From Alphaproteobacteria bacterium (GTDB lineage: Bacteria; Pseudomonadota; Alphaproteobacteria; JAEUKQ01): 64,000 bases of DNA. The DNA lies in contig JAEUKQ010000003.1 in NCBI GenBank assembly GCA_016794225.1, positions 10,215 to 74,214 of the forward strand, given 5' to 3'. Made by a program: the position numbers and the translations under genes. Of this stretch, positions 1 to 64,000 are shown in pieces. Position 1 is the stretch's first letter; every line of letters begins with the position of its first letter. The notes below the pieces were generated by a model. That model did not search any database and had not been told where the DNA came from. It saw only the letters and a list, made by a program, of their open reading frames with translations.

Positions 1-527
1 AGTTTTTGAAATAAATCAGGCCTTGTAACAGCCAGAAGTCTTGTTTTAAAAAAGTCCTTGCTTGACCCTTGATCAACCATATAGCAAGCCAATGTCCATG
101 GACAACCTGAAAAACCTATTAAACTTACCTCTTTGGGTAATTGGTCTTTTACAATTTTTATAGCCTTAAAAACATTTAATAGCTTATTATTTTCAAAAAT
201 TAATCTATCGCTGTTTAAAATATCAACTAGCGGCAACGAGGATAATTTAGGCCCAACACCTTCAATAAAATCAACGCTTTGCCCGAAAGCATAAGGAATA
301 ACAAGTATATCAGAAAAAATTATTGCTGCATCAAAACCAAATCTTCTGATCGGTTGCAGCGTAGCTTCTGCAGCTAATTCGGGATTAAAACAAAAATCCA
401 TAAAATTTTTCGCTTTTACCCTTAGTTCACGGTATTCAGGTAAATATCTTCCAGCCTGCCTCATAAGCCAAAGGCTTGTTCTTGAATTTAAGCCCTTAAA
501 AGTTAGTAAAAACTCTTTCTTAATCAT
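1..527 (-). CDS. hemE: Uroporphyrinogen decarboxylase, N-terminal 175 codons; the CDS continues past the window start
   Basis: Minus-strand translation from the ATG at 527 gives MIKKEFLLTFKGLNSRTSLWLMRQAGRYLPEYRELR..., which contains the HemE signature MRQAGRYLPEY. No stop codon before the window edge; the ORF track missed it because it is truncated. Confidence 0.85.
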   Translation of the reverse strand, partial: MIKKEFLLTFKGLNSRTSLWLMRQAGRYLPEYRELRVKAKNFMDFCFNPELAAEATLQPIRRFGFDAAIIFSDILVIPYAFGQSVDFIEGVGPKLSSLPLVDILNSDRLIFENNKLLNVFKAIKIVKDQLPKEVSLIGFSGCPWTLACYMVDQGSSKDFFKTRLLAVTRPDLFQK

Positions 528-785
528 TAATAGATTACTTAATAAATATGTTGATGTAGTAGGTTTATAAAAATACGTTATAAAAAATTATAAATTTTTA
601 TCCACAGAATTAATCACAGAACATTTTACGTCAGATTGTTTTTATAAAATGACGAAACAAAAATATGCACAATATTTGAAAAAACATTAAAAAAATACTA
701 ACCAGTTCACAAATATGTGGATAGAATGTTTATAGTTTGCAGGTTTTTAAAGTAAACAACTTTATTCACAAATAATCCACAAGAT
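528..785. other. Candidate chromosomal replication origin (Cori/oriC): AT-rich hemE–maf intergenic region with clustered DnaA boxes
   Basis: DnaA-box matches: perfect TTATCCACA at 598-606; one-mismatch boxes TGTGGATAG (revcomp CTATCCACA) at 716-724, TTATTCACA at 762-770 and TAATCCACA at 773-781; two-mismatch TTAATCACA at 610-618. A long A/T run at 560-600 could serve as the DNA-unwinding element. Sits immediately beside hemE, the conserved origin-flanking gene in alphaproteobacteria. Confidence 0.6.
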
Positions 786-1376
786 ATGTCAATAATTCTT
801 GCTTCTGCCAGTTATATTCGTGCCACACTTCTTCGAAATGCAGGGCTTAATATAAAAAGCCACCCAGCATCAATTGATGAAGAAGCTATTGCGCATGAAC
901 GTAAGAAAATGGGCACACCACCTGAAGAAATAGCACTTTGGCTTGCGCGCGCAAAAGCTGAAAAAGTCAGCAGATTGTTTAAAAACCAGCATGTTATCGG
1001 GGTTGATCAGGTGCTTGTTCAGGGTAAAGAATTTCTTGAAAAACCGAAAAACCATGCAGAAGCTTTAATACAACTAGGTAAATTATCTGCAAAACAGCAC
1101 ACATTGTTTACAAGTGCTGTAATATTTAAGGACGGTAATGAATTGTGGTCTGTAACAACCACAGCCATGATGAGCATGCATGAACTTCAACAAGAAGAAA
1201 TAGTTGAATATCTAAAACGCAATCCAACAGTCATTCATAATTTGGGAAGTTATAATTTTGAGGGGGAGGGGATAAGGCTTTTTAAAAAAGTCGTGGGCGA
1301 TTACTTTTCGATATTAGGAATTCCAGTACTTGAGATTATAAATTTTTTTAGGCGGGAAGGTCAGTTGTTTATATGA
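786..1376 (+). CDS. maf: Maf-like nucleotide pyrophosphatase / septum formation protein
   Basis: 196 aa beginning MSIILASASYIR..., typical Maf N-terminus. Its last 4 nt overlap coaE. Confidence 0.85.
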   Translation: MSIILASASYIRATLLRNAGLNIKSHPASIDEEAIAHERKKMGTPPEEIALWLARAKAEKVSRLFKNQHVIGVDQVLVQGKEFLEKPKNHAEALIQLGKLSAKQHTLFTSAVIFKDGNELWSVTTTAMMSMHELQQEEIVEYLKRNPTVIHNLGSYNFEGEGIRLFKKVVGDYFSILGIPVLEIINFFRREGQLFI

Positions 1377-1993
1377 AGATATTTGGCCTTACTGGCAATA
1401 TTGCTAGTGGTAAAACAACGATTGCTAAAATACTGCGTCAGAAAAAGATCCCCATTTTTGAAGCAGATCGCCAAGTCAACCTTTTAAAAAAACAGCGAGA
1501 TATTTTTTACAATTATATGGTTAACAAAGGTTTTTCAGGAAATCGTGGTTTTTTGCCTTCCACACCCGAGTTGCGGGAAATAATATTGAAAAACCCAGAT
1601 ATTTTAATAGAACTGGAAAAATTACTTCACCCACTTGTTCATCAGCAAGAAAAGCAATTTATTGCGACTGCGAGGCGATATCGCAAGAAGCTTGTATTTT
1701 TTGATATACCGCTTCTTTTTGAGGTAGAAGACTACAGAAATTTCTTTGATGCAATATTTCTCGTGCATGTATGTTCATTTGTTCAACGTCAGCGTGCCTT
1801 AAAAAGAAAAAATATGACAGAACGTTGGGTTGATTTTATCAGTCAAAGACAGTTAGCCGTAGCCTTTAAAATAAAACAAAGCCATGTTGCGATTAATACG
1901 GGATCAAGTATGAGGCATAGCCGCGAAAGATTCTTGCAAACATTGAAGTCAATAAATAATCAACCCAAAACAAGATTAAAATATCCTAGATAG
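1373..1993 (+). CDS. coaE: Dephospho-CoA kinase
   Basis: 206 aa with a GLTGNIASGKTT P-loop at the N-terminus followed by an ...EADRQV motif. Conserved position upstream of dnaQ. Confidence 0.8.
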   Translation: MKIFGLTGNIASGKTTIAKILRQKKIPIFEADRQVNLLKKQRDIFYNYMVNKGFSGNRGFLPSTPELREIILKNPDILIELEKLLHPLVHQQEKQFIATARRYRKKLVFFDIPLLFEVEDYRNFFDAIFLVHVCSFVQRQRALKRKNMTERWVDFISQRQLAVAFKIKQSHVAINTGSSMRHSRERFLQTLKSINNQPKTRLKYPR

Positions 1994-2000
1994 GACCATC

Positions 2001-2681
2001 ATGCGTGAAATAATTCTTGATACGGAAACCACAGGGCTTGATCCCGATAAAGGAGACCGGGTTATCGAAATTGCCTGCGTTGAATTGATCAATTATTTAC
2101 CAACAGGTCAATATATTCAGTATTATCTGAATCCAGAAAGAACAGTTCCCTCAGATGCAGTAGCCGTTCATGGATTAACAACTGAATTTTTATTAGACAA
2201 GCCAAAATTTATTCAAATAGCCGATCGTTTTCTTGATTTTATTGGCAATGCCCCGCTGGTTATTCACAATGCTGAGTTTGACATACGCTTTATTAATGCC
2301 GAACTTACGAGAATCCGTAAAGACACCATCCAATTAACCCGAAGTATTGATACCGTATTAATGGCACGCCAGAAATTTCCTGGCGCACCCGCGAATCTTG
2401 ACGCACTATGTCGTCGATTTAATATCGATATAAGTCGCCGCGATAAACACGGGGCACTGCTTGATTGCCAATTGCTATCACAAGTATATTTAGAGCTGCG
2501 TGGCGGCCGTCAAAAAGGACTTTCCCTTGACGTATCTGAAAGTTCAATCAAAACACTTGTCAGTAACAGCCCTAAAAAACCATTCCAACGATCATTGGTC
2601 ATCCAACCATCTGACCAAGAGCTAAAAGACCATCAAGAAATGCTTAGTAAGCTTCAAAAGCCCTTGTGGGGCCAAAGCTGA
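2001..2681 (+). CDS. dnaQ: DNA polymerase III epsilon subunit (3'-5' proofreading exonuclease)
   Basis: 226 aa. Exo I motif ILDTETTGL; HNAEFDIRF and HGALLD motifs also present. Confidence 0.9.
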   Translation: MREIILDTETTGLDPDKGDRVIEIACVELINYLPTGQYIQYYLNPERTVPSDAVAVHGLTTEFLLDKPKFIQIADRFLDFIGNAPLVIHNAEFDIRFINAELTRIRKDTIQLTRSIDTVLMARQKFPGAPANLDALCRRFNIDISRRDKHGALLDCQLLSQVYLELRGGRQKGLSLDVSESSIKTLVSNSPKKPFQRSLVIQPSDQELKDHQEMLSKLQKPLWGQS

Positions 2682-2686
2682 TGGTT

Positions 2687-3244
2687 TTATTGTACCGAAT
2701 TACTTTCAGCCGGCTGTGCCGCTGCCAACTGGCGTTGCCTTTCACGATACAAAGAAACAAAATCGATTGGCTGTAGCTGTGGTAGCGGAATAACGCCATC
2801 ACGGGATAAATTGGCAACAATTTGCCGCACAAAGGGGAAAAGTAATCTTGGAGCTTCAATCATCAAAAGTGGCTCAATTGCTTCAACAGGAACTGATTGT
2901 AAATGAAAAAGCCCAGCATACTCAACTTCTGCCAAACACTTGAATTTTTCATGCATCGTCGCTTCAAGCAGAATTTTTAAAACAACTTCAAAATCAGTTG
3001 TGTTGAACTGTGCGATTCGGATATCGATTTTAACACTGCCCTTAGGGGTCTGATGACCTAACTGAATAATCTCGACAGAACTCGGATTTTCATAAGATAA
3101 ATCTTTTAAATATTGGGCAACCAAACTGAAACCGAAAGATTTATCCTTATCGGGTGCTGGTGTTTTTTGTGCCGAGTCGCTGGTATTCTCTTTATTGGCA
3201 GAACTATTGGCTGAATTCTTGCCCGAACGATTTTCAGTCATCAT
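2687..3244 (-). CDS. secB: Protein-export chaperone SecB
   Basis: SecB core ...FGFSLVAQYLKDLSYENP... is present. The 213-aa ORF in the track (ending at 3328) likely overextends; start taken at the internal MM TENRSG at 3244/3241. Confidence 0.8.
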   Translation of the reverse strand: MMTENRSGKNSANSSANKENTSDSAQKTPAPDKDKSFGFSLVAQYLKDLSYENPSSVEIIQLGHQTPKGSVKIDIRIAQFNTTDFEVVLKILLEATMHEKFKCLAEVEYAGLFHLQSVPVEAIEPLLMIEAPRLLFPFVRQIVANLSRDGVIPLPQLQPIDFVSLYRERQRQLAAAQPAESNSVQ

Positions 3245-3480
3245 CAATATCCTTAGAAAAATTTCAATAATTTCCAAAAAACTTATGCCCGAAGATAGGT
3301 TTTTTAGCAAGTGTTTCCTTGTTGCCAAAATATCTTTTGCTGTTGATTAAGCCTAATATTGGCTTTTGAATTTGTTTTTAGCAGAATTTTAGCAAAATTA
3401 TTTTGACATAGATTTTTACTGGATTTGTTGTTAGTTTTTCCTATATCTATTTTATCATTCAACAAATATTCTGGTATAAA

Positions 3481-4161
3481 ATGACAGACTCAGATTGGCT
3501 TCAGATTATTTTTTTCGCAGCTTTGGCCGTTTTCTTTCTTATTCGGTTACGTCAGGTTCTTGGGCAAAGAACAGGTAACGAGCAAAAATATAAACAGCAG
3601 AAAATCCTTCAAATGCCACTGCCTGGGCAAAAGCATCAGCCAGAAAAAGTTACCGAGAGAAGTAATATCGAAAACGAACAAGAAAAGTCTTTCCTCTTAT
3701 CGCCTGAATTAGTCAATAATGTACAAGAACTGCAGCGACAATACCCAGCTTTTCAACCTTCAACATTCGTCAAAGGTGCAAAGATAGCTTTTGAAACTAT
3801 ACTCGAAGCGTATGCCGCAGGGAACACAAATACCCTAAAAACATTAGTTGATCAGGATATGTTTGATTTGTTTAACCAAGCGATTATAACGCGCCAGCAA
3901 AAAGGACAGCATCAAGAAACAATGATTGTTGCTATTAAAGAAGCAAAGATTCAGTCTATTCAAAGTGACGCTACAAGGGCGGTAATATCGGTTATTATTG
4001 TGTCTGAGCAGATCAACGCGCTCCGTAACCAACAAGGGCAGGTTATTGAAGGGGATGCCACCGCAGTAATGACCGTTCGTGATTTGTGGACATTTGCAAA
4101 AGACTTGCGGCGGACTGACCCTAATTGGTTGTTAATTGCTACTGAAAATGCAGAAGCTTAA
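3481..4161 (+). CDS. Tim44-like domain membrane protein
   Basis: 226 aa with an N-terminal transmembrane helix (WLQIIFFAALAVFFLIRL) and a Tim44-like C-terminal domain. Conserved secB-divergent neighbour in alphaproteobacteria. Confidence 0.7.
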   Translation: MTDSDWLQIIFFAALAVFFLIRLRQVLGQRTGNEQKYKQQKILQMPLPGQKHQPEKVTERSNIENEQEKSFLLSPELVNNVQELQRQYPAFQPSTFVKGAKIAFETILEAYAAGNTNTLKTLVDQDMFDLFNQAIITRQQKGQHQETMIVAIKEAKIQSIQSDATRAVISVIIVSEQINALRNQQGQVIEGDATAVMTVRDLWTFAKDLRRTDPNWLLIATENAEA

Positions 4162-5416
4162 GCAGTTCATTGCCCTTAACCCAGTTGGTATCTTATCTGT
4201 AGGTTTGGGCTTGATTTTAGGCTGGATTTTTCTGACTAAACAGTTAGAAATTTTTGAGCCTAAGCCATCCGAGAACCTTATCAACCTAGTTCCTATACCG
4301 TTCACTAATTTGCCAGGTTGGAATAACGATACGATCAGCGATATTTTACCGGCCATTAAAAACTCCTGTCGCTTATATCTAAAGATGGACCAGGAACGCA
4401 TATTGTCATCATCGATTTGGTTAGTTAAAGCCAAAGACTGGCAGCCGATTTGCCAGAATATCGAGGCGGTTGATGCAAATTTTGCTGCTACAGCAGCATT
4501 TCTAGAATATTGGTTTCAGGTGTTTGAAATGCAACCAAATATACAAATACCTGGATTATTTACAGGATATTATGAACCAAAAATTGCCGGTGCACGATCA
4601 GCTGATGATCAATATAAATTTCCCTTGTATGGCCTTCCAAAAGATTTGATAACAATTGATCTTGGTAAATTTCGATCAGAGTGGCAAGGGCAGCAAATTA
4701 TTGGCCGTTTTGTCAATCAAAGGTTTGAACCCTATCATACTCGCGAATCAATCGCTAAAGGGGCGTTACGTAATCAAGGATACGAAATTGTCTGGCTTCG
4801 TGACAACATCGATGGTTTTTTTCTGGAAATCCAAGGATCCGGGGTTATTAGCTTGCCTGATGGCCAAGAATTAAGGGTTGGTTATGCCGGAAAAAATGGG
4901 CATCCTTACCGGGCTATTGGGGCAAAACTCATTGAAGAAGGTGTACTTAAGCGTGAAGAAGTAAGCCTGCAATCTATTCGTGCTTGGCTTCAAGCTAACC
5001 CAGATCAACAACAGCGAGTGATGAACTTTAATCCAAGCTACGTCTTCTTCAAATTACAACAGGGTGTTACAGGAGCAGTAGGAGCACAAAATACTGTTTT
5101 AACGGCGGGTCGTAGCATGGCAGTTGATCCAGCTTATATCCCACTTGGAACACTGCTATGGCTTGATACAACATGGCCATCGCCGATGCGGCAAGAAACA
5201 CAAGATAAAAATCGCTTAAAATTACAGCGATTAATGATTGCTCAAGACACTGGTGGCGCTATTAAAGGACCTATTCGCGGTGATATTTTTTTTGGTACGG
5301 GCGATGAAGCAGGTGAAATTGCAGGTTATATGAAACAGTCAGGAAAATATTATATTATCCTACCAAAGACAGTTATGCCGGTAAACCAAATCCTAAATAC
5401 CAAAAATAATAAATAA
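4136..5416 (+). CDS. mltA: Membrane-bound lytic murein transglycosylase A
   Basis: 426 aa with MltA/3D-domain motifs (FTGYYEP, GKYYIILP-type C-terminus). N-terminal membrane anchor. The 5' end overlaps the upstream gene; an alternative start is the M at 4148. Confidence 0.8.
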   Translation: MLLKMQKLKQFIALNPVGILSVGLGLILGWIFLTKQLEIFEPKPSENLINLVPIPFTNLPGWNNDTISDILPAIKNSCRLYLKMDQERILSSSIWLVKAKDWQPICQNIEAVDANFAATAAFLEYWFQVFEMQPNIQIPGLFTGYYEPKIAGARSADDQYKFPLYGLPKDLITIDLGKFRSEWQGQQIIGRFVNQRFEPYHTRESIAKGALRNQGYEIVWLRDNIDGFFLEIQGSGVISLPDGQELRVGYAGKNGHPYRAIGAKLIEEGVLKREEVSLQSIRAWLQANPDQQQRVMNFNPSYVFFKLQQGVTGAVGAQNTVLTAGRSMAVDPAYIPLGTLLWLDTTWPSPMRQETQDKNRLKLQRLMIAQDTGGAIKGPIRGDIFFGTGDEAGEIAGYMKQSGKYYIILPKTVMPVNQILNTKNNK

Positions 5417-5435
5417 ACACCCTTTTATAACCTGA

Positions 5436-6014
5436 TTGTTAAATTCAATGCCTGCAAAATATAAAAAACAGATAACACCAAGCGACCTTGGTTTGTGGGT
5501 ACAAATCGTTCGGAATGTGCAACCACTTAGAAATGTCAAACAGATCGAAGATATAAAAAAACCACCAAAGAAACCTATTCTTGTTCAAGAGAAAACTTTT
5601 CTCTTGGAGGATAGAACTGTTAAAAACAAAAATCGTAATCAGCCAAATGGTTCTCAAGATAGGCCTTCATTGGATAAGTTTGATCAGTTGGATGGAGCCT
5701 TACAACGTCGTTTAAAACGCGGTGAAATAAGAATTGCTGGCCGACTTGATTTGCACGGTTATACGCGCGCCGATGCCCATGCCAGGCTTTTATCCTTCTT
5801 GCACCAAGCCCATCAAGCGCAAGACCGCTGTGTTTTAGTGATTACAGGTAAGGGCAGGGAGCAACAATCAGGTGTTTTACAGCGAGAAGTTCCAATTTGG
5901 CTAAGTTCTGAAGAGATGCGCCGCATAGTATTGGCCTTCTGTCACGCCCAAAAGCGTGACGGCGGTGTCGGAGCTTTATATATACTTATCAGAAGAAAAA
6001 GACCAGAAGCTTAG
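5436..6014 (+). CDS. Smr-domain protein
   Basis: C-terminal Smr domain LDLHGYTRADAHARLLSFL...VITGKG. Confidence 0.75.
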   Translation: MLNSMPAKYKKQITPSDLGLWVQIVRNVQPLRNVKQIEDIKKPPKKPILVQEKTFLLEDRTVKNKNRNQPNGSQDRPSLDKFDQLDGALQRRLKRGEIRIAGRLDLHGYTRADAHARLLSFLHQAHQAQDRCVLVITGKGREQQSGVLQREVPIWLSSEEMRRIVLAFCHAQKRDGGVGALYILIRRKRPEA

Positions 6015-6029
6015 ATTTTCAGCTGATTG

Positions 6030-7373
6030 TTATAATATGAATTTGCTAAGATCTTTGTTTTTTGCCAGACCTGCAATCCGTTCTTGAACATAATTTCCGT
6101 CAATAACCACGGTTGATCCCGCCCTATCAGTAGCGTTAAAGCTAATTTCTTCCAACAATTTCTCTAATACTGTGTGCAAACGTCTTGCACCAATATTTTC
6201 GATTGTTGAATTAATCAAGGCGGCCAAATCTGATAAACTGTCTATAGCCTCGGGGGTAAACTCCAGATTAATATCCTCGGTCTTTAAAAGAGCTTTATAT
6301 TGTTTTACCAGGCTTGTTTCAGGTTCCATCAAAATTCTTTTGAAATCATCACGGCTTAAAGCTTGCAGTTCAACTCGTATGGGTAATCGCCCCTGCAATT
6401 CTGGCAAAAGATCTGATGGTTTAGCCATATGAAATGCCCCGGAAGCTATAAACAAAATATGATCTGTTTTGACAGTGCCATATTTTGTTGGGACTTGTGT
6501 TCCTTCAATTAAGGGTAATAAGTCACGCTGAACACCCTCGCGACTAACGTCTGCTCCTACACGTTCCGAACGCGCGCAAATTTTATCAATTTCATCAATA
6601 AAAACAATTCCATTTTCTTCGACGGCGCGGATAGCATCTTGCGTGACTTTTTCTTGATCCAATAATTTGTCGCTTTCTTCAATAATCAGAACCTTGTAAC
6701 TTTCGGCAACAGTCAATCGGCGTGTTTTCGTGCGGCCACCCATAACCTGGCCAACAATATCATTTAAATTAAGCATACCCATTGTTGCTCCGGGCATACC
6801 GGGAATATCAAAAGTTGGCAGTTTGCTGGCAGGATTATCTTTCACTTGAATTTCTATTTCCCGTTGATCCAGTTCCCCAGCCCGCAGCATTTTGCGAAAT
6901 TTGCTGCGGGTTTCTGGTGCTGCAGATTCGCCAACTAATGCGTCCAGAACCCGCTCTTCAGCCATAATCTCGGCTTTTGCTAATACCTCTTTTCGCATGC
7001 GCTCGCGCGATAAATGTAGGCTAATCTCAACAAGATCACGAATTATTTGTTCAACATCACGGCCAACATAACCAATCTCGGTAAATTTTGTGGCTTCAAC
7101 TTTTAAAAAAGGTGCTTGCGCCAGTTTGGCAAGACGGCGGGCTATTTCTGTTTTACCAACACCAGTCGGGCCAATCATTAAAATATTTTTGGGTAAAACC
7201 TCTTCACGCATTTGGCTTGGTAATTGTTGCCGCCTCCATCGGTTACGTAAAGCAACAGCCACAGCTTTTTTAGCATCGTGTTGACCAATAATATACCGAT
7301 CTAATTCTGAAACAATTTCGCGTGGTGTAAAGTTAGAAGCAGTGTTTGAGGGGGCAGAAGTAATATCGTTCAT
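6030..7373 (-). CDS. hslU: ATP-dependent protease ATPase subunit HslU
   Basis: 447 aa. N-terminus [16 protein letters not shown]... and a Walker A GPTGVGKT. Confidence 0.95.
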
Positions 7374-7933
7374 AGGTTTTCAATCGTAATGTTGTTGTTG
7401 GTGTAAACACATAGCTCGGCAGCAATTTTCATCGATCTTTTTACAATCTCTAAGGCATCAAACTGGTCAATCGCGATTAAGGCTTTGGCAGCGGATAGAG
7501 CAAAATTTCCGCCCGAACCAATACCAATAATACCGCCGTCTGGTTCCAAAACATCACCGGCTCCAGTTAAAATGAAACTGCTGTTCTTATCAGCAACCGC
7601 CATCATGGCTTCCAGGCGGCGTAAATAACGATCGGTCCGCCAGTCTTTAGCCAATTCAACACATGCCCTAGCTAATTGACCGGGGTGTTTTTCCAATTTT
7701 GCCTCCAGTCGCTCGAAAAGCGTTAAGGCATCGGCGGTTGATCCGGCGAATCCTGCAATAATATCTCCTTTACCAAGACGCCTAACTTTCTTAGCTGTGG
7801 ATTTAATAATCGTTGGGCCGTGTGATACCTGGCCATCTCCCGCAATAACGACTTGGGTTCCCTTACGAACACATAAAATGGTTGTGCCGTGCCATCCGGG
7901 ATTATCTTGGTTGTTTAAGTCAAAATGAACCAA
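7370..7933 (-). CDS. hslV: ATP-dependent protease subunit HslV
   Basis: 187 aa. A short N-terminal extension precedes the active-site TTILCVRKG; GDGQVS motif present. Overlaps hslU by 4 nt. Confidence 0.95.
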
Positions 7934-7973
7934 TCTCTTCTCCTGCTTGCGTAAAAAGCATAAAACAATTTAG

Positions 7974-8003
7974 TATATGGGTCTGGTACCATAAACTAAC
8001 AAG
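7974..8003 (-). promoter_or_regulatory. Sigma32 (RpoH)-type heat-shock promoter upstream of hslVU
   Basis: Minus strand reads CTTG (8003-8000), an 18-nt spacer, then CCCATATA (7981-7974), about 40 nt upstream of the hslV start. Same architecture as the dnaK promoter in this window. Confidence 0.5.
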
Positions 8004-8058
8004 ACCCAATACTATGACAAAGTGCAATAATTTCAAAAATACCAATCGCGAGGGAAGT

Positions 8059-8418
8059 ATGGCTTATAACCAAAATAATATTTTTGCCAAAATTATTCGG
8101 GGTGAAATACCTTGTCAGAAAGTTTATGAGGATCAGGAAATCCTTGCATTTCATGATATTAATCCTAAGGCAAAGACCCATGTTTTAATTGTGCCTAAAG
8201 CGGCCTATATTTCATGGGATGATTTTGCCATGCAGGCAACAAGTTCACAAACAGCAGCTTTGATGAAAGCAATACCGATTGTCGCCAGAAAACTTGGTCT
8301 TGAAAAACAGGGGTATCGTATTATTGCTAATCATGGCCATCATGCACATCAAGAAGTTCCACATTTTCACCTTCATCTTCTTGGCGGAAATCCATTGGGG
8401 CCGTTAGTTCAGTCGTAA
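8059..8418 (+). CDS. HIT-family (histidine triad) nucleotide-binding protein
   Basis: HIT motif HFHLHLLGG at the C-terminus. Start chosen at the ATG at 8059, preceded by a GAGGGAAG ribosome-binding site. The longer ORF in the track (from 7882) overlaps the hslV promoter. Confidence 0.8.
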   Translation: MAYNQNNIFAKIIRGEIPCQKVYEDQEILAFHDINPKAKTHVLIVPKAAYISWDDFAMQATSSQTAALMKAIPIVARKLGLEKQGYRIIANHGHHAHQEVPHFHLHLLGGNPLGPLVQS

Positions 8419-8421
8419 AAT

Positions 8422-9951
8422 TTAGTCAGATAGCTTGGGATTAACACGTCGATAACTAAGAGCTTCAGCTAGGTGCGCACGTTCTATGATAGCTGATTCA
8501 GCAAGGTCGGCTATTGTTCTTGCCACACGCAAGGTTCGGTGATATCCACGCGCCGATAAAGCCATTTTTTCTGAGGCATTGTTCAATAATTGCTGTGCCT
8601 CGGGACGCAAAGATGTAATTTCTTCAAGTTTTTTAAGCGGTATTTCCGCGTTAGCGATTGACAGTTCGTTATCTTTGAACTGATGTCGGTATCTTTTTTC
8701 CTGATACCGAAGCGCTTGAGTAACGCGTTCACGTACATCTGCAGTTTTTTCGCCCAACCGTTGTTGGCTTAAAAGATGCGGTGATACAGAAGCGAGTTCA
8801 ATGGTCAAGTCCAGCCGGTCAAAAAATGGACCAGAAATTTTAGATTGATAGGTTTCAGCGCAGTAGGGTTTTTTACTGCAAGATAAGGCCGGCTGATCAA
8901 AATAACCACAGCGACACGGGTTCATTGCTGCAACTAACTGGAAACGGGCAGGATATGTAATATGATGGTTGGCGCGCGCAATCATCACATTCTTTGTTTC
9001 GAGCGGTTGCCTCAGGGAATCGAGGGATTGTCTTGAAAATTCTGGCAATTCATCTAAAAAAAGTACGCCATTATGTGCTAATGAAACCTCGCCCGGTTTG
9101 GCACGTAGTCCGCCGCCGATCAAAGCCGCCATTGAGGAAGAATGGTGTGGGTCACGAAACGGGCGATCACGAACAATACTCTGATTTCCTAGCTGACCTG
9201 CAAGGCTATAGATAATGGTTGTTTCTAAAGCTTCGGATGCCGATAAAGGTGGAAGAATGCCAGGTAGTCGCGCTGCCAGCATGGATTTTCCAGCACCGGG
9301 TGGTCCAACCATAAGTAAATTATGACGTCCTGCAGCAGCAATTTCAAGGGCACGTTTGGCTGTTTCTTGGCCGCGAATATCTTGTAGGTCTTTATCGTTC
9401 GTTGACAAATCAGGCAATTTCACAGCACCTTGCTTCAGTATCCTTTCGCCCTTAAGACAGCTTAGTAAAACTAATAAATTGGCAGCAGGAATAATGGATG
9501 TAGATCCAGCCCAGGCGGCTTCATTACCCTGCTGTTCCGGGCAAATAAGTGTTAGCTTGTGTTCAGCTGCGTATAAAGCGGCTGCCAAAACGCCATTAAT
9601 TGGTGAAATTCGACCATCCAAACCGAGTTCACCAACCGCGCAATATTGGTCTAGATTGATATCATTCAACCCATTAGTTGCTGCTAACAATGCTAAAGCA
9701 ATCGGTAAATCATAATGGCTACCTTCTTTCATAAGATCAGCAGGCGCCAAGTTAACCGTGATTCGCTTGCCGGGAAGGGATAAGCCAATTGACTGAAAAG
9801 CAGCCCGAACCCGTTCACGACTTTCGGCAATTGCTTTGTCAGGCAACCCAACAATTGTAAAATTTGGCAACCCATTTACAAGTTGCACCTGCACATCTAC
9901 TTGTTGTGCATGAAGACCAATAAAAGCAACTGTTTTTACAGAAATACTCAT
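8422..9951 (-). CDS. YifB/ComM-family Mg-chelatase-like AAA+ ATPase
   Basis: Walker A GPPGAGKS and the typical C-terminal domain. Start placed at the internal MSISVKTVAFIGL (9951) rather than the ORF maximum at 10008. Confidence 0.85.
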   Translation of the reverse strand: MSISVKTVAFIGLHAQQVDVQVQLVNGLPNFTIVGLPDKAIAESRERVRAAFQSIGLSLPGKRITVNLAPADLMKEGSHYDLPIALALLAATNGLNDINLDQYCAVGELGLDGRISPINGVLAAALYAAEHKLTLICPEQQGNEAAWAGSTSIIPAANLLVLLSCLKGERILKQGAVKLPDLSTNDKDLQDIRGQETAKRALEIAAAGRHNLLMVGPPGAGKSMLAARLPGILPPLSASEALETTIIYSLAGQLGNQSIVRDRPFRDPHHSSSMAALIGGGLRAKPGEVSLAHNGVLFLDELPEFSRQSLDSLRQPLETKNVMIARANHHITYPARFQLVAAMNPCRCGYFDQPALSCSKKPYCAETYQSKISGPFFDRLDLTIELASVSPHLLSQQRLGEKTADVRERVTQALRYQEKRYRHQFKDNELSIANAEIPLKKLEEITSLRPEAQQLLNNASEKMALSARGYHRTLRVARTIADLAESAIIERAHLAEALSYRRVNPKLSD

Positions 9952-10260
9952 GATTTTATGAAAATATGTGGTTAATAAAACTATTCTGCAATAAATTAAA
10001 TGCAACAATCAAGCCGTCAAAGCTACGGCCTTTATTTTATATCAATAACAATAAATGACTCCATAAAAATCATATTATATATTTTTATTGGGCACAAATT
10101 ATAATTAATACGGCATTTTATTGTTAAATTTTTTTTAAGATGATAAATAAGTGTTCTATAGCGTCTTGTAAGCGTATTAGATGATCCTTGTTAGTTTATC
10201 AACCATTTTAGGGTGCTTTTTCCCGTAATTCTTTACTTATATTCATGATGTTATGTTATA

Positions 10261-11205
10261 ATGACTAACACAATAGCCGGTCTCCAGGATCAACCATTGC
10301 GCGCCATTACCCTAATGGTTGTTGGTATTTTTATGTTCAGTATTGCCGATGCGCTGATCAAAGCAATGTCGGGAATTTATCCTACTGGCGAGGTTATGGC
10401 TTTTCGCAATTTTTTTTCTTGCGGGCCAATGTTTTTCTTTTTTTACCGGTACGCACGCGGTAGTGTTTTTCAGACAAAAAAGCTGTTTTTACAAATATTT
10501 CGTGGATTTATTGGTTTTATTTCTATGGCTTGTGCCTTTTTGGCTTTTAAATTTATGCCCTTAGCAGACGCCGTATCGTTGACTATGTCGGGCACTATTT
10601 TTCTTGCAATATTATCAGGTTTGATCTTAAAAGAAAAAGTTTGTCGCAGTCGTTGGATAGCTATCTTGGTAGGCTTTGCTGGTGTTTTGATTATTACACG
10701 TCCAGGGGCCAGTGTTTTTAGCGGTGCTGCCATTTTTGCTATCGGCAGCGCAATGCTTTTTGCTATATCGGTGGTTTGTGTACGTTATTTAAGCCGTACA
10801 GATAGTGCCAGCACAACGGTTTTTTACTTTATTCTCGTTTGTCTTGTCTGCAGCATCCTTACAATTCCAGCGCAATGGATTTTTCCAGATAGTTCCTGGG
10901 TACGTCAAGGGATTGTTGGTTGGGTAACACCAACCTGGCCAGATATTTTAATACTCGGTCTTATTGGCTTCATTGGTGGATCAGCCCAAATTGCTGTAAC
11001 ACAGGCTTTTCGTATTGCATCCGGACCTATTGTTGTACCTTTCCAATATACTGACATTATCTATTCGATGATTATAGGCTATATCTTTTGGTCTGAAGTG
11101 CCCGACATATTTTTATATATTGGAGCTTTGCTGATTACATTGAGCGGTATTTTTATTGTCCGCTATGAAGTCAGGAAACGTTTGGTACAAAAGCGTGCTT
11201 TATAG
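10261..11205 (+). CDS. EamA/DMT-family transporter
   Basis: 314 aa, about 10 predicted transmembrane helices arranged as a two-EamA-domain protein. Confidence 0.75.
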   Translation: MTNTIAGLQDQPLRAITLMVVGIFMFSIADALIKAMSGIYPTGEVMAFRNFFSCGPMFFFFYRYARGSVFQTKKLFLQIFRGFIGFISMACAFLAFKFMPLADAVSLTMSGTIFLAILSGLILKEKVCRSRWIAILVGFAGVLIITRPGASVFSGAAIFAIGSAMLFAISVVCVRYLSRTDSASTTVFYFILVCLVCSILTIPAQWIFPDSSWVRQGIVGWVTPTWPDILILGLIGFIGGSAQIAVTQAFRIASGPIVVPFQYTDIIYSMIIGYIFWSEVPDIFLYIGALLITLSGIFIVRYEVRKRLVQKRAL

Positions 11206-12138
11206 TTTTTTTAGGTTTTCAACCTTATCCCAGAAGGTTTTTTCGAGGATCGTGTTGTTCAGTTTGTTAATTTGCTGAAATCCTGTTGGTGATGTCACGT
11301 TAATTTCTGTCAGATAATTTCCAATAACATCAATGCCCGCCAGCATAATACCCTGTTCTTTAAGAACCGGACCAATCTGTTTGCATATTTCGATGTCACG
11401 AACAGTAAGATCGGTTTTAGCAGCCAGCCCGCCAACATGCAAATTAGCACGGGACTCGCCAAGTGCTGGGATTCTATTAACTGCCCCTACAGGATCGCCA
11501 TCAATTAAAATGATGCGCTTATCCCCATACCGTACTTGGGGTATATATTGCTGTATAATCAGCGGTTCTGTCGAATGGCGTATGTGAACTTCAAACAAAG
11601 CGCCTAAATTTTCATCACCAGGTTTTAGGTGAAAAACACCATATCCCCCGTTCCCATAAAGGGGTTTTATAATAATATCTTGGTGTTTTTTCCGAAATTC
11701 AGAAATTTCTTGAAGGTCGCTTGAAATCAGTGTGGGGGGGATTAAGTTGGGGAACTGCAGCAAAAATATTTTTTCTGGGGCATTTCGTACGGATCTTGCC
11801 CTGTTAATTACCAGTACCGATGCGGGAAGCATCTCTAAAATATGGGTATTGGTAATATAAGCCATGTCAAAAGGGGGATCTTGACGAATTAAAACAACAT
11901 CAAACTTACGTAAGTCCAGTTTTTCTCTTAAACCCAAATCAGCATGAGCACCCTTTTGCCGTTTTAGGGATAGTCTATGGCCATAAGCATATATCAGACC
12001 ATCCATAAATTGTAATTGCCGTGGGGTATAGTAGTAAAGCTGATAACCACGACGTTGCGCCTCAAGACCCAGTGCAAAGGTTGTATCCGTATCAATATTA
12101 ATATTTTCAACCGGATCCATCTGAATGGCGACACGCAC
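11200..12138 (-). CDS. gshB: Glutathione synthetase (prokaryotic ATP-grasp type)
   Basis: 312 aa. N-terminus MRVAIQMDP...DTTFALGLEAQRRGY is typical of GshB. Its 3' end overlaps the convergent EamA gene. Confidence 0.9.
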   Translation of the reverse strand: MRVAIQMDPVENINIDTDTTFALGLEAQRRGYQLYYYTPRQLQFMDGLIYAYGHRLSLKRQKGAHADLGLREKLDLRKFDVVLIRQDPPFDMAYITNTHILEMLPASVLVINRARSVRNAPEKIFLLQFPNLIPPTLISSDLQEISEFRKKHQDIIIKPLYGNGGYGVFHLKPGDENLGALFEVHIRHSTEPLIIQQYIPQVRYGDKRIILIDGDPVGAVNRIPALGESRANLHVGGLAAKTDLTVRDIEICKQIGPVLKEQGIMLAGIDVIGNYLTEINVTSPTGFQQINKLNNTILEKTFWDKVENLKKL

Positions 12139-12158
12139 AAGATTTCTCCAAAAACAAC

Positions 12159-12683
12159 TTACATTCGTTGTAATAAATTAACTTTAGCAATTAAACGGTG
12201 TTTCACAACAGCCAAAATATGGATCCCCAACAAAATTATCATGAAAAAACCCATAAAAACATGAGCCGTTGCAGCAGTTTGAAAACTCTCAGGTAACAAT
12301 GGTATTGGCAAATTAAAACCAAACCAGTGTGGTTTTCCGCCAAAAGCCACAATCATGATATAACCGGATATCGGTAGCATGATTATTAAAATGTAAAAAA
12401 GAATATGAACAAGTTTGGAAATAGCTTGTTCCCAGCGTTTTAACATTCTGATAGGCAAGGGTTTATATAAAGACCAACGAAGTACAAGTCGTATCCAAAC
12501 CAATAGAAAAACAGTTAATCCAAAAGATTGGTGCCAAAAAACGGCCTGTTCGCCGGCAATAGTAACCTTATCCTCAATCATTAAACCGGTTGCGATAACC
12601 GCGATAATCAAGATAGCCATAAGCCAGTGTATTAAGCGTAAGCCTGGGTGATACCGATCAATATTTAAAGGCGATGATTTCAT
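12159..12683 (-). CDS. Cytochrome b561-family membrane protein
   Basis: 174 aa with 4 transmembrane helices. His-containing motif RLIHWLMAIL typical of the CybB/b561 family. Confidence 0.65.
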   Translation of the reverse strand: MKSSPLNIDRYHPGLRLIHWLMAILIIAVIATGLMIEDKVTIAGEQAVFWHQSFGLTVFLLVWIRLVLRWSLYKPLPIRMLKRWEQAISKLVHILFYILIIMLPISGYIMIVAFGGKPHWFGFNLPIPLLPESFQTAATAHVFMGFFMIILLGIHILAVVKHRLIAKVNLLQRM

Positions 12684-12713
12684 GGGTTAAACCTTTGTTT
12701 GGGCAATTTTGTC

Positions 12714-13058
12714 TCAAGAATATACTATTAATTTTGGCATTCGCAAGGGGCTTACCAAAGCAAGTGCCAAGCGCACATGAAATGTTTGATAGAATGGGTG
12801 GGTTGTTAAAAAAATCTGCAATTGACGATTCTGCCGGTGCTGTTGCTGGTGTTGATAAGGCCACGAACTGTAATCAAGGTTGGAACGGTATTTGACCTCG
12901 ATAGCATAGATATTATTATTTTTTATAGCAATAATATCAATCTCACCTAAACGGGATTTATAATTACGGTTAATAACCTTATAACCGCTGGTTCTTAAAT
13001 ATAACGCGGTCAAGAACTCGGCATAACGACCCCAAAAATGACTAGATTGAAAATTCAT
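12714..13058 (-). CDS. yraN: YraN-family (UPF0102) endonuclease
   Basis: 114 aa with the GExDIIAxxxxxxxxIEVKxR core motif. Confidence 0.8.
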   Translation of the reverse strand: MNFQSSHFWGRYAEFLTALYLRTSGYKVINRNYKSRLGEIDIIAIKNNNIYAIEVKYRSNLDYSSWPYQHQQQHRQNRQLQIFLTTHPFYQTFHVRLALALVSPLRMPKLIVYS

Positions 13059-13951
13059 TTATCAGCACACGATTCCCTTAACAACAAAGCTTGCTGATAA
13101 GCTGTTTTTCGCGGTATTCCAAGCTCATCTGCTGTTTGGCGAGCAGCTTCTTTCAAAGAGAGGTGTTGCAAATAATTTTTAAGAGTTTCAACCAATTTTT
13201 CTTGGGTTATTTCTGTTGATATATCTGCTGAATAACTAAGGTCTATTGCTATCACAAACTCACCTTTAATAGCTGGGATTTTTTGGTATAGTTGTAATAG
13301 GTTACTTAATAATCCACGGTTTGTTTCCTCAAATATCTTGGTTATTTCCCGACAGATTGCGCTTGGTCTGTCGCCAAATATATTTAAACAGTCAGTTAAG
13401 CTATTTAACAACCTAGCTGGAGATTCAAACAATATTAGCGTTCCTTTAAATTTTTGGAAAGAATACAAAAATTTTTGTCGGGCAACAAATTTTGAAGGTG
13501 TAAAGCCAGCAAACAACATGGGATATTGCGGTAATCCAGTTGTAACTAGCCCTGCTAAAACAGCTGATGGGCCAGGGATGGAATAGATCGGAATATTTTG
13601 GGCAATCGCTGCTTCAACCAGCTTATATCCGGGATCGGAAATCAAAGGTGTTCCAGCATCACTGATCAGGGCTATAGATTGTTTTTGGGAAAGCATCTCA
13701 ATTAAAAGAGGGGTTATGATTTCGGCGTTATGATCGTGATAAGTCTGTGTTTTTGTTTTTATGCCGTAATATTGCAAAAGCTTTTTGCTAACACGCGTGT
13801 CTTCACAAGCGATTAAATCAACCTGATTCAGGGTGTGTAGGGCACGTAATGTTATGTCTGCTAAATTGCCAATTGGTGTTGAAACAATAAATAAGCCATA
13901 AGGTGCTGTTTTAATATTTTCCAAACAAATTGCCGGAATTGATAAAGTCAT
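13055..13951 (-). CDS. rsmI: 16S rRNA (cytidine1402-2'-O)-methyltransferase
   Basis: 298 aa. N-terminus LFIVSTPIGNLADITLRALHTL...LIACEDTR is typical of RsmI. Confidence 0.9.
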   Translation of the reverse strand: MTLSIPAICLENIKTAPYGLFIVSTPIGNLADITLRALHTLNQVDLIACEDTRVSKKLLQYYGIKTKTQTYHDHNAEIITPLLIEMLSQKQSIALISDAGTPLISDPGYKLVEAAIAQNIPIYSIPGPSAVLAGLVTTGLPQYPMLFAGFTPSKFVARQKFLYSFQKFKGTLILFESPARLLNSLTDCLNIFGDRPSAICREITKIFEETNRGLLSNLLQLYQKIPAIKGEFVIAIDLSYSADISTEITQEKLVETLKNYLQHLSLKEAARQTADELGIPRKTAYQQALLLRESCADK

Positions 13952-14026
13952 TTGCCAGGCTCGTTAAAATTGTTTAAACTTGAATGCTGGATCAAAAATA
14001 AAAGTTAGTGTTGATGTCTTAACCCG

Positions 14027-15328
14027 ATGAAGAGATTGCAACCAATCATGAAATTTACCCATATTATGTTATTAGTAATTTCTATCGTTCTTAGCGCATG
14101 TCAGTCAACAGGCAATTCGGGCTTTGGAACTGCAGGAACAACAGGTGCACCAAAAGTTGCCATACTTCTTCCCTTAAGTGGTTCTAATGCAGCATTAGGT
14201 AAAAACCTTCTAAACGCTGCGCAGATGGCTGTTTTTCAAGAAGCAGGCCCGGATTTTGAATTGATTGTCAAGGATACAAACCAAAATGGGGGGGCATTAG
14301 CAGCTTTACAACAGGCAATTGATGAGGGTGCACGCTTGGTTTTAGGACCAATTTTTGCCAATCAGGTTCGAGAAATTACGCCACTTGCGGCTTCCAAGGG
14401 TGTTCAAATACTTAGCTTCTCGAATGACGAGAGTCTTGCAAAAGAAGGTGTTTTTGTTGGGGGCCTAACATTATCCCAACAGATTAACCGCATTTTTCAT
14501 TATGTTAGTACCCAAGACATCAAAAGACTAGCATTATTATTGCCAGAAAACAATTATGGTCGGGTTGTTGAAAGTGCAGCTGTTCAATATGCCAGCGCTT
14601 GGGGACTTGAAGTATTCCAAACAGAATTTTATGATCCATCGTCCAAAAATTTTTCTGAAACAGTCCGCAGATTGGGGCCAGGCGACCCTGTTCCCCTGGC
14701 ATCAACCGAAGAGGAAATAAATCAACAAAACGATTCTGCTGGTGATTTAGAACAACTCGAATATCAGGAACAAGGCACTGTTGATGATGTTGTTATTTCC
14801 AGTGAACCACCCCCAGCTTGGATGCCACCATACAAGCCTATTAAAGTTGTAAACTACCAGGCATTATTGATTGCAGAGGGTGGAGAGCGATTGATTACCC
14901 TGTCTGCTCTTGCGCCTTATCATGGCATTGATACAAGCCAAGTACGATTATTAGGAACAAATTTATGGGATGACCCAGCCTTACAGCGTGAGGCAAGCCT
15001 TCTAGGGGGATGGTATCCCAATTATGCTAGCCAAGAAAAGCAACTTTTTGAGCAGCAATACCGTCAATTGTTTGGTGTTCAACCCAATCGCTTGGCTTCA
15101 AATGTGTATGACATGGTTACATTGGCGGCCAAGCTTGGTGATAAGCCGGGGGCAAACTTTGGTCGTAACGCAATTATCAATTTCGGTGAATTGAGTGGAA
15201 AAAACGGTGTTTTTCGCTTTATGCCTAACGGTATTGCTGAATATGGATTGGCCATATATGAAGTTCAGCGCCAACGCATATTACTAAAAGACCCTGCGCC
15301 AACGACGCTTCTTCCGTTAATCAACTAA
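14027..15328 (+). CDS. LppC/LpoA-like periplasmic-binding-fold lipoprotein (Leu/Ile/Val-binding superfamily)
   Basis: 433 aa. Lipobox IVLSAC within the signal peptide. Peripla_BP-like fold (VAILLPLSG...). Divergent from rsmI, as in Rhizobiales. Confidence 0.75.
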   Translation: MKRLQPIMKFTHIMLLVISIVLSACQSTGNSGFGTAGTTGAPKVAILLPLSGSNAALGKNLLNAAQMAVFQEAGPDFELIVKDTNQNGGALAALQQAIDEGARLVLGPIFANQVREITPLAASKGVQILSFSNDESLAKEGVFVGGLTLSQQINRIFHYVSTQDIKRLALLLPENNYGRVVESAAVQYASAWGLEVFQTEFYDPSSKNFSETVRRLGPGDPVPLASTEEEINQQNDSAGDLEQLEYQEQGTVDDVVISSEPPPAWMPPYKPIKVVNYQALLIAEGGERLITLSALAPYHGIDTSQVRLLGTNLWDDPALQREASLLGGWYPNYASQEKQLFEQQYRQLFGVQPNRLASNVYDMVTLAAKLGDKPGANFGRNAIINFGELSGKNGVFRFMPNGIAEYGLAIYEVQRQRILLKDPAPTTLLPLIN

Positions 15329-16506
15329 TTATCTGTGTTTGCCAATAAATAGCGAAGAATGCTATTTAGGCGTAGTCTGCCATTTGCGGTTACAGAGAAA
15401 TTTTTAGACGTAACCGTAATCAGATCTTGTGCCTGCAGAAATAAAAGTTTTTGGTAAAGTGTGCTATTTGACAAATAGTTGCCGGTCTCAAGGTTAAATC
15501 TTGAAATGTCAATCCCCGAACTTAAGCGTAACCCCATAAGCAAGCGTTCTTGAATTTGTTCGTTAAGCGTTAAACAGTAAAAATCTTTTGTCCCATGGCC
15601 AAAGTGTATAACTTGATGTAGCCAGCTTTCCGGGATTTTTGTTTGAAGTGAAGCAAATTTTTGACCATTAAAACTAAGACGTCCATGTGCACCTGGGCCA
15701 ATACCTATATAATCTTGGTAATTCCAATATGTTAAATTATGTCGACACTCATAACCTGACTTGGCGTAATTTGATACTTCATAAAGATGAAATCCATAAT
15801 CCATAGTTATATTATTTGTTAGGTTATAAAAATCGGCAGATAATTCTTCGGTAGGCATCGTTAGATAGCCAGCTTGATAACTTTTTTCAAAAGCAGTGCC
15901 TGGTTCAATAGTTAGTTGGTATAATGATAAGTGATTTGCTGCCAACGTTAGGGCCATTTTAAGCTCTTTTTCCCATTCGTTCAAATGTTGTTGTGGTCGC
16001 GCATAAATAAGATCAAAGGAAAAATTTTCAAAATTATTGCCAGCAATATCAATAGCTTGCATCGCTTGTTGCCGGTTGTGATAGCGACCAAGCAGTTTAA
16101 GGGCATCATCCATCAAAGACTGAACACCGATTGATAATCTGTTGACCCCACAATCCCTATAAGCTTTGATTTTTTGATTTTCTATGCTGGATGGGTTAGC
16201 TTCGAGAGATATTTCTATGTCAGCTGTAAATGGCCATATTTTATCAGCCGTATTAATTAATTCCTCGACCATCTTGGGCGGCATTAAGGATGGTGTTCCA
16301 CCCCCAAAAAAAATACTTGATAAGGAATGTCCCCAGCTGCGCTGTCCATAAAAACACATCTCCTGCTTTAAGCCTTTTAGCCAATCTTGCCAAGTGACCG
16401 ATGTACGTACATGGCTGTTAAAATCACAATAGGGGCATTTGGTCAGGCAAAAAGGCCAGTGAATGTAAAGGCCAAATTTTTTTTGATTTGGTTGTGCGTA
16501 TATCAT
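15325..16506 (-). CDS. hemW: Radical SAM heme chaperone HemW (HemN-like oxygen-independent coproporphyrinogen III oxidase family)
   Basis: 393 aa. Radical-SAM CxxxCxxC motif (CLTKCPYCDFNS) at the N-terminus. Confidence 0.9.
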   Translation of the reverse strand: MIYAQPNQKKFGLYIHWPFCLTKCPYCDFNSHVRTSVTWQDWLKGLKQEMCFYGQRSWGHSLSSIFFGGGTPSLMPPKMVEELINTADKIWPFTADIEISLEANPSSIENQKIKAYRDCGVNRLSIGVQSLMDDALKLLGRYHNRQQAMQAIDIAGNNFENFSFDLIYARPQQHLNEWEKELKMALTLAANHLSLYQLTIEPGTAFEKSYQAGYLTMPTEELSADFYNLTNNITMDYGFHLYEVSNYAKSGYECRHNLTYWNYQDYIGIGPGAHGRLSFNGQKFASLQTKIPESWLHQVIHFGHGTKDFYCLTLNEQIQERLLMGLRLSSGIDISRFNLETGNYLSNSTLYQKLLFLQAQDLITVTSKNFSVTANGRLRLNSILRYLLANTDN

Positions 16507-16523
16507 TAAAATTGATTAATGCA

Positions 16524-17141
16524 TTAAAGTACTAGAAAGTTTTTTTTAAGTTGTGTAAAAGCTTGCGCACGGTGGCTAATAATATTTTTAACAGATGGAT
16601 TTAGTTCAGCCATCGTTTTGTTATAACCAGTTGGCACAAATATTGGATCATAACCGAACCCAAATTTTCCCCTTGGCGGCCAAGTTAACGTACCATTCAG
16701 TTGTCCCTCAAAAATCTTATTATACCCATCTGGCCATGCTACTGCCAAAGCGCATACGAAATAAGCCGAAAAATTCTCAAGTCTAGGGTTTTGATATCGA
16801 TATTGTAATTCGTGGTAAACTTTTTGCATTGCCATGTTAAAGTCGCGCTTATCACCCGCCCAACGGGCAGAATAGATTCCTGGTGCTCCATCTAATGCTG
16901 GTATTACGATGCCCGAATCATCTGCCAAGGCGGGTATATTGGATGCACGAGCCGCTAGCGACGCCTTTAGCAAAGCATTTGACTGAAAACTATCTCCAGT
17001 TTCTTCTGGTTCAGGCAATCCTAAATCTTTAATTGCGTAAAGCTTTGGAATATAGGGCTGCAAAATTTCCTGAAGCTCAACCAATTTGCCGGCATTATGT
17101 GTTGCTAATAGTAATTTGGTTAATGGGGAAAATCCATTCAT
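16524..17141 (-). CDS. rdgB: dITP/XTP pyrophosphatase (RdgB/HAM1)
   Basis: 205 aa; [12 protein letters not shown] and IISHRAQAF motifs. Confidence 0.9.
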
Positions 17142-17881
17142 GAGGTTACTAAACCCGCAAGGATTTGTTTTTGTTGTTCAACAAGATAGCGGGTTGCCTT
17201 TTGTGCAAGCTCAAGCATTTGCAACAATTGGGGTTGGGTAAATGAATTTTTTTCTGCAGTTGATTGAATCTCAACAATTTCACCCCTACCTGTTAACACA
17301 AAATTTGCATCAACTTCGGCATTACTGTCTTCAATATACTCAAGATCAAGAACGGGTTTTCCCTGATAAATTCCACAGGAAACGGCGGCAATATGATCTA
17401 GTAACGGAAATTGTTTTATCATTCCTGTTTTAACCAACCGCATAACTGCTTGATGCAAAGCGATATACCCACCTGTGATAGCCGCGGTACGTGTTCCACC
17501 ATCAGCCTGAAGAACGTCACAATCAATAAAAATTTGCCGTTCGCCCAAAGAATTAAGGTTTGTTACTGCCCGAAGTGAGCGCCCAATCAGGCGTTGAATT
17601 TCCTGTGTACGGCCGCTAACCTTGCCCCGTGTTGCTTCGCGCTCTGTGCGGGTTGCCGTTGATCGCGGTAACATGCCATATTCTGCGGTTACCCAACCCT
17701 TGCCAGTATTTCTTAAAAAACTTGGTACCTGAGTATCAATAGATGCGGTGCACAACACATGTGTATTGCCAAGCTGAATTAAGCAAGAACCCTCGGCATA
17801 TTTATTTACATTAATTTCCATTTTAACAGGGCGTAGTTGATCGAATTGACGGCCAGATGGGCGCAGGGGCATAGAATTCAT
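17138..17881 (-). CDS. rph: Ribonuclease PH
   Basis: 247 aa, RNase PH family. Forms a 4-nt-overlap operon with rdgB. Confidence 0.9.
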
Positions 17882-18060
17882 TATAAACCTTTGCGGGTCA
17901 TGGTTGATACTTTACGGGCATATACCTTACTTGTGACAAAATTATAAAACAAAACAAAATAAAATAATAGCTATCAGTTGCGATTATTAAAAATAATACC
18001 TATCTATGATAGACAAATTTTACCAAGAATTTTTTATTCAAGTATAAAAATTGATTTATT

Positions 18061-19128
18061 GTGGAAATGAGTGCTGAAAAAAGAACAACCATTAAGGAAT
18101 TAAACGAACGATCGCGCGCGGTTTTTCGTCAGGTGGTTGATGCCTATCTTGAAACTGGGGAGCCGGCAGGATCTCATTTTATTTCAAAACGAACTAACCT
18201 GAATTTATCAGCGGCAACCATCAGAAATGTTATGGCTGATCTTGAAGCTGCAGGTCTTTTGTTTTCACCGCATACATCAGCGGGTCGATTGCCAACAGAC
18301 CTTGGGTTGCGGCTATTTGTTGATGGGCTGCTGGAAGTTGGTTCTTTATCGGAAAATGAACGGCGTAGTATTGAAGATGGATGTATGCAAAGCGGCTATA
18401 ATTTATCTTCATTATTAGAGCAAGCTAGCCAAGTTATATCTGGTTTGTCCCGCTGTGCCGGACTTGTCGTTGCGCCAACAACCGACAATCGTTTGCGCCA
18501 TATTGAATTTTTGCCCCTAGGAGTTGATCGTGCTCTGGTGGTTATAGTTTCTGAAGATGGTGTAGTCGAAAATCGTCTAATTGATTTGCCCAGGGGGTTG
18601 CCAGCAACAGCATTAGTTGAGGCCACCAATTACCTTAACACCCGCATGATAGGTAAGACAATAGGTGAATCTATTGCAAGAATCATCCAAGATTTAAAGG
18701 CGCATCAAACAGAATTAGATTTATTAGCTGAAAAGGTTGTTCAAGCAGGATTGGCTACTTGGGCTGGTACTTTGGATAACCGGGTACTTATTTTAACCGG
18801 ACAAAGCCATTTGCTGGAAGAAATTAAAGAAATCGACGATCTTGAACGACTAAGGGTATTGTTCCAATTGCTTGAAAACAAGCAATCCATGATGCGCCTG
18901 CTTGAACAGGCAAAAAAAGCGAAAGACGTTCAAATTTTTATTGGCGCACAGAATGACTTATTTAACCTTACCGGCTGTTCGTTAATTATTGCTCCTTATC
19001 AAAACAAGCGACAACAAGTTGTTGGAGCGATTGGGGTTATTGGGCCAAGCCGTATAGATTATGCGCGCATAATACCCATGGTAAATTATACAGCCCAGCT
19101 TATTGGACGCTTTCTTAATAAAAAATAA
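18061..19128 (+). CDS. hrcA: Heat-inducible transcription repressor HrcA
   Basis: 355 aa. N-terminal LNERSRAVFRQVVDAYLETGEPAGS. GTG/ATG start ambiguous (18061 or 18067). Confidence 0.9.
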   Translation: MEMSAEKRTTIKELNERSRAVFRQVVDAYLETGEPAGSHFISKRTNLNLSAATIRNVMADLEAAGLLFSPHTSAGRLPTDLGLRLFVDGLLEVGSLSENERRSIEDGCMQSGYNLSSLLEQASQVISGLSRCAGLVVAPTTDNRLRHIEFLPLGVDRALVVIVSEDGVVENRLIDLPRGLPATALVEATNYLNTRMIGKTIGESIARIIQDLKAHQTELDLLAEKVVQAGLATWAGTLDNRVLILTGQSHLLEEIKEIDDLERLRVLFQLLENKQSMMRLLEQAKKAKDVQIFIGAQNDLFNLTGCSLIIAPYQNKRQQVVGAIGVIGPSRIDYARIIPMVNYTAQLIGRFLNKK

Positions 19129-19160
19129 TCGTAATATGTAACATGAATAAGAGGTGTAAA

Positions 19161-19817
19161 ATGACCAAGCCAACCAACCAGACAACCGCCCAAAACCAGG
19201 TAGCTGAGGATACAGATAGCCAAAAACATACAAAATCTTCAGGTCTAAACCAGGATAATTCCAGCACAGAACATACCCAACCAAATCCATTGGTTTTGCG
19301 TATTACTGAGCTTGAGCAGAAGTTAATTTTAGCTGATTCGGAAGTAAAACAGCTGAAAGATCAGCTATTACGTACCCTAGCTGAAAGTGAAAACACCCGA
19401 AAAAGAATGCTTCGCGAGAAAGAGGAAAGTCAAAAATTTGCAATTAGTAATTTTGCCAAAGACCTTATAGGGGTTGCTGATAACTTTGATAGGGCACTGA
19501 AAAATTTGATTACAACCGAAGACCCGATACTTAAAAACTTTATTGAGGGAATTACAATGACCGAACGGCAGCTAATGTCGGTTTTTGAAAAATATAATCT
19601 GAAAAAGATCGTTCCTGTTGGTGAAAGGTTTGATGGCCATCAACATCAAGCTGTTATGGATGTTCCGTCAAGCACACAAGCTCCAGGAACAATAGTTGAT
19701 GTTTTTCAAGCCGCTTTTTTCCTGCATGATCGACTATTGCGCCCTGCAATGGTAACTGTTGCTAAAGCCGCGTTAACTGATGCCGATGATTCAAATATCG
19801 AAACGGGAAAAAAATAA
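19161..19817 (+). CDS. grpE: Nucleotide exchange factor GrpE
   Basis: Start moved to the ATG at 19161, 5 nt after an AAGAGGTG ribosome-binding site. The ORF in the track starts 18 nt earlier and would contain that site. Coiled-coil plus GrpE C-terminal domain. Confidence 0.9.
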   Translation: MTKPTNQTTAQNQVAEDTDSQKHTKSSGLNQDNSSTEHTQPNPLVLRITELEQKLILADSEVKQLKDQLLRTLAESENTRKRMLREKEESQKFAISNFAKDLIGVADNFDRALKNLITTEDPILKNFIEGITMTERQLMSVFEKYNLKKIVPVGERFDGHQHQAVMDVPSSTQAPGTIVDVFQAAFFLHDRLLRPAMVTVAKAALTDADDSNIETGKK

Positions 19818-19832
19818 TTTTGTAATTACTGG

Positions 19833-19862
19833 CTTGCAGATTGCGTTAATCGTTCTTATATA
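19833..19862 (+). promoter_or_regulatory. Sigma32 (RpoH)-type heat-shock promoter upstream of dnaK
   Basis: CTTG (19833-36), an 18-nt spacer, then CTTATATA (19855-62). Matches the alphaproteobacterial RpoH consensus CTTG-N17/18-CYTATNT, about 100 nt upstream of dnaK. Confidence 0.55.
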
Positions 19863-19964
19863 CCTAAACAAATTCATTTACTTGATTATTGTAAGCCATT
19901 TAGTGAGCGGGGGTTGTATAGATGCTACAAGGTCTTTACCTAACCTGCCGAGAAGAGAGGAAAT

Positions 19965-21887
19965 ATGAGTAAAGTTATTGGAATTGACCTAGGGACAACT
20001 AATTCTTGCGTTGCAGTAATGGAAGGCAAGGATATTAAAGTTATTGAAAACAGTGAAGGGGCTAGAACTACACCATCAATTATTGCTTTTACAGAAAATG
20101 AAGAGCGTTTAGCCGGACAGGCAGCCAAGCGACAAGCAGTAACAAACCCAGAAAATACTTTTTTTGCCATAAAAAGATTAATAGGGCGCAGATATGACGA
20201 TGCGATGGTTAAAAAAGATAAAGGACTTGTGCCGTACAAAATTGTTTCTGGTGATAACGGAGATGCTTGGGTTGAGAGCCGCGGAAAGAAATATTCCCCG
20301 TCGCAAATTAGTGCGTTTATTTTACAAAAAATGAAAGAAACTGCCGAAAATTATTTGGGTGATAAGGTAACACAGGCGGTTATTACGGTGCCAGCCTATT
20401 TTAACGACTCACAACGTCAGGCTACCAAGGATGCTGGTAGAATTGCTGGGTTGGAAGTTTTGCGGATTATTAATGAACCAACGGCTGCTGCTCTGGCATA
20501 CGGGCTTGAGAAAAAGGGTAGCGGTATTATTGCGGTTTATGATCTGGGCGGTGGTACATTCGATGTTTCCGTTCTGGAAATTGGTGATGGTGTATTTGAA
20601 GTGAAGTCAACGAACGGTGATACCTTCCTGGGTGGTGAAGATTTTGACGCCCGGATTATGGATTATCTAGCCGAAGAATTTCGCAAGGAAAACGGTATAG
20701 ATTTGCGTAAAGATCGCCTAGCCCTTCAGCGACTGAAAGATGCGGCCGAGAAAGCGAAAATAGAACTTTCAAGCTCGATGCAAACAGAAATTAATCTGCC
20801 ATTCATTACCGCTGATAAAAATGGACCCAAACATCTAAATATTAAGCTAACTCGGGCCAAGTTAGAATCGTTGGTTGATGATTTGATACAGCGTACGCTT
20901 GAGCCTTGCCGTGCGGCTTTGAAAGATGCTGGCTTGAAAGTTTCTGAAATTAATGAAGTTGTTCTGGTTGGGGGTATGACCCGTATGCCAAAGGTTATCG
21001 AGGCCGTACGGAAATTCTTTGACCGTGAGCCGCATCGTGGCGTTAATCCTGACGAAGTGGTTGCCGTGGGTGCAGCCATTCAGGGTGCCGTTTTAAAAGG
21101 TGAGGTGAAGGACGTATTGTTGCTTGATGTTACACCACTATCCTTGGGTATTGAAACATTAGGCGGGGTATTTACTCGCCTTATCGATAGAAATACAACT
21201 GTTCCAACCAAAAGAAGCCAAATTTTCTCAACCGCAGACGACAGTCAAACCGCTGTGACAATCAGAGTGTTTCAAGGTGAGCGTGAAATGGCAGCTGATA
21301 ATAAGTTATTGGGACAATTCGATTTGGTTGGAATACCACCAGCTCCGCGTGGGGTGCCGCAGATTGAAGTGACATTTGATATTGATGCTAACGGTATCGT
21401 TAGTGTTTCTGCAAAAGATAAGGCAACCAATAAAGAACAGCAAATTCGTATTCAGGCATCTGGCGGCTTAAGCGACCAGGATATTAAAAAGATGGTTAAG
21501 GATGCCGAAGCCCATGCCAGCGAGGATAAAAAGAAGCGAGCCTTGGTTGAAGCACGTAATCAGGCTGAGTCGCTTGTCCATGCAAATGAGAAAATGCTGA
21601 AAGAAAATGAGGGTAAAATTAATTCTGCTGACAAGGATAGCTTACAAAAGGCTATATCAGCTCTTAAAGAAGTTATAGTGGGTGATGATATTGATGCGAT
21701 TAAATCACGCGCAGAATCGTTGGCGCAATTGGGTATGAAGATGGGCGAATCAATGTATCGCGCCCAACAACAACCTGGTGCACCCGGTCAGCCGGATGAA
21801 GCGGCAGAAAGTGAAGCGGCTGCCGATAATGTTGTTGATGCCGATTTCCAAGAAGTAAACAATAACAATAAGCGTAAGAAACCCTAA
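19965..21887 (+). CDS. dnaK: Chaperone DnaK (Hsp70)
   Basis: 640 aa. N-terminus [13 protein letters not shown] and full Hsp70 architecture. Confidence 0.98.
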
Positions 21888-21928
21888 GCGTAAGCGCCGG
21901 TTATAAAGCCGGCGCCAGGTTCAAAAGA

Positions 21929-23086
21929 ATGGCAAGTTCCAAGCGCGATTATTACGAAGTTCTGGGTGTGGCTAAAACAGCCAGTAGCGATGATCTAAAA
22001 AAGGCTTATCGCAGTTTGGCAATGAAATATCATCCCGATCGTAATCCAGGTGATCAATCGGCTGAGCAGAAGTTTAAAGAAATAAACGAAGCTTATGACA
22101 TTTTGAAAGACGATCAGAAGCGCGCCGCTTATGACCAGTTTGGCCATGCTGCTTTTCAAGGTGGCGGGGGTGGCCGATCTGGTAGAGCGGGTGCTTCTGG
22201 GAATGGTGGTTTTGGCGGGGGTGGTTTTGCCGATATCTTCAATGAAATGTTCGGCGATTTTATGGGGGGTACGCAATCCAGCGAACGTCAAGCCCGTGGC
22301 AATGATCTGCGCTATAATATGGAAATAACCCTGGAAGAAGCCTTTGCTGGTAAACAAGTAACGATCCGCTTTCCTGCCGCTACTGTTTGTGATTCTTGCC
22401 ATGGTTCTGGTAGTGAACAGGGTGGACAGCCGATTACTTGCCCTGGATGTCGTGGTAGTGGCAAACAGCGTGCTACCCAGGGTTTTTTCACTATTGAAAG
22501 AACATGCCAACAATGCGGTGGTGTGGGACGTGTCATTGACAAACCCTGTAGGTCTTGTCGGGGACAAGGTGTCCTAAAAAAAGAAAAAAACCTTGAAGTT
22601 AATATTCCAGCAGGAGTTGATGACGGTTCACGGATAAGATTAGCTGGGCAGGGAGAGGCCGGTGCTCGCGGTGCGCCAGCTGGCGATCTTTATATTTTTA
22701 TTAGTGTTGCTTCACATCCATTGTTCCAGCGTGAAGGTAGTACTATTGAAGCACAGATCCCTATACCATTGACAACAGCTATTTTGGGCGGGGTGGTTGA
22801 TGTGCCGACGATTGAGGGCGGATGGGCAAAGATGACGGTACCTGCCGGAACGCAAAGCGGACAAAAATTTCGCTTGAAAGGCAAGGGGATGAGTGCTCTA
22901 AGGTCTTCTGCCCGCGGCGATATGTTCTGTTCGGTTGTTGTTGAAACGCCAGTTGACCTTAACAAGCGCCAGCAAGAATTACTTAAAGAGTTTGCGGAAA
23001 TTAGTGGTAGTCAATCCAAAAATTACCCAATTGTTGAGCGGTTTATTGGCAAAGTTAAAGAATTATGGAAAAATTTGCGTCGGTGA
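21929..23086 (+). CDS. dnaJ: Chaperone DnaJ
   Basis: 385 aa. J-domain with HPD, a Gly/Phe-rich region, and 4 CxxCxGxG zinc-finger repeats. Confidence 0.97.
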   Translation: MASSKRDYYEVLGVAKTASSDDLKKAYRSLAMKYHPDRNPGDQSAEQKFKEINEAYDILKDDQKRAAYDQFGHAAFQGGGGGRSGRAGASGNGGFGGGGFADIFNEMFGDFMGGTQSSERQARGNDLRYNMEITLEEAFAGKQVTIRFPAATVCDSCHGSGSEQGGQPITCPGCRGSGKQRATQGFFTIERTCQQCGGVGRVIDKPCRSCRGQGVLKKEKNLEVNIPAGVDDGSRIRLAGQGEAGARGAPAGDLYIFISVASHPLFQREGSTIEAQIPIPLTTAILGGVVDVPTIEGGWAKMTVPAGTQSGQKFRLKGKGMSALRSSARGDMFCSVVVETPVDLNKRQQELLKEFAEISGSQSKNYPIVERFIGKVKELWKNLRR

Positions 23087-23754
23087 TTAACGGTACCAGC
23101 AAAAAAACCACCATCTTATCAGATGAAGCGAGAATTGCCGACATATTTGCTAAACTATCCTATCAAAACCCGCAACCCAAAACAGAATTAAACTATACAA
23201 ATACATTTACGTTGTTGGTTGCCGTAGTCCTATCAGCCCAATCAACCGACAAAGGGGTTAATAAGGTTACAGAGCTATTGTTTTCAGTTGCCCAAAGTCC
23301 CCAACAAATCTTGAATATGGGGGAAGAAAGATTGCGTCGATATTTAAGGTCATTGGGTCTTTATAACAGCAAAACAAAAAATGTTATTAAACTTAGTCAA
23401 AAGTTGGTTAATGAATTTAACGGGTATGTTCCAAACGAACGTGCCGCTTTAGAAAGCTTACCCGGTGTTGGGCAAAAAACGGCAGGTGTTGTATTAAACA
23501 TCGCCTTTGGTCAGCCAACTATACCGGTTGATACGCATGTTTTCCGTGTTGCAAGGCGCCTGCAACTGGCAGATAGTGATTCGCCTGAAAAAATGGAAGA
23601 AATTTTGTTAAGGCGTATTCCTCCAAAATATCAAAAAAACGCCCATCACTGGCTTATTCTTCATGGTCGATACGTTTGTAAAGCACGCAAACCCCATTGC
23701 CAGAGTTGTGCTGTCAATCATTTGTGTTACTACCCAAACAAAAGTAATGTCTAA
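23065..23754 (+). CDS. nth: Endonuclease III
   Basis: 229 aa. HhH-GPD domain and a C-terminal 4Fe-4S cluster Cx6Cx2Cx5C. Overlaps the dnaJ 3' end by 22 nt. Confidence 0.9.
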   Translation: MEKFASVINGTSKKTTILSDEARIADIFAKLSYQNPQPKTELNYTNTFTLLVAVVLSAQSTDKGVNKVTELLFSVAQSPQQILNMGEERLRRYLRSLGLYNSKTKNVIKLSQKLVNEFNGYVPNERAALESLPGVGQKTAGVVLNIAFGQPTIPVDTHVFRVARRLQLADSDSPEKMEEILLRRIPPKYQKNAHHWLILHGRYVCKARKPHCQSCAVNHLCYYPNKSNV

Positions 23755-24129
23755 TTAAATGGATTTTGGTGCGAATTTTACCAAACATAAGTCATTGTCG
23801 ATAGTTTCACCAGAACGAGACCGTGATATAACGTGGGTTACCGTTAGTAGATTGTTTTTTGTAAAGAAGAAAATATCTGTAACACAATCTGGGCTCTGGA
23901 ATTGCCACAATTCTGCAGGATGGTCACGTCGTTTAAATGTTGCCGGCCCTAATATGCGGCCAATTTGTTCAGGCGACTGACCAATGAGGGACGAGCTTTT
24001 TATTATAACAGTGCGATCAGCAAAATTATGCTCTGACGAACCAACTTGTTGGCAAGCGCCTAAACAACCCAACAACAAACCAATTGCCGCCTTTACCAAC
24101 CAACACCGATGCAACAAGCCGTCAACCAT
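23755..24129 (-). CDS. Hypothetical lipoprotein
   Basis: 124 aa, lipobox LLLGCLGAC. No recognisable domain by eye. Confidence 0.5.
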   Translation of the reverse strand: MVDGLLHRCWLVKAAIGLLLGCLGACQQVGSSEHNFADRTVIIKSSSLIGQSPEQIGRILGPATFKRRDHPAELWQFQSPDCVTDIFFFTKNNLLTVTHVISRSRSGETIDNDLCLVKFAPKSI

Positions 24130-24135
24130 TAATTA

Positions 24136-24804
24136 CTAGCTTTGTGATGATTCGTCAATTTGGTAGGTTGGCTGTAGTGAGGCTTGACCAGCACTTTGGG
24201 TTTCATAACCCTGATGCGGATTATCATGTAAGTCTGATAAAAGTTCAACCTGGCCTGATAAAGCACCACCCTTTTCAACCTCAAGTTGTGCATAGCGAAT
24301 TGAGCCAACAACTTTTCCTGTTGAACGAACGGTTAAACGACCATGAACAGTAATATCACCTTCGAACCGCCCACTAATGTCGGCCGTTTCAATATGTGCG
24401 GATCCTTTAAAGACACCAAATTCGGAAATTTCGATACTACGGCTATCAGTTAATGATGCCTCGACCCTACCTTCAACAACAAGACGTTGACAGGCACGAA
24501 TTTCACCAGTTAACACAATGTCCCGCCCTACAATTAATCTTTTGCCCTCTGAGTCCGTATTATTACGCGCTTCATTTCGGCGAACGGATATTGATGCTAA
24601 CTGATCTTGGGGGGAGGTCGGATTGGGACGTGTACTAGAAGTTGTCGGACGGTTGGTCATGGATGCAGCATTTGGTTCGCTACGGGTAACAGGCCGTGCT
24701 GCGGTTGCAGATAGATCAACCGAAACATCGCGATTAACAGGGGTTGACGTTGATTCGTTAGCGGGTTTCAAGGGCATTTCACGCTCTTTCTTTTTTCCGA
24801 ACAT
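24136..24804 (-). CDS. Bactofilin-family cytoskeletal protein with a long disordered N-terminal region
   Basis: C-terminal ~110 aa is a bactofilin (DUF583) beta-helical repeat. The N-terminal ~100 aa is rich in S/T/P/N/R and low in complexity. Confidence 0.75.
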   Translation of the reverse strand: MFGKKKEREMPLKPANESTSTPVNRDVSVDLSATAARPVTRSEPNAASMTNRPTTSSTRPNPTSPQDQLASISVRRNEARNNTDSEGKRLIVGRDIVLTGEIRACQRLVVEGRVEASLTDSRSIEISEFGVFKGSAHIETADISGRFEGDITVHGRLTVRSTGKVVGSIRYAQLEVEKGGALSGQVELLSDLHDNPHQGYETQSAGQASLQPTYQIDESSQS

Positions 24805-25028
24805 GGCCAGATCCTTACTAGGTCGTATTAAAGTTAAAATTACATTATTTCTTCATACCATAATTCTATAAATTGCAATAGCAGTTTTTAGATCAAATAA
24901 AACATTTGTTGATGACATGATGCCTATTTGGTGCTGGTACAAAAAAATACAAACAAGCATCTATATGAAATAACTTGTGAAATCCGATAATTAATGTCAG
25001 AAACAGAAATGTTAAAAGGACAGGTTCA

Positions 25029-26024
25029 ATGGCAGATTTTTATGACGTTCTAACCATCGGTAATGCAATTGTTGATATTCTGACGCATGTCGATGATGCT
25101 TTTTTAGAAAAAGCCCAGCTAACTAAGGGTGCAATGACGCTTGTTGACGAAGAGCGTTCAGAATATTTGTATCAGCTGATGGGACCGGCCACAGAAATTT
25201 CTGGTGGATCAGCCGCCAACACCGCTGCTGGCCTTGCTTCTTTTGGTGCAAAAGCAGCTTATATTGGTAAGGTTTGCGATGACCAGCTGGGACATATTTT
25301 TAGGCATGATATCAAAGCTGCGGGTGTACATTTTGAAACAGTACCATCAAAAAACAAACCTGCTACAGCACGTTGTATGGTTTTTGTCACTCCTGATTCG
25401 CAGCGCACATTGCAGACATATCTCGGGGCTTGTGTTAAGCTTTTACCCGGGGATATCGTAAAGAACGTTGTTGAAAAAAGTAAAATTACATATTTGGAGG
25501 GGTATTTATGGGATTCCCCCTCAGCAGCCGATGCATGCCGACTAGCAACCCAATATGCCAAACAAAGCGGTAATAAAGTTGCTTTAAGTTTATCTGACCC
25601 GTATTGTGTTGAACGCCACCGAACGGAGTTTCAGCATCTTTGCTCAAAAATCGATATTTTATTTGCCAATGAAGCAGAAATCATGTCTTTATGGCAGCAC
25701 AATAACTTAAAAACAGTTATCGAACAAATTGGCAAAATAACACCCTTGGTTATTATTACCCTTGGGGCTGCCGGTTCTTTAGTTGTTTATCAGGGAAGCG
25801 TTATCACGATAAAGCCGGCTGCTGTTCGGCAAATTGTTGACACGACAGGGGCTGGTGATTTATATGCAGCGGGCTTTCTTTATGGAATAGTTTGCGGATA
25901 CCCCCTTAAGGCTTGTGGAGAAATTGCTTCGTTAGCAGCAGGGGAGATTATTTCCCATTTAGGGGCCAGACCTGCTGTTAAATTGGCAAAACTATTAAAA
26001 GATTCAGGAATTGTTAAAGAATAG
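25029..26024 (+). CDS. PfkB-family carbohydrate/nucleoside kinase (adenosine-kinase-like)
   Basis: 331 aa. N-terminal di-Gly motif and a C-terminal DTTGAGD anion-hole motif. Confidence 0.8.
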   Translation: MADFYDVLTIGNAIVDILTHVDDAFLEKAQLTKGAMTLVDEERSEYLYQLMGPATEISGGSAANTAAGLASFGAKAAYIGKVCDDQLGHIFRHDIKAAGVHFETVPSKNKPATARCMVFVTPDSQRTLQTYLGACVKLLPGDIVKNVVEKSKITYLEGYLWDSPSAADACRLATQYAKQSGNKVALSLSDPYCVERHRTEFQHLCSKIDILFANEAEIMSLWQHNNLKTVIEQIGKITPLVIITLGAAGSLVVYQGSVITIKPAAVRQIVDTTGAGDLYAAGFLYGIVCGYPLKACGEIASLAAGEIISHLGARPAVKLAKLLKDSGIVKE

Positions 26025-26036
26025 ATTGGAAAGTGA

Positions 26037-27857
26037 ATGTCGTTAAGAAATTTGGCAATTATTGCCCACGTTGATCATGGTAAGACAACCCTTGTTGATC
26101 AATTATTACGTCAAAGTGGTACTTTTCGCTCAAACCAGCAGGTTGCAGAGCGGGTAATGGATTCAAACGAATTAGAGCGCGAACGGGGAATAACCATTCT
26201 GGCCAAATGTACTTCTGTTATGTGGAAGGGCATTAAACTTAATATTGTTGATACGCCCGGCCATGCTGATTTTGGCGGCGAGGTTGAGCGAATATTGAAC
26301 ATGGTTGATGGTGTGGTTGTGTTGGTTGATGCTGCTGAAGGTCCGATGCCGCAAACAAAATTTGTTACCATGAAAGCATTGAAACAAGGCCTGAAGCCCA
26401 TTGTAGTTATTAATAAGGTTGACAGACCTGATGCACGGCCTCAGGAAGTTCAGAATCTGGTATTTGATTTATTTGCTTTGTTAGGTGCAACTGATGAACA
26501 GCTAGATTTTCCAACATTATTTGCATCATCTAAACAGGGGTGGGCTGCACCCGCACTTGATGCACCCAGACAAGACCTACAGCCTTTGTTTGATTTAATC
26601 GTCCGCCATGTGCCGCCGCCAACCTGTAATCCTGACGATAAATTTACATTGTTGGCGACAATTCTGGAAGCTGATCCGTATCTGGGTCGTATTTTGACAG
26701 GGCGTATTAATAGTGGTCGTGCAAAAATGAACATGCCGGTTAAGGCACTAAGCCCTAGTGGCGCGGTGATTGAGCAGGGCCGCTTAACTAAATTGCTGGC
26801 ATTCAGGGGAGTAGAGCGTATTCCTGTAGAGCAGGCTGTAGCGGGCGATATTATCGCGGTTGCAGGGTTAACCGCACCTACGGTAGCTGACACAATTTGC
26901 GATCCCACGGTTACCAGCCCAATTTCAGCGCAACCCATTGATCCACCAACCTTGTCGATCAATATCAGTGTTAATGATTCACCTTTAGCAGGGCGCGAAG
27001 GAACAAAGGTAACAAGTCGGGAAATTCGTGCAAGACTTTGGAAAGAAGCCGAAGGTAATGTGGCGATACGGGTGCGTGAATCGGAAGAAAAAGATGCTTT
27101 TGAAGTATCTGGTCGTGGTGAATTACAATTAGGCGTACTCATAGAAACCATGCGCCGTGAAGGTTTTGAATTATCAATTAGCCGTCCCAAAGTAATTTAC
27201 CAGCAAGATTCTGCTTCGGGCCAACGTTTAGAGCCATTTGAAGAATTACTGGTTGATGTTGATGAAGAATTTGCCGGTGTTGTGGTTGAGAAAATGGGTA
27301 TCAGACGTGGTGAAATGACCGACATGATACCGTCTGGAAATGGAAAAACACGGATTACTTTTGTTGTCCCATCACGCGGGTTAATTGGTTATCATGGCGA
27401 ATTTATGACCGATACAAGAGGTACAGGTATCATGAATCGCCTGTTTCATGGTTATGCCCCGTATAAGGGGACGATCGGTGGGCGACGTAATGGTGTGCTC
27501 ATTTCAACTGCTAATGGTCGGGCGGTTGCCTATGCACTTTGGTATTTGGAAGAACGTGGACAGTTAATGGTTGTCCCAGGTGTTGATGTTTATGAGGGAA
27601 TGATTATTGGAGAGCATACACGTGATAATGACCTGGAAGTTAATCCAATTAAAGAAAAACACCTAAGCAACGTACGTACTACAGCCAAGGATGAAGCTAT
27701 TCGTCTGACACCACCCATGTTGATGACCCTAGAAAAAGCCATGTCTTACATTGAAGAAGATGAATTGGTCGAGATTACGCCAAAAAGTATTCGGTTGCGG
27801 AAGAAATATCTCAATCCGCATGAACGCAAAAGGTTTAACCGACAAAATACGGAGTAA
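26037..27857 (+). CDS. typA: Translational GTPase TypA/BipA
   Basis: 606 aa. G1 AHVDHGKTT and G3 DTPGHADF motifs; BipA C-terminal domain. Confidence 0.95.
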
Positions 27858-27861
27858 TTGA

Positions 27862-29208
27862 TTGCACACCAAACAATCTAGTGCTGAATCTAAAAAGTCA
27901 CTTTGGGGCAAGATACTTGGACTATACATCGACCGCCGCAGTTTTTCACTGCTAATTCTAGGTCTATCTGCCGGACTACCCTTTGCCTTGCTGCACGGTT
28001 CTTTAACCGCTTGGTTACGGCAAGAAGGCATTGCCCGCGCAACTATTGGCTATATCAGCTGGATTGGTATATTTTATGGGGTAAAAGTTCTGTGGTCACC
28101 CGTTGTTGATCATGTACGTATACCGTTGATTGGTAAAATTTTAGGCCAGCGACGCAGTTGGATTCTTTTGTCGCAACTTGCAATAATGGCTGGATTAGTA
28201 TGGATGGTTGTTGAGGCGCCAGATCGTGGAAAAACAGACAGTTTGACTGATTTAACCGGATTTGTTATTGGGGCCTTATGGGTAGCTTTTTGGTCTGCGA
28301 CCCAAGATATTGCAGTTGATGCCTACCGTATTGAAGTGGCAGGCGAAGAATTGCAAGGTATCATGAGCGCAAATTATATTTTCGGTTACCGTATTGCCTT
28401 ATCATTCTTGGTTGGGGTGGGTGCTTTCTATTTGGCCGAGCATTATTCGTGGGCTGATGCGTATTTGCTGATGACGGCCTGTTTTATAGTTCCCATTGTT
28501 GTTTTATTATTTTCCCCAGAACCACCTCCAAGAACAGTGCAGCATTTCCAAGGCATTGCTGGGTATCTTAAAAATACAGTTGTAAGACCATTTTCTGAAT
28601 TCTTTGCGCGCCAACCCTATAGTCATGCATTGTGTATTTTACTGTTTATAGCCCTGTGTCGCATCAGCGATATTATTATGGGGCCTATGGCAAACCCGCT
28701 TTATAAGGATTTGGGTTTTGCAAATGACGAGATTGCAAATATTACCAAGCTTTATGGTTTTTGGGTATCCATACTGGGCGGATTTATAGCTGGGTTATTG
28801 GTTGCGCGGTATTCGGTACAGCGATTATTACCAATTGCGGTGTTATTTTTGGCTGTCCCGAATGCAATGTTTATGATTCTAGCTGATTCTGGGAAAGATT
28901 TTCTTGTCTTTACTCTAACAATCAGTGCCGATAATTTCGGCAATGCAGTGGCTGCAACGGTTTTTGTTGCCTATTTTTCAAGCCTGGCCAATCAGGCTTA
29001 TACGGCAACGCAATATGCGCTGTTTAGCTCGCTTATGAATTTGCCTGGCAATATTTTAGGTGGGTTTTCGGGCTGGGTTGTCGAAAAAATTGGTTATGGC
29101 AATTTCTTTTTGTCAACTGCTGTTTTTTGTATTCCAGCGCTTATTTTGGCCTTCATCATTCCACAATTTGTTAAAAAACAAAAGACTAAGACTTTATCTT
29201 ATCAATAA
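27862..29208 (+). CDS. ampG: AmpG-family muropeptide MFS permease
   Basis: 448 aa, about 12 transmembrane helices, AmpG/MFS_1 pattern. TTG start at 27862 with a GGAG 7 nt upstream. Confidence 0.8.
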   Translation: MHTKQSSAESKKSLWGKILGLYIDRRSFSLLILGLSAGLPFALLHGSLTAWLRQEGIARATIGYISWIGIFYGVKVLWSPVVDHVRIPLIGKILGQRRSWILLSQLAIMAGLVWMVVEAPDRGKTDSLTDLTGFVIGALWVAFWSATQDIAVDAYRIEVAGEELQGIMSANYIFGYRIALSFLVGVGAFYLAEHYSWADAYLLMTACFIVPIVVLLFSPEPPPRTVQHFQGIAGYLKNTVVRPFSEFFARQPYSHALCILLFIALCRISDIIMGPMANPLYKDLGFANDEIANITKLYGFWVSILGGFIAGLLVARYSVQRLLPIAVLFLAVPNAMFMILADSGKDFLVFTLTISADNFGNAVAATVFVAYFSSLANQAYTATQYALFSSLMNLPGNILGGFSGWVVEKIGYGNFFLSTAVFCIPALILAFIIPQFVKKQKTKTLSYQ

Positions 29209-29824
29209 CATAACCAACCGAGCGAACGGTACGGACAATATCAGTACCTTTGGGGTTGGTTATGTTAGATAATGCCTGGCGTAACCGACCAATGTGAACA
29301 TCAACTGTGCGTAAATCAACGTCGCCATCATCGCCCCATACGGCGTCAAGCAGTTGTTCGCGGTTTATAACGCGGCCCTGATTACACAATAAATGACGCA
29401 ATATTTTAAATTCTGTTGGACTTAGAAAAATCAATTTATCTTGGTTATAGGCCTGGTACTGGTTAATATCTATACGTAGATCCCCATATAAAATATGGTT
29501 TATCGGATTAAGACCCATACTGCGCCGCAACAGTGCCTTTAGACGCGCTAGCAACTCGCCGATACTGAAAGGTTTTGTTATATAATCATCAGCCCCTGTT
29601 TCTAGCCCAAGTAACTTATCATTATGTTCGCCACGCGCGGTTAGTAAAACGATAGGAAGTAAATAAAATTCTGGCGATCGCCGCAAGATTCGACACAATT
29701 CAAGACCAGATATTTTTGGAACCATCCAGTCTACAATGACCAGGTCTGGCTTTTTTTCTTTAATGCTGATTAAAGCATCTTCGCCATTAACGGCTGAGGC
29801 TACCTGATACCCTGCTTGCTGCAA
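29186..29824 (-). CDS. phoB: Phosphate regulon response regulator PhoB (coordinates as in the ORF track; the true N-terminus lies upstream, see findings)
   Basis: Receiver domain plus winged-helix OmpR/PhoB C-terminus. The conserved PYILIIEDDAALR N-terminal segment is encoded in frame upstream of the TTG at 29824, with no ATG/GTG/TTG available. Confidence 0.85.
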   Translation of the reverse strand: MQQAGYQVASAVNGEDALISIKEKKPDLVIVDWMVPKISGLELCRILRRSPEFYLLPIVLLTARGEHNDKLLGLETGADDYITKPFSIGELLARLKALLRRSMGLNPINHILYGDLRIDINQYQAYNQDKLIFLSPTEFKILRHLLCNQGRVINREQLLDAVWGDDGDVDLRTVDVHIGRLRQALSNITNPKGTDIVRTVRSVGYVIDKIKS

Positions 29825-29895
29825 ATTATAGACCAGAACTGTGCGCAGGGCAGCATCATCCTCGATGATAAGAATATAAGGGGTTGAAGCAGCGG

Positions 29896-30636
29896 TTATG
29901 TTAATTTCTCTTTGGTTGTTGGGTTGGAATAAGCATTGCTGATGGTATGGTCACTTTTGGGACGCTCACCCTGAATATGGGAACCATGTACCATAAAATA
30001 AACTGTTTCTGCGATATTCGTGGCATGATCGCCGATTCGTTCAATGTTTTTGGCAATAAATAACAAATGAATACAGCCCCCAATAGTTCTTATGTCTTCC
30101 ATCATATAGGTTAAAAGTTCGCGAAATATGCTGGTGTACAAGGCATCTACTTCTTCGTCCTGACGCCAGGCTTGTAGTGCTCGATCGGTATTTTTATTAA
30201 TATAAGAATCCAACACGTTCTTAACAATTTGTTGTACGGCTTTTCCCATCCGGCTAAGACCACTAATAATTTGCTTGTTGGTGATTATTTCTGGTAAAGC
30301 GGGAATACGTTTGGCCACATTCGCGGCATAATCACCCATACGTTCCAAATCGCTAGAAATTTTCAATGAAGAAACTACCTCGCGCAGGTCTTGTGCCATA
30401 GGTTGACGTAAGGCCAAAATTTTTACGGCAAGCTGGCTGACATTTTGATCAAGAACGTCAATCTGATGATCTTGGTCAACAATCTGCGCTGCTTGCTTAA
30501 GATTATGGGAAATAAGAGCTTCAATTGCTTGCTGTAGCTGGGATTCAACCATTGTTCCCATCTGCACTAAAATAGTGCCCAGCTGCTTTAGTTGGTCATC
30601 GAAAGATTTAACAATGTGATCGGTTAAATTAGGCAT
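29896..30636 (-). CDS. phoU: Phosphate signalling complex protein PhoU
   Basis: 246 aa; two PhoU repeats. Confidence 0.95.
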   Translation of the reverse strand: MPNLTDHIVKSFDDQLKQLGTILVQMGTMVESQLQQAIEALISHNLKQAAQIVDQDHQIDVLDQNVSQLAVKILALRQPMAQDLREVVSSLKISSDLERMGDYAANVAKRIPALPEIITNKQIISGLSRMGKAVQQIVKNVLDSYINKNTDRALQAWRQDEEVDALYTSIFRELLTYMMEDIRTIGGCIHLLFIAKNIERIGDHATNIAETVYFMVHGSHIQGERPKSDHTISNAYSNPTTKEKLT

Positions 30637-30651
30637 ATGTAAATTCCCTTT

Positions 30652-31416
30652 TTAGCCAAAACGGCCTGTGATATATCCTTGTGTTCGTTGATCTTGCGGT
30701 TTTGTAAAAATGTCTTCTGTTGGCCCGGTTTCAATCAATTCGCCTAAGTGGAAAAAAGCTGTTTTTTGAGAAACACGCGCAGCTTGTTGCATGGAATGGG
30801 TTACGATAACAATCGTGAAATTAACCCGCAATTCGTCGATTAATTCTTCAACCTTGGCGGTGGCGATGGGGTCTAAAGCCGAACAGGGTTCATCCATTAA
30901 AATAACATCGGGATTAATAGCAATGGCGCGTGCAATGCAAAGTCGTTGTTGTTGCCCACCTGATAATGACAAAGCAGGATCCTTTAGACGATCTTTAACT
31001 TCAGCTAATAAACCAGCTTTTTCAAGGCTTGTCATAACAATCTGATCAAGGTCATCACGTTTGTTGGCTAAACCATGCAGCTTTGGTGCGTAAGCAACAT
31101 TCTCGTAAATGGATTTTGGGAATGGATTGGGTTTTTGAAAAACCATCCCCACTTTTGCCCGCAACGTTACAACATCAATATCCGAATTGTAAATATTCTG
31201 ACCATCTAAAAGAATTTCGCCATGAATCCGGCACGATTCAATTACATCGTTCATTCGGTTAAGACAGCGCAAGAAAGTTGATTTACCGCATCCTGATGGC
31301 CCAATCAGGGCAGTGACCTGCATGGGTAAAATTTCGAGGCTAACATTCTTTAATGCCTGTTTTGAACCATAGTAAACCTGTAACTGACGAACAGAAATTT
31401 TAGCAGTGCTTGACAT
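30652..31416 (-). CDS. pstB: Phosphate ABC transporter ATP-binding protein PstB
   Basis: 254 aa. Walker [13 protein letters not shown] signature LSGGQQQR, Walker B ILMDEP. Confidence 0.95.
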
Positions 31417-31454
31417 GAATTTTCAACCTATAGTCAACTTTTACCTTATCTACT

Positions 31455-32681
31455 TTACCACTTTTTTTCAACCCGCTGACGAATAATGATAGCCAACAAA
31501 TTCATCATAATTAAAAATACAATTAAAACCAGAATTGCTGCGTATGTTTTTTCCACAAAAGCTGTTTCTTGTAAGTCAGACCACATAAAGATTTGCGCTG
31601 GAAGAACGGTGCTTGGGTCTGTAAAGCCACTTGGAATATCAACAATAAAAGCAATCATGCCAATCATCATGAGCGGTGCTGTTTCACCCAGAGCTCTTGC
31701 CATACCAAGAATTGTACCCGTTAATATTCCTGGTAACGCTAACGGAAAAACATGATGCCATATGACTTGCGCGTGTGAAGCCCCAACAGCTAAAGCAGCC
31801 TGCCTGATAGAATTTGGAATTGCACGTAAAGAAGCCCTTGCTGCAATAATAATTACAGGCAAGGTCATCAATGCAAGTACCATGCCACCAACTAAAGGCG
31901 ATGAACGGGGTAACCCAAAGATACCTAGAAAAACCACAATCCCCAGTAAACCAAAAATAATCGATGGAACGGCGGCCAGGTTGTTGATATTGATTTCAAT
32001 TAACCGACTTAGAAAGTTCTTTTTAGCGAATTCTTCCAAATACAAAGCCGCAGCAGTACCAAAGGGAAGTGATAGTAACAGTGTAATGATCATGGTTAGG
32101 AAACTGCCCATAATGCTTCCCCAAATGCCTGCTTCTTCAGGTTCACGGCTGTCGCCACTCTGCCAGAACGAAGTATCAAATGCCCGGTTAATTTTCTCTT
32201 GTGTTTCTAAGGCTGCTATCCATTGTTGCTGGTTGGCGGTTAACTTACTATTATCACCCGTTGTCATATACTGGTCGATGATGGCTGACGTTGGCAATGA
32301 AACAATATAGGGCGTTGTGGGGGATGATGGCAATTTTTCTAGGGTAATTGCAAGATCATCACTTGCATGTGGAGATAGCATACGTGGCAATTCACGCCGT
32401 TGTTGAGGGGTTGCAGTAATTTCTAAATTTTTTTCAAGCAATTGTCGGGTTAAAAGTCGGTAGTCCGGGTTACTTTCTTTGAACGACGAACTTTGTAAGT
32501 CTGCGGCGTTAATCTCAAGGTCTATATAATGGTGAAAAAAAGCAGGCCATGCCTGGTAAAAAATATGCCCTACCAAAAATGTCAGAAAGGTGATGGGGAT
32601 AGCTAGGCTTAAAAAGGTTACAAAGCGGAACCGTTTTTCACGTGACAAGCGTTTCTTAAGATGTTTTTTGGGATTAGTCAT
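31455..32681 (-). CDS. pstA: Phosphate ABC transporter permease PstA
   Basis: 408 aa. Long N-terminal extension as in Rhizobiales PstA. C-terminal permease with an EAA-like loop. Confidence 0.9.
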   Translation of the reverse strand: MTNPKKHLKKRLSREKRFRFVTFLSLAIPITFLTFLVGHIFYQAWPAFFHHYIDLEINAADLQSSSFKESNPDYRLLTRQLLEKNLEITATPQQRRELPRMLSPHASDDLAITLEKLPSSPTTPYIVSLPTSAIIDQYMTTGDNSKLTANQQQWIAALETQEKINRAFDTSFWQSGDSREPEEAGIWGSIMGSFLTMIITLLLSLPFGTAAALYLEEFAKKNFLSRLIEININNLAAVPSIIFGLLGIVVFLGIFGLPRSSPLVGGMVLALMTLPVIIIAARASLRAIPNSIRQAALAVGASHAQVIWHHVFPLALPGILTGTILGMARALGETAPLMMIGMIAFIVDIPSGFTDPSTVLPAQIFMWSDLQETAFVEKTYAAILVLIVFLIMMNLLAIIIRQRVEKKW

Positions 32682-34065
32682 ATTTTTGCCTGTAGCGCGC
32701 CAGAATCCATAAAGATATAATGTTTAAAACCAGGGTGATTAGAAACAAGATCAGACCCAAAGCAAATGCGGCAAGGGTTTTGGAACTGTTGAATTCCTGA
32801 TCCCCTGTTAGCAAAGTTGTAATTTGAACTGTAACGGTTGTAACTGAATCAAGCGGGTTAATGGTTAAGTTTGCAGCTAAACCAGCTGCCATAACCACAA
32901 TCATGGTTTCTCCGATTGCACGTGATATAGCCAGCAATACGCCACCAATAATTCCCGGTAGTGCTGCAGGCACCAAAACCTTGCAAATTGTCTCTGACTT
33001 TGTTGCACCTAAAGCATATGATCCGTCGCGCAGGGAAGAGGGCACGGCTTTTAAGGCGTCATCGCTAAGCGAGGCAACGAAAGGTATAATCATCATACCC
33101 ATAACAAGAGCTGCTGCCAAGGCGCTTTCAGCTGCCACATCAATTCCTAACCAATTTCCAGCGTCCCGAAGGAGTGGGGCTACAATAATAGCTGCAAAAT
33201 AACCGTAAACCACTGTGGGGATACCGGCCAGTAATTCAAGTATCGGTTTTACCAAGGAACGGTAGCGGGGCGGTAAATACTCTGTCATATAAATTGCTGA
33301 CATAAGGCCAAAAGGCGCTGCAATTCCAACCGCTATTATCATAATCATAAATGTTCCAAGAATAACTGGTATTACACCGAAAGAAGCCGAGCTTCCGGTC
33401 TGATCGGCACGAAGTGCTGTTTGTGGGCTCCATTCAAGCCCGAAAACAAAATCACTTATAGGAACACGTTCAAAGAATCGCCATGCCTCTAATACCAGGG
33501 ATGCAACAATACCAATAGTTATTGCAACCGCAACACTGGCACAAACCGCCAACAACCTTTGGGTATATTTTTCGACAATCGTCCTTGCTTTAAAATGACT
33601 GTTAATACGCCTTTTGGTGATTAGGCTGGTTAACCCAGCAGCAATTAGCATGATCATTGGTGGCAAAAATAATTGAATATTCAGCCATGTTTGTAATGTT
33701 GTTTGAAGTTTTTCTAAAAGGTCGGTTGATAATATTTCGCTAAGATTTGAAGCGGGTTTTTCAAGACTTTGTTCAATCCTTAAAATTAACGTATCTAAAG
33801 ATAATCCAGATGATTCCAAAAAACCACTTGGTAAAGTTGCTTGGATTTTTTTATACATTAACCAAGGTAAAATGGCATTACTCAGAAATAGGCTTAACAA
33901 TGCGGCAGTTATAGCCCATGTTGCAAGATATAAGCCATGATATGCCGGACGTGCCGTTAGCGGGTGTATTTTGTTTTTTTGTAAGCGTATAGCTTTCTGG
34001 CTACCCCAGTGATAGAAAACGATTGCCAAAAAAATTACCACAAACAGAAATAACACGTCCGACAA
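32674..34065 (-). CDS. pstC: Phosphate ABC transporter permease PstC
   Basis: 463 aa permease; 8-nt overlap with pstA. Confidence 0.9.
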   Translation of the reverse strand: MSDVLFLFVVIFLAIVFYHWGSQKAIRLQKNKIHPLTARPAYHGLYLATWAITAALLSLFLSNAILPWLMYKKIQATLPSGFLESSGLSLDTLILRIEQSLEKPASNLSEILSTDLLEKLQTTLQTWLNIQLFLPPMIMLIAAGLTSLITKRRINSHFKARTIVEKYTQRLLAVCASVAVAITIGIVASLVLEAWRFFERVPISDFVFGLEWSPQTALRADQTGSSASFGVIPVILGTFMIMIIAVGIAAPFGLMSAIYMTEYLPPRYRSLVKPILELLAGIPTVVYGYFAAIIVAPLLRDAGNWLGIDVAAESALAAALVMGMMIIPFVASLSDDALKAVPSSLRDGSYALGATKSETICKVLVPAALPGIIGGVLLAISRAIGETMIVVMAAGLAANLTINPLDSVTTVTVQITTLLTGDQEFNSSKTLAAFALGLILFLITLVLNIISLWILARYRQKYD

Positions 34066-34095
34066 TATCCTTGCTATATAGAATAGATAATATGA

Positions 34096-35118
34096 TTAAG
34101 GCTGATATAATTTTTGCTGTTGGATGTTATTTAATTGGCGCTGATGATCGATAGTCGGCAGGGGAACAAGACCTTTCTCGGTTAAATATCCTTCGTCACC
34201 CGTCGCACGGTCACTCGCATATTCCAGCATAAATTCGCGCAAACCTGGGATAATGTCAAAATGTTTCTTCTTGACATAAATATATAAAGGACGGGCGATG
34301 TTGTATTGACCTGCGGCGATCGTATCAAAATTGGGTGCAACATTATCTATGGCTAGCCCGTGCAAGCTATTACTATTTTCTTCAAGAAAGCTATAACCAA
34401 AAATGCCCAAAGCCTTTGGATTACTTTGAAGTTTGCGCACAATAAGGTTATCATTTTCACCGGCTTCGATATAGGCTCCGTCTTCCCGCATACTTTGACA
34501 GATACCTTGACGTTGGGCGGCGTCGGTTATCTTTACAACAACAGGAAATTTCTGGCATCCTTTATCCATAACCAATTCAACAAAAGAATCGCGGGTTCCA
34601 GAGGTTGGTGGTGGACCAAAAACTTCTATTTTATCGGCGGGTAAATTTGGATTAATTTGATTCCATGTTTTATAAGGATTAGGCACCAGTTGGCCGTTAA
34701 CCGGTACCGTTTTAGCCAATGCTAGCCATAATTCGGTCGTTGTTAAACCGAAAGATTTTTGTTGATTTGATTGGGCAATTGCAATGCCATCATATCCAAT
34801 CTTCAATTCAATAATTTCGGTAACACCGTTCTGCCGGCATAAATCTAGTTCAGAAGACTTAATAGCCCTTGAAGCGTTGACAGCATCTGGGTGTGATATG
34901 CCAACCCCCCCACACCACAGTTTTATACCACCGCCTGTTCCCGTTGACTCAACGATGGGTGTTCGAAATTTACCCATGCGTCCAAAATTTTCGGCAACCG
35001 TCGTGGTGAAAGGAAAAACGGTACTTGATCCAACAATCCGAATCTGTTCACGCCCATAAGCGTTTGTATTAAAGATTGCTAAAGATATCCCAAGAATTAC
35101 GGCATATTTTTTCATCAA
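34096..35118 (-). CDS. pstS: Phosphate ABC transporter periplasmic phosphate-binding protein PstS
   Basis: 340 aa, signal peptide, PBP-like fold (GSSTVFPF... motif). Confidence 0.93.
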   Translation of the reverse strand: MMKKYAVILGISLAIFNTNAYGREQIRIVGSSTVFPFTTTVAENFGRMGKFRTPIVESTGTGGGIKLWCGGVGISHPDAVNASRAIKSSELDLCRQNGVTEIIELKIGYDGIAIAQSNQQKSFGLTTTELWLALAKTVPVNGQLVPNPYKTWNQINPNLPADKIEVFGPPPTSGTRDSFVELVMDKGCQKFPVVVKITDAAQRQGICQSMREDGAYIEAGENDNLIVRKLQSNPKALGIFGYSFLEENSNSLHGLAIDNVAPNFDTIAAGQYNIARPLYIYVKKKHFDIIPGLREFMLEYASDRATGDEGYLTEKGLVPLPTIDHQRQLNNIQQQKLYQP

Positions 35119-35176
35119 TAAACCCCATACAATTAAAATTGATCCTAAAACATGTCTTAATGGCTAGCAGATATTT

Positions 35177-35194
35177 ATGACAATTTTATGACAA
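35177..35194 (-). promoter_or_regulatory. Pho box (PhoB binding site) in the pstS promoter
   Basis: Minus strand reads TTGTCAT-AAAA-TTGTCAT: two perfect 7-bp direct repeats with a 4-bp spacer (11-bp periodicity). Lies about 60 nt upstream of the pstS start. Matches the classical Pho box CTGTCAT-N4-CTGTCAT. Confidence 0.75.
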
Positions 35195-35203
35195 AAAATA
35201 TTT

Positions 35204-36607
35204 TTATCCAACCTTAAACTCTTGAAGGGTTGTATCAGATTCAACAGCGGGTAAACCTAATAAAAAACAGCTACCTTGTTCGGGCTTGCTATAAATTAAT
35301 AATTGACCATGATGGTGGTATAAAATTTTTTGGACTATTGCTAAACCCAATCCAGTTCCTGTTGGGTTGTGTTCGTTTTGACATCTATAAAATCTTTCGC
35401 CTAATCTTGGCAGGTCACTCGGTTGAATTCCAACGCCCTCATCTATAAAAGCCACTGTTAAAGTTGAATTTTTATTTAGCTGTTGATTGGGCGATAAAGT
35501 AAAGCCAATCCAGATATTTTTACCTGATTTGCTGTAACGAATCGCATTTTCCAACAAATTTTCAAAAACAACATAAAGCTGTTGTTCGTCACCCCATAAA
35601 TCAGGCAATTTTTCTAAATCATCCAGCCATATTAAATTACTGGGAATAAAAGAAAAAAACGGCATGTTTCGGGCAATATGAAGCTTTACCCTTGTTTTAT
35701 TAATAAGTGGCGTAAGCCCTTTGATAAGATTATCAATCAGACTGCGGGGCGAAACGGCTTTATATGTTCCTGTACCCCAATCAACTTTTGCCAATAACAA
35801 TAGGCTTGAAACAAGTTGACTCATGCGCTCAGTCTGCTGCATTAAAAGAGACAGGAAATCTTGGTGTTGGATGTTGTTGCTAAAATGTGTTTGCAGAGTT
35901 TCGCCAATGTTTCTGATAACAGCGAGGGGGGTTTGCAGTTGATGGCTGGCATTGGCAATAAAATCTTGACTTTCTTGAGCAACCATTTTTAGTGCTGTTT
36001 GATCACGTAGAGTAACAATTGTAACAAAATTATTGTTAAAAAACACCGGTATACGTTCAAGGCTAATATGCCAATAGCGGGTTTCGGGAATTGCCAGTGA
36101 AAAAGCAGCTTCGAAAACTTTTTGTTTTGTGTCCCGTATTTCCTGAAGAATTGTCAGCAAGGAAGAATGTCTTAAAAAACCAGTTATGTCTTGACCAATA
36201 AATTGGTTGGTATTGGGGTTATTTAGTAAATTAGCTGCCATGATGTTGATAAAAATAATGCGCTGCCGATCATCTAAGACCAGAAACCCAACAGGCATTT
36301 GACCAAAAATCGTATGGAATAGTTCGGTTAATGAGTGATTCGAGCTGTTTTGTGAATCATGGATAAAATTTATTTGTTGTTTCTGAATATTGGATGGCTT
36401 GAAAGTTAGCCTGCTATCTGTTTGCGCGGTTTGCCGATAGTACCCAATAAAAGAAATAAACCCACCAATAAAAATACCGGAAGCAAGAAGTACAGCGCCT
36501 GTGTTATTTTGGAAACCAAACAACCAAACTAAAAAACCCAAACCACAACTTATTAAAAAATTATAAGTGCAAAAAAGTAAAAGGTTAAGATATGATTTTT
36601 TTGGCAT
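35204..36607 (-). CDS. phoR: Phosphate regulon sensor histidine kinase PhoR
   Basis: 467 aa. Two N-terminal transmembrane helices, a PAS-like region, a HisKA H-box (ASHQLQTPL) and a HATPase_c domain. Confidence 0.9.
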   Translation of the reverse strand: MPKKSYLNLLLFCTYNFLISCGLGFLVWLFGFQNNTGAVLLASGIFIGGFISFIGYYRQTAQTDSRLTFKPSNIQKQQINFIHDSQNSSNHSLTELFHTIFGQMPVGFLVLDDRQRIIFINIMAANLLNNPNTNQFIGQDITGFLRHSSLLTILQEIRDTKQKVFEAAFSLAIPETRYWHISLERIPVFFNNNFVTIVTLRDQTALKMVAQESQDFIANASHQLQTPLAVIRNIGETLQTHFSNNIQHQDFLSLLMQQTERMSQLVSSLLLLAKVDWGTGTYKAVSPRSLIDNLIKGLTPLINKTRVKLHIARNMPFFSFIPSNLIWLDDLEKLPDLWGDEQQLYVVFENLLENAIRYSKSGKNIWIGFTLSPNQQLNKNSTLTVAFIDEGVGIQPSDLPRLGERFYRCQNEHNPTGTGLGLAIVQKILYHHHGQLLIYSKPEQGSCFLLGLPAVESDTTLQEFKVG

Positions 36608-36748
36608 TTAAGGACACATAAAAACAAGCGGTAATTTCTTTACAAACGATATGATATATTGTGTTACAATCGCGATCTATGGTATAATTAACACGTTACC
36701 AGTTAATCTCTTACATGATAAATTAAAAATTAACAAAGGATAACCCCA

Positions 36749-37651
36749 ATGAAAGTTTTATATCAGCGTTTTATGCAGGCTGTGTTTAGCGGTGCGCTGC
36801 TTCTGGCTGCTTCAACAGCCGTTGCTCAGCAATATCGCCCATGGAATAATAGTACCAGTGATTTTCAAACGATGTTTCGCGAATTAAAAGACATGATTCG
36901 CGAAGCGGATCGCGCCAACGCAGCAGATCCAATTTTTTTGGATGACCTCAATGACTTTGTCCAGCGTTATGAACGGCTAGTTTTGTCTGGTAACAACCCA
37001 TCACCTACGACAGGTTGGTCAAGAGTCGTTTTATCAGACACTTTCCGGGACGGCAATTTTACACAAAATCCTGCTTGGGTTGTTCGTTCAGGTGCCTGGC
37101 GTGTTGACAATGGCGGCAGTAACGTTGGACTTCGTTCTTCGGTTTATTCCGCTTATTCTGGTAATAGTCAAGATGTTGCTCAGGCGTTGTTAGGGGCATT
37201 ATTTCAGCAGCCAGGTCAACAAAATTTTGCTGCTCAGGTTGCCCAGATTGCTGTTGCAGCAAAAATACCTAATAGTTTTCAGCTAAAGGTTGAATTTAAG
37301 TCCAGGGCTGCTGGTGGACGGCTGGATTTTATCGTCTATAATGTTCAAAGTGCTGGTTCATATGTTATATCTTATACACCCGGCTATGATAATGGATTAC
37401 AGCTATTGCGCATTACGAATCGGGGAACAAATTTATTGGCAGGGTCCAATAACAATATTGTTCTTGAAGATGATAAGTATCATACGCTTGAACTAAACAG
37501 AGATAGTCGGGGGATGATGAACCTGCTGATCGATGGGCGGGTTGTTGCACGTGCCGAGGATAACAGCTTAAATCGTGGATTTGACAATCTAACGATCGCC
37601 AATGGCGGCGGAACATACTGGATTAAATCTGTGACAATTAACGGTCAGTAA
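36749..37651 (+). CDS. Hypothetical secreted protein (cysteine-free, beta-rich C-terminal domain)
   Basis: 300 aa with a signal peptide (AASTAVAQQ). No cysteines. N/G/S-rich predicted beta domain. Monocistronic, with its own putative promoter (TTGTGT-N18-TATAAT at about 36692-36721) and a strong terminator. Confidence 0.65.
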   Translation: MKVLYQRFMQAVFSGALLLAASTAVAQQYRPWNNSTSDFQTMFRELKDMIREADRANAADPIFLDDLNDFVQRYERLVLSGNNPSPTTGWSRVVLSDTFRDGNFTQNPAWVVRSGAWRVDNGGSNVGLRSSVYSAYSGNSQDVAQALLGALFQQPGQQNFAAQVAQIAVAAKIPNSFQLKVEFKSRAAGGRLDFIVYNVQSAGSYVISYTPGYDNGLQLLRITNRGTNLLAGSNNNIVLEDDKYHTLELNRDSRGMMNLLIDGRVVARAEDNSLNRGFDNLTIANGGGTYWIKSVTINGQ

Positions 37652-37675
37652 TTTATTTAGGCCAAATGTATTTTA

Positions 37676-37703
37676 AAAACCCGCCGGTTTTAGGCGGGTT
37701 TTT
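37676..37703 (+). terminator. Rho-independent terminator after the hypothetical secreted protein gene
   Basis: Stem AAACCCGCC / GGCGGGTTT around a short loop, followed by a T-run (aaaaacccgccggttttaggcgggtttttt). Confidence 0.85.
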
Positions 37704-37818
37704 TAGTTATTTCTCGGTGATAAATAAAAAACTTGAAAAGGTTTTATTTTAGTGCTTCTTTGAGGGAAGAAGAGGGATATAGCCGTATCAATCTTTTCTT
37801 CCGATTTACATAAGAAAC

Positions 37819-40467
37819 ATGCATAAAAACGATCAGGAATTACCTGCAACCCCAGCTCTATCGCAATATTTGCAGATAAAAAAACAGCAGCAAAATACTT
37901 TGCTGTTTTATCGCTTGGGCGATTTTTACGAAATGTTCTTTGAAGATGCCAAAAAGGCATCGGTCATTTTAGGTATAGCCCTTACCAAACGTGGCCAATT
38001 TCAGGGTCAAGACGTGCCAATGTGTGGAGTGCCGGCACATGCAGCTGATAGTTATATTGCCAAGCTGATTCAGCATGGGGAACGCGTTGCCATCTGTGAG
38101 CAAGTCGAGAACGCCGAGCAGGCCAAAAAGCGTGGTAGCAAAAATATTATCGAGCGGCGTATCGTTCGTATCATAACACCTGGAACAATTACGGAAGACA
38201 GCTTGCTAGATAACAAGCGTAATAATTATTTGGCAGCACTTATTGATAATAACGATTTATTGGCAATCGCTTGGATTGATTTGTCAACAGCGGACTTTTC
38301 GACAATTATAATTGGGAAAAATGACCTTATATCTTGGCTTGAACGAATTAACCCAAAAGAATTATTAATTCCTGATAGGCGTGACACAATTTTACCTTCA
38401 CAAATACCGGAAAATTGGCAGAAAACTTTGGTTTACCGCCCCCAAGACCGATTTGAACAAAGATCAGCCAGGGACCGGTTGCTTAAGGCATATAATACCC
38501 AATCTCTTGACGGTTTTGGGGCATTTACCGATTTAGAAATTTGTGCCGCCGGTGCCTTAATCGAGTATATTGATTTAACACAACAAGGCCAATTTCCTGT
38601 TCTAAAGCCCTTAAAAAAAGTTTTAGATCATCAGGTAATGGCAATAGATGCATTTACCTGGCGTAGTCTAGAAATCGATAAAACGCAATCAAATCGATTT
38701 GAAGGTAGTTTGCTTCAGGTTATCGACCGTAACTGTACTGCGGCCGGTGCAAGATGTCTTGCAACATGGTTAACCTACCCCCTAACAGATGTTGACCAAA
38801 TTAACCAGCGCCAATTGATTGTAGAATTTTTTGTAGCACACAAACAAATACGGGAGCATGCACGGCGGATTTTGTCAAAAATGGCAGATTTACAACGTGC
38901 TTTGTCGCGGTTGATGGTTGGTCGCGGCACACCGCGCGATTTAGGTGCAATACAAGCATCTTTGCAGCATGTTATGGTTATTCAGCAAATTTTGAATGCA
39001 ATAAGCCTACCCCAATCTTTACAACAGCTTGTTGGATCAATCAAAGATCATCAGGGATTAATTCAAACTCTCTCGAAGGCATTGAGCGCGGTTTTACCAA
39101 TAGACATAAAAGAAGGTGGTTTTATCGCGAGTGGTTATCATCCTGAACTTGACGAATGGCGCAAATTGCGTGACGGGGCAAAACAGCAGATTGTTGGATT
39201 AGAAAACCGCTACCGTGATTTAAGCGGAGTTAACAGTCTAAAAATTAAGCACAATAACATTCTTGGTTATTATATTGAAACCACAGCACTGCAGGCCCAA
39301 AAATTGTTTGAAGATTCAGCAAAAACCTTTATACACCGGCAGACTATGGCTGGGTCTGTTCGTTTTATCACATCTGAACTTAATGATTTGCAGCAAAAAA
39401 TTTTTCAATCAGCTGACAAAGTTATTGCCCTTGAAATAGAACTATTTCAAGAACTCGTTCAGCAAATAAAGAACCAGGCCGATTCTATCCAAATAACAGC
39501 TGATATTATTGCCCAATTAGATGTCTTGATATCGCTTGCCAGTTTGGCTGTTGAACAATCTTATACCAGGCCTGTTGTTGATAATAGCCTTTATTTTGAA
39601 GTCACGGAGGGGCGGCACCCCGTTGTCGAGTTTATGTTACTAAAAAATAATCAAACTTTTATTGCTAATGATTGCCATGTTAATCCGGGGCAGCAACTGT
39701 GGCTAATAACTGGTCCAAATATGGCAGGAAAATCTACCTTTTTACGTCAGAATGCATTAATCGCTATCTTGGCGCAGATTGGCTCATTTGTACCTGCAAA
39801 GAATGCTCGGATAGGTATTATCGACAAATTATTTAGTCGGGTTGGGGCAGCAGATGATTTAGCCCGCGGACAATCAACTTTTATGGTTGAAATGATCGAA
39901 ACGGCTGCAATTCTAAACCAGGCTACAGCACGTTCTTTTGTAATATTTGATGAAATAGGCAGGGGTACATCGACCTTTGATGGTCTTTCAATTGCTTGGG
40001 CGGTTTTAGAACATATGCATTCTAATGTCAAAAGCCGTTGTTTATTTGCAACCCATTATCGCGAATTGGCTAATCTTGAACAAAAACTTGCGTCGTTGCG
40101 GTGTTATTGCTTTAAACTAAAGGAATGGCGTGATAACATTGTTTTTTTACATCAACTTGTGCTTGGAGTTGCTGATCGTTCATATGGTATTGACGTTGCA
40201 CGATTGGCGGGCGTACCCAAAACGGTAACTGACCGCGCACGAAATATTCTTGTGCAATTAGAAAAAAACAATGAAAACCCCAAAAATGCTTATGTTTTGC
40301 AAGAGAAATTGCCTTTATTCCAGGAAAAAGAGAAAACACCAGCTGTCTACATTCAAACCGCACAGCCAACTATTATTGATGCGCTCATGGGAATGGATTT
40401 AAACAATCTGTCACCAAAACAGGCCTTAGACAAACTTTACGAGCTACAGAAAAAAGCGCTAGGGTAA
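37819..40467 (+). CDS. mutS: DNA mismatch repair protein MutS
   Basis: 882 aa. N-terminal mismatch-binding domain (TPALSQYLQIKKQ...), Walker A GPNMAGKST, and a C-terminal beta-clamp binding motif (QEKLPLFQ). Confidence 0.97.
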   Translation: MHKNDQELPATPALSQYLQIKKQQQNTLLFYRLGDFYEMFFEDAKKASVILGIALTKRGQFQGQDVPMCGVPAHAADSYIAKLIQHGERVAICEQVENAEQAKKRGSKNIIERRIVRIITPGTITEDSLLDNKRNNYLAALIDNNDLLAIAWIDLSTADFSTIIIGKNDLISWLERINPKELLIPDRRDTILPSQIPENWQKTLVYRPQDRFEQRSARDRLLKAYNTQSLDGFGAFTDLEICAAGALIEYIDLTQQGQFPVLKPLKKVLDHQVMAIDAFTWRSLEIDKTQSNRFEGSLLQVIDRNCTAAGARCLATWLTYPLTDVDQINQRQLIVEFFVAHKQIREHARRILSKMADLQRALSRLMVGRGTPRDLGAIQASLQHVMVIQQILNAISLPQSLQQLVGSIKDHQGLIQTLSKALSAVLPIDIKEGGFIASGYHPELDEWRKLRDGAKQQIVGLENRYRDLSGVNSLKIKHNNILGYYIETTALQAQKLFEDSAKTFIHRQTMAGSVRFITSELNDLQQKIFQSADKVIALEIELFQELVQQIKNQADSIQITADIIAQLDVLISLASLAVEQSYTRPVVDNSLYFEVTEGRHPVVEFMLLKNNQTFIANDCHVNPGQQLWLITGPNMAGKSTFLRQNALIAILAQIGSFVPAKNARIGIIDKLFSRVGAADDLARGQSTFMVEMIETAAILNQATARSFVIFDEIGRGTSTFDGLSIAWAVLEHMHSNVKSRCLFATHYRELANLEQKLASLRCYCFKLKEWRDNIVFLHQLVLGVADRSYGIDVARLAGVPKTVTDRARNILVQLEKNNENPKNAYVLQEKLPLFQEKEKTPAVYIQTAQPTIIDALMGMDLNNLSPKQALDKLYELQKKALG

Positions 40468-40510
40468 CAAGAAAATCCGACAAAAACCTAAACTCAGTTG
40501 AAAATCCAAC

Positions 40511-41005
40511 CTAATTAGGTTGCGGTACAGAAAGCTGACGTTTGTTAACGGTGCCATCTGGGTTATTGCTGCCAAAGACAAGCTCAATTGTTAATCTCGA
40601 CCACAGCTTGGAATAATCAACTTTATTAGGTATTACTATCTCAAGCACGCTTTCAACCATGCTTTTTTGACCCGAGCGTTCAGTTAATGGAACATTTACC
40701 CCAACCCCACCACCAAATTGAACATTTCCACCGGTAAATGCCCCTACACCAACTCCAATACTCGGTACAAAATGGCGATCGCCGGTATAAACCAGTTGTT
40801 GATGTTGTATCGTGGTTGATGATTGAAGAATGGATGACCCATTTTTAAGCTTAGCCTCTAAAACTGGCTGTTCATCTACCACCCGAATTAACAACGATTT
40901 TTGATCAGAGCTAAGGCTAATATTTACGGAAGGGCTGAGCGTATATTGCGATGATGATGTGCATGCACTAAGAAAAATTAAAAGAAAAAATGGTAAAAAT
41001 CTCAT
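40511..41005 (-). CDS. Hypothetical lipoprotein (Gly-rich central motif)
   Basis: 164 aa, lipobox LIFLSAC. Central GVGVGAFTGGNVQFGGGVGVNV segment. Confidence 0.55.
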   Translation of the reverse strand: MRFLPFFLLIFLSACTSSSQYTLSPSVNISLSSDQKSLLIRVVDEQPVLEAKLKNGSSILQSSTTIQHQQLVYTGDRHFVPSIGVGVGAFTGGNVQFGGGVGVNVPLTERSGQKSMVESVLEIVIPNKVDYSKLWSRLTIELVFGSNNPDGTVNKRQLSVPQPN

Positions 41006-41183
41006 GCTGCTTGCTCCGTTCTAAGCTTGTTTAGAGGAGATAATAACATGAATTATTAGTATAAACAACTTTTTCAATAGGATTTAACTATATTTTTTCT
41101 TAAAGTAAGCCATAATTTTGCCATAATTCATAATTAATGCCATTCGAGTATCAGAAATAATCGGCCAGAAACTACATAACAGC

Positions 41184-42731
41184 ATGACCCGCAAAGCAGC
41201 CACTTTATTCAAGTCAATCTTAACAATTGGCATATATACCCTTCTAAGCCGTTTTTTGGGATTGCTGCGCGAAGTGTTGATGGCTTTTTATCTGGGTGCA
41301 AGCTGGATTACTGATGCTTTTATTGTTGCGCAGCGCTTGCCCAACATGTTTCGCAATCTAGTGTCCGAAGGTGCTTTTAACGCAGCTTTCGTTCCAAGTT
41401 TTTCCAATAATTTACATAAAAATGGCAAAGTACATGCCAAAAAATTTGCAGAACAGATACAAAGCATTATGCTCAGCGGATTGTTTATTTTTGTTATCTT
41501 GCTGCAATTGTTAATGCCTTGGCTTGTTTACATTATAGCTCCTGGTTATGCCGATACCCAGGAAAAAGCAACCATGGTTCAGGACTTGTCGCAAATAACC
41601 ATGCCTTATTTGCTTTTTATGTTTTTAACCGGCCTACAGAGTGCTGTTCTTGCGTCTTTAAACAGATTTGCTGCAGCCTCTGTGTCCCCTGTTATTTTAA
41701 ATATTTGTCTTATTGGTGTACTTTATTTTCTTATTCCAGGTTCAAATCAACCGGGATATGTATTAGCTTGGACGCTTTTTGGTGCCGGAGCAGTACAATT
41801 TCTTGTTACGGCTTTTTTCTGTTACAAGGCTGGTTTTCCGCTGGCTTTCATTTATCCAAGAAATAACGAAACAACGCGATTGTTTTTTAAAAAAATGGTT
41901 CCAGGATTGATTGGGGCTAGCGTTACTCAAATTAATTTATTGGTGGGAACAATTATTGCAACTTGGCAGGATGCTGCCGTTTCGTACCTTTATTTTGCCG
42001 ATCGGGTATATCAACTGCCTCTTGCTTTGCTCGGAACGGCGGCGGGTACTGCTTTACTGCCTATGTTAAGCCAGGCTCTAGCCGAAGATGATAAACATAA
42101 AGCCCACCAACTTCAGGGGCAGGGTATCTTTGTTGCCTTGTTGTTTGGAATTCCAGCAACTGTTATTCTCATGGCCGTGCCTTATCCCATAGTTAATGTT
42201 CTGTTCGAGCGGGGGCAATTCACCTTAATCGATGCACAACAAACCAGTTTTGTCCTACAAATTATGGCAATGGGATTACCGGCATATCTATTGGTTAAAA
42301 GTTTATTACCGATTTTTTATGCTCGTCACGACACTAAAACACCTTTTCATTTTGCCCTAATATGTGTCGCTGTTAATATGGTTCTCAATATTGCCTTGTT
42401 TCCGTGGATTGGTTTTATTGGTATTGCTATTGCAACTGTTATTGCCAGTGCATTGAATGCTTGCTTGCTTTACATAGCGGCCAATAAGCGCGGGTATCTA
42501 CAATTGCAGCGGGCAATTTGGATAGGGTTTATAAAAATGTTTATCGGCGGACTTTTTATGGGGGTTTTTCTTGTTTTGATTCCTGATTTGTGGTTATGGC
42601 CAACCACATTAATCGCAAGGGTTAGTTATTTGGTAATTGTTGTGCTGGTTGCAGGTAGTATTTATTTTGCTTGTCTTTTTCTCATGGGTGTTATTTCATG
42701 GAAACAATTGCGTCGCAAAAGCTTTTTCTAA
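41184..42731 (+). CDS. murJ: Lipid II flippase MurJ (MviN)
   Basis: 515 aa, 14 transmembrane helices; MurJ N-terminal motif LLSRFLGLLREVLMAFYLG. Confidence 0.92.
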   Translation: MTRKAATLFKSILTIGIYTLLSRFLGLLREVLMAFYLGASWITDAFIVAQRLPNMFRNLVSEGAFNAAFVPSFSNNLHKNGKVHAKKFAEQIQSIMLSGLFIFVILLQLLMPWLVYIIAPGYADTQEKATMVQDLSQITMPYLLFMFLTGLQSAVLASLNRFAAASVSPVILNICLIGVLYFLIPGSNQPGYVLAWTLFGAGAVQFLVTAFFCYKAGFPLAFIYPRNNETTRLFFKKMVPGLIGASVTQINLLVGTIIATWQDAAVSYLYFADRVYQLPLALLGTAAGTALLPMLSQALAEDDKHKAHQLQGQGIFVALLFGIPATVILMAVPYPIVNVLFERGQFTLIDAQQTSFVLQIMAMGLPAYLLVKSLLPIFYARHDTKTPFHFALICVAVNMVLNIALFPWIGFIGIAIATVIASALNACLLYIAANKRGYLQLQRAIWIGFIKMFIGGLFMGVFLVLIPDLWLWPTTLIARVSYLVIVVLVAGSIYFACLFLMGVISWKQLRRKSFF

Positions 42732-42761
42732 GTATTAAATTGTGTGGTTGGATAACAATAT

Positions 42762-43811
42762 ATGCAACAAAAAATTATTCTTTCTGGTGTACAGCCAACG
42801 GGTAATCTTCATTTAGGTAATTATCTTGGGGCAATTCGCAATTGGGTTGGATTGCAGGCTAAAAATCAGTGTTATTTTACTGTTGTTGATTTACACGCCA
42901 TTACTGTTTGGCAAGATCCAAAGCATTTGCAACAGCAAACGCGTGAAATTGCTGCTGCCTTTATCGCGGCGGGGATTGATGTTCATCAGCATCCGGTATT
43001 TAACCAAAGTCAGGTTGAAGCCCATGCCCGGCTTGCCTGGATTTTAAGTTGTATCGCCCGGGTTGGGTGGCTTAATCGGATGATTCAATTTCGGGAAAAA
43101 GCGGGTAAGGATCGTGAGAATGTTAGTGTTGGTCTGCTGACTTATCCAACACTAATGGCTGCTGATATCTTGCTTTATCAGGCAACACATGTGCCGGTTG
43201 GCGAGGATCAAAAACAGCACATTGAGCTGACGCGCGATATTGCTCAAAAATTTAATAACGATTTTGGTATATCTTATTTTACCATGCCTGAGCCAATGAT
43301 TAATGGTCCAGCTACCCGTGTCATGAGTTTGCGTGATGGGACAAAAAAAATGAGTAAGTCTGACCCATCTGATTATAGTCGGATTAATTTATTGGACACA
43401 ACCGACCTAATTCAAGACAAAATTCGTAAAGCTAAAACCGATATGTATCCAATCCCTGATCCTGGAATACTTGACAATAATGGGCAATTTACATCGGATC
43501 TAAAGGATACGCGGCCTGAAGTTGTTAATTTACTGAATATCTATAGTGCTGTTGCCAATCAACCATTGCATTTGGTTATGAATGAGTTTGCTGGTCGCGA
43601 GTTTTCATTCTTCAAAAACAGGTTAACAGACTTACTTGTGCACCATTTAACCCCAATCCAAAAGAAAATGAGCGACCTGTTAAACGATCGCAATAATTTA
43701 GATACCATATTGCGCGATGGAGTTGAAAAAGCGCGTAAGACTGCGAACAAAACGCTTCATGATGTTCACAAAATTGTTGGGTTTATCGAAACAGGATATA
43801 AAAATTTTTAA
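42762..43811 (+). CDS. trpS: Tryptophan--tRNA ligase
   Basis: 349 aa. HIGH-like motif TGNLHLGNY and KMSKS present. Confidence 0.95.
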
Positions 43812-43829
43812 TTCCAGGAAAACAGACCG

Positions 43830-44759
43830 ATGGTGCAAATATATCTGCCAATTGCCGAACTATCAGTTGATGTGTTTGTTTTACTGATTCTGGGATGGTT
43901 TGTAGGTTTTATTTCCGGTATATCAGGAATAGGGGCCAGTTTTTTAATGACCCCAACCTTGATATTTTTGGGTATTCCATCGCCAGTTGCGGTTGCCAGC
44001 CAGGCAAACCAAGTGGTTGCAACATCGATTTCTGGAACCCTTGCCCAGTGGTCACGCGGGAATATCGACTTTAAAATGGGCGGAATACTGCTTCTGGGTG
44101 GGTTAGCAGGATCTAGCTTTGGGGTGTGGCTTTTTGGCTTTTTGGCGCGTATAGGGCAGGGTGATCTAGTTGTTGCGATAAGTTATATTATGTGCTTGGG
44201 CTGGATTGGTTTATTGATGCTTTGGGAAAGTTTACGCAGCGTATTCAAAAAACTACAAGCGTCAGCTAAAGTTAAAATACCCTTTTATCAGCGTGCTTGG
44301 GTACAGGGGTTGCCGTTTAAACGCAATTTTCCCCGCTCTAATCTTTATATCAGTTTGTGGCTACCTATCGTGATTGGTTTTGGTGTTGGGGTATTATCGG
44401 CCATTATGGGGGTCGGCGGTAGCTTTTTGTTGGTGCCGGCAATGATTTATTTGCTGGGTATGCCTGTTACAGTTGTTGTTGGCACGTCACTTTTTCAGAT
44501 GGTGTTTGTTACAGCCAACGTAACATTACAGCAAGCAATTCAAAACAATTCTGTTGATATTTTACTTGCGTTAATTTTAATGATCAGCGGTGTTGCCGGA
44601 ACCCAATGGGGTACAAAAATGTCTGGCAAGGTGCGTGGGGAATATGTGCGTTTTGTTTTTGCCCTTTTAATGCTTGGCGTTTGCGTTGGGTTAATTAACG
44701 AATTTCTTGTGGAACCAAGTTCTGTTTATTCTATTCGCACCGTAGGGGAATTGCGTTGA
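43830..44759 (+). CDS. TSUP (TauE/SafE, DUF81) family anion exporter
   Basis: 309 aa in two 4-transmembrane-helix repeats with Gly-rich motifs. Confidence 0.75.
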   Translation: MVQIYLPIAELSVDVFVLLILGWFVGFISGISGIGASFLMTPTLIFLGIPSPVAVASQANQVVATSISGTLAQWSRGNIDFKMGGILLLGGLAGSSFGVWLFGFLARIGQGDLVVAISYIMCLGWIGLLMLWESLRSVFKKLQASAKVKIPFYQRAWVQGLPFKRNFPRSNLYISLWLPIVIGFGVGVLSAIMGVGGSFLLVPAMIYLLGMPVTVVVGTSLFQMVFVTANVTLQQAIQNNSVDILLALILMISGVAGTQWGTKMSGKVRGEYVRFVFALLMLGVCVGLINEFLVEPSSVYSIRTVGELR

Positions 44760-45508
44760 AAAAATCAGGTAAATTTTTTGTCAGAATAGTTGTTATGTGG
44801 TTGTTGACACTGTCGGTTGCCGGAGTAAGAGCTGATACCCTGATTGCTGACCTATCGAACCGGTTTATTGCAATTACCACTGGCTTTAGTGGAACAGATT
44901 TACTGGTATTTGGAGCGATTGATGTTCCTGGTGATATTGTGGTGATTGTCCAAGGTCCACCTACAGATGTTGTGGTGCGCCGCAAGGAAAGAATTGCCGG
45001 TTTTTGGGTTAACCGTGCAAATGTCACTTTTAAAAATATTCCCAGTTTTTATGCAATAGCCGCCAGTAAGCCGATAGAAGATATTTTAGCACCCGAAATT
45101 CAGCAACAGTTAAATATAGGGCTAGAATATTTGCCAATGAAAACAGATGTCACACTAACACCATCTGAGACAAAAGAATTTCGTGAAGCGCTGATTGTTA
45201 ACAAAAGGCTACAACAACTTTATTATAGCAACATTCTACGTGTTAATTTTATGGGGCGCGAACTTTTTAGAACCAATATATCCTTTCCTTCGAATGTGCC
45301 AACGGGGGACTATTTATTAGATATTATGTTGGTGCGCGATAAAAACGTAGTTAGCGCCCAACAAACACCTTTAAGTGTTACAAAAACAGGTTTTGGCGCA
45401 GAAATTTATGATTTTGCGCACCAGAATGCTTTGCTATATGGTCTAGCAGCAATTGTTTTGGGGTTGTTTGGTGGTTGGGCTGGCTACGTATTTTTCCGTC
45501 GGAGGTAG
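44756..45508 (+). CDS. TIGR02186-family conserved alphaproteobacterial membrane-anchored protein
   Basis: 250 aa. N-terminal signal peptide plus a C-terminal transmembrane helix. Its start overlaps the TSUP stop by 4 nt (translational coupling). Confidence 0.6.
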   Translation: MKKSGKFFVRIVVMWLLTLSVAGVRADTLIADLSNRFIAITTGFSGTDLLVFGAIDVPGDIVVIVQGPPTDVVVRRKERIAGFWVNRANVTFKNIPSFYAIAASKPIEDILAPEIQQQLNIGLEYLPMKTDVTLTPSETKEFREALIVNKRLQQLYYSNILRVNFMGRELFRTNISFPSNVPTGDYLLDIMLVRDKNVVSAQQTPLSVTKTGFGAEIYDFAHQNALLYGLAAIVLGLFGGWAGYVFFRRR

Positions 45509-45512
45509 GTAC

Positions 45513-46001
45513 ATGAGTGCTATTGCAGCTGTAGATGATCATCGTCAGGTCTTTTTAGTTGTTCTTGAATCAAGTATCGATATGAAACTGCCACTTTACT
45601 ATGCTTGCCGTATGGCAAAAAGGGTACAAGGCCGTGTTTCATTACTTTATGTTATCGAGCCTAATGATTTAACCGAATGGCAATCGGTTGGTAATTTAAT
45701 GTACGAGCAGCAACGCCAAGAAGCTGAAAGAGTTCTTCAAAAAGCAGCAACTTTTGTCCACGGTAATTCAGGAATTTTTCCAGCTCTTTTTATTAGAGAG
45801 GGCGGTAAAATTGATCAAACAGTCCAACTTGCTGGGGAGGATGAATCCATCAGTGCGCTGGTTATTGTTGTTGATGTGCAGGGCAAGGCATCTGGTACAA
45901 TTTCCGCACAATGGAACGCCAAGCTATCGGCACGGCTTAAGGTGCCCTTAATTATCGTTCCTAATAACCTAACTGAAGAAGATATTCAGCGCGTCACCTA
46001 G
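45513..46001 (+). CDS. Universal stress protein (UspA)-like
   Basis: Start chosen at the ATG at 45513, after a GGAGGTAGG ribosome-binding site. Usp-like alpha/beta fold (LVVLESSID...LLYV...ALVIVVD...PLIIVP). Confidence 0.65.
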   Translation: MSAIAAVDDHRQVFLVVLESSIDMKLPLYYACRMAKRVQGRVSLLYVIEPNDLTEWQSVGNLMYEQQRQEAERVLQKAATFVHGNSGIFPALFIREGGKIDQTVQLAGEDESISALVIVVDVQGKASGTISAQWNAKLSARLKVPLIIVPNNLTEEDIQRVT

Positions 46002-46070
46002 ACGGGGACTTGAAGATAAAAATTTTTGACCTATTTTGACAATAGTTTTTTAAAATTTAGGATAGTAACC

Positions 46071-46622
46071 ATGTTTATTCAAACTGAAACGACACCTAAT
46101 CCACAAACCATGAAATTTTTACCAAACCAAACAGTAACTGGTGGTGTTGGTGTTGATTTTTGCCGTTCGGATAAGACTACCTCTTCGCCACTCGTGACAA
46201 GATTATTTAAGATAGAGGGAGTTGAAGGGGTTTTTCTTGGTTATGATTTTATTACTGTTACAAAAGATCATGTGAAAGAATGGCAGGTTTTAAAACCTGT
46301 ATTATTAGCAGCTATCATGGATCATTTTACCAGCGGTCAGCCCGTGATGTTGTCATCGGCTAAAATGGCTGATTCAAAACTAGACGAAAATGACGATGAT
46401 ATAACAAAAAAAATTAAAGAATTATTAGAAACAAGGGTTCGTCCTGCCGTAGCCCAAGATGGCGGCGATATTGTTTTTGCTGATTTTAAAGAAGGTGTTG
46501 TTTATGTGCATTTGCGCGGGTCTTGTTCTGGGTGTCCAAGTTCAACCGCAACGTTAAAAGTAGGTATTGAAAATATGTTGCGTCACTATGTTCCCGAGGT
46601 GAAGCAAGTCCGGGCAGTTTAA
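46071..46622 (+). CDS. NifU-like Fe-S cluster assembly protein (Nfu_N + NifU C-terminal domain)
   Basis: Start at MFIQTETTPNPQTMKF (46071), preceded by AGGA. C-terminal CxxC (CSGCPSS) NifU motif. Confidence 0.85.
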   Translation: MFIQTETTPNPQTMKFLPNQTVTGGVGVDFCRSDKTTSSPLVTRLFKIEGVEGVFLGYDFITVTKDHVKEWQVLKPVLLAAIMDHFTSGQPVMLSSAKMADSKLDENDDDITKKIKELLETRVRPAVAQDGGDIVFADFKEGVVYVHLRGSCSGCPSSTATLKVGIENMLRHYVPEVKQVRAV

Positions 46623-46664
46623 ACGGTGATTATGGGGTTATTACTCAGCCGACAAGCACTTTTG

Positions 46665-47219
46665 TTATTCCATCAATCGATTGGGAACTGCGCGGTCACT
46701 ATAAAGCGGGTAGCGCCGTGAATTAAAAAGTTGGTAATGCCACCATTCATTGCGGTAAAAATCCCAACCCGCAGCAGTCATAATCCCCATCAGCAAAATT
46801 CTATTTTCTTGAGCTTTTGCACTTATGTTCATTGCACCATGATGAGATAGCGTGGTAAAATCATCAAATTTTGTTCCCATATCTAACTCGCGCTTCAGGT
46901 GGTCAATTAAAGTTAAATCAACTGCTACACCACGCGAATGAGGTGATCCTTTTCGTGGATCTGCAACAAACCCTGGATCAGGAAACTGGTGCCAAAGAAT
47001 CCATTGGGCTTCGGTTGGTCGGAAAGCATCGAAAATTTTAAGCCGATAACCAATATGTTTTGCAAGCTCTGAGGCTTTTTTAAGACACTTTGCTGCGTCT
47101 GTGTGTAAATAGCAAAACGAGTGACGGTATATTTGCTTCCCAGTAACATTGTTTGGTGTAGCGTAGGCTAAAGATATTTCCAGGTCGAATTCGGATGGGT
47201 TAATTAGGATTAGTGTCAT
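46665..47219 (-). CDS. D-alanyl-D-alanine dipeptidase (VanX/DdpX-like, peptidase M15D)
   Basis: 184 aa. Zn-binding His/Asp motifs (SPHSRGVAVDLTLID, WWHYQL). Confidence 0.8.
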   Translation of the reverse strand: MTLILINPSEFDLEISLAYATPNNVTGKQIYRHSFCYLHTDAAKCLKKASELAKHIGYRLKIFDAFRPTEAQWILWHQFPDPGFVADPRKGSPHSRGVAVDLTLIDHLKRELDMGTKFDDFTTLSHHGAMNISAKAQENRILLMGIMTAAGWDFYRNEWWHYQLFNSRRYPLYSDRAVPNRLME

Positions 47220-47330
47220 TCTAGGCTTGTTTCACTTGATTTCGTGTAGTATTTATTGGATAGAACATAAAAAATTTCAAGCTCAGACTACTACCATAAA
47301 TAATGATTTTAGAAAAGACTAAAGACAAAC

Positions 47331-48026
47331 ATGCGTATTTTAGCAATTGAAACAAGTGGCAATCAGACGGCTGTTTGCTTTTTCCGCCAAGGGTTGGTTA
47401 TTGACTTGTTGCAGCACCAAGGTCAGGAAGGGGGTGCTATCCTAATTAAACAATTGCGGCATATACAAGATAATTGGCCCGAAGATTTTGCTAATATCAA
47501 CTATATCGCTGTTACTGTTGGGCCTGCGCCATATACTGGACTGCGTATGGGGTTAGCCGCTGTTCAGGGGCTTGGTTTAGCCTTATCAAGGCCTATTTGG
47601 GGAATTAACACCCTAAAACTGGTAGCTTGGCAAGCAGCACAAAAAAATGAAACAAGAAAAGACATTCTGGTTGTTTTGGATTCGAAACGGCCTGAAATTT
47701 TTGCCCAACTTTTTAACGATGATGCATACCCCTTAACTCCTGAAATTTTGGTAAAACCAGAATTATTACCTACAGTCATAAGACAGCAGTCAACAATTAT
47801 TGTTGGTAACGCAATTACCCAATTGTGGCATCAATTAGTACGGGACTATGAAGTTAAAAATAGCATTCCTGACGTTTCCATGCTTGCAAAACTAGCACTA
47901 CATCAAATACAGAACCAGGAGTCGTGTTTGCCTGCTATACCAATTTATCTTAAATCGGCAGATGTTTCCGTGGCTAAAAAACAGTTTTGGTTAATCAATG
48001 ATCGTAATCCAGCAAGCCGATATTAA
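47331..48026 (+). CDS. tsaB: tRNA threonylcarbamoyladenosine biosynthesis protein TsaB
   Basis: 231 aa; N-terminus MRILAIETSGNQTAV. Confidence 0.9.
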   Translation: MRILAIETSGNQTAVCFFRQGLVIDLLQHQGQEGGAILIKQLRHIQDNWPEDFANINYIAVTVGPAPYTGLRMGLAAVQGLGLALSRPIWGINTLKLVAWQAAQKNETRKDILVVLDSKRPEIFAQLFNDDAYPLTPEILVKPELLPTVIRQQSTIIVGNAITQLWHQLVRDYEVKNSIPDVSMLAKLALHQIQNQESCLPAIPIYLKSADVSVAKKQFWLINDRNPASRY

Positions 48027-48450
48027 TGGCGACCAAGTTGTATATGAGATTCAACAGCAAAGTTTCACGAACCATTGGTCATTAAAAGATTGGCAAGATT
48101 TATTAAAAGTTCCTGGAACTATTGTAAGATTAGCTTACGATAAGCAAAAGCCAATAGGATATGCGGTTATCCGACATTGCGATGATATGGCAGATGTTAT
48201 TTCTGTGGCTGTTTTACCCTCTTACCGACAACAGGGGATAGGTAAAGCATTGATGAAAGAGCTTATGAAAGAGATGCAGGATTTTGGTGTGCGCAAGATA
48301 TTATTAGAAGTGGGTTGTAATAACATAGCAGCCCAACATCTTTATCAGATATTGGGTTTTAAACCTATTTTCATGCGACCAAATTACTATTATAATCCGC
48401 CATCTCCGCCAGAAAATGCAATTGTTATGCAGTATTTTTGTCATATATAA
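47998..48450 (+). CDS. rimI: Ribosomal-protein-alanine N-acetyltransferase (GNAT)
   Basis: 150 aa. GNAT motif A RQQGIGKALM. Conserved tsaB–rimI pair. Confidence 0.85.
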   Translation: MIVIQQADINGDQVVYEIQQQSFTNHWSLKDWQDLLKVPGTIVRLAYDKQKPIGYAVIRHCDDMADVISVAVLPSYRQQGIGKALMKELMKEMQDFGVRKILLEVGCNNIAAQHLYQILGFKPIFMRPNYYYNPPSPPENAIVMQYFCHI

Positions 48451-48524
48451 TAATAAAAACTCTGGAATATTTGATTAATATTGTTCACAATTAGTTCTTT
48501 AGAAAATGAAGGAAGGTAGTTCTT

Positions 48525-48962
48525 GTGGTGAAACGTCAGGAAACGCCAATATCAAAAATTGAAAAAGCGTGTCTACAAAAAGGCATTAAATTAACGGGTG
48601 CGCGCCGTTTAATAGCACAAGTGTTATCCGAAGCAACTGATCACCCCGATGTTGAAACAGTATTTCAGCGTGTTCAGCACCTTGATGCCCGCGTTGGTAT
48701 GGCCACAGTATATCGTACAGTAAAACTGTTTGAAGAAGCACAAATAGTTGCTAGACACGATTTTTTGGATGGCCGTTCGCGGTACGAAGAGATTACGGAA
48801 GAAATCCACCATGATCATTTAATTGACATCAGAACTGGTAAAATTATCGAATTCCAAAATGAAGAAATTGAAATTTTACAAAAGAAAGTAGCAGAAAGTC
48901 TTGGTTACGAACTGATTGGACATCGCCTTGAACTTTATGCTATACCTCGACAGAAGAAATAA
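48525..48962 (+). CDS. Fur-family transcriptional regulator (Fur/Mur/Irr-type, lacking the C-terminal CxxC)
   Basis: 145 aa. DNA-binding helix TVYRTV and metal site HHDHLIDIRTGKIIEF. GTG start with a GAAGGAAGG ribosome-binding site. Confidence 0.85.
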   Translation: MVKRQETPISKIEKACLQKGIKLTGARRLIAQVLSEATDHPDVETVFQRVQHLDARVGMATVYRTVKLFEEAQIVARHDFLDGRSRYEEITEEIHHDHLIDIRTGKIIEFQNEEIEILQKKVAESLGYELIGHRLELYAIPRQKK

Positions 48963-48998
48963 TTACCCCTGATTTATATGCACATAGGTTAAAATTCT

Positions 48999-49811
48999 AT
49001 GCACCAATTATCTACAGCGAACCAGCCAGGTGGTCCAACACCTATTAGGGTTCGAAATCTTGAAATAAAAATGGCCGGTAGCCCTGCCGAAATTGATGCA
49101 GCCCAAGCATTGCGTTACCAGGTATTCTATCAAGAAATGTCGGCAAAGCCAAGTGCCAACATGAAGCAGCAGCAGCGTGATTTTGATCGTTTTGATGCCT
49201 TTTGTGATCATTTGATTATTCTAGATCATGATCTGAAAACAAGAACACCTCCTGTTATTGCCACCTATCGCTTCATGCGCCGCAAAGCAGCCAAAAAATG
49301 CGGTCAGTTTTATTCACAAGATGAATATAATATCGACTGTTTAATTGATCATGCCGGTGAAATTATGGAGTTAGGGCGGTCATGTGTGGCCATTCCTTAC
49401 CGTAATGGGTTGGTTATGCAGTTATTATGGCGAGGTGTCGTAGAGTATGTGCGTTTTTATGACGTTCAATTAATGTTCGGGTGTGCCAGTCTGCCTGGAA
49501 CAACAATCGATAATCTTGCGGTACCTCTTTCTTATTTACACCATTTTCATCAAGCACCCCCTGAACTTAGGGCAAAAGCACTGGCTAAGCGTTATGTTCA
49601 TATGAATCTTCTACCAAAAGATCAAATTGACGAAAAAAATGCAATGTTTACACTACCTCCTTTGATTAAGGGGTACCTTAGATTAGGTGGGTTTATTGGT
49701 GATGGTGCCGTTATTGATGACCAGTTTAATACAACCGACGTTAATGTTGTTGTAAAAATGGCTTTGGTGACCGATAAGTATGTAAAACATTATTATGGTC
49801 GTACGGAATAG
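48999..49811 (+). CDS. olsB: Ornithine lipid N-acyltransferase OlsB (GNAT-like)
   Basis: 270 aa. OlsB-type sequence; pairs with the downstream olsA as in Rhizobiales. Confidence 0.8.
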   Translation: MHQLSTANQPGGPTPIRVRNLEIKMAGSPAEIDAAQALRYQVFYQEMSAKPSANMKQQQRDFDRFDAFCDHLIILDHDLKTRTPPVIATYRFMRRKAAKKCGQFYSQDEYNIDCLIDHAGEIMELGRSCVAIPYRNGLVMQLLWRGVVEYVRFYDVQLMFGCASLPGTTIDNLAVPLSYLHHFHQAPPELRAKALAKRYVHMNLLPKDQIDEKNAMFTLPPLIKGYLRLGGFIGDGAVIDDQFNTTDVNVVVKMALVTDKYVKHYYGRTE

Positions 49812-50727
49812 TTTGAACACAATGCAGAGTATGATAAACGATTCTATGCAACTTTCGCAAAAAAAGCCATATCGCTTTTCATTGGGATCACGTGTTTTGG
49901 CGGCATGGCGTTTATTTTTATATGCGCTAATTAATTTGGTTTTTATTAGCACACAACTGGTACTTCGTGCCATTAATGGCGATAAAATATCGGGATTCCC
50001 AATTTTTTATCATCGCTTATGTTGCCGTGTTTTAGGATTAGATATTATCACCAAAGGGACACAATCGCCACACCGTCCAACTTTATACGTTGCAAACCAC
50101 ACCAGCTACACCGATATTATTTCCTTTGCCACGCTGATGCCAATTTCATTTATTGGTAAACAAGAAATTGCGAATTGGCCAATTTTTGGCTTATTAGCAA
50201 AGCTTCAGCGAACAGTTTTTATTGATCGTAAACGTCATAATACAGATGCACATCGCGATTCAATAACAGGCAGGTTGCAAGAAGGGGACAGCCTGATGTT
50301 ATTTCCTGAAGGAACAACCAATGATGGAAACAGGTTACTACCGTTCCGCAGTTCGTTATTTGCTGTGGCCGAAACACCGTTAGTTCATGATCAACGTGTG
50401 ACATCTTCATATGTTTGGGTTCAACCAGTTTCAATATCATACACCCATTTGAACGGGTTGCCATTGGGGTATAGCTGGCGCCATCTGGTTGCGTGGTATG
50501 GTGATGTTGGTTTTGCTGAACATATGTGGCAATTGCTAAGACTAGGTAGAATTACTATTCGAATAGAATTTCATGAGCCGGTAAACATAACACAATTTAA
50601 ATCCCGTAAAGAGATGAGTGATTACTGTTTTAAAAAAGTTGAAAAAGGCTTTTATGATGCCATAACCGGCCGACCTTGGACTGGTCCAGAAGCAACTATT
50701 ATCTCAAGATCAGCGGAAAGCAGATAA
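49795..50727 (+). CDS. olsA: Lyso-ornithine lipid O-acyltransferase OlsA (PlsC family)
   Basis: 310 aa. HxxxxD acyltransferase motif ANHTSYTD and FPEGT motif. Confidence 0.8.
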   Translation: MVVRNSLNTMQSMINDSMQLSQKKPYRFSLGSRVLAAWRLFLYALINLVFISTQLVLRAINGDKISGFPIFYHRLCCRVLGLDIITKGTQSPHRPTLYVANHTSYTDIISFATLMPISFIGKQEIANWPIFGLLAKLQRTVFIDRKRHNTDAHRDSITGRLQEGDSLMLFPEGTTNDGNRLLPFRSSLFAVAETPLVHDQRVTSSYVWVQPVSISYTHLNGLPLGYSWRHLVAWYGDVGFAEHMWQLLRLGRITIRIEFHEPVNITQFKSRKEMSDYCFKKVEKGFYDAITGRPWTGPEATIISRSAESR

Positions 50728-50730
50728 ATC

Positions 50731-52107
50731 ATGAAAAAGGTATTTATCAAAAGCTATGGCTGTCAGATGAATCATTATGACTCAGAGAGAATGCTTGAAT
50801 CCTTGACCCCTCTTGCTTTTCAGCAAACCGAATCTGTTGAAGAAGCCGATATGGTTATTTTAAATACCTGCCATATTCGTGAAAAAGCTGCCGATAAGCT
50901 ATTTTCTGATTTGGGGCGCTTGAATCAACTGAAAAACAGGCGTCAGCAACAAGGTCACAAAACCGTTCTAACGGTAGCGGGATGTGTGGCTCAAGCCGAG
51001 GGAGAAGAAATACAAAAACGTGCACCTTATGTTGATATTGTTATTGGCCCACAGGCATATCATCGGTTGCCGCAAATTCTTGAAACGCCAGCCTATCAAA
51101 ACGCTGATGAAAAAATTTCTACTTTGGGGGTTGTTGATACCGAATTTCCGATCGAGTCAAAATTTGATCATTTACCAAAAAACCGCAGCAAAACAAACGT
51201 TTCGGCTTTTTTAACAATTCAGGAAGGCTGCGATAAATTTTGCACGTTTTGTGTAGTACCTTATACAAGGGGTGCTGAAAGTTCGAGGCCCGTTAGTGAC
51301 ATTGTCAAAGAAGCACAACAGTTAGTAAGCAATGGTGCGCAGGAAATAATCTTATTAGGTCAAAATGTAAATGCTTATCATGGAATAGCTGAAAAAAATG
51401 CTGAAAGCTGGGGTTTGGCGCGATTACTTTATGAATTGGCTGAAATTGATGGGCTGCGTCGACTGCGCTATACAACTTCACATCCGCTTGATATGGGCGA
51501 TGATTTAATTAAGGCGCACGGTAAAATTGATGTTTTAATGCCCTATTTGCATTTACCGGTTCAATCTGGTTCAAATCGAATATTAAAATTAATGAACAGG
51601 CGGCATAATACAAACGACTATGAGCGTGTGATTAATCAACTTAGGTCTATTAGGCCGGATATAGCAGTATCATCGGATTTTATTGTTGGATTTCCAGGCG
51701 AGACAGACCAGGATTTTAAAGAAACATTGGCATTTGTTAACAAGATAGGATACGCCCAAGCTTTTTCGTTTAAATATAGTGCTCGGCCAGGAACGCCGGC
51801 AGCAACACACGATCACCAGGTAGATGAGATTGTTAAGGATCGTCGGTTGCAGGAACTGCAAGCGTTGCTTGATCAACAGCAACATGATTTTAACCAAAAA
51901 ATAGTTGGACAAATTATACCTGTTCTTTTTGAAAAAACGAGCAGGTATGATCACCAAATACAGGGTCGTAGTCCTTATATGCAGTTGGTGCACGCAATAG
52001 CTACAAACGAGCTGATTGGACACATCAGAAATGTTCGTGTCGATCTTGCTCACCCACATAGCTTAGTCGGCACATTGCAGCCAGTTTCTTCAGGATATAC
52101 AGGTTAA
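50731..52107 (+). CDS. miaB: tRNA-i6A37 methylthiotransferase MiaB
   Basis: 458 aa. MTTase N-terminus (SYGCQMNHYDSE), radical-SAM CDKFCTFC, and a TRAM domain. Confidence 0.95.
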   Translation: MKKVFIKSYGCQMNHYDSERMLESLTPLAFQQTESVEEADMVILNTCHIREKAADKLFSDLGRLNQLKNRRQQQGHKTVLTVAGCVAQAEGEEIQKRAPYVDIVIGPQAYHRLPQILETPAYQNADEKISTLGVVDTEFPIESKFDHLPKNRSKTNVSAFLTIQEGCDKFCTFCVVPYTRGAESSRPVSDIVKEAQQLVSNGAQEIILLGQNVNAYHGIAEKNAESWGLARLLYELAEIDGLRRLRYTTSHPLDMGDDLIKAHGKIDVLMPYLHLPVQSGSNRILKLMNRRHNTNDYERVINQLRSIRPDIAVSSDFIVGFPGETDQDFKETLAFVNKIGYAQAFSFKYSARPGTPAATHDHQVDEIVKDRRLQELQALLDQQQHDFNQKIVGQIIPVLFEKTSRYDHQIQGRSPYMQLVHAIATNELIGHIRNVRVDLAHPHSLVGTLQPVSSGYTG

Positions 52108-52110
52108 AAT

Positions 52111-53148
52111 ATGGTTGAAAACACTGATTCATCACTTTTACCACCTACGGTTTTATCATTTGATGATAACCGTCTTTTACCATCATTATATGGTCAACAT
52201 GAAGAGCACCTAGCACGATTGGAACAATTATTGCAGCTATCGATTGTTTCGCGGGGTAATAAATTGTTGATTTCAGGTCTGCCTTCTAATGTTGAAATTG
52301 TAAAAGTGGTTCTTAATCTTTTGTATCAGCGTCTAAAGAAAGGCCAAAACGTTGATCTTGCCGAGATTGAAGGGGCAGTTCGAATGGTCAAGGACAAGAA
52401 TGTTACTTCTAATGGATCTGCTGATAATATGGCTTCAGGCCAATTATTATTGCCCGATGAAAGCAGCGAAGCTGTTATTAAAACCATTCGCCGCCATGTT
52501 ATTCCACGCTCACCCAATCAAGTGGCTTATGTTAAGGCTTTACGACAGTATCCCTTAGTTTTTGGGTTAGGGCCAGCCGGGACAGGCAAAACGTATTTAG
52601 CGGTTGCGGCAGCAGTTTCAGCACTAATTAACGGTAAGATCGATCGGATTATTTTATCCAGGCCTGCCGTTGAAGCCGGAGAACGTCTGGGTTTTTTGCC
52701 CGGTGATCTTAAAGAAAAGGTTGATCCGTATTTAAGACCACTCTATGATGCCCTTTATGATATGCTTCCGCCCGAGCAGGTAGAGCGTCGTCTAACTACC
52801 GGTGATATTGAAATTGCGCCCCTGGCATTTATGCGCGGTAGAACTTTATCAAACTGCTTTGTTATTTTAGACGAAGCACAAAACACAACCCCTGTTCAGA
52901 TGAAAATGTTTTTAACCCGTCTTGGGCAGAATGCCCAAATGGTTGTTACGGGTGATTTATCGCAAATTGATTTACCGGGGGGAGCTATTTCTGGATTGGC
53001 CGATGCGCTGCGCATTTTGCGTGGGGTTAAAGATATTCAAGTTATCGAATTTACAAAAGACGATGTCGTACGTCATCCTTTGGTTGCGCGTATTATTGAG
53101 GCGTATGATCGGCGAAACCCAAATCAAATTGAACCATCACGTTCTTAG
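52111..53148 (+). CDS. ybeZ: PhoH-family ATPase (YbeZ-like, N-terminal KH-like domain)
   Basis: 345 aa; Walker A GPAGTGKTY. Confidence 0.9.
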   Translation: MVENTDSSLLPPTVLSFDDNRLLPSLYGQHEEHLARLEQLLQLSIVSRGNKLLISGLPSNVEIVKVVLNLLYQRLKKGQNVDLAEIEGAVRMVKDKNVTSNGSADNMASGQLLLPDESSEAVIKTIRRHVIPRSPNQVAYVKALRQYPLVFGLGPAGTGKTYLAVAAAVSALINGKIDRIILSRPAVEAGERLGFLPGDLKEKVDPYLRPLYDALYDMLPPEQVERRLTTGDIEIAPLAFMRGRTLSNCFVILDEAQNTTPVQMKMFLTRLGQNAQMVVTGDLSQIDLPGGAISGLADALRILRGVKDIQVIEFTKDDVVRHPLVARIIEAYDRRNPNQIEPSRS

Positions 53149-53149
53149 A

Positions 53150-53665
53150 ATGCAAAAAAATATAATCAGAAAATCGACAATGAAGTTGCATATTCAGGTT
53201 ATAGATAAGAATTGGCGCCGGACTTTACCCAGTTTTGGCAGATATATTAGAAAGATTGTGGCATGTCATTATCCAGGACCACGTGATCTTGTTATCCCAG
53301 AATTTTCTGTTGTTTTGACGGATAACAAGCACTTGCAGACACTAAATGCTCAATACAGGGGGTATGATAAAGTAACCAATGTGTTGTCGTTTCCGATACC
53401 ATATTTATACCAGAATGCCAATGGTCATACCGTAAGTTTCCTTGGGGACATTTTTATGGGTCATGATCTGATTGTTGCGGAAGCGCGTGCACAACAAAAA
53501 ACAGTTCTTGATCACGCAACCCATTTACTGTTTCATGGATTGCTGCATCTGCTTGGATATGATCACCAAACAACAAAAGAGGCAGAAATTATGGAACGCT
53601 TGGAAATAGATATATTGGCTTCACTTAACATTAAAAATCCATATATTATTCAATCAAAGTCTTAA
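53150..53665 (+). CDS. ybeY: Endoribonuclease YbeY
   Basis: Zn motif HGLLHLLGYDH. Start taken at 53150, with 53180 as an alternative. The 247-aa ORF in the track would overlap phoH by about 230 nt. Confidence 0.85.
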   Translation: MQKNIIRKSTMKLHIQVIDKNWRRTLPSFGRYIRKIVACHYPGPRDLVIPEFSVVLTDNKHLQTLNAQYRGYDKVTNVLSFPIPYLYQNANGHTVSFLGDIFMGHDLIVAEARAQQKTVLDHATHLLFHGLLHLLGYDHQTTKEAEIMERLEIDILASLNIKNPYIIQSKS

Positions 53666-53687
53666 AAATTCTTTTAACGAACATTCA

Positions 53688-54593
53688 ATGTCAGACCAAT
53701 CATTTTCATCACATTCGGCAACATCTTCTTCAAACCAAGATCCTGGAAAACGAGGGTTTTGGCAGCGTTTTTTGGGGTTTTGGCGCAAAAAAAATGGTAG
53801 CGAAGAACTACGTGAAGTCATCGAGGATTTGATTGAAGAACATGATGCAGATCCCGATTCTTCGGCTTTTGGCGCTGATGAGGGTAGTTTGTTACGTAAC
53901 ATATTAAAATTACGTGATTTAACGGCCTATGATGTTATGATACCTCGTGCCGATATTGTTGCTGTTTCAAATAACTTAAGCCTACAGGAATTATTAAAAG
54001 TTTTTAGCCGTGAAGGTCATTCGCGTCTGCCTCTTTACCGCGATCACTTAGATGATGTCATTGGTTTTTTGCATATTCGTGATATATTAGCTTGCACTAT
54101 TCATGAACGTGAATATCAGCTTGACGCTTTAAAGCGTGATATTTTGTTTGTTGCCCCAACCATGTCAGTATTGGATTTGTTGCTTGAAATGCGCCTTAGC
54201 CGCATTCATATGGCTGTTGTTATTGACGAATTTGGTGGTACCGATGGGCTTATAACTATCGAGGATGTAATTGAATCGATCGTTGGTGATATTGAGGACG
54301 AGCATGATGTTCCAGAAGCTTCTCATCTTGTACATCGTTCAGATGGTTCATGGCTTGCGGATGCCCGCCTATCAATCAACGATCTTGAGCAGCAGGTTGG
54401 TAAGGTTTTAACCGAGGAAGAAGAGAAAAAAAATATTGATACTATTGGCGGACTAATTTTCTCGATAATTGGCCGCATTCCAAGTCGTGGTGAATTAATA
54501 GCACATCCTTCTGGCTTACAATTTGAAGTTATTGAAGCCGACCCGCGGCGAATTAAAAAATTGCGTATCGTACGTTCAATACCAAATTACTAA
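53688..54593 (+). CDS. corC: CorC/HlyC-family Mg/Co efflux protein (tandem CBS + CorC_HlyC domains)
   Basis: 301 aa. CBS pair plus the C-terminal transporter-associated domain. Conserved ybeZ-ybeY-corC-lnt order. Confidence 0.88.
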   Translation: MSDQSFSSHSATSSSNQDPGKRGFWQRFLGFWRKKNGSEELREVIEDLIEEHDADPDSSAFGADEGSLLRNILKLRDLTAYDVMIPRADIVAVSNNLSLQELLKVFSREGHSRLPLYRDHLDDVIGFLHIRDILACTIHEREYQLDALKRDILFVAPTMSVLDLLLEMRLSRIHMAVVIDEFGGTDGLITIEDVIESIVGDIEDEHDVPEASHLVHRSDGSWLADARLSINDLEQQVGKVLTEEEEKKNIDTIGGLIFSIIGRIPSRGELIAHPSGLQFEVIEADPRRIKKLRIVRSIPNY

Positions 54594-54619
54594 AAACAAT
54601 AATGATTCTTTGATACTCT

Positions 54620-56221
54620 ATGAAACCGAATAAAATTGCTGGTCATTTTTTTCTTTTAATTAATCAATATCCATGGCTATTGCGCCTGGTTCTAGCAGGT
54701 TTTGGGGTTATATCTTCGTTAGCTTTCGCACCATACCATCTGGTTTTTTTATTATTTCCAGCTTTTAGTTTTTTAATTTGGTTTCTTGATATTCAAACAA
54801 AGCGTATATCCGTTTTTGCAACAATATGGTGGTTTGGTCTGGGGCATTTTGTTTTTGGTAACGCTTGGATGGCAAATGCTATTTTGGTGCGGGTTGACGA
54901 GTTTGGGTGGCTATATCCTATTGCGCTTTTTGCGCCAGGTGCCGTACTAGCGACTTTGCCCGCCTTGTTGGGTGCTGTTGTATGGTCAAGGTGCAAGTCT
55001 CCTGATATTATGGTATCAGTTATATCGGTTGCTTTTGCATGGTCTTTGTCAGAGTGGCTGCGGTGCTGGTTGCTAACAGGCTATCCATGGAATCTTATTG
55101 GGTATGTTTGGTCAAATTACATACCAGTTTTACAAAGCGTAAATATTATTGGGGTTTTGGGGCTGGGGCTACTGACATTAATAACAGCAATGCTGCCTGT
55201 ATTGTTTTGGAGCCCAACAAAAAAACCAGTCATAAATCTTAAAAACATTACTTTTTTGGCAGCTGTGATTTTTATATGGTTAGGGATTGTGATCTATGGT
55301 GTGCAGCGATTGCACTATTTCCCTACAACTTATGTACCAGGTATTCTGCTTAGATTAGTACAGCCAGCTATTTCCCAGCAGGATAAAATTAATCCCGATA
55401 ATTATCAGAGCAACCTAAATGATTATTTGCGCCTGACCCGCAATACCAGTAACTTTCACCAGATTACCCATGTAATATGGCCTGAATCATCTGTTAGTTA
55501 CGATGTCGAGCGGTATCCTGAAGTGCGTCAGTTGTTATCAAGTGCCGTACCCGAAGGTGGAAAGCTAATCTTTGGTGCTAATCGATTACTGTGGCAAGGT
55601 GACCAAGTTATTCAAGCCTGGAACAGTCTATATGTAATTGATCAGCTTGGTTATATATTGGCGCGTTATGATAAGACCCATCTGGTACCATTTGGAGAGT
55701 ATGTGCCCGGGCGTTCATGGTTTCCATGGCTTAACAAGATAACGCCGGGTACACTTGACTTTTCAGCCGGTTCCGGACATGTAACATTAACTTTGGAAAA
55801 CGATATATTACCCCCGTTTAGTCCTCTTATATGTTACGAGGTTATTTTTCCCGGGCAGGTCAAATCTTACACAGACGGACCAACTTGGTTATTAAATATC
55901 ACTAATGACGGTTGGTTTGGCCTTAGCAGTGGTCCATATCAACATTTTGCCATGGCTAAAACACGTGCGGTTGAGGAAGGAATTCCGCTAATTCGAGTTG
56001 CGGCAACAGGAATTAGTGGCGTGGTTGATCCGTATGGTCGCATCTTGGCCTTGATACCCCTTAATCAGGTTGGTGTTGTTGATGCACCTTTGCCAAAACC
56101 ACATCCTACACGGACATGGTATTCCAAATTTGGTAACAGCACGTTTTTGGTTCTCTTAGGGATGTTGGCTATTTTCCTTGTTTGGAGCAGAGTGACCACA
56201 AGAAGAGAACCTAAAGGCTGA
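54620..56221 (+). CDS. lnt: Apolipoprotein N-acyltransferase
   Basis: 533 aa. N-terminal multi-transmembrane region and a C-terminal CN-hydrolase domain; catalytic Cys in the LICYE motif. Confidence 0.92.
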   Translation: MKPNKIAGHFFLLINQYPWLLRLVLAGFGVISSLAFAPYHLVFLLFPAFSFLIWFLDIQTKRISVFATIWWFGLGHFVFGNAWMANAILVRVDEFGWLYPIALFAPGAVLATLPALLGAVVWSRCKSPDIMVSVISVAFAWSLSEWLRCWLLTGYPWNLIGYVWSNYIPVLQSVNIIGVLGLGLLTLITAMLPVLFWSPTKKPVINLKNITFLAAVIFIWLGIVIYGVQRLHYFPTTYVPGILLRLVQPAISQQDKINPDNYQSNLNDYLRLTRNTSNFHQITHVIWPESSVSYDVERYPEVRQLLSSAVPEGGKLIFGANRLLWQGDQVIQAWNSLYVIDQLGYILARYDKTHLVPFGEYVPGRSWFPWLNKITPGTLDFSAGSGHVTLTLENDILPPFSPLICYEVIFPGQVKSYTDGPTWLLNITNDGWFGLSSGPYQHFAMAKTRAVEEGIPLIRVAATGISGVVDPYGRILALIPLNQVGVVDAPLPKPHPTRTWYSKFGNSTFLVLLGMLAIFLVWSRVTTRREPKG

Positions 56222-56324
56222 CCCTAAAATTTATAGATATGCATAAAATCTATTTTCTTTTTTGGAAATATGGCTAATCTAACGTTTTTGGTACAGCAAT
56301 GACTATTAAAAGGATTTTTGTATC

Positions 56325-57503
56325 GTGCAAAGCAAAAAAAAGGACTATTTGTTCACCAGCGAGTCTGTTTCCGAGGGGCACCCAGACAAAGTCTGTGATC
56401 GTATTTCCGACAGCATCGTAGATGCGTTTTTATCCGTTGATCCTTATGCCCGTGTTGCTTTGGAAAGTTTGGCGACAACCAATAAAGTGGTATTAGCAGG
56501 TGAAGTGCGTGGACCTGATCAGATAAACCATCAAAAATTGCGGGACATTACCCGACAGGCGATTCGTGATATCGGTTATGAGCAAGAGGGGTTTAACTGG
56601 AAAACGGTTGATATTGACGTTTATGTTCATAAGCAGTCTGCCGATATTGCCATGGGTGTTGATGCCACGTCAAATAAGGAAGAAGGAGCTGGTGATCAGG
56701 GGATCATGTTTGGGTATGCTTGTACGGAAACACCCGATTTAATGCCTGCGCCACTTTATTATGCCCACGCTATTTTGAAATCATTGTCACAAGCGCGACG
56801 TGAGGACAAGAATTTGGGTTTATTTCCTGATGCCAAAAGTCAGGTAACTTTACAATATATTAATGGCAAACCTGTTCGTGCAACCTCGATTGTTGTTTCA
56901 ACCCAGCATCATGCCGATTTAACCCAACAGCAGGTTCGCGAAATTGTGCGTCCGCATGTTTTAAAAATTTTGCCAAAAGGCTGGATGTGTGATGAAAAAG
57001 AGTTTTATGTAAACCCAACAGGACGTTTCGTAATTGGTGGGCCAGATGGTGATACAGGGTTAACCGGCCGCAAAATTATTGTTGATACTTATGGCGGGGC
57101 TGCTCCACATGGTGGGGGGGCTTTTTCTGGCAAAGATCCAACCAAGGTTGATCGTTCAGCTGCCTATGCAGCTCGGTATTTAGCTAAAAATGTGGTAGCT
57201 GCAGGCTTGGCGGATGCTTGTACAATTCAATTAGCGTACGCCATAGGTGTTGCCAGGCCATTATCTGTTTATGTTAACGCCCATGGTACTGGTAAAGTGG
57301 AAGAAGAGCAGCTATCTAAAAAACTGCAACAAATGGTTAATTTAAGCCCGCGCGGCATTCGTGAAAAATTACACCTGAATCGTCCCATTTATGCCCGAAC
57401 GTCTGCTTATGGCCATTTTGGCCGGAAGCCCGATTCTGATGGCGGTTTTTCTTGGGAAAAACTGGACTTGGTTGCTGAATTGAAGTCGGCGTTCGCGTGC
57501 TGA
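56325..57503 (+). CDS. metK: S-adenosylmethionine synthetase
   Basis: 392 aa. [15 protein letters not shown] and GGGAFSGKD motifs. GTG start. Confidence 0.96.
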
Positions 57504-57512
57504 AATATTATT

Positions 57513-58211
57513 ATGGCAGATTTAATTGACCACCGCTTCTATGGTCGGCGCAAGGGTCGGCGTATGCGTGTGCGGCAGAAACAGGATTTTAATCAGTTAT
57601 TGCCAAAATTTTCTTTTAATCTACCGGAAAGTAGTCGTTGCAACCCGAAACTATTTTTTTCAAGGCCAACCAAAGATATTTGGCTTGAGATTGGCTTTGG
57701 TTACGGCGAGCATTTGGCTGTTTTGGCCGAATATAATCCTGATATTGGGTTTATTGGGTGTGAAGTTTTTGAAAATGGTATTGGTCACCTTCTGTCAGCG
57801 ATTGCAGAAAAGAATATAGAAAACATTCGTATTTTTCCGCAACCAGCCCAACCATTGTTACAGCGGTTACCAGATCAATCAATAGGACGAATATTTTTAC
57901 TTTTTCCTGATCCTTGGCCTAAAAAAAGGCACGCTCGTAGACGTTTTGTCCAGCCTGAAACTATTGAATTACTGGGGCGCATCTTAAAGGATGGTGGGGA
58001 GTTGCGCATGGCAAGCGATGATCCCGGGTTGATTACCTGGATTACTGAGCACATGATGCGCAGCCAGGATTTTCGTTGGCTTGCAGGTGGTGCAGATGAC
58101 TGGCTAACTCGGCCAGCCGACTGGCCGCTAAGCCGATATGAAGAAAAGGCAATCAACAAAGGAATACAACCGGTTTATTGGCGGTTTGAACGATTATGCC
58201 GCCAGAAGTAA
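57513..58211 (+). CDS. trmB: tRNA (guanine46-N7)-methyltransferase
   Basis: 232 aa; LEIGFGYGEH and FPDPWPKKRH motifs. Confidence 0.92.
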   Translation: MADLIDHRFYGRRKGRRMRVRQKQDFNQLLPKFSFNLPESSRCNPKLFFSRPTKDIWLEIGFGYGEHLAVLAEYNPDIGFIGCEVFENGIGHLLSAIAEKNIENIRIFPQPAQPLLQRLPDQSIGRIFLLFPDPWPKKRHARRRFVQPETIELLGRILKDGGELRMASDDPGLITWITEHMMRSQDFRWLAGGADDWLTRPADWPLSRYEEKAINKGIQPVYWRFERLCRQK

Positions 58212-58398
58212 AGTCAGTGGCTTTTTTGTGCATTTTTTCAAGCAAAAAAGTATGTTAAACCTATCATCGGGATTGTAACAAACTTCAGAGCGTAAAATAA
58301 AGAATTAGGCTAACTATGCCACGCGGTTATTATACTTAATTCTTACAAAACAAACATATATTCTGCAATAACCCAAATGATACGGTCTTGCTAAATGA

Positions 58399-58998
58399 CT
58401 ATGTAGGTTGGAATAATTTTTGCATCTCTTTTAGGTTTTGCATATTAATAGATTTATCTGTTCCCAAATGGTTAACTTTTAGTGACCAATTCTGATTATA
58501 AAACCTAATACTAACAGCTGTGAAAAATAATCCACTTTCGCCAAATACAATATGCGCATCCGATAAAGAAGATGCCCACTGGTTTTTAATTGCTGGGTTG
58601 TTAAGAGAGCCAAATTGGGTTAATAAAACCCGCTGGTTGGTAACAGAAAGAATAAAGTGGGCCGTGCTATTAATCATCCATAAACCCAAAAGCGAGCAAA
58701 TAGAGGTAAGAAAACCGATAATTGCTGTAAAGTTTCGACTATTCTGTACGGAAATAGCCACAAGGACAATAAATAGTATTAAAAATAAGTTAACTATCGG
58801 TGGAACAGGTTGTTTGGTTGTTAATAGGACATATTTTATCTTTTCTTCTGGCTGAAGCACTACATCAGACAAAACCTTTTTTGCAAGAGCTGGCCATGGT
58901 AAAATCATCAAAAATACTCCATTATAGTTAAAATAGCCCTTATAAGCTTCAGAAGAAATAAAATACTTATAAGTGTCGACTAAGGTACATGTTAACAT
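58399..58998 (-). CDS. Hypothetical membrane protein (two transmembrane helices, orphan)
   Basis: 199 aa with 2 hydrophobic helices (IVNLFLILFIVLVAISV, AIIGFLTSICSLLGLWMI). Lone minus-strand gene in an AT-rich pocket between trmB and rimP. Start ambiguous (internal M at residue 31). Confidence 0.5.
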   Translation of the reverse strand: MLTCTLVDTYKYFISSEAYKGYFNYNGVFLMILPWPALAKKVLSDVVLQPEEKIKYVLLTTKQPVPPIVNLFLILFIVLVAISVQNSRNFTAIIGFLTSICSLLGLWMINSTAHFILSVTNQRVLLTQFGSLNNPAIKNQWASSLSDAHIVFGESGLFFTAVSIRFYNQNWSLKVNHLGTDKSINMQNLKEMQKLFQPT

Positions 58999-59049
58999 AT
59001 TGGGTATTAGTTGAAAATAATAAATAAAATGCCGAATTTAAATAAATCC

Positions 59050-59078
59050 TTGCCAAGGCCTAACGCGTGTGATAGCAT
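59050..59078 (+). promoter_or_regulatory. Sigma70-like promoter in the rimP leader
   Basis: TTGCCA, a 17-nt spacer, then TAGCAT, with an extended -10 TG (TGaTAGCAT). Confidence 0.4.
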
Positions 59079-59106
59079 GCACATCAAAATCATCCTTACA
59101 ATAAAG

Positions 59107-59131
59107 GGTGGGCCTAGTGCCCGCCTTTTTT
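59107..59131 (+). terminator. Intrinsic terminator-like hairpin + T6 in the rimP 5' leader (attenuator or sRNA terminator candidate)
   Basis: GGTGGGC-ctagt-GCCCGCC (one G·U pair) followed by TTTTTT. Sits about 30 nt downstream of the predicted promoter and about 60 nt upstream of the rimP ATG. Confidence 0.5.
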
Positions 59132-59192
59132 GTTAGGTGCTTCAGTCAAAACTTTTTGTCTTTAGTGACAGCGGAATTTGTAACGTTCGAGA

Positions 59193-59744
59193 ATGAATAA
59201 TATAGAGACGGTTCAAAAGTTATTGGAAACCCCATTACAAGAACGGGGATACGATTTGGTAATGGTCAAATGGTTGCAAGGTAATCCAGCCGTTTTGCAA
59301 ATTATGGCAGAACGTCAAAGTGGTATGTCGCTAACACTTGATGACTGTGTTTTACTAAACAATCTTGTTTCAACCCTTTTGGATGTTCATGATATAGTAC
59401 CCCACGCATATCAGCTTGAGGTTGGATCACCAGGAATTGACCGGCCATTAGTGAAAAAACAGGATTTTCAACGTTTTGTTGGTAAGGAAGCTTTTGTTGA
59501 GGTAACCTTGCCGGAAAACAAGACAAAAAGATTGACAGGGATTTTAGCCGGGGTACAAGAAGAAAAAATTTTATTAAAAGTTGATACCTTGCAAGAAGCG
59601 CTCGAGCTGCCTTATTCTGGAATTCGTCAAGCGCATCTGCGGTTGGAAAAAAACTTGTGGTCAGCAGGTAAAAAAAATCAAGCAACGACCAAAAAAATCA
59701 GCCGCCAACAACCAAAGAACCAAAAAAAGAAAGTTTCAAATTAG
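59193..59744 (+). CDS. rimP: Ribosome maturation factor RimP
   Basis: 183 aa. RimP N- and C-domains. Conserved position before nusA. Confidence 0.88.
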   Translation: MNNIETVQKLLETPLQERGYDLVMVKWLQGNPAVLQIMAERQSGMSLTLDDCVLLNNLVSTLLDVHDIVPHAYQLEVGSPGIDRPLVKKQDFQRFVGKEAFVEVTLPENKTKRLTGILAGVQEEKILLKVDTLQEALELPYSGIRQAHLRLEKNLWSAGKKNQATTKKISRQQPKNQKKKVSN

Positions 59745-59753
59745 GATATAAAA

Positions 59754-61277
59754 ATGCCAACGCTTTCAAATATTCAACGCCATGAATTGTTACAAGTTGC
59801 CGATGCAGTTGCGCGGGAAAAAAATATTAACCGTGAAGAAATTTTAATGGCCATGGAAATGGCTATTCAGAAAGCTGGCAAGGCCAAATATGGCAATGAC
59901 CACGATATTCGCACAAAAATTGATCGTCGAACAGGTGAAGTGAAACTTTTCCGTTATTTACAAGTTGTTGATAATGTCGAGAATGAAGTAACGCAAATTT
60001 CAGTTCCTGAAGCGCAAAAACAACAGCCAGGGGCCAAGTTGGGTGATTTTTTAACCGAAGAATTACCACCAATTGATTTAGGTCGAATATCTGCACAAAC
60101 TGCAAAGCAGGTTATTGTTCAGAAGGTTCGTGAGGTTGAACGCCAGCATGAATACGAGGAATACAAAGATCGTAAAGGTGAAATTATCAATGGAGTTGTG
60201 CGCCGTGTTGAGTTTGGTAATGTAACTATCGAACTTGGCAAAGCCGAAGCGATGTTGCGGCGTGACATGATGCTTCCCAGAGAAACGTTCCGGCCTGGTG
60301 ATCGTGTGCGTGCCTTAATAGCTGATGTGCGATCCGACAGCAAGGGTTCGCAAATCGTTTTGTCAAGAACTAGCCCAGAGTTTATGGCCAAGCTGTTTAC
60401 CCAGGAAGTTCCAGAAATATACAACAAAATTATTGAAATTAAATCGGTCGCTCGTGATCCAGGTAGTCGGGCAAAGATGGCGGTTTATTCACGCGACAGT
60501 AATATTGATCCGGTTGGTGCCTGTGTTGGGATTCGCGGTAGTCGTGTGCAAGCAATTGTGAACGAACTACAGGGCGAGAAGGTAGACATTGTTCCCTGGT
60601 CATCCGATCAGGCAACCTTTGTTGTCAATTCGCTGGCTCCAGCTGAAGTAAGTAAAGTTGTTTTGGATGAGGAAACCAAGAGAATTGAGGTAGTTGTTCC
60701 AGATGATCAACTAAGCCTGGCAATTGGCCGAAAAGGTCAAAATGTTAGGTTGGCCAGCGAGCTTACGGGCTGGGAAATTGATATTTTAACAGAAGCTGCT
60801 GAGTCTGAACGTCGTGCCCAAGAGTTCAAGAATGTTTCCCAGGTTTTTGTTGATGCGCTTGACATCGATGAGGTCATTGCGCATTTGTTGATTACTGAAG
60901 GTTTTACCAAAGTTGAAGAAGTAGCTTATGTCGGCCTTGATGAGCTGGAAAAAATAGAAGGCTTTGATCAAGATTTGGCACAACAATTACAAGAACGCGC
61001 TAAAAATTACATTCAACAGCAACAGCAGCAGCAAAAATCTCGTTGGCAGGATTTAGGTGTTGATGGTAAGTTGGCAGATGTCCCAGGTCTTACACCAGAG
61101 TTATTGGTTACCCTCGGTGAGCAGGGTGTCAAAACTTTGCAGGATTTTGCTGACTTATCAAGTGATGAACTTATTAGTTCCGAAGATGGGTTGTTGAGAA
61201 AGCATAAGCTTAATTTGGCAAACGCTGATCAAATGATTATGGCAGCACGTCATATGCTTGATAATGTGAAAAAATAG
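59754..61277 (+). CDS. nusA: Transcription termination/antitermination factor NusA
   Basis: 507 aa. N-terminal domain, S1, two KH domains (GxxG), and C-terminal HhH acidic repeats. Confidence 0.97.
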   Translation: MPTLSNIQRHELLQVADAVAREKNINREEILMAMEMAIQKAGKAKYGNDHDIRTKIDRRTGEVKLFRYLQVVDNVENEVTQISVPEAQKQQPGAKLGDFLTEELPPIDLGRISAQTAKQVIVQKVREVERQHEYEEYKDRKGEIINGVVRRVEFGNVTIELGKAEAMLRRDMMLPRETFRPGDRVRALIADVRSDSKGSQIVLSRTSPEFMAKLFTQEVPEIYNKIIEIKSVARDPGSRAKMAVYSRDSNIDPVGACVGIRGSRVQAIVNELQGEKVDIVPWSSDQATFVVNSLAPAEVSKVVLDEETKRIEVVVPDDQLSLAIGRKGQNVRLASELTGWEIDILTEAAESERRAQEFKNVSQVFVDALDIDEVIAHLLITEGFTKVEEVAYVGLDELEKIEGFDQDLAQQLQERAKNYIQQQQQQQKSRWQDLGVDGKLADVPGLTPELLVTLGEQGVKTLQDFADLSSDELISSEDGLLRKHKLNLANADQMIMAARHMLDNVKK

Positions 61278-61329
61278 GTTTTTATCTGAACTGTAATTAA
61301 TATATGATGAACAAGGGTTTCCCCAAAAT

Positions 61330-63987
61330 ATGACCACGAACAACGATCCATCTTTAGGTAAAAAGACTCTTGGTTTATCCTCAGGCGGTAAGTTAGAGCT
61401 TAAAAAAACAGTTGACATGGGCCAGGTTCGCCAAAGTTTTTCTCATGGCCGCAGCAAAACGGTAACAGTGGAAGTAAAACGCCGCAGGATTTTGCCAACC
61501 GAAACTCCTGGTACACCATCAGCCACTGAAACACCAGTTAAGTCAGCTGAGCAGTTGACTGATGTGGAGGGACACCATCATCTGACAGCTGAAGAGCGTG
61601 CTATACGTACCAAGGTCATTGAAGAGGCGCGTAAAGAAGAAGAAAGAAAAGCAATTGAACAGCAACGTCAACGCGAAATAGAGCAAAAACTCGCCGAAGA
61701 ACAGGCAAAAGCTGCTGAGCAATTGACATTGCAGCGTGCCGAGGAAGAAAAAGCACGCAAAGCCGTTGCCTCAGATGAAAAACCCGCCTCTTTGGAATCT
61801 CAGACAGAGCCGGATCATATATTTACGGTTAAAGGCAAGCAACAACAAGTATCCGAAGTTAAGCCAGCGGTTGTTGTGCAACCAGTAAATAAATCAGTAC
61901 CAGTCAGCGGAGACGTTAAAAAAACCAAAGAAAAAGAGAAGCAGCCAATCAAAGGAAATACGGCGAAATTTTCTTATGACGAAGATGGTGATGACGAGCC
62001 TATTTCAGCTAGAAAGCCAGGAAAAGCGGTTCCATCTGCACCGATTAGCGAACTACGTAAAAATACCCCTTCTAAATGGCGTGGGGGGAAGATAACGATT
62101 GATCAAGCCTTAGATGATGAAGAGAAGGTTCGCGTGCGCAGTCAGGCTTCTATTCGTCGGGCGCGCGAGAAAGAGAAGCAAAAGTTTCTTAAGGAAAATC
62201 AACCCGAAGCTACTAAAATTATTCGGGAAGTTGTTTTGCCAGAAACAATTTCGGTGCAGGAATTATCAAACCGTATGGCAGAGAGAAGCGCTGATGTTAT
62301 TAAGACACTTATGAAAATGGGCATGTTAGTTACATTAAATCAGATTATTGATGCCGATACAGCCGAGCTAGTTGTTGGTGAATTTGGTCATCGTGTTAAG
62401 CGTGTTAAGGAATCAGACAGTTTCCTAGTTGATGTCTTGGCTGAAGATTCAAGCAGCCAATTACATCCGCGTCCCCCCGTTGTCACTGTTATGGGGCATG
62501 TTGATCACGGTAAAACCTCGTTGCTTGATGCTTTGCGTTCAACCGATGTTGCCTCGGGCGAGGCCGGCGGTATCACCCAACACATTGGTGCATACCAAGT
62601 AACAAGGCCATCTGGCCAAAAAATAACGTTTATTGACACACCTGGTCATGCTGCATTCTCTGAAATGCGCGCCCGTGGTGCCAATGTAACGGACCTTGTT
62701 GTGCTTGTTGTGGCGGCTGATGATGGGATCATGCAGCAAACAATCGAGGCTATTAACCATGCCCAGGCTGCAAAAGTGCCGATTGTTGTTGCTGTTAATA
62801 AGATTGATAAACCCCAAGCCGATCCTGCGAAAGTTCGGCGTGAATTGCTTAATCATGGGCTTGTTGTTGAAGAATTAGGTGGTGAAGTGCTTGCAGTGGA
62901 TGTTTCAGCTAAAGCCAAACTCAATCTTGAAAAGCTGGAAGAAGCAATATTACTACAAGCTGAAATTCTTGACTTAAAATCAAATCCGCATAGACCCGCG
63001 ACCGGTACGGTTATAGAAGCTAGGCTCGAGCGGGGGCGTGGTTCTGTGGCAACCTTTTTGGTTCAGCGAGGTACATTAAGGGTTGGCGATATTCTTGTTG
63101 CGGGTAATGAGTGGGGGCGGGTGCGTGCTCTGCATGATCATTATGGTCATCAGTTAAAAGAAGCTGGCCCATCAACCCCGGTTGAAGTTTTGGGGTTACA
63201 GGGGACGCCAATGGCCGGCAATCAATTTGTTGTCGTTGAAAGTGAAAATAAAGCGCGTGAGGTTAGTGAAACGCGTCAGCGCAAAAGTCGCGAAATGCAA
63301 GTTGCTGCTGCTTTGGGCAAGCGCGGTAATATCGAGCAAATGCTATCAAAGGCTGCTGACAGTAATCTGCGTGAATTAGCGGTTATCCTGAAGTCTGATG
63401 TTCAAGGGTCTTTAGAGGCTTTAAGCAATAGTCTAAATAAATTAAATACAAACGAGGTTGCGGTTCGAATTCTGCACGCTGCCGTTGGTGGAATTAATGA
63501 ATCGGATGTTACCTTGGCCCGTGCCTCTGGCGCGATTATTGTAGGATTTAATGTCAGAGCTAACCCCTTGGCGCGTGAAATTGCCCGTCGTGATGCTATT
63601 GATATCAAGTATTATTCGATTATCTATAACGTTATTGATGATGTGAAAGCCATACTGGGTGGCCTTTTGGCACCAACCTTGCAAGAAAAATTCTTGGGCT
63701 ATGCCGAAATCCGCGAGGTTTTCTCGGTACCAAGTTTTGGTAAAGTTGCTGGTTGTATGGTTACCGAGGGCATAGTCAAGCGCGGCGCCAAGGTTCGTTT
63801 ATTGCGGGATAATGTTGTGATTTATCAGGGTAATTTGCAAAGTTTGCGGCGCTTTAAGGATGAAGTTCGCGAGGTTAAGGAAGGCTATGAATGCGGTATG
63901 GCATTTGATAATTATCAAGATATTTCGAAGAGTGATGTTGTTGAGTGCTACGAAATTGAACAAATAGCCAGAACTTTGGCAAGTTGA
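61330..63987 (+). CDS. infB: Translation initiation factor IF-2
   Basis: 885 aa. Charged N-terminal region and a G-domain ([21 protein letters not shown]). Confidence 0.97.
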
Positions 63988-64000
63988 TACAAGGGGTTCC

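Follow-up and report, generated by a model that had tools for sequence, protein, structure and literature searches.

The 258-bp spacer between hemE and maf, located at positions 528–785 of the window (the whole 64-kb stretch of DNA that was analysed), is most probably the core of a chromosome replication origin of the Cori type linked to hemE, which is typical of Alphaproteobacteria. The original prediction placed a chromosomal origin between these two genes, and it is supported by the gene neighbourhood, the uniqueness of the DnaA box cluster, the AT content and duplex stability, the strand bias and GC skew, the conservation in close relatives and the architecture shared with distant relatives. 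As judged from these features of the sequence, the predicted origin is very probably an ordinary and compact example of an origin type described before in Caulobacter, Rickettsia and Brucella. The location of the spacer and its elements match the expectation of a specialist, and no concept is changed. The locus provides an origin anchor for an uncultured, sparsely sampled lineage, which is useful for the orientation of MAG contigs, coverage-based growth-rate estimates and annotation, and it enlarges the group of hemE-linked origins by a compact one of 258 bp that lacks CtrA sites.

Gene neighbourhood, strand bias and composition

The window is nearly identical to L002, a 258-kb metagenome contig in ENA, with about 20 mismatches over the first 8.6 kb. 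The genes of the left flank were read from this contig, which extends the window leftwards by 9.2 kb, and L002 1–9215 was joined to the window to give a 73-kb composite. To the left of the spacer, gidB, gidA, trmE, two small ORFs (one of them DUF6489), rho, hemJ (UPF0093), hemH and hemE are all encoded on the minus strand. The left boundary gene is hemE (uroporphyrinogen decarboxylase), whose 5' part occupies positions 1–527 of the window on the minus strand with its start codon at 525–527; the reverse strand of this segment gives a stop-free translation corresponding to the HemE N-terminus, MIKKEF...WLMRQAGRYLPEYRELR, and hemE in L002 matches the Pfam family PF01208 (URO-D). The right boundary gene is maf (nucleotide pyrophosphatase, PF02545), which lies on the plus strand at 786–1376. 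The translation, the maf start at 786 and a GC content of 0.221 thus bear out the description of the 5' end of hemE as facing a 258-bp AT-rich spacer.

The right boundary gene is followed by coaE (1373–1993, plus strand), dnaQ (RNase_T; 2001–2681, plus strand), secB (2687–3244, minus strand) and a tim44-like gene (3481–4161, plus strand), assigned by their Pfam families in L002 and L003, and then by mltA, smr, hslUV, HIT and comM, assigned by Pfam in L002. The downstream order maf–coaE–dnaQ–secB–tim44-like had been predicted and is confirmed by these assignments. The origin-side block coaE–dnaQ–secB–tim44 (1373–4161) recurs in L011, L014 and L016. The mechanically called secB ORF extends over 2687–3328 on the minus strand and encodes 213 aa from a TTG start, while the gene in matching contigs encodes 184–185 aa; the true start is probably internal, which would leave a secB–tim44 intergenic region longer than 152 bp.

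The rest of the window carries gshB, rsmI, hemW, rdgB, rph, hrcA-grpE-dnaK-dnaJ, typA and a pho/pst cluster, together with the further housekeeping genes mutS, murJ, trpS, miaB-phoH-corC-lnt, metK and rimP-nusA-infB (Pfam). Because these core housekeeping genes lie in the window, the replicon is the main chromosome and not a plasmid, and a plasmid or chromid origin is ruled out on the same ground. The Pfam scans found no dnaA gene within the 64-kb window. Four ORFs of 164–300 aa had no Pfam match at the thresholds used, namely those at 36749–37651 (plus), 40511–41005 (minus), 45453–46001 (plus) and 58399–58998 (minus). The corC gene (CBS domain, COG1253) is at 53688–54593, 53 kb from the predicted origin, in a gene run matching the miaB-type (UPF0004/radical SAM), PhoH, CBS/CorC and Lnt families; COG1253 is an origin boundary gene in Wolbachia (PMC1914354).

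At the far end of the left flank, an AT-rich intergenic region of 536 bp lies left of gidB (L002 562–1097, GC 0.28) and contains one DnaA box. It adjoins a 157-aa orphan ORF (L002 88–561) with only three database relatives, and L002 88–1097 as a whole corresponds to 9.1–8.1 kb left of the window start. The parAB genes, which are next to gidB in L011, are absent left of gidB here, and in L014 a ParA-like gene is found about 1 kb beyond gidB.

In the 73-kb composite, the gene orientation and the GC skew both change at the spacer. In the left 9.7 kb, nine of nine genes are on the minus strand and the GC skew is −0.05; across the right 63 kb, the plus strand carries 39 genes and the minus strand 23, 68% of the coding bases are on the plus strand, and the skew is +0.065. 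The cumulative skew climbs steadily across the window. In the composite its minimum is spread over a broad trough reaching from about −0.2 to +12 kb; the lowest bin falls at +8.3 kb, owing to the minus-strand location of hslUV and comM. The local skew is consistent with an origin at 528–785 without pinpointing it.

The GC content of the spacer, compared with 0.41 for the window, is the minimum among all 258-bp stretches of the window, and none of the 12 other intergenic regions in the 73-kb composite with a length of 150 bp or above is as low. Among all 40-bp duplexes of the 64 kb, the one at 563–602 has the lowest stability, with −37.6 kcal/mol (mean −51.6, sd 3.9), and it abuts the perfect DnaA box described below. 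The divergent promoters of hemE and maf must also sit within 528–785. A sigma-70 promoter scan of 400–900 with an E. coli-type consensus gave no matches against 3.0 expected. The Rfam scan of the whole 64-kb window returned no family at the gathering score, and no tRNA, rRNA or riboswitch, which indicates that no RNA element explains the spacer.

DnaA boxes and their conservation

The pattern search located a perfect DnaA box, TTATCCACA, at 598–606 on the plus strand, which is the upstream member of a tandem pair; the second member, TTAATCACA at 610–618 on the plus strand, has two mismatches and lies 3 bp past the perfect box (12 bp start to start). In L001 the latter box is the one-mismatch TTAACCACA. 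A one-mismatch box, CTATCCACA, is found on the minus strand at 716–724 (plus strand TGTGGATAG), and a second, maf-proximal tandem pair on the plus strand consists of the one-mismatch boxes TTATTCACA at 762–770 and TAATCCACA at 773–781, the latter being 2 bp past the former (11 bp start to start) and 4 bp ahead of the maf ATG. These five boxes had all been predicted, and each was recovered at its coordinates. In addition, a weak two-mismatch box, ATATGCACA, is present at 663–671 within the central A/T-rich stretch 619–715, and a two-mismatch box on the minus strand, TTATTGACA at 787–795, overlaps the first maf codons.

To evaluate the significance of the cluster, the spacer itself was shuffled 5000 times with its dinucleotides preserved. 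Against 0.116 expected, the spacer has four boxes with at most one mismatch, and none of the 5000 shuffles reaches four; with at most two mismatches, six are observed against 1.42 expected (P ~0.001). The whole 64-kb window shows no box excess in the pattern search, where 23 are observed against 19.4 expected. Since the window is unenriched and the spacer enriched, the box enrichment is local. Of the 13 intergenic regions in the 73-kb composite that reach a length of 150 bp, 12 had no box or a single one, and the spacer alone had several. Three one-mismatch boxes also occur within 250 bp at 39576–39826. They lie inside the mutS coding sequence (37819–40467), and this group was judged to be a chance occurrence and rejected as a second real cluster.

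The same spacer is found in L001, L010 and L012, in which Maf is 82–87% identical to that of the window; L001 is a MAG called 'uncultured Rhodospirillaceae bacterium'. In the alignment of the window with these three sequences, 24 spacer columns are variable and none of them falls within the four boxes of at most one mismatch (598–606, 716–724, 762–770 and 773–781), which are invariant (P ~0.027). The spacer as a whole is 91.5% identical to that of L001, compared with 82–89% at the third codon positions of the flanking genes and 92–95% in two other intergenic regions. Because the spacer value is close to these, bulk spacer conservation is uninformative at the distance of L001. Beyond these relatives, the identity of the homologues found in the Maf searches falls from 83–87% to 44%, and that of HemE homologues from 93–96% to 60–61% and then to about 50%; the lineage is sparsely sampled.

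Four more distant loci were compared with the window. In L014 (HemE 60%), the same synteny encloses a 302-bp spacer with four boxes of at most one mismatch, and the skew changes from −0.009 to +0.072. In L016 (HemE 51%), the gene order is the canonical Cori arrangement, with hemE, a spacer of 405 bp and duf299-aroE-coaE-dnaQ-secB-tim44; its spacer holds ten boxes of at most one mismatch, and the skew changes from −0.109 to +0.180. The sign of the skew thus switches at the spacer in both L014 and L016, more clearly than in the window. In L013 (Maf 38%), hemE, a 521-bp spacer and duf299-maf are found, and the spacer has four boxes of at most one mismatch. In L011, a member of the Rhodobacterales, the order is parBA-gidBA-trmE-rho-hemJ, a 422-bp spacer and maf-aroE-coaE-dnaQ; the two spacer boxes (at most one mismatch) are the only ones in 20.6 kb, and the skew changes from about 0 to +0.020. 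The COG1806 gene (duf299) and aroE, which are found at this position in L013 and L016, are absent from the window locus; duf299 precedes maf in L013 and adjoins the spacer in L016.

When the loci are drawn with hemE at the left, the boxes of the window are arranged as + + / − / + +, those of L014 as + / − − / +, and those of L016 as + + / five − / + + +. The tandem boxes have gaps of 2–3 bp and are 11–12 bp apart from start to start. CTATCCACA recurs in L014 and L016 as one of the middle boxes and there faces the same way with respect to hemE; the window box at 762–770 aligns with the perfect box of L014; and TAATCCACA is the middle one of the three tandem plus-strand boxes beside the right-hand gene of L016. 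This conserved orientation pattern, in which an inverted group is flanked by tandem plus-strand boxes, could help to define a minimal alphaproteobacterial origin.

Comparison with known origins and alternative explanations

The locus was examined against the criteria (a–g) given by Ioannidis et al. 2007 (PMC1914354) for an alphaproteobacterial hemE-linked origin. As to boundary genes homologous to those of relatives (a; hemE and/or COG1806), hemE is on the left and maf on the right. The length of 258 bp falls within the intergenic range of 200–1000 bp (b). Of the DnaA and IHF sites (c), DnaA sites are present, two of them fitting TTATNCACA, and the IHF consensus is absent from the spacer. The spacer has more sites than the other intergenic regions within 73 kb (d), an AT content above that of the genome (e; GC 0.221 against 0.41 for the window) and a shift in GC skew from −0.05 to +0.065 in the 73-kb composite, with a broad trough (g). 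The similarity to close relatives (f) is 91.5% to L001, yet it reaches 92–95% in two other intergenic regions.

The features of a Caulobacter-type Cori, namely CtrA sites overlapping DnaA or IHF sites and GANTC, were not found in the spacer. An exact CtrA site, TTAA-N7-TTAA, is absent from it, and the one-mismatch CtrA-like sites at 676–690 and 687–701 break the published rule TTWW-N7-TTWW (PMC1914354). The second of these reads TTAA-N7-CTAA, so that the CtrA-like pair noted at 687–702 is indeed as weak as it had been called. The spacer has no match to the IHF consensus WATCAN5WTR or WATCAANNNNTTR, the best site being at 541–553 with one mismatch; neither GANTC nor GATC occurs in 480–830, and a search for the Caulobacter G-box gave nothing useful. 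Since the CtrA and GANTC features were tested and not found, the locus is classified as a predicted hemE-linked alphaproteobacterial origin, and filing it as a CtrA-controlled Cori is not warranted. Precedents for a hemE-linked origin without CtrA motifs are provided by S. meliloti (PMC4433202) and several Rickettsiales (PMC1914354). The hemE-duf299 spacer of L013 carries a perfect TTAA-N7-TTAA at 877–891 and, at 1131–1148, a TTAACAT half-site immediately next to a perfect DnaA box; the window clade has neither this CtrA-type site nor the pairing of half-site and box.

The hemE gene flanks the mapped Cori of Caulobacter (PMC6393856) as well as the predicted origins of Rickettsia and Wolbachia (PMC1914354) and of Brucella chromosome I (PMC4104442). 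In Caulobacter crescentus, Cori lies between hemE and CCNA_00001/duf299. The spacer resembles it in adjoining the 5' end of hemE, in being AT-rich, in having several (here predicted) DnaA boxes of mixed affinity, and in the neighbourhood gidAB-trmE-rho...hemE / maf-coaE-dnaQ (PMC6393856). Caulobacter Cori, which overlaps duf299, carries CtrA and GANTC sites, five of each, together with one IHF site, and its boxes are all moderate or weak. In contrast, the spacer here has a perfect TTATCCACA, no rule-conforming CtrA site, no IHF consensus, no GANTC and no duf299, and it is only 258 bp long. The absence of the three kinds of site that go with the DnaA boxes in Caulobacter counts against the origin interpretation. 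Sibley et al. 2006 are said to have found that the S. meliloti oriC adjoins hemE.

The predicted origins of the Rickettsiales (hemE/COG1806 in Rickettsia and COG1253/hemE in Wolbachia; PMC1914354) have the hemE boundary in common. The spacer shares with them a length of 200–1000 bp, two to four boxes of the TTATNCACA type, a raised AT content, few or no CtrA sites, and binding sites that are conserved more than the remaining spacer. Unlike the spacer, each of these Rickettsiales origins contains one or more IHF consensus sites, their lengths are about 385–620 bp, and the right boundary gene here, maf, differs from theirs. The likeness to the origin of Brucella abortus chromosome I concerns the adjacency to hemE (PMC4104442).

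The location of the spacer between two divergent genes allows another explanation of the boxes. The spacer might be only a divergent promoter region from which DnaA regulates hemE or maf, or a titrating cluster like datA or DARS, with the origin located elsewhere, for example beside dnaA. Both promoters must be contained in it, the box at 773–781 ends 4 bp from the maf ATG, so that its binding would affect expression, dnaA is not in the window and the skew trough is broad. However, a regulated promoter or titration site leaves the switch of gene orientation and skew at the spacer, which recurs in L014 and L016, to be accounted for, as well as the position of the least stable duplex of the 64 kb against the perfect box. 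Moreover, an origin beside hemE has been mapped in Caulobacter and is predicted throughout the class, and the multi-box, two-orientation architecture is kept at 51–60% HemE identity. This explanation is therefore considered unlikely.

A relic or secondary origin-like site, in which the boxes of an ancestral hemE-linked origin persisted after the origin was abandoned through rearrangement or replacement, is more improbable still. Rearrangements of origin boundary genes are documented in Wolbachia, ambiguous regions are known in Neorickettsia (PMC1914354), and the absence of duf299 (COG1806) and aroE indicates that the present locus was remodelled. A dead origin, though, would lose both its boxes and the switch, while here the four boxes are invariant as 24 other spacer positions vary, and skew and gene orientation still switch at the spacer. 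The least probable explanation, which has hardly any weight, is that the boxes are A/T-rich 9-mers clustered by chance in an intergenic region that is itself rich in A/T. The lack of a window-wide box excess (23 against 19.4) and the chance trio of one-mismatch boxes inside mutS are in keeping with it, but none of the 5000 composition-matched shuffles reaches four boxes, and the boxes are conserved and recur as clusters in distant homologous spacers, for which reason it was rejected.

Within the preferred explanation of the spacer as an origin core, a more far-reaching version can be put forward only tentatively and is rather doubtful. The locus would then be a stripped-down hemE-linked origin that needs only its DnaA boxes and dispenses with CtrA, IHF and methylation sites, and the orientation pattern would represent the minimal functional Cori, with possible central unwinding between convergent boxes and a possible coupling of maf to initiation through the maf-proximal pair.

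Predicted unwinding and minor elements of the spacer

If the spacer acts as an origin core, DnaA would first bind the perfect box at 598–606 and the three one-mismatch boxes, and cooperative binding would then occupy the weaker neighbours, where the tandem boxes are 11–12 bp apart, about one helical turn. The DnaA-ATP oligomer would melt an adjacent A/T-rich stretch, either about 540–597 or 619–715, and the helicase would be loaded there for bidirectional replication. These three steps of binding, DnaA-dependent melting and helicase loading follow the general DnaA paradigm (PMC6393856), which we infer to apply to this spacer. Because the spacer must hold both promoters, transcription and initiation would probably interact, as at Caulobacter Cori.

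The first candidate unwinding element is the hemE-proximal A/T-rich stretch at 540–597. It takes in most of the least stable duplex, two AT-rich tandem 13-mers, TTTATAAAAATAC at 564–576 and GTTATAAAAAATT at 577–589, and a GTAGTAG motif at 556–562; a hemE-proximal AT-rich stretch is found likewise in L013, L014 and L016. The second candidate is the central A/T-rich stretch at 619–715, which is bracketed by boxes pointing inward and enclosed by an inverted repeat (596–611 / 711–726); the 30-bp stability within it is −30 to −35 kcal/mol. In E. coli oriC, the box nearest the DUE has the sequence TGTGGATAA on the strand running from the DUE to that box. Trios of the BUS scaffold are on the 5' tail beside the boxes (PMC8287927). 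According to these two polarities, the pair at 598/610 and the inverted box at 716 point into 619–715. The convergent interval that matches this stretch is only 24–33 bp in L014 and L016, which weakens the second candidate. Unwinding at about 540–597 is favoured, at somewhat better than an even chance, because the duplex of lowest stability in 64 kb falls in this stretch, which also has AT-rich hemE-proximal counterparts in distant relatives, whereas the central stretch keeps a smaller, still considerable chance. The A/T-rich segment 560–600 that had originally been suggested as the unwinding element therefore stands as regards duplex stability (563–602), while the box orientation gives a second candidate beside it.

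The tandem pair 598–606/610–618, with the better box upstream, a 3-bp gap and an A/T-rich stretch beyond, resembles the BUS described by Pelliciari et al. 2021 (PMC8287927). The rule applied was a DnaA box with at most two mismatches, a spacer of 0–16 bp and then at least three NAN trios on the 5'-tail strand. Arrangements of this form occur at 610–618, 716–724 and 773–781, each with a run of four trios. The best runs are four NTN located 14–16 bp from the box; such runs of at least four are reached by 27% of random anchors in the spacer. The DnaA-trio test in the spacer was thus not significant, and the trio runs are at chance level.

The GTAGTAG motif lies 29–35 nt upstream of the hemE start codon, and in L014 (9970–9964) it lies 31–37 nt upstream. 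It is kept between the window clade and L014 despite a HemE identity of only 60%, and L016 carries TTAGTATATAGG where the window and L014 have GTAGTAG. The motif could be a promoter or leader element of hemE, or it could represent DnaA-trio-like repeats. A degenerate direct repeat of about 30 bp is also present at 539–569 and 706–734, reading TTAATAAATATGTTGAT.TAGTAGGTTTATA in the first copy and TTCACAAATATGTGGAT.AGAATGTTTATA in the second. The copy at 706–734 includes the box at 716–724, and the copy at 539–569 includes the three-mismatch box-like TGTTGATGT at 549–557; the repeat may go back to an early duplication of a box module within the spacer.
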